Source: Octopus sinensis
Taxonomy: Eukaryota
Direction: 5' to 3'
Assembly (NCBI RefSeq): GCF_006345805.1
Contig: NC_043015.1
Coordinates: 33,356,001-33,420,000, forward strand
Length of the DNA: 64,000 bases
In this document: positions 1 to 64,000 of the stretch, one piece after another
Numbering within the stretch: position 1 is the stretch's first letter
Layout of the letters: each line of letters starts with the position of its first letter
Notes under the pieces: generated by a model
Seen by the model: the letters and a program-made list of their open reading frames with translations, nothing else
Databases searched by the model: none
What the model was told of the DNA's origin: nothing
Translations under genes and position numbers: made by a program

Positions 1-300
1 CTTTCATCCTTTCAGGGTCCATAAAATAAGTACCAGCCAAGTACTGGAGTTGATGTAATCAACTTCTCCCTCCCTTCACAAACTCCTAGCCCTGTGCCAA
101 AATTTGAAAGCTTTGAAACATTAGCATCTCAAACGAAATGCTTAGTGACGTTTCAGTTCTGCCAAGATCAACTTTGCCTTCAGAGTTCTTTGCCTCGGAG
201 TTCTCAAACTGGAATACCAGTTGAGCAGTGAGGTCAATGTGATCGACCGATACCCTCCTCCTAAAATTGCCAGCCATGTGCCAACATTTGAAACCATTGT
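1..300 (+). mobile_element. Two tandem plus-strand copies of the Nin/Deu-domain SINE
   Basis: ctttcatcctttcagggtccataaaataagtaccag...tgtgccaaaatttgaaa, then a second decayed unit. Confidence 0.75.
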
Positions 301-1175
301 TATTAATATTAGCCCTGTTCCGTCACTGAAGACCAGTTCTTGGGATTCTTCTGCATCACATTTCTTCTAATAAATCAATTAAATCAATCCTGTTAATCAT
401 CCCTACCAACACACAGTTACGTGATCTCCATAAATGCAGAGCAAAAGCTCGGTCTCTTCTCAAAGAACAGGAAAAACATTGAACGAGAGGTGTCAACTTC
501 TTCAACCAGAATGTGGCACTAATTCCTCTTCCAATAACACAGTGAGAGCCGGATAAGATTAAGAGAGAGGGATTAAATGGAGGCAGGGGAAGGTAGATAT
601 GAAAGGAAACATGGGGGGTGAGGGGTGGCAATAGAAAAGTGATAAAAATTGATATATTTTTTTTCTTAAGCATTAAGTCTCATATTTCTTTACATAGGCA
701 GAGAGGAAGGGAATCTTTTCTGTGTGGTAACATTAATGCTTTCCAAAGTGTGGTTACAGAATGAGAAGTAATACTAAAACGGGAGGGGGGGACCCCCAAA
801 ATCTTTTTTATTATAAATTAATAAGAGACCCTAGATAATATGAATAGGAGGCTGTGATGGTCATGCTTTTCTTAAGATCACAGAAAGAATAGGCTAATGA
901 TTGATTTGACTGAAAATGAAAGACTTATTTGCGAAAATAAGAAAAAAGAATAATGAAGAAAATCCAGTAAAAAGGGAGGAGTTATTTAACAAATAAACTG
1001 ATAACAGGTGTAAACCTGAATAACAGCCAGTCCCCCAGTGTGCCACAGTAGCTGGCCACTGGAATGGATGGGGTGATGAGGAATATGGTTGTCATGGCAA
1101 CACAGAGCAACATTGGCAATGTCATATTTGCTACTAATGGCTTCTGTGGAAATCAGCATGAGAGAGAGAGAGAGA

Positions 1176-1290
1176 GAAGGGGAGAAAGAGGAAGAAGAGA
1201 AGGGGAGAAAGAGGAAGAAGAGAAGGGGAGAAAGAGGAAGAAGAGAAGGGGAGAAAGAGGAAGAAGAGCAGGGGAGAAAGAGGAAGAAGA
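1176..1290. repeat. Five copies of a 23-nt purine unit (GAAGGGGAGAAAGAGGAAGAAGA)
   Basis: The 23-nt period can be read directly; one substitution in copy 5. Confidence 0.95.
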
Positions 1291-4200
1291 GACGTGGATT
1301 GAGTGATGAGAGAAAGGAAGGAAAATGAAAGAGTTAAGGGAGAGAAATACAGGATTTGTAGGAGAGAAAGAGAAGACATTTAAGTATTTCTGCTGTTTTC
1401 TGTTGAAAAATGGCAAAGTTTCTTTACAGAGACACACAGTACTTTTCTTGCTTCCACACAGAATAATCTGTATATCAGCCATTTTACTATAAATAGCAGC
1501 AAGATGTGAATAAATTACACTCCTACTGTTTTAAACAATGATGGACACATTTAACACATCTGACCAGGCCTGGTCAACCTTTTCCCAAGAAGCAGGTTTC
1601 ACGAGACATGGCAGATCATCAGGTGAGCCACACAACTGAAAAACAAATCAAGGTACTTTTACGTTTAGGTAAGTCATTCAGAAAGCCCTGTGAGCTTCAG
1701 TTTGTCAGTGATCACATCAACCAGATGGTCATGGCTGGAATATCATTGATCTATCAATGTTAACCTAGGACAAAAGAACAATAATTGCATTAAGTTTAAT
1801 GCGAGGGAAGAATACAAAGAATTCATAAGCAGGTATTAGCTTGGTAAAGGCAAGAACATCATAGAAATTCCATCATTAATTTTCTATAAAACGAAAAGCC
1901 ATGTGTCTGTTTAAGAATTGCCAGAAAAAAGAACAAGAACTTGAAAGAATTTTTTCACCATTTCAAAAATCAAGTCAGTATCAGAAACCATTGTCTAATA
2001 CTGGAGTCACAATTACACCAAGTCCATGAGGGGTGAGCACTGGCCCTTATTGTGTGCCTACTAAAATACTTTTAACTCTGAAATGCACCAGGCATTGAGA
2101 GAATAACTGCTTCCATAGATGACATCAGTGATCTTCAAACTTCAAAGAAGGCAACAAGAAACAACTGGTTACTGTTTGTTTTTTTTTTAATTCCTACATC
2201 AAGTGGAAACGAATGATGAGTCATGGCTCAGAGAGTAATGCAATCACATGCTGGTAGTCCCTTCCCTCCCCACTCACCTTTAGCAAAGGTGGCAGGCATA
2301 GATATGTGACAGATATATTTCAATACCCTTGTTCAGGTATTTCCCACTTCCTCCCTCTAACAATAACATGATTAAGTAAAACAGGATTGACTAAGAATCA
2401 AAAGTATACTGCCATATTCAGCCCATAAAATCTAACTTTCCGTTTAACAGCCACAACAGTTGCAACACCAGCAAACAAAATATACCTACATCACCATCAT
2501 CGTTTAACGTCCGTTTTCTATGCTAACATGGATTGGACAGTTCGACCGGGGTCTGAGAAGCCTAAGCCTGAGGCTTCCCAGACCAGGCTCCAGTCTGATC
2601 TAGCAGTGTTTCTACAGCTGGATGCCCTTTCCAACGCCAACTACTCTATGAGTGTAGTGGGTGTGTTTTACATGCCACAGGCACAGGGGCCAGAGGAGGC
2701 TGGTAATGGTCACAATCATTTGGTGCTTTTTACGTGCCACCAGTACAATAGGCAAATAGGAAACTACTATAAAATAACAACACTTGGACTTGATAAATAT
2801 AATAAGGAAATCATCATCATTATTGTATTAACGATCACTTTTCCATGCCTACACGGGTCAGACAAAGTCTACTGAGGTGGATTTTCTATGACTGGATACC
2901 CTTCCTGTAATCAACCTTTACAACTTAGTGAGGCGTTATTTCCTGAAATATTTTTACAGAATGAATGACATTTCTTGTATGAATGACTGTGACACTCATC
3001 TTTCTGTCCATCTACCAAGTCCTCTGAAAGGCTTTGGTCAGCTGGGGAGGTGGGTGTCAAAAGAAAAAATTAAGTACAAAGTAGAAACAAACTATTCTGA
3101 AATGAGAAATGGTCCTCCTGGGCCAGTGAGGTCTGTCACTATCAACACAAGAAGCCAAACAGCAAAACTTCTGGTCAGATGTTTTACGAGACAAGACACA
3201 AGAGTCATCCAGTACATCATAAAAATAATGTAGATATTATCCACTTCAACCTAATTTCTACTTCCTCTCAAACCATTTTTGATTGAAACTGGTGACTCTG
3301 GCCATGACCACTTCCCAGTTTTTCACGTTAAGTCAACTTCATCCTCAGTCCATTGCCTCTCAGGGAAATGCTAACTTCTGACATCAACACCAGGCTTCAA
3401 TTTTAAGGCAAAGGGGCAGTATTTGACTAGTACTTTTATTTTATATACCCTGAAAAGATTTAAGGCAAAATTAACCTCAGCAGGATTTTAATTTAGAACT
3501 GGTAGGGGCAACCTTTTCCAAGAAGTAATCTGTATGAGCCATGGGTCATCATTAGGTGGGCTGTATTACTAATAAAATTCAAGTTAATTTTTCTTTAGAC
3601 ATGCCATAGGTCACAAAAATGGCCCATGGTTAATTTAGAACATATGGAGCTGAAATAATTACTGCAATGCATTTTGACCAATAATAATAACATCATTATT
3701 TCTAACAGGTATAAAACCTAAAATTCAATAAAAGGAGTTAGTCAAATAACTCATTTCAGCATTTGACTAGTATTTTATTTTAATGACCTTGAAAGAATAA
3801 AAAATAAAAGGTGATCTCAATAATGATTTCAATAACGACAAAGAGTTCTAACTTGATACATTTTATCCAATGTTCCAACAATCCCGTCCAAAAATATAGT
3901 CAAACGGGAAGGATATTGTTGACTAAATTGTCTTACTGAGAGAAAGAGAGAGAGAAGTTAATAAGGACAATTCATTCGTCCAGTTCATTAACAGGTGAGA
4001 ATATATTGATTTGGTAATATTCACGGTAGTGATTCATCATAAGATATTTTCAAAAGGATATTGAACACACACACAGTTTGTAATACGCGCGCGTGAGCTG
4101 AGTCAGCTGTGAAGAGTTCACTTTATGGCTGGTAAAAACCGATTGAAAAAACTGTTCGATCTATAAATTGGCCGAGGTCATCGTGTCTTTATTGAGTGGC

Positions 4201-4342
4201 TGAGTGAGAGAGAGGAGAAACAATGCTGGCCCCAATACTGAGGGCTGCCAACAGAGTGTGATTTCTACCTTATAAATAAAAAGGAATCAGGAATCAAGAG
4301 GGTGATATTTCGACCAAATCAAAAGACTATGCGGAAACTCAC

Positions 4343-4362
4343 ATGATGTCTTCGTGCAATCC
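4343..4362 (-). other. Candidate 20-nt microexon or end of a 5' exon (GGATTGCACGAAGACATCAT)
   Basis: Long pyrimidine tract ending aaacag| and donor CAT|gtgagt. Confidence 0.35.
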
Positions 4363-4985
4363 CTGTTTGAAGTGTAATAAAAGGGGTTATAAGAAAAGGG
4401 GGCACTACAGAACTATGTAGAAGCCTGCTTGCGGCACGGATGAAAAAGTATTTGCCAAAATTTCAACATGGAAATTCAGTATGTGTAAACACGTGGTTGC
4501 TAGAGACACCAACGGAAGCCTGCATCGATCTAATTCAACGCAGAGAAGAATGTATGAGAACATGTGTGAATGATTTACTATCGATGACCGTGAAAACATC
4601 ATGTGGTGTATTATTTCAATATACAGTCTACAGAAGCATCAACAAAAACATTGGTGGTGATGGTGGTGATCGTTGGGTGGATTTTTTGGTTTTTGTTTAG
4701 CTCCAGGTCAGCCTTATGATTAAAGGCAATCTAGTCAGAAGCAGCCGTTTTTTGGGGTTTTTTTGTATTATAGCGATATGTAGGACTACATTATTTAATG
4801 CTTTTCGGTATGTTGTGATTTGAGTGAAAATATTTCTGGAGCAACCACGCAGAGGTTGCACAGTGTCTGTCGAAAATATTTGTATCTAGAGGGTCTTCAG
4901 TTAGGAAGAATACTCCCAAATCTCTCACTCAATATACACAAGGCTATACCTATATCCTCATTTATATGAATACATACACGTAACA

Positions 4986-5020
<35 letters not shown>

Positions 5021-5355
5021 AGAGAGAGTTTGAGTGTCACAATATAAAACACATACAAACAGATAGACTTAGAAGCACAGACACACTAATGCTCCATCCT
5101 ATATTTGTACACATTAAAAAGTGATCATAAGAACTGTGATATATCCTCACAGTATAATACACACACAAACACCAAATATACATAACACATTACATACACA
5201 CGGTTGTAATACTATATACTTCACTCAGAACTCTACCAGGAAGATAAAAGCAATTTTAAAGATTAAAGTATTTTTTTATGGCTACAGTATTAAATTAGTG
5301 AGCAGAGATAGACCTTCCTCCATAGATATCTTATTAAACAACACAGACGGATGGC

Positions 5356-6098
5356 TAAGGGGTGGGGCACAATGAGTAAGATTTACTGTAGTTTTAACTT
5401 TGAGAAAACATCTTTCACAAATATTCACTACCTTACAAAAACTGTATCAACTAAGCGAATGACCTTCTCTATATGTACTAAATCACTATTAACCTTTATC
5501 GAAAGAATGCCAACATTAATATCCATTCTTAGACATGAAAAAGATCAAAAGAGATGCAACAGAAGTTTAAAAGATCTAGGTCAAATGAAAGAGGTTCAGG
5601 GAAAAATGGTACACGACAGCTTCTTCACAATCTGCTGAAGTAGCACTCTTCATGATAACAAACCAAGCAGTTCAAGGGAAGAGATTATTGAAACTAGTTT
5701 ATTACTCATTCTGGCCCAGTTTAGACACTTTTTTTTCATTTTTTTTCCAGAAAATTGAAAATGACCAAACAAGACATGCGTATGACTTGGAATCCAACAG
5801 AGAAATGAATATTGATTGTTAAGCACCAAAAAATTCTCCGGATATTTTTTCGCAACCTTAATTACAATCGGGTCAAAGTTGAGGGAAATTTTCTTAACCC
5901 CCCCCCCCCAAAAAAAGGGGTACCTTGACAGTCGCAAACTCAACTTCAACAAGTATGCTGATCAATTTTTAACTTTAATGATGATATAACAGTTCAAAAT
6001 AATGATGCAATGAAAACTTGCAATGTAATGGTTTTAAACGGGAAAGGAGAAAAGAAAACTAAAAAAATCATAAATTACTAACTTTGCCCCACTCCCTA
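5356..6098. mobile_element. Degenerate Tc1/mariner-pogo-like DNA transposon derivative
   Basis: TA-bounded 24-nt TIRs (taaggggtggggcacaatgagtaa vs ttactaactttgccccactcccta, 19/24). The minus-strand peptide FLCWIPSHTHV faintly resembles the pogo LPPHTSH motif. Confidence 0.55.
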
Positions 6099-7018
6099 GA
6101 TAGTGATCGCGAGAGAGATAAATAGGCAGATCCTATCCACTGAAGGACAGACAGATCAACAGAAAAGATAAATAGATATAACTGGATATTAAAGTAGAGA
6201 ATAAAATGTATTCGTTATGTTACATGTGTAGTTGGCGATTAAAGTCGACAGTTATGTTGCTAGGTGCGTGTTAAGTATGTGTGCGCAGACACACATGAAT
6301 ATCTGTATATTATACTACATGTAATATATAGGTTAAAGTCGGTCGGTAAGTTTTGTAGGTGGATAGGTAGGTATGTGGCCCAATCAGGTGGAGAAAGTCA
6401 CTTTAACTACTCACCAAGCAAACTAGTTTTAATGTGCATTCATTCTCCCAGCCTGAACTTGACACTGACAAAAATGTTGGTTACTACACCTGATACCCCC
6501 CTGTCTGTCTGTCTCTCACATACACACACTGAAGGCGGGTACTTCCATCGAAACCACACAAAACAGGGAGAGAGAGATCACAAGTCCCTTACATACCTTT
6601 TATTGCCAACGGCATATTTGAATTAAATGAAGCGGAGTCCAGCCGAGATTCAAAATTGGATCGTGGCTAGAGACGACTACTAAACAACACGTGTAGATTT
6701 ATACACACACACACAGAACTCAATACATAAAGTGGAATATTTATATTTCCATAAACAGTGACTCAGAGACCCGGAGTTTCGTAAAGCAGAGGGGACAGAC
6801 GTGTGTCTAGTTTTATCAATACATGGATATAAAGTGTGTTTGTAGTGAATAGAGGGAAACAGACAAACAGATGGGGGAGATGGCTAAATAGACACATGTC
6901 TAAGGCCTTTAATTTACCAAAACCAAGATCAGGTTGGACAACCACAATACATAATAAACAAACATTACTTAATATCAAAACATTATGATGCAAAAAGTGA
7001 AGAGACAGTCGGTCTTAC

Positions 7019-7083
7019 CTAGGAATTCGGGAATCGTAATAGTAAGGTTCCTTTTTTTTAGTGTTTCTAACTGACTTATACAT
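7019..7083 (-). CDS. Candidate alternative first coding exon of dlg1 (MYKSVRNTKKKEPYYYDSRIPR|)
   Basis: ATG at 7083, open to donor TAG|gtaaga in phase 2. The end resembles the DIPR|EPR junction preceding PDZ3 in PSD-95, and the exon lies in a CpG-rich patch. Confidence 0.5.
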
Positions 7084-7571
7084 AGTTGGAATAATAAAAC
7101 ATGGAGAATAGTAGATACAAGTTTATAAAGCTCCACGGTAGATTTATTATTAGATCCTGGGGGGGGGGGGCATCGACGGAGGCGAAACCCCCACCACTTA
7201 TTTGTCGCGCCTGGTGTGGTCGGAGAGGTTTGTTGGTGACAGAGGGTGTGACAACTTCTTAGTAAGAGTCAAAGGGAGACAGACGTATATATATGTCTAT
7301 GTATGTATATATGTGTGTGTATATATATAAACAGAGGGAGCGGTTGTAGGAAATGAAATGTGAATAATTCAATCGATACCAATCATGATGCCGGCTTACA
7401 GCAATTAAGAGAGCAGTGCGAGTGTGTGGTGGCAGGATTTGAATTATTGGTGTTGAGTATATCTAAGTGTTTTGGTCTCAAATGAAAGAGAACCCTGCAC
7501 TCCGAATCGCTAATCCGAGAAACATAACGAAGGGGAAAAGCATGAACGATGTGTAGAGAGAGAGAGAGAGA

Positions 7572-7608
<37 letters not shown>

Positions 7609-9761
7609 GAAGGAGGGAGAAAGGGGGGAGGGGTGAACGGTGAAAAAAAACGAGTCGTGTTGGTCGCTGGATGCACTCTCTACAAAACAGAGGTAGAAAT
7701 GTCACTTCCTCTATTCACTGCAATGGCGGAGATCGTTTACAGTTTCTAAGGGGTTTCGTGTCGTGCCTGGCTATGTTACGTGTACACGCGCACATACTGG
7801 GGTGGATGGTAATGTATATGGCTTAAACCCAGGCCAATCTTGATTGAACAGACCTTATAGGGGTTTGCAGGACAGCATTATCGAATGTGTCTTCCGCTCA
7901 TTTTAGACAGTTGGGTATTATGGTTTGAGAGTAATTTAGTTGCTTTCTCTAGCAAGTCGGCTGACCACATAGAGGTTTCCTCGTTGGGGTTGATGTAAAC
8001 TTGTTTGTGTGTAGCTACGAGGAGCCAAAGACTAAGGGTCAGCCTTTCATCTTCCAGCTCCTTCACCAAACACCCTATAGTCTATTCCCCCACCTCTAAG
8101 GAAACTATGATCAAACCTTAGCGATCGATTAAAGATCGAACCTTTACTTTCATTTTATTAATAATCAGAAATTATAAAAGACTGTTACGAAAACGATATA
8201 TCTCTACCTGCAAATATACGCAGACGCATTCCTATAATTACATAGTGTAGGCATAATGATGGGGAAATAGACAAATAGTTGTAATTGTAGTTCAACCCTA
8301 GGTGAAATCCGATTGAGCAGAGATCTACGACACAAAGTATTTAAACCTTGACCATTCAATCTTAATGAGAATGTAAGATTGCGATGGTGAAGTGTGATTA
8401 AACATTTGGCTACAATTTCTAGCAGTTCGAGCGACCACATACATAGAAATACGTGGTTACCGTGACGTGCGAGAGAAGAAGAAAAAATTATTTGGTTCTT
8501 GGTTTAGTTATCGATATATGGAGAAATAGATAGACAAATGACAGAGATATCGATGAAAGAAAAATCAATTTAACATAATTCTCCACCATCAAGATATTCT
8601 AGATTCCGTTGTATAACATCCAAAGATTTACATCTGGTGCGTGATCAGTGTTTTTAGTGCTAATATGGATATGTGTGTATATGCATGCGTCCACACATGC
8701 ACTTTTTTAAAAACAAGACGAGGAAATTTGGCGAGTACAAGATTTCCGATGGCAGAGATAAGAATAATCTAAACTGTAGTAGTAGTAAATATATAAGTAT
8801 AGAATTCTCTCAGATCTTATCACTATCATCACCATCATTTAGCTTAAATAGTTACCATGTGTACCGTCTCCTCACCCTCATCCCCCCCCTTTCCATTATT
8901 CAATCACTATATTTATAACATCAAACAGTTTCCCTAATTACTTCAATTTCGAAAATATCGAGTTCATTTCCCCCCACGCACCCATTGTGTGTGTGCGTAC
9001 CTATGTGTAGCTAAAGATTTAAGGGTGTGTGTGAAAGTGTTTTAATATAGGAGAGGAAGACCACGGCGGGGCCAATTTCAGGATAATATAGCAAATTTGC
9101 TCGGTAAATCGAAGAGATAATATAGGCTGGCAGACACAGATTCTCTATTGTTCAGGCCAATATTGACATGAGGGAATAGTTATTAAATACCATCATTTAT
9201 ATTCAACATCTTATATATATACAGAGGGAGAGGAAGAACGAGTCTTAAGGAATAGTGAAATTATACGTGGTTAGTTTCTACACCCATACATACAACAATA
9301 GGTGAACGGTGCCATTCCCTGATTGAAGTACGTGGTTGTAGCTGTAGTAGCTGTAATAGTAGTAGTAGTAGTCTGGTGGTGAGGCTGACGATTACGAAAC
9401 ACGCCGGTTGTTGTAGCTGCTATTGTTGCTAGCAAAGCACATCTGTCGGTAACTAGGTAACGTGTTTACGGTGGGATTTACCGTTGCTAAGGCAGAAAAT
9501 AATCGTTATAGTTTTAGATATCAAGACTGAAATGGGAAGCAAAAGAATGTTGTTGTTGTTGTTCTTTTTTTTTCGGGGGGGGGGGCATATGCGCACACAC
9601 ACTAACGCTTCCCATTGATCGTTTACACACTCCGAGAAGCACTTCTCACCGCTTTCTGTGGTGCGCGTGCGCGCATACTACACACATCCATACAAAATAT
9701 GCTTTCATACATATACACCTCTCTCTCTCTCTCTGTATGTGTGCGTATGTATATATCATAT

Positions 9762-9808
<47 letters not shown>

Positions 9809-9874
9809 CCGGAGTAAACACATAATGTGAAACAAGGTGGAAAAAAAGAGTACTCAAATACCAGTGGTAGAGTA

Positions 9875-10010
9875 ATATGCTTTATTTAAAGCAGCAAAAA
9901 TTCTACAAAACCTGTTACTCTGAGTTTCGCGTTGCCGTTCATCAGACGGCAATGCGAAACTCAGAGTTACAGGTTTTGTATAATTTTCTGCTGCTTTATA
10001 TAAAGTATAT
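9875..10010. repeat. ~135-bp near-perfect hairpin with a hammerhead core (CTGATGA, minus strand) as its loop
   Basis: Arms of ~60 nt with few mismatches flank TCATCAG (9939-9945). The minus strand reads CTGATGA-ACGGCAACGC-GAAAC-TCAGA-GTA. Confidence 0.85.
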
Positions 10011-11912
10011 ATATATATATATGTATGTATGTATATATATGTGTGTGTATAAAAGTTGACCATATTAGAGATTAACAACATATTTTATTTTGATTGGGTT
10101 AGTCTCATGGTACTCCGAGTTTCGTCTATAGGTGCACCAGATCTTCAGGCAAGTTATAACTGAAGAAAATGATGGACTTCGTACATTTATATAGATTTGC
10201 TGTGATAGACTGAGATGGCAGAGACTAAATATGATAAAAGGGTAAAATGAAAAAAAAGAAAGGGAAAATAAAGGAAAGTGAACGAAACAAAAGAAAACAA
10301 GAAACAAATATATATATATATGTAGACATTCATACATACAAACATCATGTGTATGTTGTCAAAAATTCAATGGAAGAGCTTTGGTTTAGGGTTAAAATTT
10401 GGTTGTTTGGCCACTGGTGAGAAATTTGGAAAATAGTCCTGGAAGAAAACGTACAAAGACAAACTTTTCCAGCTTCTCTATTTGTTCATGCAATCACATC
10501 TCTCCTTTACATTTGCTCATACAAACATACTTTCCACCTGTCCCCCCAAACAAAAACACACAAACTCTTTCCACATCCTTCTCTCTCTCTCACACAGATA
10601 CTAGAATCATCAATCACATTCAGTTGGATTACATCAAACCATTAAGAGTGTCAGAGCAGTAGAAGTGGCCAGTAGTTATTTGAAACTGGATTGAGAGAGT
10701 AGTGGTGGTCATTAGTTATTTCAGAATGAGACTATTTGGCATGGCTGACAGGACTGAATGTCTTTTGGGGACAGTACTTTTTGGCACTAGAGGCAGACAC
10801 ACACACATGTACATGCATGCACACACACACACACACACACACACACAAGAATGACAGAGCTTGGACTTTCATACTCTGGAAATTATGTCAGTATTGTAAA
10901 ATACCAACAGAAAAAATATAGTAGAAATGCCGGAAAAGTACAATCTGACCATAATTTAGGACATGCAACATTGTAGTTGGAAAGATGAAAGCGAATTGAC
11001 CAGATGTTGCTGTCAAGGACAACCAAAATACAAGAATATAGAAAAAAAGGAAATACCTCCCATTTGATGTATCAACCCCAACACATGATAATGAATTACA
11101 TTAAAAAAAAGCCCATCTTTCTGAATATAAAGATATGGGAAAAAAGATAATGGGAACATGAGGGTTGCAAACAAAAGCTATCGTCATATAAATGGTTACC
11201 ATGAGACTGATTAAAAAACAGCAAACAGACGCATAACCAAAACAGATGGACTTATATGCACACAATGTACTATTAGCTACTATACATGTATTATTTGGAC
11301 AAAACACACACACACAAAAAAGAAAACAAATGCTGCAGGAACCCAAGACACACCTAAAGCAGTGCTCAGCCACACAACGACAGCATGCAACGAAACACAA
11401 ATTCTATGGAAAATAATGGCATAAAACATTTATTTTTCAGCAAGTGAGAGTTTTATGTATGAAAGCCGTTCTGATATAGGTTTTTGATTATATTTTGAAA
11501 TTTCAACACTTTTTTCCTGGATGGAACTGTTAAAGTCCATGAACAGACAAACAGAAATAATAACTGCTATGTTAACCCTCCCCAAACATGCTCCTGCTGC
11601 TGCTGCTGCTTTTGCCAGTAATATAAAATGTGAGATGGAAATAAAATATAGAAAAGCCAACAAAACAGAATGTGAAATAGCTTTTATAGTTAGTGCAGGA
11701 GATGAAACACTATAAATGTATCAATCAACATCGTCAGCGATATCATCACATTCACTGGTAGCAGCAGCAGCAGCACTAAAACCCTCGCAATAACCACCAC
11801 AATGAATACCAACTGCACAACCACTGTCACAATCACCACCACCACCAGCAGCAGCAGAATTGGGTCTCATTATTTATTTAACTATAAACACGTCTATCAT
11901 AATGTTGCTACT

Positions 11913-12090
11913 TAAATCTTCCTGTTAACACATGCCAAGGGCATGAAATAATTTTTACACAAGATTGTCAAAATAGCTAAATGCCTCAACCCAACATACA
12001 TGCATGGATTAATTGGTTTATATAACCATTCATACATACATACATACATACATACATACATGTGTGTGTGTGAGTATTTATAAAGATATA

Positions 12091-12123
<33 letters not shown>

Positions 12124-12158
12124 TTATTTATAAAGATATATATATTTATAAAGATATA

Positions 12159-12205
<47 letters not shown>

Positions 12206-12358
12206 TTATAAAGATATATATATTTATAAATATATATATTTATTATATATATATATATATATATATATTTATAAAGATATATATATTTATAAATATATAT
12301 ATTTATTTATATATATATATATATGTATTTATAAAGATATATATATTTATAATATATA

Positions 12359-12412
<54 letters not shown>

Positions 12413-12629
12413 AATATATATATATATATATATATATTTATTTATAAATATATACACATATATATTTATAAATATATATATACAAACACACACACATATG
12501 TATGTATTTATGAATGGTTATATAAGCCAATTAATACCAGTATATATGTTGGGTTGAGACATTTAGCTATTTTCATATCTCGTGTAAAAATTATTTTATG
12601 TCCTTGGCATGTGTTAACAGGAAAATTTA
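11913..12629. mobile_element. Fold-back/MITE-like element: ~150-bp inverted arms around a compound AT microsatellite
   Basis: taaatcttcctgttaacacatgccaagg...ggtttatataaccattcata is the reverse complement of tatgaatggttatataagcc...ccttggcatgtgttaacaggaaaattta; TA at both ends. Confidence 0.8.
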
Positions 12630-13645
12630 GCCTCGGCAAAGTTCAGAGAGCTCCTACCTCTGCTGGTGACAAAGGGCCTCTCATTCAAAGTAAAAGGTAG
12701 ACTGTATGACGCATGTGTATGAACAGCCATATTACATGACAGTGAAACATGGGCCGTGACTGCTGAGGACATGCGTAAGCTCACAAGGACTGAAGCCAGT
12801 ATGATCCGATGGATGTGTAATGTCAGTGTGTATACTAGACAGAATATAAGTGCCTTGAGAGAAAAGTTGGACCTAAGAAGCATCAGATGTGGTGCGCAAG
12901 AGAGATGACTGTGCTGGTATGGTCATGTGGTGAGAATGGATGAGGATAGCTGTGTGAAAAAGTGCTACACCCTAGCAGTTGAGAGAACCTGTCGAAGAGG
13001 TAGGCCCAGGAAGACCTCGGATGAAGTGGTGAAGCACGGCCTTCAAACATTAGGCCTCACCGAGGCAATGACCAGTGACCGAGACTTTTGGAAATATGTT
13101 GTGCTCGAGAAGACCCGGCAAGTCAAATGAGACCATAACCTCGTGGACTATGCCAGGGGTGTAACCAATGCGTACCTTTCCTTCATTGGACACTAAACTC
13201 TGCTTGTGAAGACCTGTTGAGGAAAGTGAAATCGAAATCAAATTTGATGACTGGCATCCATGCTAGTGGAGCGCTAAGAGCAACATCCGAGCGTGGTCGT
13301 TGCCAGAGCGGCTAACTGGCTTCCATGCTGGTGGCACGTAAAAAGCACCATTCGAGCGAAATCATTACCAGCGTCACCTTACTGGCACTTGTGCCAGTGG
13401 TATGTAAAAAGCATTCGAGCAAGGTTGTTGCCAGTGCCGCTGGACTGGCTCCTGTGCAGGTGGCACGTAAAAGTACCCACTACACTCTTGGAGTGGTTGA
13501 CGTTAGGAAGGGCATCCAGCTGTAGAAACACTGCTAGATCAAGATTGGAGCCTGGTGCAGCCATCTGGTTCGCCAGTCCTCAGTCAAATCTTCCAATCCA
13601 TGTTAGCACGGAAAGCAGACATTAAACGATGATGATTATGATGAT
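12630..13645 (+). mobile_element. 5'-truncated RTE-clade LINE (end of ORF, 3' UTR, (GAT)n tail)
   Basis: [27 protein letters not shown]...SETWAV...RGRPRKT with stops; tail aaacgatgatgat. Confidence 0.85.
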
Positions 13646-13682
13646 ACATGTGTATGTGTGTGTGTATATATATATATATATA

Positions 13683-14222
13683 AAATCTCTTGTATCTGCA
13701 TTTGACTCAGCTTGTGATGATTTTGGCTTGACCATCAACTTGAATAAAACAGTTGTATTGTATCAACCTGCATGCGGTGCTGTTAGGAACCTCCCTAAAA
13801 TTTTTCTTAAGGGAAAGTTACTTGAGGTTCTTGATTCATTTGTCTACCTTGGAAGCTCTGTCCAAAATGATGGAAATCTTGATACAGAAATATAGCTGCG
13901 AATTCGAAGGACAGCAAAAGCATTTGGTGGCTTGGAGTCACGTATTTGGTGCCAGCGACATATAAATAAGAATACAAAGCTGGCTCTTTACAAATCCTTT
14001 GCCTTACCATTCCTGTTGTATTCCTGGGAAACTTGAACTTGTTATGAAAGGCATTTTAAACTGTTAGAACAATTCCACCAAAAATGCCTTCATCGCATTT
14101 TAAAAATTAAATGGAGTTTTTTTACTCCAAACACAGATGTCCTTGCTTCTGCAGGCATCACCTTAATTAAAGCTATGATTTTGAGGAACTAAATGAGGTG
14201 GTGTGGCCATATTGTTCGAATG
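13683..14222 (+). mobile_element. RTE-BovB-like LINE reverse transcriptase fragment
   Basis: FGLTINLNKTVVLYQP...FVYLGS...DTEI, followed by decayed AFGGL and RWCGHIVRM motifs. Confidence 0.85.
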
Positions 14223-14679
14223 TGTGCGTAGTTTTATAAGCAACTGCAACTTCAAAACATGAAAATTAAGCTTTTAGTCATACTTGCAAAAAAATCACTA
14301 AAACTAAATATGTTGAAATATGATCTGTGCAGGATTTGAAACTATGACTGTTTAGAGCACATCCGTCATCTGAAACACACAGGCCAAGTAATTTTTGGAT
14401 ATCCTATGGAAGGCTTACTTAATACATATACGATTTGATATTGTTAGTGATCTACAAATAAATAACCACTTTATCATAAGCATTGAACCAAAATACTTTT
14501 GCTCCCTTTCATGTTAACACACAAACACGCCTAATGAGCATGGAATCACTGCAATTAAATATTGGCTTCGTACATACCAGCTTGAGTTTGAGAATGCATT
14601 GAAAGGAGACTGGTAGACTGAGACTTGTATCATAAAATTATTTCATTCATATTCAGCGATTTAATGTACAATAAATATT

Positions 14680-15500
14680 ATGGACAATGCCAGGCCCTGT
14701 AGCTTCCCCTCCATATGCCAACTTAAAGATGGGTTATAATGAGAAGTAAATGTATGATGAATCTCTATAAACATTTAGAAACACATGTACAGACTTAAAA
14801 GACAACTGGGAAAGAGATTGAGGTGACCGATTCCATGACAGGATAATCTAGATAGACTTAGAGAATATGAAAATCTTATGGACAGTATCAACCATAATAT
14901 TAAATTCAAGATGGATTTCAACCAAAAGGAACAGATATTTTTAGACATTTTAATTACGAAAACATGTGAGGAGATGGAAACAGACATCAACTATAAACTT
15001 ACAGTTTCAAAGCAGAATCTTCTCTTCACATCTCATCATCTCAAACATACAAGAATGAACATTCCATTCAGCCTTGCAAAAAGAATTTGCACTATAGTAC
15101 TGGATTTTAGGGTGGATGAATTGAAAAACACTTATTCAAAAGGCATTTCCACCAAGTCTAATCACAAATGAAACAGACAGAGCAAAACTGAATATTCCAG
15201 ATATTAGGAAAGTTAAAAGTAGGACTGAGAACATTTTTTTCCCCCATTTATCTGCATTTAACTCTAGAAATGCCAGAATGTTTAAACATATTTGTAAAAA
15301 CTTACTGATTTTATATAATGATCAAGAAAATGGAAAAAGTTCTAGAAAACCAATGAATCATTAGAAGCTAAAGGCAGAAGAATATAGAAATGAGGATAAA
15401 ATTTTGTTACCAAGTTTCCAATCCTTTCATTACAAAATGCAAAAGATGAAGATGTGTTACATACTTGTATCTAACCACAGGCAGAGAATTCCAGTTTGTG
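14680..15500 (+). mobile_element. Penelope-like element RT fragment
   Basis: PPYANLKMG; NIKFKMD...IFLDILI...TDINYK...SHHLKHTRMNIPFSLAKRICTIV, typical of the PLE RT/thumb region. Confidence 0.8.
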
Positions 15501-16074
15501 ATTCATTTATTCATAAAACTGTTAGAAAAATGTTACAGAGGTTTAAAGTTTGATCATTTTCACCCAACCAGAAAACAGGATTTGTATGTAAGAGTTGTGA
15601 TAGAATGAAAGCAAACATTAGAAGACAAAGTTTTGAACAAAATGAAAGCAATGTGTGTGAGTTAATATAAACAGAATGGTAAATATAAATGGTAAATTGA
15701 TGGTGACAATTAGGAGGAGACTTGTTGATCTAAAAATTGAGTTATTTCATGCAGCAAATTGAACTGCTTGTATTATTATTATTTACAACCTTCTCATCGG
15801 GACACAGATTTTGAAAATCAAATTCATTTTTTTCTAGAAGACACAACGGTTCAGAGCCTCCAGGACATATATTCGCATTTATAGAGTAGATGTATACACA
15901 CATATACAAGTACATAATACACAAACATACATACATACACATATGATGAAGGTGAGAAAGCTAGAACTTCGAAGTCACTGTCAATCCTTCACTGATGAGA
16001 ATTTAATATACATGCACTCTACGAAACAGTATTGAGTAACTATTCAATTAATGGCATCAGTGGTGCTTCTACCC

Positions 16075-16912
16075 AGAACAAAACCAAACTGCATCTCATC
16101 TAAGCAGACTCTCTCCCTAATGAGTTAGACTATGACCCTCTCTGTGACCTTCATCACCTGATCCAACAGTTTAATACCCCTGTAGTTATTCCTATCTAGA
16201 GCATCACCTTTACCCTTGTAGCAGTTGACTATGATGCTGCTACACCAGTCATTGGGTATGACTCCATTATGTACTACCTGGTTTACAATGCGGGTGACTA
16301 AGCCATAGCCCACACCACCAGATGCTTTAAGCATCTCAACAGTGATTCCTGATGGGCCAGGGGCTTTTCCTGGCTTCATACCCTTAATTACTTTATCTAC
16401 TAGGGAGCTGTCTATTGGGATAGCTGGTTCCTCTACTGGGTCAACATTTGGCAGACTCTCCTCCTCCCATTCATTCTCCCACATTCAGCAGTCTTTCATA
16501 ATGGCTTCTCCAAGCCTCTTTCTTTTCAGAATCACTAAAAGCAAGTGCACCATCATCCATTCGAACACATTTCTCTCCTGTGACATCACAATTTTCTCTT
16601 GCACAATATCTTGCAATCCGAAATACCTCAGTTCTTTAGTCCTCACGTCTCTGGACATTGGCAAACTTCTTTTCCGCTTCACTCTTGGCTATGTATACCT
16701 GCCGCCCAGCCTCCCTTCTAGCTACCTGGTACCGTTCCATGCTACCACCATCCTTCCTGGCTTTCCAGGCCTGTTTCTTTGCCCTAACGGCTTTGCCTAC
16801 CGTTCAATTCCACCACCACGTAACTCTAGGTCTGGAAGGGACTTTGCACCATCCACAGACTTGGTCTGTGGCACTCAGCAAGCTGTCCCGTAGGAATTTC
16901 CTGCTACTTGAG
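16075..16912 (-). mobile_element. RTE-clade LINE internal fragment
   Basis: MKPGKAPGPSGITVEMLK...IPNDW...YKGKGDALDRNNYRGIKLL; upstream TWWWN. Confidence 0.9.
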
Positions 16913-17639
16913 CATATATGTGTGTGTGTGTGTGTGTGTGGCGTTAGGAAGGGCATCCAGCTGTAGGAACACTGCCAGATCAGACTGGGCCTGGTGCAGC
17001 CTTCTGGCTTCCCAGACCCCAGTTGAACCAAACCATGCTAGCATGGAAAGCGGACGTTAAACGATGATGATGATGATATATATTATTAGATAATAAATCA
17101 TATGCTAAACACCTGGTAGCTTATCAATAAAGCACGCTCAGTTTCACATTGTGTGTTAGGTACTTGATTAATGAGAGATACTTCTAAATTAATTAAGTAC
17201 TCCACCCATGAGGGATCAATGCTAAATGGGGCAAAACAATTGTAGTGATTAATAAAAATTCTTCTATCTTCCACCTTCTGTCTCTCTCATTAAACAAATA
17301 TATATAACTATATATATGTATACATGCTTACATACATACATATAAAGTATATATATATATAAGTATATAGAGCTTAAAAAGAATAAGACTTAGGGTCGAT
17401 TTATTTGACTGTAAAAGGTGGCACTCCAGTATGGCCACAGTCAAATGACTGAAACAAGTAAAAGAATAAAATAATATATATGTATGCATGCTTACATATA
17501 CATTTATATATATATATATATATACACACACACATATAATTATAACAATAAAGGTCTTTGCAACAAGTTGCTTGACCACACACCGAAAATTTTAGAAATA
17601 GCAGCTAAAAGACTACTATTTCCTTTTTCTACAAAAATA

Positions 17640-17669
17640 TTTATACATACATATATGTATATATATGCT

Positions 17670-17737
<68 letters not shown>

Positions 17738-18020
17738 TTTAAATATATATATATATAACCACAATCCTACAACTGCGAGTCTGCTGCCCTAACCACTGGG
17801 CCATTGCACCTCCACACAGATGTATATATACACACATATTCATATATATATATATATATACATACACACACATATACGTATATACATATATATATATATA
17901 CGTACACACACATATACATATATACACACACATATATACATATATACACATGCATATATACATATACACACACGCAATATACACACACACACACATATAC
18001 ACACATACACACATCGTGTG
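17640..18020. repeat. Compound (TA)n/(CA)n microsatellite field
   Basis: Seen directly. Similar fields at ~53520-54000 and 44780-44920, (GATA)n at 63080-63400, (AAT)n at 33490-33565 and 34665-34735. Confidence 0.95.
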
Positions 18021-18572
18021 TATTCATGAGTATGTATGCCTGCATACCTACAAAACCAAATAATCAATATTTCTTAGAGAGTGAGAGAGGGGGGAGAGAA
18101 AGAGAGAGAGGGAGAGGGGGAAATGAGAGAGAGAAGGAGGGAGAAGAAGAAAGAGAAGGAACAATCTAAGTAAAGAGACACACGGTGTCATATACGCTCT
18201 TAAAACTCTGTTGGAGACAACAAGTACAAGAATCATTGTGGAACAGTAGAATGCTGAGGAAGAATGTCGCTATGGGAACCCACAAATCCAATGAATACAA
18301 GGATTACTGGAGTTAGAAAAGAATTTTCAAAAACATAGGAAATGACAGAACAACAATAATCCAATCGTTACTAATTATGACAATTATTTTCATCATTACA
18401 GTTATTGTCATAATTAGCTTCACTATTATTTAAGGATTTGGTTTGAATATAAACACTGAGACCATCATCCAAGGAATTTCTTTGCTTTGGTTAAGATTAA
18501 TGGAATTTTCCTAGGAGAGAAGTGTGCATGTGGAAACGGTTTTGTTTTAATATATTAGTGATTGTGTATGTA

Positions 18573-18625
<53 letters not shown>

Positions 18626-18772
18626 CCTTCAAACTTCTTAAACATATATATATGTATGTACTGTTCTTATATAAAATAAGAACAGTAATAAATGAATGAA
18701 GAAAAATATATAGTGCATGTGTTTATTTGGCAAAAAGAAAATGACCATCCTGAAATCCAACAATATATATAT

Positions 18773-18812
<40 letters not shown>

Positions 18813-18824
18813 ACCAATTATTTT

Positions 18825-19200
18825 TTATCTTTTACTTGTTTCAGTCATGAGACTGCAGCCATGCTGGGGCACTGCCTTGAAGATTCGTTAGTCAAAGGAA
18901 TTGGCCCCAGTACTTCTTTTAGGTTTTTAAGCCTAGTACATATTACCATCAGTTTCTTTTGCCAAACTGCTAAGTTACAGGGACATAAACACACCAACAC
19001 TAGATATCAATTGGTGGTGTTGGGGGCAAACACATACACACAAACATGATGGACTTCTTTCAGTTTCTGTCTACCAAATCCATCCACAAGGCTTTAGTTG
19101 GCCTCAGCCTATAGTAAAAGACACTTGCCCATGGTGCTGCACATTGGGACTGAACCTAAAACCATGTGGTTGGGAAGCAAGCTTCTTACCACACAGCCAC
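18825..19200 (-). mobile_element. tRNA-derived CORE-like SINE (second family)
   Basis: Minus-strand head gtggctgtgtggtaagaagc...ggttcagtccc and a CORE-like gggcaagtgtct. Other copies at 51800-52240, 19740-19910 and 35360-35510. Confidence 0.75.
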
Positions 19201-19710
19201 ACTAGCAATTACTCAAAATTCTTTCACCTGTCCTTCTTAATCCATTGATGATATTAGCTGAAGGTTATTTATCAATATTTAAACAAGCATATTTTCTCTA
19301 GGCACACACTCAGTTCCATAACACCATGTTGTTGACTGATGGACAATAATTACAAGAATACTGACACACACCATCACAATCATCATTTAACATAATCTGT
19401 TTTTCCATGCTTGCATGTGTTGGATGGGATTTGTTAAAGCAGATTTTTCCATAGTCTAATATCCTTCTTGTCATCCACTCTCACTTGTTACTAAGTAAAG
19501 TAATATTCCCCAATGGCTGGACATTCTTTCATGGAATACAAGAAACAATAGACATCACTTGTATAAGGGTGACACTAAGTCACACACACACACAACGTGT
19601 ATGTTTGTGTGTGTATATATGTAAATGTCAAATGATGAAATGAGTGCTCAACACCGCATTGGTGGATATACAATTCCCCTAAAGAAAAAAAAAGTATATA
19701 TATATACACA

Positions 19711-19744
<34 letters not shown>

Positions 19745-22700
19745 AGCTTCTTTCAGTTTCTGTCTACCAAATCGACTCGTAAAGCTTTGGTCGGTTCAGA
19801 GCAGCCATGATGGAGGACATTCGTCCAAGGGTGCCGTGGAGTGGAACTGAACCGGTAACCTAGAACTGTGTGGTTGGGAAGCCATTTTGTCAACCATACA
19901 ACCAGCCTGCACCAATATATGTGTGTGTCAGAATTGGTAAAGCACTAGATCAGGCATAAGCAATCTTCTTGGAGGAGTAGGCTACATGAGACATGGTTCA
20001 TAATTAGGTGGGCCACAATAATAAAAAAATTTCAAGGTAATTATTTTGCAGTGCGTGAGATTCAGAAAGCTGCAACTGGCAGAATCATTAGAGAGCCAGG
20101 CTGATGGAGAAGAATTACATGAGTATCAAGATTTACTATCATAATCACCATTTAACCATCTGCTTTTCCATGCTTGCATGGTTTGGACAAATTTGCTTAA
20201 GGGAATTTTGTCCATCTCTAGGCTTTGAGTTCAAATTCCTTTTGGGGTCAATAAAATAAATACCAGTTGAGTACTGGAGTTGATTTAATCAACTTACCTG
20301 CCCATTCCCCCCAAATTGCTAGCCTAGTGCTAAAATTGGAAATCACAATTTAGTTATTTTCCCTCCATATCCAGAATTCAACTACTGCCGTGTTTGACTT
20401 TGCCTGTTATCCTTCCAGGCTATAAATAGAACAAGTACCAGTGAAATACTGGTGTTTGGTTGATAAATTCTGTTCCTCCGGCAATGTTTATGAAATTGAT
20501 TTTATGTTAGAAATCCTTATTGCATCACAAGGGACTGAATCTTTTAATTCACCCCTGCCATGTCTGTTAATTCCTCACCAGGAACTTCCTTTAAGTGGAG
20601 TTAGAGAACTTGTGGCATAAAGATGGTAAATTTGCATTTGTATTGCCAGAATGTAATGAAAACATTGCAAGAAATGGCAACTGTCCAAAAATACAAACTT
20701 TTGCCTGTACAACTTGCATGTAGGAAACACCATTCTCTGCCATATCAGACCTTCTACTTTTCCTTTCATTTTCCCATTAATTGCCTGTTACACAGCTTTT
20801 TAAAAAAAATTTCCAACCTACGTAAATTGTTGCCAAAGTTCCCTACGTGTATGAATTGTTACATCTGCATATAAACTACGCATACACAATACATGTGTGT
20901 GTATGCAAGTACATGTGTGTATCCATGTGAATGTGTGTGCATGTATGTGTGTATGAATGTACTGTGTGTGTCTATGTTTCTGTGTTCTATCTACACATGT
21001 ACCAAAATATTAATGCATACATTCACAAGCTTTGGGATAACGAGAGTCAGTGAAGGCAGAAAACCCATTACATCTACAGGTTTAACACACTACTGCCCCT
21101 GCTGCTGCTGCCACTCTTTCACAGAGAATTTAATCTCTTCCCCACCACTAATCTTGAATTTACCAATTTCCCATCATCATCACCACAACCACCACCACCA
21201 CCATAACCATTTTGCATCTGCACTTCATGCTAGCTTAGACGGAACAGGTTGTCGTGATCTGAGTCACTTCTTTGGTGAGTTAAGACTCTGCAAGATGGGT
21301 TAGGGGACCACATCTCATTTGTTGGTTAACTCTTTCTTAGATATACATACATGTGTATGTGTGTAGATAAATAGATAGATAAATAGAGAGATGCTTGCCT
21401 AAATATATATACCTGTGAATACATATAAATAGAATTACACACACACACACACAAATATATACAAATTAAGATTCTGGAAGCTAGTTCTGCAATGATGTGG
21501 GACACAAACACACACACACAAACCTGTCCCCACCCATCAAACTAATTCTCATATGCAGGCAAATTACTGAGAGAAAGAGGAACCTATCAGGAAAAGAAGA
21601 CTGAAGAAGAATCAGGGATTTCTTGTACATGGAGACTTGCAATTATATGGAAATTCTTTCCACTGAAAGAAAGAAATTATATTAAGAGATTGTTAAAAAT
21701 TTTTTGCAATATAATATTAGACGATTCACAAAAACCGGATAAACATGTTAAGGCAGGTTTTATCGTATTGCTCTAACCATACAGCACCGTGTTTTTATCA
21801 CCGGAATTTGTCTTCTGGTATCGACTGCTGTAGAAACTTTTGCATGAAACAATCTTTCCAGTTGGATGCTCTTTACAATGCCAACCTCCTCGCTTCGAAC
21901 ACAGAAGGATACTTATACTTCAGGTTGAGTACGGTCTGATTTATTGATGCTATCCACTTGACATATACTTCATAAAGAGTTTTACACAGACAGACTTCTT
22001 AATCTTAACATTTATAAATCCATTTCAATGTATATTATGTATTTTGCAAAAATCTTCCGAGAACAAATCATCTCTTATTAGGTTACTACTACACAGGAAG
22101 ACCTTTCTATACTATTAAAATTAAAATCAATGTTTTTGTAACATGGAAATAACGCAAGCTGTGGATGAGTGTTGCCATTAATAAGATGATGGAATCTGAA
22201 CAGATGAATTTTGAAAAATAATTTTCTGAGATAATATTACAGAAAAAGAATGATGAATACTGTTGAGCCAGTGCTAAGCTGGTAGTAAATCAAGACAGGC
22301 AAGCTGGTTTCAATTCTCAACTGAAGTTAATTGACTTTAACTTGAGAAAGGAAATGCTGTAATCTAATTCCATTTCCTTTTTCTATATATCATTATATCT
22401 TTGTTTTTATGCTTTTATAAAACAGAGATTTTAAAAGCTGAGTAAACCAGGAACTGTTGAGAAAAAACAAAAGGGTACATAATTTGGAAATTCAATCTGC
22501 AACATCCTAAACAATATTCAAAAGAAAACCATGTGCTAGGTCAACAAAAAACTCCAGTTCCTACTGTATTTGATGTCAACTATTTCAGTTGATACTACAA
22601 AACATATCAAAATTTATTTGGATATTTTTATCAGAATTCTTTCAAGCTGTGTTTTTTCTAAATGATAACAACTGCCATTGGGTAGGAAAATTGGAAGGAT

Positions 22701-23227
22701 TGTACTCTGAAATTATAAGTTTTTACATATTTTTGTTAATTTAGACTATTCAGTTTTTAAATTGAGTCTTTGATTTTTGAACAATTTCTTCAGAGATTTG
22801 CAAATAAGAAAATTCTAGGGAAAATATATTTTAAAGTTTATTGTTAGAAGTAGGTATTTCAGTAAATGCTATTTCATAGACTGTCGATGTTACTGGAACA
22901 TGAAAACCTAATAAGAATTTAAGGCATCTTGTCCAATGCCCACCTACCACCTTAGGCTGGTATTTTATCAACTCTAAAAAGATAAAAGGTAAAACAGACT
23001 TTGGTGGGATTTGAACTGGGAGTGTAAAGTACTACAACAGACAGCACAAGTCAATTTGCTGGCTACAAGATATCTATAAATTGCTTTCATATGTAAAGTG
23101 TTATTGCTGTAACTTGTAGGCTGATTATAGTTAATTTTATCTTTGGTTTTACCCATCAAATAGCAGACAAAAGGAATTTCAAAGATGAAACTTTCATTTC
23201 TAAAAATATATTGGGGAACGTGTGGCC

Positions 23228-23452
23228 TTAACCCATTAACCTTTAAATCAGCCATATCTGGCCAAAATATTCTACCTATTTTATGTTTAAATTGGACAGG
23301 CCAGGCTTCTCACACCTACCCTACAATGTCATTCTAAAAACAAGCAATCGTATTACAATCTCAAAGGTATGAAATAATGCATGATTAATACAAAACAATG
23401 TGAATAAATAAGTTTTACATTTGACAGAATAATCCGAATGCCCAAAGGTCAA
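23228..23452. mobile_element. piggyBac-like MITE copy, inverted relative to 24210-24434
   Basis: Shared core ccctacaatgtcattctaaaa / ttttagaatgacattgtagg. Confidence 0.7.
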
Positions 23453-23829
23453 GGTTTCATGCAGGCTTTATGGTCATCAACTGTGGCCTTCTGTGGTTTG
23501 TCTTAATTTATATAAAAGCCATGAATGCCAGGCAGTTGCAATATAATATAATACTTAATTACTGAACCCAGATAAAATAAAGACAAATTAATACTAAAGC
23601 ATTGTGCTGAGTGTAAGATGAATAGAATATACCTAATCTTATAAATGAATCACACATATAAATGCAAAACAAATATAAACCTAAAAAGGAAAATCTACAC
23701 AGAAGAGATTGTGATATCAATAAACACTACCAGAAATATGATTCTTAGCAAGAGGTCCAATCCTGGAAAACTGTATTGAAAAAGAAGAATTTTAATACAC
23801 ATTTCCATCATGGACTAAAACCTGGATTC

Positions 23830-24170
23830 CACAATTTGATAGATTTATCTGCTTTTATTGTATTTGATTTTGGCCATCAACATACCATCTAGTTCTGAGT
23901 GTGTCTAGCCATAAATCTATGATGGTATGGCATATTTTTACTAGGAAATGTTTTGGTATTTACAATGGCCTGTCTATTCTGTTTCCTGGTGTGAATGAAA
24001 TCTATTTGACATGTTTGTAGCCAGATTTGTAGGTGATGAGATGGTTGGCTGGTTTCTTTATGTGTTGTTGCAAATTGTTAGGATTAGTTGAATCACAGGA
24101 CTCAAGGAGCCTTACACCCTCCTCTCTTGCAAAATAGTCTCAGGCTCCATAGCTACCACACATCCATTCA
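23830..24170 (-). mobile_element. Decayed RTE-type APE endonuclease fragment
   Basis: The minus strand encodes EEGVRLLESCD...KKPANHLITYKSG...QIDFI-like motifs across frameshifts. Confidence 0.55.
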
Positions 24171-26265
24171 TTTCACCACATACAATAACAAAGATGCTGT
24201 CCATCATCATTAACTCTTTAGCATTCAAATCATAATCAATTGTTAAGCTTATTTATTCACATTGTTTTAAATTAATTATGTATTATCTTGTAGCTTTCAG
24301 GTTTGATAATGTGATTGTTTGATTTTAGAATGACATTGTAGGATAAGTGTGAGAGACCAGATCTACCTTGCCTGAACATAAAACATGTAGAATATTTGGG
24401 CCTGATAGGGTCGGTTTAAATGCCAAGGGGCTAAGGGAGTTTGCAGAAAGGTCTTGTAGAAAGTTTACTTCTGTTCATCGGTAATTCTAGACTGTGGCAT
24501 GTATGCAGACATAAATGGTGCTGCTGAGGCACCTATAACTAGACCCAGCTTAATTATCCCATCACACAACCTGATTACCTCAAATACCTGATCTACCTGT
24601 TTTTCAGCTTGCGTATGCCTACCTTACTCTACCATTACTTTTACTCACCTAGAAGGATTTGTAAACACACACATGATATAAATACCTAAGACTGGATTAA
24701 GTTCACTACAAATTTATACACATTAAAGGAACAGCAACAACAAAGGGTAAGTTGATATAAGTTTATATCTTCCAGCATCAAATTTGATATTTCATATTTC
24801 TCACTTTAAATTCTACCAAAGTCAACCACTAGTTTCTCCTCATTCATTGAAGACCAATCAAATCACAAATCACTTGTGAATCGAGATTGGTTCAACCATC
24901 TCTTTATTTCTCTCTCTCTCTCAGTCTCTTCTCCCAAATTCCTTCCAATGGTTGTGAACTGTGATCGATTTAATAATCTATATTATCTCTACTCCTTGCT
25001 CCCTTCGCATGCTGAGAAATTGGCCTAGAATCTGAGAAATTAGCATTATCATAATTATAGCTGTTATTATTATTTCATTAAGAAGAAACCTACAATGTAA
25101 AAGCAGAGATACAAATCTTTGCACAAGCAGCCATGTACACACATATACACAGACACATGCAGTGGAGTGAGAGAGAGCCTATGCATAAATATCTGTATGT
25201 GTCTGTCCCTGTGTACAGAAATACATATTGTGTAATCATGTGTGAGAGCAAAAATATGTACATCTGTGCTCATGCTCGTCTATTTGTCTGTCTGTTCACC
25301 TATCCACTCACAATAGTATTCACTCCACCAAGAAGGAAGGTTGCTAGAAATAACAACCAAATCTTTCTCCATATATATATATACCTTACCAACTTGGAAA
25401 AAAAAAAAAAAGGAAAAAATGCATTAGATAATGTAGTCCTGAAAAGATTGAATAAAGGAGCACTGGAATGTTTTTGATTAAAGGTCAGCCATCCCAGGGC
25501 AAACCTGGGATGGCCAAACAACAGAATTAGGATCTACAACTACTATACACCATTATGACTACCACTGCAACATATCCTAACATTCCAACTACCAATGCCA
25601 CTACCACCACCACACTACTTCTGCCACATCCTACCAAGACCACCACCATAAACAAAGCCTGACACTACAACCACAACCACAACAACTAACAAACCCTGTT
25701 GCCACACCCATCAGTACCAGCAGCGTGAGTAACCATCTTATAAAAGATATTTTACAACTTAATGCTAATCTTCAAATTGCCAAATGAACCATGAACCGTG
25801 ACAATTGGAAGAAAGGAACAAAGACTCCTGTGAAGACCAGCCTAAAGCTATGGAAACAACTGGGTCTTGGAGAAGTGGAAGTTACCAGAAGTTGATGCTG
25901 CTGCTGCTGCTGCCGGTGCTGATGCAATGCCAGTAAAGCAGCAGCAGCAGTGGTGCTGGTGGTGCACAAAATGTCAGATGTATGTAGAAAATGTCTTATA
26001 TTTGGATATTTGAGACGGGTTTTTTAAAGTTTCTTTTAGTCATTATGTCTAAAGCCTTGTTTGTGCATATACGCCTCTGTTTGTGTGTATGTATGTTTGT
26101 ATGAGTGTGTATGTCTATGTTTGCATGTGTGTGTGTGTGTACATACACACAATGCTATATTTACCACCCTACGATTCTGTATCCCTGACACGATTAAAGG
26201 ATGCTTCCCTCATCTTCAATTGTGAATATTGAACACCACTAAGTCTTTAAAGGTAAGTACAAGCA

Positions 26266-26300
<35 letters not shown>

Positions 26301-28399
26301 ATATGTATACATTTGAGTTTCATGCTAACATCAGCTGAATGGACTGTCATGGTCCAAGTTGGTCCCAAGTAAGAGTCCCTGTCTTCCTACTTATGCTGAA
26401 GAATATCACATTTGAACACACACACACACACACACACACACATCAAATACTGCATTCAGAGTCTTTTTTCATTATTGTGGACTTTAGAAGATTGGAAATT
26501 TCCATTTACCATCATCAGTTTCATTGATTTTGCGTTTGCTTTTCCTTGCTGGTTATAGGTTGGTCAGGAGATTCTGAGCAGTGTTTTTAGGACTGGTTGC
26601 ACTTTTTTGTAGCTGATTTCTTTCTTTTTTTTGCCTTCTCTTATGACATAGAACTACATGATGTACCTATGCTAAACACTGTAACAAGCTTCAAAACATC
26701 TGGCAATCAAGTATAACCAAATGAACAAAGTGAGCCTTCTTTAGGGCAAGAGTAGAAGGCATTCTTCTTTATGGAGTTTAAAGCTGGGCAATGAAGAAGG
26801 GCTTCAGAATAGTTTTGATAGTACAACTTTTTCATGAGGGCTCAAAACAGGTCTACATACGAGCACAAGATTAACGATGAGATTTATGGCCACATTCAAC
26901 TTATCTCCACCACTGTTGCTCGTCCCAGGGTAGACTTTGTGGTCACTGCTATCATGCTGAACACCAAACATATCAGATGTTATAATCTGGAGAATTTTGC
27001 ACCCTGGCCCTTTAGCATTCAGATTACTCTGTCAAATGTGATGCTAATTTATTCACATTGTTTTTAATTAATCCTGCATATCTCGTGGTTCTGAGATTTT
27101 GATGATGATGATGATTGTTGATTTTTAGAATGACATTGTAGAGTTGATGTGAGAAACCAGATCTGGCCAGTTTGAACATAAAATATGTAGAGTATTTGGG
27201 TTGGATATGGTCAGTTTAAATGCTGAAGGGTTTAATGGAGGAGGAAGAAGATGAAACTGAGGGAGCATCAAATTAAAGGGAGATTGAAATTTCAGGCACA
27301 ATATGGTGAAATGCATCTCTATTGTGGCCGCTTGAAGAAGAAGAAGAACACACACAAACACATGTCAAATAATACCAAATGTGATATTCCATTTGCTTAT
27401 TTTGAAATATAAACAATGTATTTACTCTCGAGACACCAATTTCTAAGATTTTTACTTAAAATATTATATTGGATACAAAGAAAAATGGAGTGAAGCAAAA
27501 ATCTCTTTCCTCTTTATTGTCAAGCATAGCTGACCTTCTGCTTGATGAGAAATTCATAAGACTCGGTGACTTTATAGCTTCGACTTAGAAATAACAAATG
27601 ATTTTTGATGATCCTCTTTCATAAACAACTAAATGTTACGTGTGTCTGTCCCCCACCCCAAGTGTATAGATAGGTGTGTATATGTATGTGCAAGTATTAC
27701 TCTATTCATAAATGCGCATTGTGTGGATGTGTGCAAAGACGATGACATTAAGTTAACTCAATAAATCAATGAGAAGGATTTGGGAAAGGAAGAAACTGGA
27801 ATAAAATTTCAGAAACCATCTGAAGTGGGTGTGCATGGGGGGAGGGGGGAGGAGGTGGAATTATTGATGTAGGTTTAGAAATAACAATTAAAGCTTTACA
27901 ACAGGGAGTAAAGCTCTTGGTAAATATCTACAATTTCAGTTCAAATCCATCTGACTATTTTTAGTAATTTTTCTCAAACGTTTGATTTTTATTGAACCAC
28001 GAGGAGTGACAGTAAACCTTCACATAATTTGAATTCTGGAATGCAGAACATGGGAGATATTAAACTTCAGTTACAATAGAAACATCCATGCTGGTTCTCT
28101 CCCTTATTGCAACCTCTCCACCTCGGACAATGAAGCCTTTTGGTTTGCCAGAAAAAGCAGCTATGTTCTCTTTAATCCTTTAACTGCAAAATTAAATGTT
28201 ATGGCTATTCTAGTATCTACAAAAAATATTGGTATTTTCCGCAAGTCATGTTGCCTCAATAAACTTGACATATCTCAATAGAAAATAGTTTCAAAGATGA
28301 CATTCCACATTGGAAGAAAGGTTGGTACGTAGAACTACTTTCAGCAGTTAAAGCTAATGAAATTTTGAGTGGATTTATCTGCTTTCTGCAGTAAAAGTG

Positions 28400-28607
28400 T
28401 TAACCCTTTAGCTTTCTGAATACTCTGTCAAATGTAATATTTATTCAAATTGTTTTGAATTAATCAGGTATGAACATTGAAATTTTGATGATGCAATTGT
28501 TTATTTTTAGAATGACATTGCAGGGTTGGTGTGATTTGGCTGACTTCAACATAAAACAAATAGAACATTTGGGCCGGAGATGGTCAGTTTAAATGCTAAA
28601 AGGTTAA
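28400..28607. mobile_element. piggyBac-like MITE (TTAA-flanked, CCCTTTAGC termini)
   Basis: ttaaccctttagc...gctaaaaggttaa. Family copies at 24210-24434 and 27008-27235, and inverted at 23228-23452 and 43546-43755. Confidence 0.7.
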
Positions 28608-29317
28608 ATTACACTCTGCAATCTTAAAATGTACAAGTTTACATTAGATACATGGTGGCTAAATAACAGACAAATAGCCATGGCTTGGACTTGCTTAGTC
28701 ATATTTCTCCTCAAACGGTTGACAAGACATTGAACAACACTTTAGATGATTATTTCCAACATTAGCAGAAGGTACAGATTTATGGAAGAGAAGAGAGCAA
28801 AGAGTTATTTATCAGACTCTGGTGGGATAGAATTGAGGAGTCAGCCCTAACAAGATTTGATTTGAACACACACAATTTCATAACTCTACAAAACATTTTA
28901 GTATGGTATCCTGCCACTGATATTTGGCAGAATCAGCACTTTGCAGCAGTCAGCTACGACTCTTTATGAGTTCAAATCTTGTCTTTAAGAGTTGATAACC
29001 TGAGTACCTGTTATATTCTGGAGTCAACTATTGCCAACTATAGCTTCTCATTCATCAAAATGTTTCTCATCATTACCATTGACATTTAATGTGTTTCCCA
29101 TGCTGGTATTGGTTGAATGGTTCAACAGGAACTAGTAAACCAGAGAGCAGCACCAGGCTGAATTGTCTGGTTTGGTACAATTTTTACAGCTGGTTGCCTT
29201 CCTGTGCTACATAATTATCATCTGGCTGTAAAAATATATTAACAAATACACGTATATACATATACAAACATACACACACAGTCATACATCTAGATACATG
29301 TACACATACATACACAC

Positions 29318-30052
29318 ATCATCATCATTATTTACTGTCTGTTATCCATGCTGGCATGGGTTGGATGGTTTGACCAGAGCTGGTAAACTGAGGGGCTGCA
29401 CCAGATTCCAGTCTGATTTGACATGGTTTCTATGGCTGGATGCCTTTTCTAACTCCAACCACTCCGAGATGGGTGATTTTATGTGCCACCAGTATGGGTG
29501 CCAGTTGCGTGACACTATTATCTGCAACGATTACAATTTCATTTGGCTTGATGGATCTTCCTTCTGAAGCACAGCTTATTGCCAAAGGTCTTGGTCATTT
29601 GTTATTATCTCTAAGAGGCCCTAGTTCCACAATACCAGCATTGGCCACATTGCCTCTATGAGGCCCAACACTTGAAAGGTGCCTTTTACATGCCACCGGC
29701 ACGGGTGCCTGTTACGTGACACCAACAACAGCCACAACTATGATCTCATTTGACTTGACAGGTCTTTGCAAGCACAGCATATTGCTAGTCATTGCCTCCA
29801 TGAGACCCAGTGTTTGAAGCTCATGCCTCACCACTTCATCCCATGTCTCCCTGGGTCACCCTCTTCCACAGCTTCCTTCCACTTATTCACACAAATGTCC
29901 ACATCCATATGCATCACATGACCATACTAATGCAGTCGTCTCTCTTACACACTACATCTTATGCTTAATTTTTCTCTCAAGATGCTTACACTCTGTCATG
30001 CATGCACTTTGACATTGCACATCCAATGAAACATACTAGCTTCATTTCTTTC
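29318..30052 (-). mobile_element. RTE LINE 3' end (same family as 12630-13645, opposite orientation)
   Basis: Reverse-complement similarity to 12800-13640, including the (CAT)n tail on the plus strand. Confidence 0.75.
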
Positions 30053-31559
30053 AGGCCTACGCATGTCCTCATACATACACAAACATATATATATATATAT
30101 AAACATACATGCACAAACATACACACATTAATGAAGAAAGCAGACAGGCAGATAAAAAGAAGGAAAGGTGCCTTAAGTCCTAAATTAAATGATGGAAGAT
30201 TTAGTCAGAAATGTAACTGACAGATATGAAATGCAAAATTATTTGTTGTGGAATAATAATAATAACAATGACAGAAAACAGCAACAATAATAATATTCAT
30301 AATAAATATGAGGAGAAACTGCAAGAAAATTGAAAGCAAACTATTGTTGAAATAATTAAAACAAAGAGGAAAATGTGTGAAGATACTTGTTTAATTCATC
30401 AATATTTTTGGAATTTATTCTTGAAATCTTTGAATGTTTGTTGCTGTATTGTCTGCTGGTTTTGTTACAAAAAAACCTGACAATACACACACACAAATAA
30501 ACTTTCACTGAAGAACATAAACACATGTACACACACACACACACTGTATGACTGCATATGCATATACATTAATACATAAACAAACTTACAAACACTCCAG
30601 TGTTCTTTGTACATATGCATACGTAAGTACACACTGACTTACACATGTATACATACATCCAGCAATACACATGTATACACTTACATGTGCAAATATATAC
30701 AGTGAGCCATACATATACTGTACAGCTGATATATACATACACACACAAAATATTACTTTTTTAGATCCATAAGTCTCACAAAGTAACTACCAAAATCGTT
30801 TATTTTTAGCAAGATGCTAAGACACAAGTATATATTTCTTTCACCTTTTCTAAATCTAGACGACGATGATGATGATGATGATGATAACAACAACAACCAC
30901 ACAAGTAATTTTGCAGATTCTTAGCTGAAGTCATAAGCCATTATTGCAGTGTACATTACTAAGAATTCCTAATAGATATATGGTGATAAAATATACTTTC
31001 ATTCCATGTAGATTAGAAACCACAAACCTTTGATGTTTTCTCTGCACCAAGATTAAAGTTGCCATATTTCACCCCCATCCCCACCATCACTGCTCGTAAG
31101 ACAACAATGGAATCTCTAGGTGGTTGTTCCATATACAAGACATAGCGACCAAATCACCCTTATATCACAACTAATTATAAATAAATAGAAGGCTACATTA
31201 GTTGGAGTCAATCTAATCCTTTTTACACTAAAAGTCTGTCGAAATAAAGGAGGGGGTGGCTGCCATTGGAATCATTGATTGTTGGTCTGCTGGATCAGAG
31301 CTGACAGGTAATAACTGACAAATGATAACACTAAATATATGCAGGTGTAGCTGTGTGGTAAAAAGCTTGCTTCGCAATCACACGGTTGAGGTAAGATATG
31401 GTTGGATATTCTTCCTAATACCAACCTATACCTATTTCTCAAGTAAAATATTTATATCATCACAGGTTTTCAAAGGCACACATCAACCAGTCATAATGCC
31501 AACGAGCAATGTAAACACCATTCACCAGTTCACTTGACCAAAGAGAAGAATATTTATGT

Positions 31560-32950
31560 TCTTACATTAAATACTAGAATTTCTCCAATTGATACAGTTT
31601 GGGTTATAAACAGCCACTTTCCTAGAGGCACCTGCCTTTGTTGCTGTTCATACTCAGAATCATCAATTTACTATCCAGGTCCAAGATGAGTGTTTGTATT
31701 TTGAGATTTTGACCATTCTGAAATAACAGTGCCACCCTGCTCAATCTTGGCCAACTAAAGAAGCATATGGTTGGCTGTATGCAGAAAAACTTGGTGCCAC
31801 TTAGGGCCATTACATCCAAATCCCATGACCTTAGGCCATGTGAGAATATTAAGGAATTGACCTTGCTTCCAGAATAACCTCAAGCCATGTGCATTTATAA
31901 ATCCTACTCCCGGCAGAGAAAAGGTGAGAAAAATTACTTACCTTGGACTCAAAGAATGAGTAATCCAGCATTCTTGATGAGGAAGCCTTCCCTGAAAGGT
32001 TCCTCTAAAAGGTTCTGGTTCACTATCATGGAAAATTCTTACGTCACATGGAAAACCTTTTCTGAGGAGTTTACTTGCAAATGGCTCGAAGTAAACTTCT
32101 CAAATCCCTTCCCATTTATTCTTTTGAGATTCTTTCCTTTTTTTAATGTTTTTTTTAATATATTTCATCAACACACTAATTTATAACAATGAAGAAGAAG
32201 AAGAAAAGAGGTTTCTGGGCTTGTATTGTTGTTGCCCCATTTGATATTTTTGAGAATGGTTATAATTATGTTCAGCTGCTGCTTTCCCAATGCAACAGGT
32301 ATGCTTTATAGCATTACTGCTGATCACAATAGATTTTTGTGTTCCAGATGCTAGAAGCAGGGTATGTGACTGCATATTCTTTTCCTTCGGCAAAGGATGA
32401 AGGATGTTTAGATGAATTGTGCTGCCGTAGTTGAAACATTGTGCTCTCTGACATAATGCAAGCAAATTAATACAAATTAATACAATGACCTTGTAGCTCT
32501 AACGCAAGCATTATCCCAGATCAGTTAACCTGGAAGGTGTGATGCAGGTCCCATCAACATACTCCTTATTAACACTGCTCTAAGTCCACCTCTTCCAGCA
32601 CAATCCTGAATGCTTGTTTGCTTGTCTATGTAAGAAAAGGGTAAATAAATTTGGAGTGCATGACATTATTCGAATTATCTCCAGTTTTACATAGGAGTTC
32701 CACCGTGCCTTTCTTTCTTGTGTCCCAAGCAATGTCTTCTACCTCAGGAATCATTTGAACTAATTAAAATTCTCAGAGATGCACTTATAAAGTGGTCTTC
32801 CCCTTTTCCTCTATCGGTAGCACAATAGGAATTGGTAATCAAACTCACTCCCATCATATTTGTGCCATATTCCTGGTTCTCAGCCTTTGCTTGCCTTTCG
32901 TGTTCTTCCAAGAACCAGGTTATTTTTGCACACAATCCCTAATTAAGGGA
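31560..32950 (-). mobile_element. Decayed L1/Tx1-like LINE (probable ORF1 remnant and ORF2 endonuclease start)
   Basis: GFINAHGLR...DLDVMALSGTK...SRVALLF...ILDLDSKLMIL at ~31600-31910 match APE motifs. The upstream extent is uncertain. Confidence 0.6.
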
Positions 32951-33497
32951 GGATTAGTGGCTTTTGTTATCATGTTGTTGATATTGCAGTGATGGTGGGT
33001 GTTGGGATGAGGAGTATAGTTTAAAAATTATACTCCTCATCTCTTCACTGACATTGTTGTTACCACACACTTCAACATGACTGGTGCAGGTGTAGCGGAT
33101 GATAAAGGTGATGGTAATAGTGGTTGTGTCCTCATCATAGTCACAGAACACTGGAATGGTGAAGAGAAGCAAGTCACATGCTCCCCCCTGCCTCACATGA
33201 TATCAAAGAAAGAGAATTTCTACTTTCCTGTTCATTTATCATTTCATGTTTCCTTTTCTTTGAATATTAAAATATTTCTTTTAATATTTAAAGAATATTT
33301 TCTGAAAATTTCAATTTCAGATCAACCTCAATAAAGGCTGAGGGGATTAGCTAATCAACACACGACATCACTTATCAATTCTGCTATGAGATGGCACTAA
33401 TTGATGGAGAACAAAAGTATACATTTGCAATGGCCAAAGTTGATACAAAGAGTTCTAAAAATTTGTTAGCCAATATTCAGCGGCAGCAATAATAATG

Positions 33498-33546
<49 letters not shown>

Positions 33547-33589
33547 TAACAATAATAATAATAATCCTGAAAATCCTGAAATAATAATA

Positions 33590-34090
33590 ATCCAGAAATC
33601 CTGAAATTTTGGTGGGAGTGGATTAGTTGATTACATCAAGCCCAGTGCTGTACCCTGAAAGGATGAAAGGCAAAGTCAACATTACCCGAACTTTTTCTGT
33701 GGGATGGGGGCAGTAATCAACCCCATTACTCAACTGGTACTTATTTTACTGATCCTGAAAGGATGAAAGGAAGTCAACCTCAGTGGAATTTGATCTCTGA
33801 ATGTGAAGCTAGAAGAAATGTTGCTAAGTATTTTTTGCTCCGTGCAGCATCAATTCTGCAAGTTTACTATCTTAATAATAACAATGACGATGATGATGAT
33901 GATATCTAGCATTGGTGCAAAGTTACAGAGAGTGTTGCTATGTTTGGTGGATTATATCGCTCAACTCTTGACTGGATTTTCTCAGTTCTCATCTGAGAAG
34001 GAAATGTAAACTTTGGTAGAACTTCAACTACAACTAACCACTGCCGAGCATTTAGACAGGTCTTCAGTTTTGTCACAGAGTCTGCCACAA
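33590..34090 (-). mobile_element. Tandem partial SINE copies after an (AAT)n tract
   Basis: Two ctgaaaggatgaaagg blocks plus decayed copies. Confidence 0.7.
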
Positions 34091-34269
34091 TTTCTCACAT
34101 AATCTCAAATGAAGGACAAAGTTGATTAAATCAACTCAGTACTTGACTGGAACTTTACAGATCCCGGAAGGTTAAACAAGAATGTAGAGTTAAATTCTCT
34201 AGGAGTTCAACTGAGAACCCAAAGGGGCATAAATTGAATATCACCATGTGTTTTACCTATCCCTTTAGT

Positions 34270-34500
34270 ATCACTCTCTATCAAGTACTCCACCATCTCT
34301 GCCTAGCACTCTACCACTTTTATTGAGCATTCAGCCGTCTTTAACTAGCACTCCTCCGTCTTTGACTAGCACCCTGCTATCTCTATCGAGCACTCAACAG
34401 TCTTTATCAAACGTTCTACCATCTTCATTGAGCCCTCTCTTATCTTTATCTACTGTCATTAGCCACCACTCTGCAGTCTTTATCTCTGAATCTACTACCT
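34270..34500. repeat. Degenerate 21-nt minisatellite
   Basis: tctttnactagcacyc-like unit; produces the 7-aa periodicity in ORF 34323-34571. Confidence 0.65.
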
Positions 34501-34666
34501 TTATCTGCCACTCAACCATTTTTACCTACTCCTTCCCCACCACTCTCAACATAAAGAGCCAGAACAAATAACTGCAAGCATTTTTGATTTTCTATTGATT
34601 TTGCCAATCCATTGCCATAAATGACAATACCACCAACAGGAACAATAAAACAACAGCAATAACAAT

Positions 34667-34714
<48 letters not shown>

Positions 34715-35981
34715 TAATAATAATAATAATAATAGTAACAACCATAATAAATATTATTATGAAACAAAGAAAAAAAAACATTTAAGTTAAAATATTTTAT
34801 TGAAACCAAATTTATTACAAATGTGATAAAATAAAATAAAAAAAAGAAAAAAACAAAGTTTGAAGGGTTAATTAAAATAATAGGAAAATGCCATTATCAT
34901 TAAAAGTATTATTATTATTATTATTATCAATACAGCTATGAATTGGAAGAAGAGGCAGCAGTTAAGAAGCAACTTTAAGACCAGACGAGGATAATAATAC
35001 ACACGTTTTGGTATTAGTATGATAGCAATAGGTAAAACAAAGACAAAGAGGTTATTCAGGTCATGCTTTAGTAAGCTTTTAGTTAATGTTGTACAACAGT
35101 TAGAGCAAGGATGGATATTTGGTTTGATGTGGCAGGTTATAACGGTTGTTGTTGTTAATTAGCTTTGATAATCTAACGAAGGAAGAATTCCAGTTCAATA
35201 TCAATTGTCTTTCATTCGTCATCCCTTCAGGTGTGGAATTGTCAACAGTCAAAATTGAAAGTGATTGTCATGGTGGGAAGGCACTCAAACAATTAACATC
35301 AAATAAATTTGTGGGGGGGGGGGCATGAGAGAATGTGTGATCATGCATGTATACCCACAACAGGCTTCCTTCAGTTTCCTCCTACTAGATCCAGTCACAA
35401 GGCTTTCTTTGGCCTGGGTCTGTAGTAGACAACATTTACCCAAAGCACCATGTAGTGCAACTAAACCCAAAACCACAGAGCCGGGAAGTAAACTTGTTAA
35501 TCACATAGCCATATATATGAGTATATATATGTGTGTGTGTGTGTGTGTGTACATTCACACACACACACACTCATATCAAATAACAAATGACAAAAGAATG
35601 ACATCATGCTCATTCGCTCACAACTGATTTGGTGCTGAAAAATCCTGCACCCATTGTTGAGTGCCAGTGCAATTTCTAACAGCTCCATCAGAGCCAATTC
35701 TGTGTAGTGTTTCTTTGTTATGGAAAACATACCATTCCACAAATATAGGCATTTTTATTTTGGTTAAGTCAGTCTGTTGCTGCTCTGAGTTTTGCTTATG
35801 GATGCACAGGGTCTTCAGGCACGGAAAACTCAGAATAGCAAGAGACTGAATCACCCAAAGTATATTATCAATCTCTCCTATGGTATTGAGTACTCTTTCT
35901 TCCAACAGTCAACACTAAATGGGTATCTTCATCACACACACACACCTTTGTCTTTTTTTTTTTTTTGGAACAGTGAATCTC

Positions 35982-36126
35982 AAAGCAAATAAAGCTATTA
36001 ATATTGGATTAAAATCCTTTTGAATAGAAAAAGTCAAAAGCTGTCTGTGGGACAACTGACTTTTACTGCTGAAAGGTTGTTTTAATCCAATATTTACCAG
36101 CTGTTAGCTACAGCTTTATTTGCTTT
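35982..36126. repeat. Imperfect ~145-bp hairpin
   Basis: Nested pairs aaagcaaataaagct/agctttatttgcttt, aatattggattaaaa/ttttaatccaatatt and aaaagtca/tgactttt. Confidence 0.75.
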
Positions 36127-39100
36127 AGGATCCGTTCTCATCCATTTTAAAAGTCAACTATATATATATATATATATATATTACACATACATGGAAAAGA
36201 AGAAAACCAGCAAAAAGTTACATCAAACAATTGCTAAAAAAACATGGGGTGCTCTATCCAAGAGCTTTAAATTGCTATGGATGATATTGTGGAATGGAAG
36301 ATACATCAGGAATGTTGAAAAAGTTGTGATCCATTAACACTAACTGTATGTGTGTGTGTGTAAATATTGCAAGACATCTTTGAAATGGTTTAGTTTGTTT
36401 CTATCATTAGTCAAGAGTGAAAAAAATAAACCTTACAAAGAATGAACAGGGCTTAAATGTTGAAAATCATAAACAATATTCATAAAATTAAGAGGATTCG
36501 TTAAGTTTGGAGGAGATTTGAGTTCTGATTTTGTGTACTATTTGGAGTTTATCTTATTTTACCAATTTCAAGCATTTTTATTTACTTAGACCATCTTCAT
36601 TGTTTTTTTTTTATGCTTTTTCCAAATTCTAGCTTTGGTTTTTACTCTTCATATCAGGATTTTACAAAACAACAAGAATATTAATAAAATAACAATAAAG
36701 AAGAGATTAGCAGTTGAAGAAATACTCTTTCATTGGAACTGGTAATAAATTGTGTATAAAAGTTTTTGCATTTGAGCCAATAATCTTTTCAACAAACAGG
36801 AAAAGTAGTGCTGAGATTAGGTGTGTAGATTAATGGTTTAAGTTTTGATTGGTAAAGGTCTCAGATTTGGATTAGGGTCAGTCACTGGAACTTAAAATAA
36901 CTGATTTTTACTAATTAAAGAATTAAGGTCTTTGATCCAAGAACATACTGAACGTAACAGGAAAGTTTGATCTGAAAGAAAGATGGTCTTTGAGTTCTGA
37001 ATGGTTGCAGGTATGGTGTAAGGTCAGAACAGTAGTAGCCTAAAATAGATGACTGACTGAACAATTGTGTCTAATTTAGGCTTAAGGTCAGTTGCTTTGA
37101 GGAAAGCAGTTAGTTGATAGCTCTGACCCTGAAAGTATGAAAAGCAAAGTTGACCTTCACAGGATTTGAACTCAGAACTTATAGAGCCAGAAGAAATATT
37201 ACAATTTATTAAGTCCAATGCTCTAACAATTTTGTCAATCCACTGCCTTGGCTTCTGTTAATCCAATGCCCTTTCAGAGAGAGAGAGAGAGAGAGAGAGG
37301 AGAGTTCAATATCTATCAAAGAATTGGGAACTGATGCCATTGATTTTAGAGGCAAAGATATAGAAATATTAGCAATAAGTAGATCAATAGCCAGATATAT
37401 TCAAATAAATCAATATACTAATAAATCAAATATCCATAAAGAAACAGATTTAATAATGTTAGATAGATAGAAATATAAATAAATACACAGATAGGGAAAT
37501 TGTTATGTAGATCGAGAGATATGATAGATGGGTGAACAGCAATATTTATAGAATGCTTTAACAGTTTAAAATCAGAACGAATAGAGAACAAGGGGAAGAT
37601 GCGCTTTATAGAGACCAATATGTTTCAAAGAATGGTCAACGATTCAGAATTATACATTTTGTATGACATTTAAATGTATCAGGTAAAGTCATCAAGTCAG
37701 AGGTCTAATGTAATCTTGGATTATTTCTGACCTCATTTGTTCATACATTGCCATTGCCTGCATTACTATGCTAGATATTATTGCAAATTTACACATTTCC
37801 ATGAAATATCAAATTGTTCTAGGAATGGATAAATGTATCTTCTCGCAATGCAGTAGCATTTGGTTCATTTTTCAGTGACCAGCAATCAGAGGCATACAGA
37901 GTCTGTCTGATAAGAAACACATCTTGACTGAGATGGACAGAACTGGTTAGTTGAAACAGCACATAAGTGTGTGTTATCCTACAAAGCTATGGTCTCAATC
38001 TACACCAACAAAGATATTTTATCACAATCTATATGGTCTCATACACAATGCTACTATTAGCCTATACTACCCAACAGGGAATCAAAACTTGATCATGAGC
38101 ATGGCTTATTCATAGCCTACCCTCTACTATATGATGTAACATTCTTAAGGTGAGTTAGTGAGGTCTAAAATCTAGAATTCTGTATCACAGAACAAGGAAA
38201 ATCCCAGAGTCCACAAATTCTTTACACTAAAGTTAATAAGTTCTAGAAGTCAAAAAATTCTATAGCTCACAGAAAGGTTTTAGGTGTCATAGAAATGTGG
38301 TTACTGAGGAATCGACTCTGAAATAATTGCTGTTTTGATAAAATATTAAAATTTAAATATTCCAAAATGTTCTACAAAAGTTATATTTGTTTATTAACCT
38401 TTAGCATGCTGAAGGTGAATCATGTCACTGTACAAGTTTTTTTCCCTGTAGCTGCAGGCACATTGTGTCACATTGAGAAGGGAGAAAACTTGTATGGTGA
38501 TGTGATGTGCCCTCAGTGTGCTAAAGGTTAAACTAAAAAGCAACTACAATGGACATATCCATAGCCATTTTATGACTGTTCATTCAAAATATTAACCTTT
38601 TAAGTTTTCTATAAAAACATTCCACTATCATTTTATAAACCCTATTGTAACCGACTTAGAAAGGTATGTAAACAAATCACAGTCAGAGACATTGAGGTCG
38701 GAAACTAGGAACCACTTTCTCTTAAAGAAAAAAAAAAGAAGAAAAAAACTGTTTTGTTCTTTTCTTAGGTTCCTAAGTTTACATGAATTTTTCCTGCTGT
38801 TGTAGGTCAAATGAGTGTAAAAATGTATATATTTGTATGTGGATTATTGTAACAAATATCTCAGTTTTATGCCTGATCACTTAAGTTGAAAGAGTATCAC
38901 CTATTTTGCAACTAGGACAGTGAGTTATAGATAGAGGTACATGTGTGTCTTGTGTCTTGACTAAAATATACTACATGATGGCTTTGATAATGTACAAAAG
39001 TGTTTTACAGAAGAGATAAAGGGAAGGTGTAATTAAGAGTGTGTGACATTCATGCCTCTCTCAATAGCACAGAGAGGTAGACAAAATGAAATAGTTGAAG

Positions 39101-39609
39101 GGAATTGGAACATGGAAGCTATAACTAATATTTTAATAAACTTTCTTGGTTAGTTTATAAATTGGTAATTCTTATTCAGTAGTAATTTCAATAGAGTCAT
39201 AATTCCAATTCTCAAGACCAGCTTATCTTTTAACGGAACAGTCGACTCTTTCCCAAAGAACTATATAAATCTTGTCTCAGATTTCCTCCCAATGCAAAAA
39301 AACTTTATTGTCTCATGAAGTGGGTAATGGAGTTCACACATTTACAATTTGAAATTGCCTTCCTTGATCTACAATTACCATGGGAGGACAAAAGGAGGCA
39401 CACGACATGGGAATGGGAGTAGGGTGGTGGTGAAGAGTAGCAGTATATATATCCATATGCAACAACAACCAGATTAGCATTATCTATTATTCCTTCAATG
39501 ATACAAAAATAAGGAAAGAAGGGTTTTTTTTTTACAATACATTAATTTTGATAATATTTAAGAAGTTTCCAAAACACCAGACAAGAACAACAACAACAAT
39601 AGTTGTGAT

Positions 39610-40265
39610 AATTTCTAATCCAGACATAAGGAACATTGAAGAAGAGTAAGGTAGAGGAAGTGGCTGCAGTTAATTAAACTGTAGTTAATTAAACTGACTC
39701 CATTACTACATTGTATTTGTCACCCTAAAGATGTGAAGAGCAAAGACAACCTTGGCAAGACTTGAACCTGGTACATGAAGTGCCGTAAGTAAATACTGCC
39801 AGGCAATACCAACTCTGTTAATCTACCACCATTAACAACAAGTGTTTTTTTCTAATTTTGGCACAAGGCCAGCAATGTCGAGGGAAGAGGGCATGCCAGT
39901 TACATCAACCCAGTACTTGACAGGAAGAATGAAAGGTAAGGCTGACTTTGGCAGGATTTGAACTCAGGATGTAAAGAGCTTGAAGAAATACCACTAAGTG
40001 TTTTGTCCAATGCCTTAATAATAATAATAATAATAATAATAATAGTAGTAGTCTTTACTATAGGCACAAAGCCTGAAAGTTTGAGGGTAGGGGTAAGTCA
40101 ATTACATTGACTCCAGTGCTTAACTGGTACTTTTTTCATCAAATTTGAAAGGATGAAAGGCAAAGTCAACCTCAGTGGAATTTTAACTCAATTTGTAGAA
40201 ACAGAGGAAATGCCACTCTGCCTTTTTGTCTGGCATGCTAACAATTCTGCCAGCTTACCACCCTG
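39610..40265 (-). mobile_element. Three tandem copies of the same SINE
   Basis: Diagnostic motifs with AAT/AAC spacers. Confidence 0.75.
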
Positions 40266-43200
40266 AATAATAATCAATATATCTAATACACTACATGCCT
40301 CTGTATATATGCTTTTTTTTTGAGTAACACTTTAGTGTTTGAAGCTGTTGAATTTGTTTCACTTTATAAAATTCGCTTTCTAAATCAGTCGACACAAGCT
40401 AGTGTTGTTTTGTTTATTTTTTGTATTTGTCTCATAATCCTTAATGAAACAATTTGAACTTTTCTGAGTTAACCAACAGCATTTCTACTTTTTGCTGCAA
40501 TATCATCTCTAATTAGTTGTAGTGTTTGTCTTTTGTATTTGAAAGTTCATTCTGCTTTCTTAATACTTGTCTATTGTTTTAGTATTCCTAAATTTTGATT
40601 ATCTTCTGCCTATTGCAACATTTATAAGAGAGTTCATCATTATTATAGCCCAAACACTTCCAAGACCAATAAAAATCCTTCTCTAAATTTCCAAACAAGG
40701 TCTCCACTTATTTGCAGGAATTCTGCTTATTTTTCGTATTTGAAGTTCATTCTGCTACCTTCATTGTCTCATAACGTTTTAATGTTCATAAATTCAGATG
40801 ATTTGTTCAGCATTGCAATAGTCCTAAGAAATTTGAATGTTATTTTAGGATGCAGTCGACTACAATATCTGTGCCTTCACCCTGAAGTGACATCATTTGG
40901 GTTGGGGTTAGGAACCTTTTGAAATTACAGACTGAAAATTCAAAAGGCTAAGGAGTGTCAGTGTGTCCTCATGTTTATACAAAAATTGTTGTTTTTCATG
41001 GACTTCTGCAGTGAATCATACCTGTATAGTATTTTGCAGGTGAAAAATATAATTTTCTTATTTTCCGCTTGTTTTGACATTTTTATTTATTTTCCCATCC
41101 TCTAATTATCAAGTTTCATTAGGTAACTTTCTCAACAATAACTCTGTCATTATTGATAGACTGGGTGCTCTAATAATAATAATAATAATAATAATAACAA
41201 TGAAGCTTAGTGTAAAGCCAGCACCAACTGTTAACAGACATTACTGCCACCTTGTTGAGAAAACCACTGTCATCACCTGTCCATAGTTACTATCACTATC
41301 TGTTATCTACCACTAACACCACATGTTAATATACATTATTGCTACATGTTACTGGGCATTATTGCCACACAACATCAACTACAAACAGACATTTTCACCA
41401 GATAACATTCACTATTTCTATGTGTTAACAGACGCTTTAATTAATCAGTTGGTTAATTAATAAACCCAACAGTAAAACTTACAGCTACAGAGACAAATAA
41501 CGACGGTAATTACTTGCTTATGTAATATGAACATCATCAGTAACAAGTAAAAGTGCCCGAACACTTGTAAGTTGCAGAAATAAATATTATCAGCAATGAT
41601 TTGCTCATAAACAATAAACATTTTCAATAATTAATCACAGAGTCAGTATTGGTCATCAACTGGTTACCGTTGGCAACCAATTGTATGCAGCAGCAAATCA
41701 TATCAAGATGCACTCATTGTTGTAAGCACCTTCAGGCATTCTGGTGAAATTTTCACTTCCAGAAGCTTCCAGGTGATTCTAGCTGGCAACAAAGAATGCT
41801 TCATAATGCGAGAGAAAATAACCTGATGGAGGAAAGTGGCCCACCTTAATTAATGTTCCCTTGACGACAATGTAAATTTTAATATTAATTTTAAAGAGAG
41901 GAATTTTGCAAGGATCATAAACAAAAGATAATTAATTGAAGATAAAGCAATAAAAAAGACATTAGAAAAATTAGAAATACCAAAACGTATTTTTAAAAAC
42001 TTTTTTGATTTTCAAAGAAACATATGTTGTTATTGGGAAAACAGTGATTCCAAATTGTCAGAATGTAAGGACGGAGATTATTCCTGATCAAAGACAGCAG
42101 TTTCTATGAAGTTGCATTCTAAATAAATTCCATAATGTAGTGTTTCGTGTAAAGCTGCATTGTGTAGTGTGGTACAGCATCTGTTGCAGTATGGGGTGGT
42201 GTTGTGACTTGTAGCACTATGATATAAAGTGATATTGTGTCCATTGCAGTATAGTGCAGTGTCTGTTGTAGTGTCTTATTGCAGTGCACAGTGTGGTGTT
42301 GGGTCTGTTGTGTGGTGTAGTAACAAATTGCAGTGTCTCTTGTAGTGCAGTGTGGTATGGCATGCTGCAGTGTCTTGCATATTATGGTGCAATGTGTTGC
42401 AGTGTAGTGTTGCTGCTGGTTGTGATATTGTGTTCTGAAAACATTAGCCAATATGTCATTCTTTTTCTCAAATACAACCAGATGTAAGAAGGTTTGGTAA
42501 TAGAGTGACTAACATCTTAAAGTACCAACATTCTTCATAACATTTTTTTATTTATGACTTTTAAAAATCTATGATCACTGATGAATCCAGGCTTGAGAGG
42601 ACTGCCTTTACCTACAAAAGTTTGATAAGGTTAAAACCTGTCCCTTGCTACCCTTAACTTTTAACACTATTTATGTTGAAATGCTCATAGACAATGAAGG
42701 ATCCTCTACATGTCTAAAATAAAAATAGCAAATTTTCCCTTAAATTGCATCTTTAAATCTTGCAAATAAATAAATAAAAAAAAGGATATATTAGATAATT
42801 TATCCTTACATACATCATGTTTGATATAAAAGAATAAAAAATTTCAGGATGGTCATGGTTGGAACATACAGCTGTGTCAGATGTCAGGGCTGATCTGGGT
42901 CTAAACAATGACCACAGCACACCACATCAGACCGATGTAGTTATAGAGGCACTATATCTAAATTAAAAAAAAGATGGAATGGTCATGGGTGGTTAGTCTA
43001 CATGACTCCATAAGAAACATAGGGCCAGTTTCCTGCTTTCTCTGGTGTATATATTCCTCCCTGGACAGAATACTGGTCCATCACAGGATATTTTTTTTTA
43101 CCAGCTGAGTGGATTGGAGCAACATGAAATGAAGTGTTTTGCTCAAGAACACCTTGCATCCCTTGGATCAAGATAAGGAGGGAGAGGTTAAAAACCCCAT

Positions 43201-44844
43201 CCAGCAGTAGTGGAAAATTGTGGTAAATGTGGTATAGTATAATGTTAGTGAGGTGCGTTGCATAATCATGACACTGCAGCTTTAGGTAATGTAGTGTTGA
43301 AGTGCGGTTAAGTGTAATGTGTGATGTTTGTGTACTGTGACACTGCAGTGAGGCGTTGGTGTGGTGCAGCTTAGTGCAGCATTGTAGGGAGGTGGTGTAT
43401 TGCTGTGTGCCAAAGTAATGGGGTGCAGAGTATTGTTCCTATCATTTTTTAGATACCCTTCAAAAATACTACATCACTATTGAGATAAACAAACTGATAA
43501 AATAAAACCCAGTTATGTGTGTGTGTGTGTGTTTGAGTGAGTAATTTAACCCGTTAGCAATTAAACCGGCCAAATCTGGCCAAAATATTCCTACCAGTTT
43601 TATGGTCAAACTGGCCAACTGTGGCCTCTCACACTTACTTTACAGCATTATTCTAGAAATAAACAATCATGTCACAAAATTCTCAAAGTCACAAGATAAT
43701 GCATAATTAATTCAAAGGAATGTGAAGAAATAAGCATTAGATTTGGCAGGGTTAAAAGAATCTGAAGTTTCAAGAGCGTGGCCGAGTTTCGCCTTCCAGC
43801 TCATCAGGCAACACAGCCTGATGAAGGGAATGGCAAATGTCAGAGTTGATTTAGTGAAGTCTCAGCTTCTATATTTTATATTATTCTACAATTCATATTT
43901 AGTATGCGATTACTAATAACATCATCATGCATTTCACATTAATCATTACACACACACATACACACACACTGTATGTGAGCACATTAGTATTGTATTATAT
44001 GCACACAATAAGGGTTCTTTGGAAAGAAATTCTACAAAATGTAAAATGAAATCTTTGAGGATAGCAGATTGTTATTGAGCACTTTTGGAAAGGAAGGAAG
44101 GAAAGAATGAACGAAGAAAAGAAGCAGAAGGTTGAGAGGGGGGGAGAGAGACAGACAGTGGGAGGGAGGACGAGATTGATGGGGGGGGAGTGTGGTATTG
44201 GAAGAAAGTGAAAGAAAGACACTGAAAGAATGAGAAGTAGAAAGAAAGGTGAAGAGAGAAAAGAGAGAGGGGAGAGGAAAAGATAAAAATCTTAAAAAAG
44301 AGTGTTGAAGTGTGTTTATGAGAGAGAGAGAGAGGGAGAGAGGCTTACAAAGGACAATGGAAAGAAAAGGAAAGCCAAAATAACAAAATAGTAAAGGAAT
44401 GTGACAGTGCAGAAGTATGTGTCCTGATTGTGTGTGTGTGTGTATATACACACACACACATGTGTGCACACACACATGGATACATATACATGCACGCACA
44501 TTTTTTGATAGTCGTATATACAACCAATAGTGAATAATCTGCTTGCAGCAGGGATTAAAGAGAAAATGGTAAGCAAAGGATGAAAAGACCAAAAGAAGCA
44601 CCAAGTTTTCCAGAAAGATGAAGAAAAAAAAATCTAAGGGAAAAAGCAAAGTCTGTACCATAACATTCTTGAATTAAATATTTTGGATAACAGATAAAAA
44701 TAGAAGAATTTAGTAAAAGAATAATTGGTTAAAGATTATTACAACTTTCTTTGTTAAATATATATTTAAAAAATGTAATTATATATTTATATACACACAC
44801 ACACACACACATATACAATTTATTTATGTATATATATATATAAA

Positions 44845-44895
<51 letters not shown>

Positions 44896-45507
44896 TATGT
44901 GTGTGTGTGTGTGTGTAAAGTTGTAAGTTTAGAATCTGGTATGAATTGTATCGGATGACACGATGCAGAGTTTAAAATCCATTTTCAATAACGGTTGTGA
45001 ATCATGGAACTAGTACATGAAACCCAACATGTGCAGCAAATTTCCAATATGAAAAAAGAAACAAAAAGAATTTAAAAGAAAATGTATGAAAAAAGTTAAG
45101 AAATTTAAAAAGTAGGAATAAAAATAATAGAAATGTTTAAAATATGATAGTAAAAGAAAAAAAGAAACATAACAAATGATACAAAAAAAAATTAGATTGA
45201 AATTTTAAATAATAATAATAATGGATGAGTTTGTCCATGTTTGCAAAGCTACATGCAGTTTATTGCACTTTTTCATTCATACTACATGCAAATCCCATCA
45301 TGCCTTGGCTGTCAATTGGTTTGGTAAAAATTCCATGATGCATTATTTTCTTTGGAAACGAGGTGAGTTGATTCTTTCCCTATGGTCCCATTTGACCCCA
45401 GATAGTAAACCACTGTAGACATAAACTTTCTCATACATAACTTACATCCTTATCGATTTTTGATAAAGGCAAAAGGCTTTCAATTATGAAGACAATGTAG
45501 TTAATAC

Positions 45508-45722
45508 TGATTTCAAATTTTGACACAAGGGCAGCAGTTTTGGGGGAGGGGGCAAGTCAATTTCATCAACCCCAGTGTTCAACTGGTACTTATTTCATTG
45601 AACCCAGAAGGATGAAAGGCAAAGTTGACCTCAGCGAAATTTTAACTCAGAATGTGAAGACAGACAAAAAAACTGCTAAGCATTTTGCCTGGTATGATAA
45701 CGATTCTGTCAGCTCACTGCCT
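45508..45722 (-). mobile_element. Full-length copy of the Nin/Deu-domain SINE
   Basis: tttcaaattttgacacaagg...aggatgaaaggcaaagttgacctc...ctgtcagctcactgcc. Confidence 0.8.
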
Positions 45723-46655
45723 CAACAATGAAGTTAATATTGGCTCCAGTTTATGGCTGGAACTTTATTTTATTAACTTCCTAGAAAGAGAAAAGTCAAC
45801 TCTGCTAGAATTTGAAATCTGAATGTAAAAGACCACATAACTAAACTGACTTCTAAGTGTATGCTGCTTGTCACTGGGTACAAATAAAAGACTGAAGTTC
45901 ACATATAATAAACTGTATAATATAAAATTAAACACATGTTTTTGCTGCATGTTTTATAAACTTCTCAGGATATGAAAATATATTTCAGATTTATAAAAAT
46001 TATAAAGTAATTAAAACTAAATGTAAGACTAGTAACCAAATAACTGGTGTCATGCCAACAAAATATTTCAACAAGAATTGTTACAACTTTGTGACATGTT
46101 TTGTGACTTTGTAGCTTCCTTTTTCAAGCAGAAAGCTAGTCATAACATAAAGAGGGAACCAACAAGCTTGTGAAGACAGGGTCACAGAGCTGATGTCCTA
46201 AATTCTTCTAAAAATATTTGAGGTTTAATTTCAATAACATTTTTTTTTCATAGAATATATTGTAAACATATTACCATGTTTTAAGTTAAATATATTCTTG
46301 ACATATTACTATTTGCTTTATAAGTCCATGTGCTTTAAGTCTATTTTTCCATACTAGCATGAGTTGGGTGAATACATTTAGCCATTGTTTTACAACTAGA
46401 TACCCTTCTGTTGCAAATCCTTACCTAGGGCTTTCATACAGGCTTGTCTACCAATTCTGCTCACAAAACATTGGTTGGTCTTAGGTTATAGAACTCAAGA
46501 CCTATAGGTAGAAAATAAATTCCATATCAACATAGCTATGGTTGCACCTACATATCAAGTTAACCCTATTGTCGACATATTGTTTTATGCTAAATTTATT
46601 GTAGATCTATTATTGTTCCATCGTAAGTAAAATACAGCTGAGACATAGTATTATA

Positions 46656-47014
46656 TCTATTATAATAAAAGTGAAATTCTGTCTGCCCATCCATCCAGGA
46701 CCCCTGTAACTCAGTCTACATTTACTCTACATAGACATATAATACCTTTTGGAATCAGGATGATCTTGGGATTGAAAATCTGCTCTTCATTTGACTCTTG
46801 AAATCCAGCATTGCGATCAGGTATGGATGAGGATTTATTATAAGCTAACAGGTGAAAATTCAGATTTTAAAAGAACTCTAAAAGCTTGTGGACTTATAAG
46901 TTTTTCCTTTAAACTGAATTTAAAGTAATACCATATTAGTAGGGCACTAAAAAATGCTTTATTGCTCTCTTTAGTTTTGGGTTGTAGGCCCAATTAGCTC
47001 CCTGCAGAAGCTAG
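46656..47014 (+). mobile_element. Possible non-autonomous Helitron
   Basis: Begins a|TCTATTATAATAAAAG and ends CTAG|t. The subterminal hairpin is poor. Confidence 0.35.
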
Positions 47015-47621
47015 TTTAAAAGTCCACATGGAGTGCAGCTTTTAATCTAGTTTTAAATATATTCAGACATTAATTCTAAATAATTACCTTTTAATTACTA
47101 AGTCGGACAAAGAAATGCAATGTTCATTATCTTTCTATTTAGGGCTGCTATAACTGGTGAGAGGAAGTTATTCATTATCTGCAGAACTGGCCTAAATGCT
47201 TTACAACAGAGTAGGGTCCCACGAAAGTTACCCAAAAACCAAGAGGTGACATTAAATTGAGCACTAATTAAATGTACCCTCCAAACACATACTATAGCAG
47301 CAAACATTGTCATTTATCTTTTGGGACATGGTAGGTTTGGGTAATTGTTACCATGGCTTATGCTCATTCATTCTTAATAAACATTGAGAAAATAACCTTT
47401 TGGTCAAGGCTCAATGAAGTTTTGATCCTTTAAAATATCATTAACATAAGTATATTGTTTAATTTGAAAGTTGGTAAAGATAAAAAGAATTAAGAAACCT
47501 GAAAGCCAGAAGCAGCTCTGGGGGGTGAGCATTCTGTATGTATCACAAAGCAGTGCACATGCAGGCTGAGACAATAGCAAACATTAAGATAACAGACATG
47601 CATATCAATAAATAATAATAA

Positions 47622-47967
47622 TGGTTTCAATTTGTGACACAAAGCTGGTAGGTTAAAAGGAGGGGGGGGAACGGTCAGTTACATTGACCTCGGTACTTGG
47701 CTGCTACTTTATTTTATCAACTCCAAAAGGATGAAAGGCAAAATCAATAACAATCAGCTTTTCTACTATAGGTGCAAGGCCTGAACTTTTATAAGGGGAA
47801 TGAGAGAGGTGATTGCATTCACCCCAGTACTCAACTGGTACTTATTTTATCAACCCCAAAACGATGGAAGGCAAAGTCAACCTCGGCAGAATTTGAACTC
47901 AGAATGTAAAGACAGAAATGCCACTAAGCATATTTTTTCTGGCATGCCAATGGTTCTGCTAGCTGCC

Positions 47968-48000
<33 letters not shown>

Positions 48001-48006
48001 GTGATG

Positions 48007-48039
<33 letters not shown>

Positions 48040-49150
48040 GCTCATTGCCAGTAATTTTAAGGAGTGGGGGTGGGGTATATCATTTATATCGACCCCAGTA
48101 TTCAACTGGTACTTATTTCATTGACTTTGAAAGGATAGAAGGCAAAGCCAGCTTCAGCAGGATTTGAACCTAGAATATGAAGAGCTAGAAGAAATACGGC
48201 AAGGCATTTCATTCTACCAGCTTGCAACTTTTATAATAATAATAATAAAAGCCTGGTGTCAAGTGCTAACACCAGTACCAACTATTAACAGACATTATTG
48301 CCAGCTTGTTGAGAAAATCATTGTCATCGCCTGTTGATAGTTACTAGCACTACCTTTTATCTATCACTAACACCATATGTTAATAAACATTATTGCCACT
48401 TGCTATTATCAACTGCTATCAACCTCCACCTCTCAAGAGAAGCAACATTATTAGCACCTGCTAACAGACACTATCACTGCTAGTCAATCACCTGACGGCA
48501 TTCAGTATTCCCATTTGTTGACAGGCACTTTAACTAACCAGCTGTCCTTATAATAATTCTACCAACCTTCAACACTAATAATAATTCCAAATGCCTGAAA
48601 TTTAGGAAAAGAAATTTGGAAGGCGTTAGTCCTTTAAATCAAACCCTAGTATTTGGCTGGTATTTTATTTTGTTGGACAGAATGATGGAAAGCAAAGATG
48701 GCCAGAGTAACATTTAAACTCAAATGACTCTGCTAATCAATTGGTGAGACAGAAATTTTGGAGACAAGGTTCAACCAGTTCATTGAACCCAGTACATCAC
48801 TGGTACTTATTTGAGTAACATTATGCAACTAGTAATTCATTAGCATCAGAACGATGAAAGTCAAAGATAACTTTGGAAGGATTTGAACTCAGAATGTCAA
48901 GCACCATAACTAAATACTCCAAGACACTTTTTTCACTCCTCTACTCATTCTGATAAACCACCACCAAAATAACAAGAACTGTAAAAGTTACATCTAATCA
49001 CTAATTTAGAGGAGTATAGTTGATTAATAACCCCAGGACAATGACTGGTACTTTATTTTACCAAATCAAAAGGATGAAAAGTACAAATGACCTCAAAGAG
49101 ATTTTAATACAAATACTGCAAAGAATTTTAGGTGCTACTCTTCTGATTCA
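47622..49150 (-). mobile_element. Cluster of about 6 full or partial copies of the same SINE, interrupted by an unclassified repeat
   Basis: The same diagnostic motifs recur at ~47630, 47760, 48050, 48600, 48760 and 49010. Confidence 0.75.
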
Positions 49151-50606
49151 ACCAAATATCCTGCTGTAATTTCATCCACCCCACTCTACCAATTCTATCA
49201 ACTGTTAGACGTTTTCCTCTCATTACTGGATCCTTATCACCAAAAAATTAATCAGGAGTCTGCTGTAGATAGAACTAGTACTGGTGGTTCTCCACAAACA
49301 CTTAACCTCGCTGTCCTTCCATCTCCCAGCAACAGACTGTCAACGCAGTGGCCAACAATGGATTGTCATGACATTCAGTCAAAACTGTCTTTGCAGCCTT
49401 ATAAGCACCCCCAAGCAAATCAATGCACTTGGCTCCTAGACTAGTGTGGCCCCTGGGCAACTGATTAGTGTGCCCATACCTTAAGACAACCCTGCATTTA
49501 GACTCAACCAGCAACTTCAGTAGTCTTAATATCAAAACAGTTTTACTGCTTCTACTCAAGTGTTTGTTTCCAAAGTCAAGATCTTAACATCTTACACCAA
49601 TTTCTCCCACTCATTCCATAATAAGTTCTCTCATAAAGTTGCAATTTCAACCAGCTCTTCCTATTTCAAGAAGACATCTCACCTCCCTTAAAGTGGTCGC
49701 TGTGGTCAACACCCTTCCTACTAAACTATGAACACTGAAAAACCAGTTCAATAGAATGTTTTAATAAATTATGGTAAAATCTCTGCAACAACATTGAACG
49801 GTTGACTGTATTCATATTTGCAGTAAAATAAGAAAAATAAAAAGTCAGAGTCAGTAAGTCAGAAATACAATTAAGGTATGGCTTAGAAAGGAATTTCGTT
49901 TAGTCAGTGAATGTTAAACTGGAAAAACTAGTTTCTCTCTCCCACTCCATCTATCCACACACACAGCCTTTAAATCTAAGGGAGGTAACTGGAAAACAGG
50001 AAGTTATTGAGGAGAGCCGACTATTGTCAGGGAGAGTCTGTTGTTATAAGGGAAGGAGAGCACTGAACTAAAATAGACTCACTTGATGTATGAGAGATAT
50101 TTAGATAGGTCTAAAGAATAAGCAATTGTCTAAATAATGCACTATTTATGTAGGTCTGAGATAGGCCAGAAATATAGGGTCAGTGACATCGAGTAAATGG
50201 CTTAGGAGCCTCGCTGGAAGGAGTAAGGGAGGTGATGTGAGCAGAAGGATGTCTGGCAGGGGCTGCTTTCAATTTGGAGCTGTTGCTTGGGATGGACGCA
50301 GTGGCCGCATCAGTCCATGAAATTTGTTGTTTAGTCCTGGCCAGAAGTTAGGTGGCTAAGGCTCCTAAGGATTGTTTTGTAAAGGGGGAAATGTAGTCTG
50401 AAAAGAAATTATCCATAAGGGAGAGGATTAGGTTTTTATCACAGTTCCCCCAGTTTCATGTGCATCAGGTTGATTTCTACAAGGCAAGAACTATTTCCCC
50501 CCTTCTTTCATCAAAATAGTCCTTGACACAGAAATTGTTGAAGAAAATAATAAACTATATAAGAAACAAATTTGGATTACATTAATTCATAGGCATATGA
50601 ATACAT

Positions 50607-50648
<42 letters not shown>

Positions 50649-51410
50649 ATGTGGGTGTATGTCAGTGTGTCATACTGCTACATGGAAAGTTTTAAATATA
50701 AACACAGAACATCATACATAGAGAGAAAAGAGAACATTGTGTTGTAAACTAATTTATCTTTCAGATGTCAGTTCTTTACATAATCACAGACTGTATCCAA
50801 CACACACACACACACACACACTGCTATATTAAAAACACTATTATCTGTGTCAAAGTGACCATTCCAACATCAACTACAATGGCTCTGTATGAAACCTCCC
50901 TTTGGAATTATGCAACATGTCAAACCAATGTTCAACACACCGTCACATGTGGCGTTGGACGCATGTTGAACCCCACCCACTTTCCTTTGCCAGAACAAGC
51001 TCCCCAACTGCTTGTGTATCCAAGTACCCATTCCACCCTTCCTCATTGTCCAGTACATTCCCATCAAAAACCAATATCCAGCATACACCCCCTCCCCCAG
51101 CATCCTGGACACACTCCCTCATCTCACCCTCCTCCTCTACCAGTGTCCAGGACATACTTCCCCCATCTCACCCTCCTCCTCCAACGTTCAGGTCAGGCCA
51201 TCCCCATCCACCCACCAACCCATCCTCCTCCTCCCAGGACAAACTCTTCTTCCTCATCTTCCTTCACCAGGGTCCACAATGTATTCCACACGGCCCTTTG
51301 CTTCGTTTGTGTCCAGGACACACACACTCTCCTCCCACTCCACCCTTACACAGTCCAGTGGACAACAACAACAACAACAAATTGAAATGAGTTAAAAAAA
51401 TTGAACTTAC

Positions 51411-51537
51411 GGAGAGTCAGGATCTGTCAGTGGACGTGGAGTAGTTGGTCGTTGGAATGTCGAGGTATTGTGGGGAAGGGTCGTGGTGGTGGTGGTTGCT
51501 GCAGTAATTGAGGTGTCTTGTACATCTTCTGATCTCA
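51411..51537 (-). CDS. dlg1: Discs large exon, PDZ2-PDZ3 linker (MRSEDVQDTSITAATTTTTTLPHNTSTFQRPTTPRPLTDPDSP)
   Basis: Acceptor ctttgttgtttcag|TG and donor CC|gtaagt. The 127 nt are open in the phase-1 frame left by the previous exon and end in phase 2. The sequence is Thr/Pro-rich like a linker, with no domain homology. Confidence 0.75.
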
Positions 51538-51635
51538 CTGAAACAACAAAGACACACACACAGTCTTAGCAAAAACACAAAAAGACACACACACAATCTT
51601 AGCAGATAAACAGAAATTCTTGCTTGATCACTCTT

Positions 51636-51683
<48 letters not shown>

Positions 51684-51799
51684 ATCATTTGTTGAAGTAT
51701 ACAGAAGGATATACATGATACAGTAAATGTAAACAAAGACGCCATGGTCACACTTGACATATTTACAACAGGAGTAATTACTTTTAACCTAATCTTTTA

Positions 51800-51998
51800 T
51801 TTTTTATTTGTTTCAGTTATTAGACTGCGACCATGCTGGGGCACTGCCTTCAAGAATCTTTAGTCAAATGCATCGACACCAGTACTTATTCTATCAGTCT
51901 CTTTCACTGAACCACTAAGTTACAGGGATGTAAACACACCAGGCACTGGTTGTCAAGTGGTGGTTGGTGATGAAGAGGGGAAAGATGCATAGATACAG

Positions 51999-52052
<54 letters not shown>

Positions 52053-52240
52053 CACACACACACGATAATGATGATATACACACAAATATATACAAGTTTC
52101 TTTGAGTTTCTGTCTATCAAATCACAAGGGTTTGGTCAGCCCAAGGCTTTAGTAGAAGACACTTGCCCAAGATACCATACATTGAGACTGAACCCCAAAC
52201 TCTGTGGTTGGGAAGCAAGCTTCTTACCACACTGCCACAC
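51800..52240 (-). mobile_element. CORE-like SINE copy with internal microsatellite
   Basis: Collinear with 18825-19200. Confidence 0.75.
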
Positions 52241-52799
52241 CTACAGCTATACACACATATACACATATCTGGTACATGTGTAGAGAAAAGCCTATGTATG
52301 TGAAAGAAAGAGTGTGCATGAAAACATGTAAGCACAGGTATTTCTAGGAAAACATTCATGAAAAGTTCTGTGAGGACAGGGGAGGAATGGGACATACAGG
52401 CTTGACCAGCTGGAACTATGTAACAGCAAACCTGTACTAAGATGGTTTAGGATACTGACCATTTCTTTTCCAAACTAAAGTGATGGTTAAATTCAGCAGT
52501 GCTTCAAGTGGCAGTAACCCTTTCAGTGTGTACAACTGCTCACCTGTTTGTTGGGAAGGACCTAGAAAAGGTGAAATAAGCACAGGCCCATTGCCAGACT
52601 TTGGTGCCAGGGCAGGGTTTGCTTCAGAATATTCTGGGAGGACACTTATTTTTAATAATGCTAAAGTGGAGTTAATCTGAAGCTGCACCATTGAACAACG
52701 AGGGGGTAGTGCCGTTCAGTGCACCACCATAGTGATAGGGCAGGCATATACTCACAATGACACAATAGCGTTTTTACATACAGTGTATGCTTCAGTGTC

Positions 52800-53460
52800 A
52801 TGTTACACACATATTATATGCGACCAAAGAAAAGAAAGATTAGTTTGTTTTTGTTGAAAGTTGAATGGAATAGGATACAAAGAACTTCTGACAAAGCAAA
52901 CAGGGCGAACATGTGGTATAAAACCGACAAATATCAAGGAGTGATGTTTGTAAGAGGTCACAGCCCATGGAGAAGTAGCCTGTAGATTTAGAAAAGCTCT
53001 GAAGGAGACTAACATCAACATTAAAATTGTTGAAAAGTCAGGGAACTCCGTCAGATCACAACTATGTAGGATGTACCCCTTTGAAAATACCATATGCACC
53101 AATGATAACTGCATGGTATGTAGAATTAGCCCTGGCATTAACTGTAGAACTCGAAATGTAGTTTACAGCATAATTTGCATATAAGGTGCTTGTAAGGACA
53201 TGAGCATGATGTACATAGGGGAGACATCTAGGAGCATTGTGGAACGGATAAATGAACATCTAAGACAATATGACGACAGAAAACAGTCCTCCATACTCTA
53301 CCAACATGCCAAAGACCACCATGGAGGTAACTTGGGTCAACTTGACATCCGCATCTTATCCAAGCACCCAAAAGACCCAACACTCAGACAAATACAGGAG
53401 TATGTCCTTATAACTGAAACCTCCCCAATACTAAATAGGAACTATACACAATAAATATCA
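52800..53460 (+). mobile_element. Penelope-like element GIY-YIG endonuclease fragment
   Basis: CRTRNVVYSIIC...YIGETSRSIVERINEH...LYQHAKDHH...RQIQE. Confidence 0.85.
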
Positions 53461-54046
53461 TACCTCCATACCCACAGTTTACACAGGTAGAGTAGAATAG
53501 TTAGTGGACCGTTAGGTAGATAGATGTATGTGTGTGTGAGTGTGTGTGTATGCACATGCATTTTTGTTTTGTATGTAAGCATATGGATATGAAAATAAAC
53601 AGATCAACATAGAGACGGATAGGTAGATAGGTTATGAGGACAGACATCCACACATATAGAGATGCACATCCATACATACAAACATGGTACATAGTTGCAT
53701 AACACACACACACACCACACACACAAGGAGACAGAGGTGCATACATATACAAACACACGCTCACACACACACACACATACATACATACATAGAAAATACA
53801 CAAACACGGACATGCACGCACATGAATATGCAGGATACATACATACTGATGCACACACCTACATACATATATATATATGCATACACACACATATATACAT
53901 ACATAGACATGCATACATACATACATACACACATACATACATATGTATATGCATGCATAGGCACACACACACACACGCACACTGACCCACACACATGCGC
54001 ACAAACAAACAAAAAGGAATGCAGTGTAAATAACGGACAGAGTCTG

Positions 54047-54168
54047 GACTATTGAAAAGATTGCGAAAATTTTAAGAAAATGAAAATAAGAAATAAGTGG
54101 AAATTTTACCGGTGAGTGTGTTACATTATAAGGCACAAAAAGAAAATCACTCTCCCCAGACACAACAG
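54047..54168. mobile_element. Single arm of the 60369-60627 fold-back family
   Basis: Closely similar to 60513-60627 (aagtggaaattttacc.gtgagtgtgttacattat...ccccagacacaacag). Confidence 0.85.
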
Positions 54169-54169
54169 T

Positions 54170-54800
54170 TGAAAGTAAAAACGAAAGATATCATACATAT
54201 TCTAAACCGCCATTCCTTACCTTGAATTCGGATAGTTAACATAAATAGTAAAAGAAAAAAGAAGCCTAAGCTTAAGATAAAGAAAATATATATTCATTTT
54301 CGCCAAAATGACGGAAGAACGAAAAAAAATTGAATTGGTTAATTTTTCTTTCACCAACGAAGTAAGGGAAATAAATCATGTTTAGAGTTACTTCCCTTGA
54401 ATTTTAGTCCGCGAATGTAATTTCCTCGCCGAACTATCTTCACAGCTGATTATGTTTATAATAATCGAATGTTTGTGCTGAATATTAGTTTACTCTATCA
54501 AATTCATATTGCCTGTACAGGTGCACGGTGTGATGCACGTTAAATGTCGATGTGATCCCAGTGCAATGAACACAACGCATTGCCCTGTCCGGGAATCAAA
54601 CCTGCGATCGTGAGGGGAACACCTTGACCACAATCGCCAGTTTCTGTTAAAATACATTTCTAACATAATTTCCTCTAATACTTCGCAAAGTAATTCACTA
54701 GTAACGACTTCAAATCGTGTCAATACCTAACAAATTACATCCAGATTACGCTGTTTACCTGTAGCTTCATTTTTGGTTTTCCTAATCAATTTTACTTCAC
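54170..54800. promoter_or_regulatory. CpG-retaining patch; candidate internal promoter
   Basis: CG-rich compared with flanks; cgccatt and cggaag motifs; strong minus-strand donor at 54220. Confidence 0.4.
54221..54242 (-). CDS. Candidate alternative first exon (MLTIRIQ|, phase 1)
   Basis: Strong donor AAG|gtaagg. The ATG at 54242 gives phase 1, compatible with the exon at 51537. CpG-rich surroundings. Confidence 0.35.
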
Positions 54801-55286
54801 GTCATCAAATATAATTATATCTAATTTAGTTACAAGATCAGCAACCCTAAAGGAAGGGGTTACTTGCTCACACTGACCCCCAGTATTTGACTGGTACTCA
54901 TTTTAGTGACGTCCAAAAGATGAAAGGAAATACGAAGTTGATTTTTGTGGGATTTACTGCAAGGGATTTTGTCCAACACTCCAATACCTTCCCCCAATTA
55001 AGTGCTGAGTAAATAAGACAAAATACTACATACAGCAGATAAGTATTTGGAGTTCCAGATAAGTGACCGGAGGTTTGTAGCTGAAGGACATCTCACTGAC
55101 CGTGCAAAATACTAATCTCTCAAAGGCCCAGCTCACCTTAATTAAGTAGGTGGCACGATGTAGGGCAGGTGGCACAATGTAGGGCAGCAGGTGGCACTTG
55201 TATAGTTGTAGTTTAGTCCTTACTGTTATAGATCAAGCCTTCCAATCATAGCCCAGATATAATCACAGCTGTATAGTGTACAGTAT

Positions 55287-55595
55287 AGGCAGTGGAGGCT
55301 TAGTGGTTAGGGTATTCGGCTCATGATTGGAAGGTTGTGAGTTTGATTACCAGCAGTGCATTGTGTCCGTGAGCAAGTCACTTTACTCCACGTTGCTCCA
55401 CTCACCTGGAAATAATGAGTAGTACCTCTATTTCAAAGGGCCAGCCTTATCAAATTCATGCTGAACCTCCCTGAGAACTATGTTAAAGGTACATGTGTCT
55501 GTGGAGTGCTCAGCCACCTGCACACTAATTCCATGAGCAGGTTGTTCTGTTGATTGGATCAACTGCAAACCTCATCATCATAGTTAAGCGCCAGT
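55287..55595 (+). mobile_element. tRNA-derived SINE (third family)
   Basis: A-box ggcttagtgg, B-box-like gagtttgattacc and gtgtccgtgagcaagtcacttt. An inverted copy is at 63425-63740. Confidence 0.7.
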
Positions 55596-55874
55596 TTCTT
55601 CTTTTTACATGGCATGAATGATGCACAGGCATATTTCATGCATTCCAATTTCAGAAGTGCATATTCAGGAGAAAGGTTTTTAGTGCATTAAAACTTATGG
55701 GTGGTTCAATTTCTCATATAGGGCCTGGAGTGGTTTTTTAAGTCATTTTTGGATGGAAAAAGTATGTCTCATAAGCCATCAAATACAGTATTTACTAGTT
55801 ATGTTACATTAGTGTAGGCACTATAAAACTGCAGGATGTTTCATGGTTTACAGTACTCCTGTCAGCATTCTTGT

Positions 55875-56702
55875 CATTTCGATTACATCAATCCCAGTAC
55901 TTCACTGGTACTTCATTCTATTGACCCCAAAAGGACAAAAAGCAAAGATGACTTTAGCAAGATTTGAGCTTAAACCGTAAAAAGCCAGACTAAATGCCAC
56001 TAAGCATTTTGTCAGACTGGCTAAGGATTCTGCTAGTTTGCCACCTTAATAATAAGAATCCTTTCTACTATAGGCACAAAGCCTGCAATTTTGTGGGGAG
56101 TGGGACAGTTGATTACATCAACCCCAAAGCTTAACTAGTACTTATTTTATCAACCCTGAAAAGATGAAAGGTAAAGTTGACCCTGACAAAATCTGAGCAT
56201 AGAAGTGAGAGAAATGCTGATAAGCATTTTGTTTGACTTGCCAATGATTGTGCCAGATTTGCACCTTAATAATGATTTCATATTGTGGCACAAAGCCAGC
56301 AAGTCTGAGGGAAGGAGGTAAGTTGATTACATCAACCCTGAAAGGATGAAAGACAAAGCCAACCTCAGCAGAATTTGAGCTCAGAATGTAAAGATGGACA
56401 AAATCCTAGTAAGCATTTGGACCAGCATGCTAACAATTCTGTCAGCTCATGCCTTAATAATAATAATATAATAATAATAATAACGATCCTTTCTACTGTA
56501 GGCACACGGCCTGGATTTTGTGGGGAGGGGGACAGTTGATCACATCAACCCCAGTACTCAACTGGTACTTAATTTATCAACCCGAAAAGGATGAAAGGCA
56601 AAGTTGACCTCAGCAGAATTTGAACTCAGAATGTGAAGATGGACAAAATACTGCTAAACATTTTGCCCGGCATGCTAACGATTCTGCCAGCTTCCTGCCT
56701 TA
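55875..56702 (-). mobile_element. Head-to-tail array of 4 copies of the same SINE
   Basis: Four ~200-bp units with AAT spacers. Confidence 0.85.
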
Positions 56703-56864
56703 ATAACAATAATATTAACAACAACAACAAATAACTAACTATACAAAAAACTGTCACAGATCAAAAACTGACCGACAAATACAATCAGTATGACCACCAC
56801 TACTGTCACAAACCATCTGAACAACAGAAAAGCAAAGTGTTAAGGAGAAGAGCAAAATTCTTAC

Positions 56865-57009
56865 TTTGGCTTGGCGAAGGAGCATCAAGAGGTACAGAAT
56901 CGTGTATGTACGAGGATTTGGCAACCACTAACTTCACAACATCTGACGTCGCTTTGAGAGCTGCAACTGCTTCTTCATGTGTCACGTTGTCCAAATCCTC
57001 ATAGTTCAC
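56865..57009 (-). CDS. dlg1: Discs large exon, C-terminal part of PDZ2 plus linker (VNYEDLDNVTHEEAVAALKATSDVVKLVVAKSSYIHDSVPLDAPSPSQ)
   Basis: Contains the VTHEEAVAALK motif of DLG PDZ2. Acceptor tttttaaag|GTG and donor CAAA|gtaaga; 145 nt, phase 0 to phase 1, in frame with the previous exon. Confidence 0.95.
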
Positions 57010-57990
57010 CTTTAAAAAACAGAAAGACCAAGAACCTCAAATAAGTCCAAAAGTTAACAAGGAGTTTAATTAAAACTGAATTTCTGACATTACAACATGC
57101 AATTTAGCAGAAATAAAAAAAATCCATGTCTACTGCACACCTCTTTTAATAACATGATGTATTGCATGTGGTCAGCAGGGGACAATACACAAGATCAAAA
57201 CTAAATACTTTCAGACAATGAAACATGGAACAACAACAGAATTGGAAGATGTTTGTTGATGTAGATACTGTTTCAGGTCTGACCAACCCAATATATTTTT
57301 TTGCTGCCTTGTATGAACAAGATAATGCTACATGTGGAATCCATAACCATTTTGAAGACAGGAGGATTTTTTTTTAAAGAGAACTAAGGCTCCACACACA
57401 TACACACCTACTTTTTCTAATGGACCATCAAAAATGAAAAAAACAAAAAAAGACGTGTGTGTGTGTGTGCATGCAGTCAGGCATAAATGAAGTGTTTATT
57501 TTTTTATTTGAAAATAAGAGACTTTCAGGAAGCCATATGGATCTTATTACTGCTCAAGGTGTGCTGATCTATTAAAAATTGATGACTGCAGGAGATAACA
57601 TCACTTAGCTGCCATTGACAGATGTGAGCCAGTCATTCATTAACAGACACCTATGAACTTTACTATTGACATTTAATTACTGACAAGTCAACGTCACTGT
57701 CCAAGACCAGACTGTCATTTATTTACTGTCAATATGTCAATAAGTGACAGCCGTCAGTTATTAGCTGAAAGGTGACAACTTTTACTAACTCAGCTGAACA
57801 GCGATGAACCTGTTGGTTGTTGACAAATACTGTCAACTCAACAGCTGTACGTGATACGTTGACCACTGTCAGCAGCCCTATACGCCAACAAACGGGCATA
57901 AAACATACTGGATTCATTACTGAATTCTATCACCAACATACAGGAACCAAACGAGAACAGTTCAAAGATTAAAGGTGAACAAATACTAAC

Positions 57991-58127
57991 CGACAGCAAA
58001 CGGTCACCAACTTGCAGACGGCCATCTTGTTCAGCAGCCCCACCATCTATTATTTTGGTTACAAATATACCGTGGTCATTTGGAATGTGTTCATTGCCCA
58101 CACCTCCAGCAATGCTAAAGCCCAAAC
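57991..58127 (-). CDS. dlg1: Discs large MAGUK exon, N-terminal part of PDZ2 ([46 protein letters not shown])
   Basis: The translation matches the DLG/PSD-95 PDZ2 signature. Acceptor cttcttttcag|GT and donor TCG|gttagt; 137 nt, phase 1 to phase 0. Confidence 0.95.
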
Positions 58128-58311
58128 CTGAAAAGAAGAGAGAGACAGGTGTCAGATTTTAGATGTTCCTAAAGAATTTGGAGAAAAACAGAGGTAATTA
58201 ATTATTCTTATACATCTGTAATGCATTTAGAAGTGTATAACGGGAAGAATTTAATAGAAAAGAGTAGAGTCAACACTGGAAGATGTGTAATATTATATTA
58301 TATTATATTAC

Positions 58312-58346
<35 letters not shown>

Positions 58347-58369
58347 CAGCAGTTCAGCACCACCATATT

Positions 58370-58680
58370 ATATATACTGGATAGTCAGAATAGACAATAT
58401 ATACAACTGTTGGTCAATATAAATAAAATATATATACTAGTTAGTCAATATGAATATAATAAATACACTACCTGGTCAACATCAACATAATATATATACC
58501 ACTTGGTCAATACCAGCATAACATTTACCAGCTGGTCAATAGCAACATAATGTATTCAATAGCTGGTCCACAACAGCATAAAACACTATTTGGTCAATAC
58601 TGATATATGCACCAAATGGTCAACACCAACTGGTCACTACCTACATAATATATCCACCAATTAATCAACACCAACATAAT
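58370..58680. repeat. Degenerate ~30-nt minisatellite with TGGTCAAYA core
   Basis: About ten recurrences of (t)ggtcaa/tagtcaa at roughly 28-33 nt spacing. Confidence 0.75.
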
Positions 58681-58699
58681 GATCTATCAAGCTGAGCAA

Positions 58700-59042
58700 A
58701 ATTGCAGTCATGGTAGATACCAGTATCACGCAAATTGGCACCTGTGCCAGTGGCACGTAGACAGATCCCAGTGTCATGCAACTGGCAGTCAAACCGTTCA
58801 ACTCAAGCCAGTATGGACAACGGACATTAGGTGATGATGGTGATGTGCCAGTACCACCTCACTGGCCCTTGTGCCGGTGGCACGTAAAAGCACCCACTAC
58901 ACTCTCGGAGTGGTTGGCGTTAGGAAGGGCATCCAGCTGTAGAAACACTGCCAGATCAGATTGGAGTCTGGTTCACCAGACCTCAATCAAATCGTCCAAC
59001 CCATGCAAGCATGGAAAGCAGACGTTAAATGATGATGATGAT
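58700..59042 (+). mobile_element. RTE 3'-UTR-related element with (GAT)n tail
   Basis: ggtggcacgtaaaagcaccc...gttaggaagggcatccagctgtagaaac...gacgttaaatgatgat, as in 13460-13640. Similar copies at 16938-17075 (+) and 2490-2745 (-). Confidence 0.75.
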
Positions 59043-59139
59043 ACATATATATATATATCGTTTGTTAAAAACATAAATCCAAAAGAAGTAGCACACCCTA
59101 AGATGAAGAGCAGTATATATTCAAAATGGGGAAGGCCAG

Positions 59140-59219
59140 CTTATGGGGATTACCTTAGGTTTCCATAAACCATCCATAAATGGTTTAGCTTTATGGCTAA
59201 TCGTCAGATCCCAAAAACC
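59140..59219 (-). ncRNA. Type I hammerhead ribozyme motif (left arm, sense to the dlg1 pre-mRNA)
   Basis: The minus strand reads GGGAT-CTGACGA-(CCATAAA/TTTATGG stem II)-GAAA-CCTAAG-GTA-ATCCC. Stem III ACCT-A-AGGT is near-palindromic. Confidence 0.7.
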
Positions 59220-59232
59220 TCTTGGGCCAACA

Positions 59233-59307
59233 GGTTTTTGGGATCTGAGGATATGCAATAAAGCTAAACACTTTATGGGTGGGAAACTTAAGGTAATCCC
59301 ATAAACC
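59233..59307 (+). ncRNA. Type I hammerhead ribozyme motif (right arm of a fold-back element)
   Basis: Stem I GGTTTTTGGGAT/ATCCCATAAACC (11 of 12 bp), core CTGAGGA (59245-59251), stem II ATAAAG/CTTTAT, GAAA (59283-59286), short stem III AC-TTAAG-GT, cleavage triplet GTA (59293-59295). Confidence 0.75.
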
Positions 59308-60368
59308 AGCTTTCCCCATTTTATATATATATATACATGCACACACCAGTTGGTCAACACACACGCACACATACCACCACCATCACTAAACTATATAACA
59401 CACTCCAGTATATAAAGTTAAATTCATTTTACTAGATTCCGTCATAAAAGATTGGTTACATTGAAATTTTATTGAAACAATTTATCATGTTAATTATTAG
59501 TAATACGAAAATGTCAAACATATTTACAGATTACCGAGATAAATTACTCAGAGATGCCATCAGTATGAAAATCCAGAGTTAAGTTGGAGGTGAACATATT
59601 TAATGCTGAGCATCAATTATCTAATTATAAATACTGATTACAGATAGAAGAAATGAATTTTAATTCAATATCTAATATTTAGCAGTTTAGCAAATATGGG
59701 AGACAACTCTAGTTATGCTTCAATCTTCTTAAACCTCCTCTGCTCCACTGTTCTTACTGAAATTACCAAGTAGGTAATCATAACTTGTGTAGGAGTGAAT
59801 AACTACTCAGAGATGCATCTGCTTCATAAATTAGCAGTCAAGCAGGAGTGAACATAGTTAATGTAAACAATCATAATATTTAATTAAAAAAGACTAATGA
59901 GATAGCAAGAAGAGAATATTAACAAATTACATCAATAATTCTAACTAGATACCTGATAGTCTACCTTATCAAAATTTACCATTAATTAAATAAACATATT
60001 TAAGTGCTGCAGTAGAATAATATTGGGGGTGAGATAACTGCAAGTATATTTGATAAGTAACATTAATATTGAGAGTCCTACCAATTATGGAAGTAATTAT
60101 AAGATTACATCAGTTCTTAGAACAGAAATAATGTTAGAATTAATAAACTGATTCCCACATACAGAACTGCTTGGTTAATATGCAATATCATTGCAAATGA
60201 TAATAATAGCATTTTGCTAAGAGCAGAGGCTTTATGCACTGGAACTATAGAAAGTAAAGAAAATTACAAAGAGAGGCTTTTGGCTGAGAAACTGAACATG
60301 AAGGGGGAGGGTATGGAATCACATGTTCAATTCTAAAGACAAAGTAACAGGAGAATATTCATGGAATT

Positions 60369-60627
60369 CTGTTGTGTCTGGGGAGAGTCATTTTCTTTTT
60401 GTGCCTTATTATTTAACACACTCACCGGTAAAATTTCCACTTATTTCTTATTTTTATTTTCCTAAAATTTTCGTTGCATCTTTCAACCTTTTTCAATAGT
60501 CTTAACTCTCAAGACTATTGAAAAGGTTGCAAGATGCAGCGAAAATAAGAAATAAGTGGAAATTTTACCAGTGAGTGTGTTACATTATATGGCACAAAAA
60601 GAAAATGACTCTCCCCAGACACAACAG
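60369..60627. mobile_element. Fold-back/MITE-like element with long inverted arms
   Basis: ctgttgtgtctggggagag...caatagtc pairs with gactattg...ctctccccagacacaacag. A single-arm copy is at 54047-54168. Confidence 0.85.
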
Positions 60628-60649
60628 AATATACTTCAACACACAAACT

Positions 60650-61215
60650 CATATAAAGAATCTTGCAAACCAAATCCAAAAACGAAATATTCATCGATTT
60701 GATTGACAAAAGATGATCTCAGGAGAGAGACAGAAAGTTTGTTGGTAGCTGCTTAGGATCAAGCACCAAACACAAATTCAATAAGGAATATGTCATACCC
60801 AGATGAAACAAGTAAGTGTAGGTTATGTAGGAAGAAGGTAGAAAGTCTAACACATATCATGGGAGCCTGAGACATGCTTGCGCAGAGAGGGTATAAAAGG
60901 CATCATGGTAGTGTTTGCACCCCAACTGGTCTTTATGCAAGAAATATGGGTTCCCAACCACTGAAAAATGGTATTAACACAAACTTGAGAAGGACCTAGA
61001 AAATCAAACTGTGAAATGCCAGTGGGACCAATTGTGATTGGAGCATGGAATCTGTTGCACCATTAAGGCACTGCAAAAGACCATGCTTTTGGGAACGGCA
61101 AATATTCTGTGGAAAGTACTGTCTACCTGAGGTAGACTTGATATGGTGTCGGTTAAATGATCCACTGTTAACCAGATGACCACTGTGTAAATGAAGGAAT
61201 AAGAATAATTATAAT
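60650..61215 (+). mobile_element. R4/Dong-like (RLE-type) LINE 3' fragment
   Basis: ETESLLVAA*DQA, zinc-knuckle-like CRLCRKKVESLTHIMGA, LAQRGYKRH and LQKTMLLGTANILWKVL; ends in an AAT-rich tail. Confidence 0.7.
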
Positions 61216-61219
61216 AATC

Positions 61220-62345
61220 ATCTTTTATACTATAGATACAAGGCCTGATATTTGGGGGGAAGAGTATAGTTGATTACATCAACCCCAGTACTCAACTTGT
61301 ATGTATTTTATAGACCCCGAAAAGATGAAAAGTAAAAAAACCCCTTTGAACTCGGAATGTAAACACAGAAGAAATGCTGTTAAGCACATTGTTCAATGTA
61401 CGAAGAATTCTGCCAGCTCACCACTTTAAAACTACTACTACTACTACTACTACTACTAATAATAATAATAATAATAATAATAATTCTTTCTACAAAATGA
61501 TTTCAAATTTTGGCACAAAGCCAGCAATTTCAGGGGAGGTGATAAGTCAATTATATTGACCCAAGTACTTGGTTGATAAATATTTTATCAAACCTAAATA
61601 AGGCAAAGATGACCTCAGCAGAATTTGAACTGAGAACTGCCTTCATATTATTATTATTATTGTTGTTGTTGTTATTGTTGTTAATAATAATAATAATTCT
61701 AGTTGATTACATTGACTCCCCCACTCCAATGCTCAAATGGTACTTATTTTATTGACCCCAAAAGTATGAATGGCAAAGTTGGCCTCAGCAGAATTTGAAT
61801 TCAGAATGTAAAGATAGCTGAAAATGCTGCCAAGCATTCTGTCTGACATGTTAATGATGTAGCCTTAATAATAATAATAATAGTAGTAGTAGTAGTAGTA
61901 GTCCTTTCTACTAAAAGCACAGGGCCTAAAATTTGGGGGAGGGGACTAGTCAATTACATCGACCCCATTTTTTCACTGGTACTTAATTTATAAACTGCAA
62001 AAGGATAAAAGGCAAAGTCGACCTCAGTGGAATTTGAACTCAGAATGTAAGGTCGGACGAAATACTGTAAAGCATTCTGCCCAGTGTGCTAACACCTCTG
62101 CCAGTTTACCACTTCAATAATAATAACAATCCTTTATACTGGAAGCCCAAGGCTTCATATTTGGGGGAAGGGATTAAGTCGATTACATCAACCCCAGTGT
62201 GTAACTGGTACTTATTTAATTGACCCTGAAAGGATGAAAGGTGAAGTTGACCTCAGCAGCATTTGAACTCAGAACATAAGGTCGGACGAAATACTGCAAA
62301 GCATTTCGCCCAGCATGCTAACAATTCTGCCAGCTCACCGCCTTA
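61220..62345 (-). mobile_element. Head-to-tail array of about 5-6 tRNA-derived Nin/Deu-domain SINE copies separated by (AAT)n
   Basis: Repeated unit with gattacatc.accccag...ctggtactta...gaccc..aaaggatgaaaggcaaagtcgacctc...atttgaactcagaa...ctgccagctc. Its reverse complement has a B-box (gagttcaaat) and the gcctttcatcc domain. Confidence 0.85.
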
Positions 62346-63079
62346 ATAATAATAATAATAATAGCATTAATAATAATAATATTAGTAATGGTTTCTTTTT
62401 GTTTTCTTTTTAATAGCCTATAGATATAAAACTGACATAAATTTATTGCATATAAATGTGTGTGTATGTAGTTAGGATATTCGTAAGCGTGTGAACAGCT
62501 GAAAGTTGGGCGGTGGGATGATGTGTGTATGTAAAACGAGAGAATGTTTGCATGTGCGTAAATGAGTGAGCTTCCAGACATGAGTATGTAGAAGTGTGTT
62601 TGTCCGTGTGTGTATGTCTGTACATACACAGATACACAGACACACACATGCAGACGTCTGACTTTGTTATTCTGTTGTAATGTGAAATCTATTACTCCTT
62701 CAATAATATCACATCCTTAAAGTGAAAGCTATTATGCTCCACTAAATCTCTATGATACCTCGTTGCCTCCTTAATACTGGAATGGTTTATCAAAGAACTA
62801 GACAGAATATAGGTAAATCACGATTAATGTATTCTTACCAATACTGCTTCTTCTAAGCAGACAACAAAGAAAAAATGGCTTTTGGTTTTATTTTTTTCTC
62901 TCTCTCCCTCTCTGTATATATGTATATATATATATATATTCATTCATTCATTTATATTTTATTATAGAGAACATATAAGAGAACAGATCAGACATCCTAT
63001 GATATGTAAATAACCATTGAGGTAATTTCGATAATCAAATATAACTAAAGTGGATATTCATCATGTCTAAAATCCCTGT

Positions 63080-63134
<55 letters not shown>

Positions 63135-63424
63135 AAAAATGGATGTATAGATAGACAGATGAGTAGATTGAAAGAGAGATAGATGAATGGGTAGATAGAT
63201 AACCAAGATAAATTGAATGACAGATAGATAGGAAGATGGAGAGGGAGATGGATGGATGGAGGGAAAGACAGAGAGATGGATGGCTAGATAGATAGATAGA
63301 TGGTGAGACAGATGAATATATAGAGAGATAGGCAAGAAAGATAGAAAGACATAAGAAGATAGACAGAGAAAGATGGAGAGGTAGAGAGCTGAAGAGATGG
63401 ATTATATACTGTAAAAACTGGTAC

Positions 63425-63740
63425 ACTTGGTTGTGATGGGGGATCCAGTTGATCCGATGAACAGAACAGCCTGCTTATGGAATTAATGGGAAAGTAGCTG
63501 AACACTTCACAGACAGGTGAACCCTTAATGTAGTTCTGAAGGAGATTCAGCATGACAGGGGATGTGACAATGCTGGCCCCTTTTGAATTATAAGTACAAC
63601 TAACTTTTGCCAGCTGAGTGGACAGGAGCAATTTGAAATAAAGCGTCTTGCTCAAGGACACAGTGTGCTGTTGGGAATTGAACTCATGATGTAATGATCA
63701 CGAGTTGAATACCTTAACTACTAAGCTACGTGCCTTCACA
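63425..63740 (-). mobile_element. tRNA-derived SINE (third family), opposite orientation
   Basis: Reverse-complement similarity to 55287-55595. Confidence 0.7.
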
Positions 63741-63799
63741 GTTAGATTGTACATACACATGTAAGTATATTTGTGTGTGTGTGTGTGTGTGTGTGTGTA

Positions 63800-63847
<48 letters not shown>

Positions 63848-64000
63848 TATACCATTAACCTTTTTGATACCAACCTAGCTGAAACAAACCCTGCCTCTAT
63901 GAAACAAAATCCCAATTTTAAAATGATCTTAATTAAAACCTTCCACCAAAATTTCATGCTAATTTTTGTTCCCACCACCAGCTAAATAGTGACACAGATA

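Follow-up and report, generated by a model that had tools for sequence, protein, structure and literature searches.

Mirror-image hammerhead ribozymes in an octopus intron as the folded-back end of a Penelope-like retrotransposon

A palindromic element that carries a hammerhead ribozyme core on each strand, located in an intron of Octopus sinensis, is almost certainly an insertion of a Hydra-clade Penelope-like retrotransposon (PLE) that is 5'-truncated and inverted head-to-head. We consider the full account, in which this folded-back PLE end is decaying and both of its ribozymes are predicted to be buried, to be very likely. The presence of two ribozyme polarities is a by-product of the inverted insertion, and the element belongs to a new family of Hydra-clade PLEs in an already known inverted arrangement. 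Coordinates refer to the window, the whole stretch of 64,000 nucleotides of contig NC_043015.1 that was analysed.

Results

The element is an asymmetric fold-back

The whole element extends from about 59057 to 59327 and is bounded on both sides by (TA)n target tracts (59043-59058 on the left and 59321-59336 on the right); in the family, TATA follows 29 of the 40 scored long ends. Its long arm (59057-59228, minus strand) is the 5'-truncated 3' end of the PLE, consisting of pLTR and tail, and lies in sense orientation relative to the host pre-mRNA. The short arm (59219-59327, plus strand) is an inverted 5'-truncated copy that stops at the short end and has no tail. The two arms share an imperfect 10-nt overlap (microhomology) at their junction (59219-59228), and both are cut back to about 110 to 170 nt, the entire insertion being one hairpin. 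The ends of this copy (L001) were scored against the natural copy L101 and lie at 0 and -55, and comparison of the flanks of the 20 best matches in the genome revealed a one-sided tail and (TA)n in both flanks. The element is therefore asymmetric, with a single-copy tail of 55 to 65 nt in the flank comparison (about 55 nt by end scoring) that is present in one arm only, on the left (59057-59113, minus strand). The first-pass annotation had described a palindrome at 59123..59322. The fold-back itself is well founded, with a predicted energy of -125.5 kcal/mol (z = -15; none of 200 shuffles folds as well), but its extent has to be corrected to the span given above, with its one-sided tail.

The host gene lies on the minus strand, and we take it to be dlg1 from its similarity to DLG1. 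The exon at 57991-58127 (minus strand) encodes a dlg1-like PDZ2 from the GLGF loop on (Pfam PDZ, E 7.8e-12), and the preceding PDZ exon lies about 8.3 kb away, past the end of the window (exons found in L161, L164, and L165). The earlier placement in a dlg1 intron upstream of PDZ2 is thus right as to the dlg1-like intron but not as to the word upstream, as the intron of about 8.3 kb splits the start of PDZ2. A contig from a sequencing run with another organism label covers 59136-59310 with 1 difference. The greater part of the fold-back is present there, which makes the insertion older than that split; with the flank equally close, the match is no sign of conservation. Among the assembled contigs of five putative RNA runs, the listed matches are short or have many differences, as expected of paralogues. 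In view of RNA editing in cephalopods, the hairpin of about 100 bp at 59114-59331 would be likely to serve as an ADAR substrate in the pre-mRNA. Degenerate repeats of about 31 nt (families D1 and D2) occupy 58336-58680, upstream of the element.

Each arm carries a damaged hammerhead with an intact core

A complete type I hammerhead core (CUGANGA, GAAA, and UH) on each strand, as claimed in the first-pass annotation, is present in both arms. In the long arm (hammerhead at 59146-59212, minus strand) it consists of CTGACGA at 59207-59201, GAAA at 59163-59160, and GTA at 59153-59151, and in the short arm (59233-59307, plus strand) of CTGAGGA at 59245-59251, GAAA at 59283-59286, and GTA at 59293-59295. 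The cuts predicted earlier, between 59151 and 59150 on the minus strand and after 59295 on the plus strand, agree with these sequence positions, and our recount of plus-strand stem I likewise gives 11 of 12 pairs. The hammerhead pattern, expected 0.33 times in the window, has 5 matches, the two arms among them. A covariance-model search, which had been proposed as a check, did not bear out the assignment: no hammerhead family was among the 20 Rfam matches to the element at E <= 10. Most of these are weak miRNA-hairpin matches, which we rejected as an identity since they merely mirror the hairpin.

The short palindromic stem III of the dimer type was recognised correctly. It is a 4+1+4 palindrome that reads ACCT-A-AGGT in the family, and self-pairing of this segment is predicted at -10.2 kcal/mol for the minus arm and -6.4 kcal/mol for the plus arm. 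Both hammerheads are damaged outside the core, the minus arm by 6 extra nucleotides in front of GAAA (near 59164-59170) and by the loss of proximal pairs in stem II, and the plus arm by one broken C-G pair in stem II and a U.G wobble in stem III. The divergence of the arms noted before, including G versus C at N7, is real and is of the nature of decay after insertion; the commonest N7 in the family is C. A U.G at 10.1-11.1 is also present, but it is a family trait (74 of 87 arms) and not an imperfection peculiar to this copy. Among published Hydra-clade hammerheads, U.U at 10.1-11.1 is common (PMC8557442, supplement).

Other parts of the window contain related structures. A second fold-back family, with one tail and in (TA)n, is represented at 9830-10010 (531 candidates). 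Most of its copies have a CCGATGA core, a U4C variant; the canonical CTGATGA core occurs in the 9830-10010 copy and two others of 13, and the difference is probably due to CpG decay. Its stem III is also 4+1+4, and it is probably another Hydra-clade family. The 265-nt fold-back at 60366-60700 (96% complementary, with a one-sided extension) has a similar architecture and no match to the hammerhead pattern, and similar sequences flank L002 and other loci; it is possibly another PLE end. Single hammerhead-like cores with a stem III of 4+1+4 or 4+2+4 were seen at 10111-10148 (minus strand) and 15992-16038 (plus strand).

The element belongs to a large repeat family

The first-pass annotation had called for a genomic copy number, and the element proved to be multi-copy. 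A genome-wide search (2.72 Gb) returned 1484 candidates, and all 40 that were scored match on both strands, at 73 to 83% apart from the query itself. A 26-nt pattern has 124 exact matches genome-wide, and its reversed control has none. By a hand estimate from column rates, the family comprises on the order of 1000 arms. We fetched 74 loci chosen by the pattern, to avoid selecting palindromes, and found 33 head-to-head inverted and 41 single within 1.5 kb; the true inverted share is below 33/74, as inverted loci get two chances to match. Same-strand pairs look like local duplications in the two that were fetched (L031 repeats its flanks and L032 the whole fold-back). Homogenisation of arms within a copy was considered and rejected, since arms are no closer within a copy than between copies (distance 0.143 versus 0.150, p 0.28, for 38 pairs, one of which, L061, joins an arm with a distant match and is not a true pair). 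At L145/L146 (G000:C2:142643449-142647259), a nested inverted structure of the family has its 5' parts facing each other across (TA)n.

The parent is a Hydra-clade PLE

The arms of L048 and L049 run on upstream, with no break, into the C terminus of a GIY-YIG endonuclease, and a search with the GIY-YIG region returned 539 candidates. The longest copies read RT, a CxCx5C linker, GVVY, an Asn/Ser-rich stretch, YIG, CxxC, and CxH; all of them are interrupted by stops and frameshifts, and no intact parent was seen among them. The order of RT and C-terminal GIY-YIG in one ORF was read from these broken natural copies. L101 comprises a unit of about 2.9 kb whose 5' end carries a short arm in inverted orientation. 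In L148 the tail is continuous with the next unit, its 5' region and ORF following directly, an arrangement known for other PLEs.

The RWK motif was found in 7 of 19 loci (2 altered, 10 without an anchor) and DKT (from DKG) in 9 of 19 (4 other, 6 without an anchor). CxxC before the conserved E occurs in 22 of 30 loci, and CxH after the conserved N in 20 of 30. The CxCx5C linker was read in L081, L082, and L083; the automated count of 5 in 30 used too loose an anchor, and many loci stop short of the linker. These are the motifs by which the Hydra clade has been defined (PMC8557442, section 11). No CCHH motif was seen by eye in the longest copies, and a Neptune-like parent was dropped once the Hydra-clade motifs matched. 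Judged by its sequence, the parent would be a Hydra-clade PLE and a sister family to Hydra-1_Obim, the RTs having been compared by eye. The PLE origin suspected in the first-pass annotation is confirmed, as the element was traced to a parent ORF with RT, GIY-YIG, and the clade motifs.

ESM Atlas neighbours of the parent protein carry RVT_1 (11%), HTH_animal (50%), and GIY-YIG (23%). Pfam recognised no family in the RT and endonuclease fragments, and a PDB sequence search gave nothing useful. A protein search found 1 match among 311 candidates, a UniRef model from O. bimaculoides (P0001, 69% identity). Its name, PH domain-containing protein, stems from unrelated host domains (myotubularin-like), and the RT fragment inside it is probably a gene-model artefact. 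A search of representatives found 3321 unnamed relatives. Throughout the family, an Asn/Ser/Thr-rich stretch of about 140 residues lies inside the endonuclease motif, between GVVY and YIG (L081, L083, and L091); rotifer Penelopes carry Asn-rich inserts at other positions (PMC3846280).

The hairpin is predicted to prevail over the ribozyme fold

The first-pass annotation held the long hairpin and the ribozyme fold to be mutually exclusive. Folding predictions agree, with the hairpin favoured by about 57 kcal/mol: in full context the hammerhead fold would cost 56.7 kcal/mol for the plus arm and 58.0 kcal/mol for the minus arm. This predicted lead argues against the idea of switching between the two folds, as the hairpin would win outright. 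In the isolated arms, the ribozyme fold is still predicted to be uphill by 5.2 (plus) and 8.2 (minus) kcal/mol, and in the best natural arms of the family by 1.1 to 1.4 kcal/mol (median 4.05 over 58 arms). The head-to-head layout means that transcription of either strand yields the antisense arm before the ribozyme, and folding of successive prefixes predicts that the core is already paired while it emerges from transcription. With the antisense arm first, the hairpin would form before the ribozyme, and the host pre-mRNA would be expected to stay uncleaved. According to these models, the ribozymes of the copy at 59057-59327 are probably silent, buried in the hairpin.

Inserted copies decay neutrally at the core CpG

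We examined decay in 87 arms chosen independently of the hammerhead pattern. The core CpG offers an internal test, since by hammerhead chemistry a C-to-T change at N7 is harmless, and G8>A is lethal. Mutation of G8 abolishes hammerhead cleavage (PMC11167929). In the 87 arms, G8>A was found 23 times and N7 C>T 25 times (p 0.89), and three other CpGs behave similarly; inserted copies thus decay neutrally at the core CpG. The core is intact in 33 of 87 arms. Independent decay would leave both cores intact in about 14% of copies, and 3 of the 14 best matches have two intact cores. In the stems, 237 pair-breaking cells stand against 30 double changes, 22 of which are at paired CpGs. Compensatory changes in stem II were rejected on this basis, being decay of paired CpGs, and the covariation proposed as a check of the stems amounts to nothing beyond CpG decay within the family.

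Core adenines are mutated in 9 of 427 cases, compared with 96 of 1711 for other adenines (p 0.002; class-matched permutation p 0.011), a deficit that we read as selection on the active parent lineage. The expectation that the core is better conserved than its surroundings thus holds in direction for the core adenines but fails for G8, which decays like N7. Published Hydra families keep the 4+1+4 palindrome of stem III with differing letters (PMC8557442, supplement), which suggests from sequence comparison that the parent probably has a genuine ribozyme, one of the dimer type.

Inverted copies pair one tailed and one short end

Among 60 inverted loci, 55 combine a long with a short end and 1 combines two short ends; no pair of long ends was seen, and 4 loci are left unclassified. 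Single-arm copies stop at the short end in 31 cases and at the long end in 26, from which about 50% mixed pairs would be expected by chance. Without L111, a duplicate of L110, 54 of 55 pairs are long with short (p 1e-15 against 0.50), and without the best-match set 35 of 36 are (p 4e-10). The pairing was then predicted beforehand for 7 further inverted loci, of which 6 are long with short and 1 is short with short (the short end of L183 was judged by eye; L181 and L182 were unscorable, and L200 repeats L076). In total, a tailed end is combined with a short one in 60 of 62 classifiable inverted copies. The two exceptions (L120 and L193) have two short ends, and no copy has two tails. The second family in the window has one tail in 13 of 13 loci, judged by eye.

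Junctions are distinct in 52 of 54 copies. An overlap of at least 3 nt occurs at 19 of 44 junctions against 5% expected at random, a liberal comparison as BLAST overlaps overstate exact microhomology; gaps occur at 12 of the 44. At 47 clean junctions, the short arm reaches further 5' in 16 copies, by up to 326 nt, and the long arm does so in 19. In all 6 inverted copies chosen via the endonuclease, the tailed arm is the longer one. Arm lengths are continuous from 34 to 2743 nt. The few recurring junctions, one shared by L116 and L140 and an ATAT-palindrome hot spot in L059, L065, and L137, are located on internal palindromes. Variants are shared within a copy at 0.24 and between copies at 0.20 (p 0.68), a comparison of low power in a star-like family, and a variant site agrees between the arms in 12 of 14 copies.

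Discussion

How the inverted insertion may arise

We favour, with some confidence, an origin from two cDNAs, each primed on a different strand of the target and from a different one of the two RT start sites. The end pairing and the reach of the junctions point to it, together with in vitro work in which both strands were cut and extended by a PLE protein, from two start sites that delimit the tail (PMC11167929). In such a reaction, a dimer of the PLE protein would cut both strands of a (TA)n target; one 3'-OH would start at the far RT start site and yield the tailed arm, and the other would start about 55 nt upstream and yield the short arm. Both cDNAs would stall early, and their truncated ends would be joined via microhomology. 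The hammerhead itself is inherited with the parent's pLTR and would act as a dimer in the parent's tandem RNA. That the reaction of Hydra-clade PLEs is asymmetric, with the far RT site always used by one protomer and the near one, on the opposite strand, by its partner, is an evenly balanced proposition. If it is true, each two-armed insertion has exactly one tail and an antisense arm before the ribozyme on both strands. The pairing rule further predicts that paired top- and bottom-strand products of one target use different start sites. Speaking against an asymmetric rule, the start site of the Anolis element PAc is seemingly the same on both strands in vitro (PMC11167929).

For this one step of the mechanism, a less likely course is that a single cDNA (or an antisense template) folds back, self-primes at microhomology, and copies itself, the copy stopping at an internal ATATATA able to pair with the target. 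Self-priming has been proposed for head-to-head pLTRs with an optional tail (PMC3846280). It accounts for a tailed with a short end and for the missing pairs of long ends, for the short overlaps at junctions, and for the concordance of the variant site in 12 of 14 copies. The longer tailed arm in 6 of 6 endonuclease-chosen pairs also fits a fold-back and counts against two-strand priming. However, the further 5' reach of the short arm in 16 of 47 copies is impossible for such a copy without later deletion, the arms of one copy share no excess of variants (a result of low power), and the short end is a priming site of its own, as the 31 short and 26 long single arms indicate. Deletions at palindrome centres after insertion could be a source of variable junctions and of longer short arms.

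It is improbable that the fold-back of 200 to 270 bp was itself amplified as a MITE-like or retrozyme-like non-autonomous mobile unit. The many copies of comparable size and the few recurring junctions would suit it, but distinct junctions number 52 in 54 copies, the two ends of the element differ, and the recurrences fall on internal palindromes. A MITE or other DNA transposon has symmetric terminal inverted repeats and a uniform length, whereas the family has a one-sided tail and arms of 34 to 2743 nt. Very improbable is a functional ambisense, viroid-like ribozyme RNA or a hairpin/ribozyme switch in the dlg1 intron: both cores of the copy at 59057-59327 are intact, core adenines are under-mutated, and the contig with another organism label has a single difference, but double intact cores are expected in about 14% of copies anyway, the flank is equally close in that contig, G8 shows the same rate of decay as N7, both arms have a damaged stem II (and pay 5.2 and 8.2 kcal/mol even in isolation), the hairpin leads by about 57 kcal/mol, and with a single cut per strand no RNA of unit length can be released. 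The small ambisense or viroid-like element of the first-pass annotation is accordingly not supported, with junctions that vary, cores that decay, one cut per strand, and no tandem unit from which a circle could form.

Relation to known elements

Among the closest known elements is Hydra-1_Obim of O. bimaculoides (PMC8557442), which has in common with our family a C-terminal GIY-YIG, the RWK, DKT, CxCx5C, CxxC, and CxH motifs, a (TA)n target, a 3' type I hammerhead with a 4+1+4 palindromic stem III, and an RT that is closely alike by eye. The two differ in their pLTRs and in stem III (ACCT-A-AGGT here, acca-a-tggt in Hydra-1_Obim), in unit length (about 2.9 kb versus 2507 bp), and in the endonuclease stretch of about 140 Asn/Ser-rich residues found here. 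Two 12-nt motifs from the hammerhead of our family have 0 matches in the supplement of PMC8557442.

Inverted 5'-truncated copies beside the 5' end, often with a tail at one end only, are described for PLEs (PMC8557442; PMC3846280). Penelope-13_HM, a Hydra-clade element from Repbase, is listed with a hammerhead on both strands (PMC8557442, File S2) and likewise has a 5'-truncated inverted copy at its 5' end; one of its arms is near full length, whereas both arms of our element are cut back. In Schistosoma mansoni, opposite-strand hammerhead pairs 100 to 700 bp apart have been ascribed to truncated PLEs (PMC4209133). Unlike the octopus element, these are minimal motifs without stem III, and we found no end-pairing or junction analysis for them in the available text of that paper. 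PAc, a Poseidon PLE, belongs to a different clade, and described PLE tails measure 30 to 40 bp, compared with about 55 nt here (PMC11167929). It resembles our family in having an AT-rich target and two RT start sites that bound the tail, with both target strands cut and extended in vitro and the hammerhead dispensable for insertion; no strand difference in start site was seen for PAc, whereas octopus copies combine the two.

Non-LTR retrozymes and viroid-like ambisense RNAs (PMC7229834; bioRxiv 10.64898/2026.07.22.740005) have in common with the element a type I hammerhead with a short palindromic stem III, PLE ancestry, and a rod-like fold. Non-LTR retrozymes are head-to-tail tandems of units each with a hammerhead and release circles, whereas the arms of the octopus element are head-to-head with one cut per strand. 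A viroid-like RNA would be a unit of fixed length with both polarities under selection, and the family has variable junctions and neutral core decay. In viroid-like RNAs, the two ribozymes are distinct sequences under selection, not one motif and its mirror copy.

Inverted PLE insertions and hammerheads on both strands are thus already known, and the pairing of ends had apparently not been counted before: the literature covered by our search, which took in few subscription papers and to which Repbase was external, held no such count and no description of the family.

Significance

The finding removes a false lead, since inverted insertion of PLEs is expected to leave mirror-image hammerheads in animal genomes, and scans for ribozymes or viroid-like RNAs should filter them. 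The origin of the inverted structures of PLEs has been named an open task (PMC8557442), and the near-strict pairing of a tailed with a short end (60 of 62 copies; 13 of 13 in the second family, by eye) is the mechanistically useful part of our findings. If the proposed asymmetric reaction is true, it would explain the inverted-repeat structure of PLEs and would make insertions in host introns self-muzzling, and hundreds of long RNA hairpins would have been seeded in the octopus genome for ADAR or small-RNA pathways.
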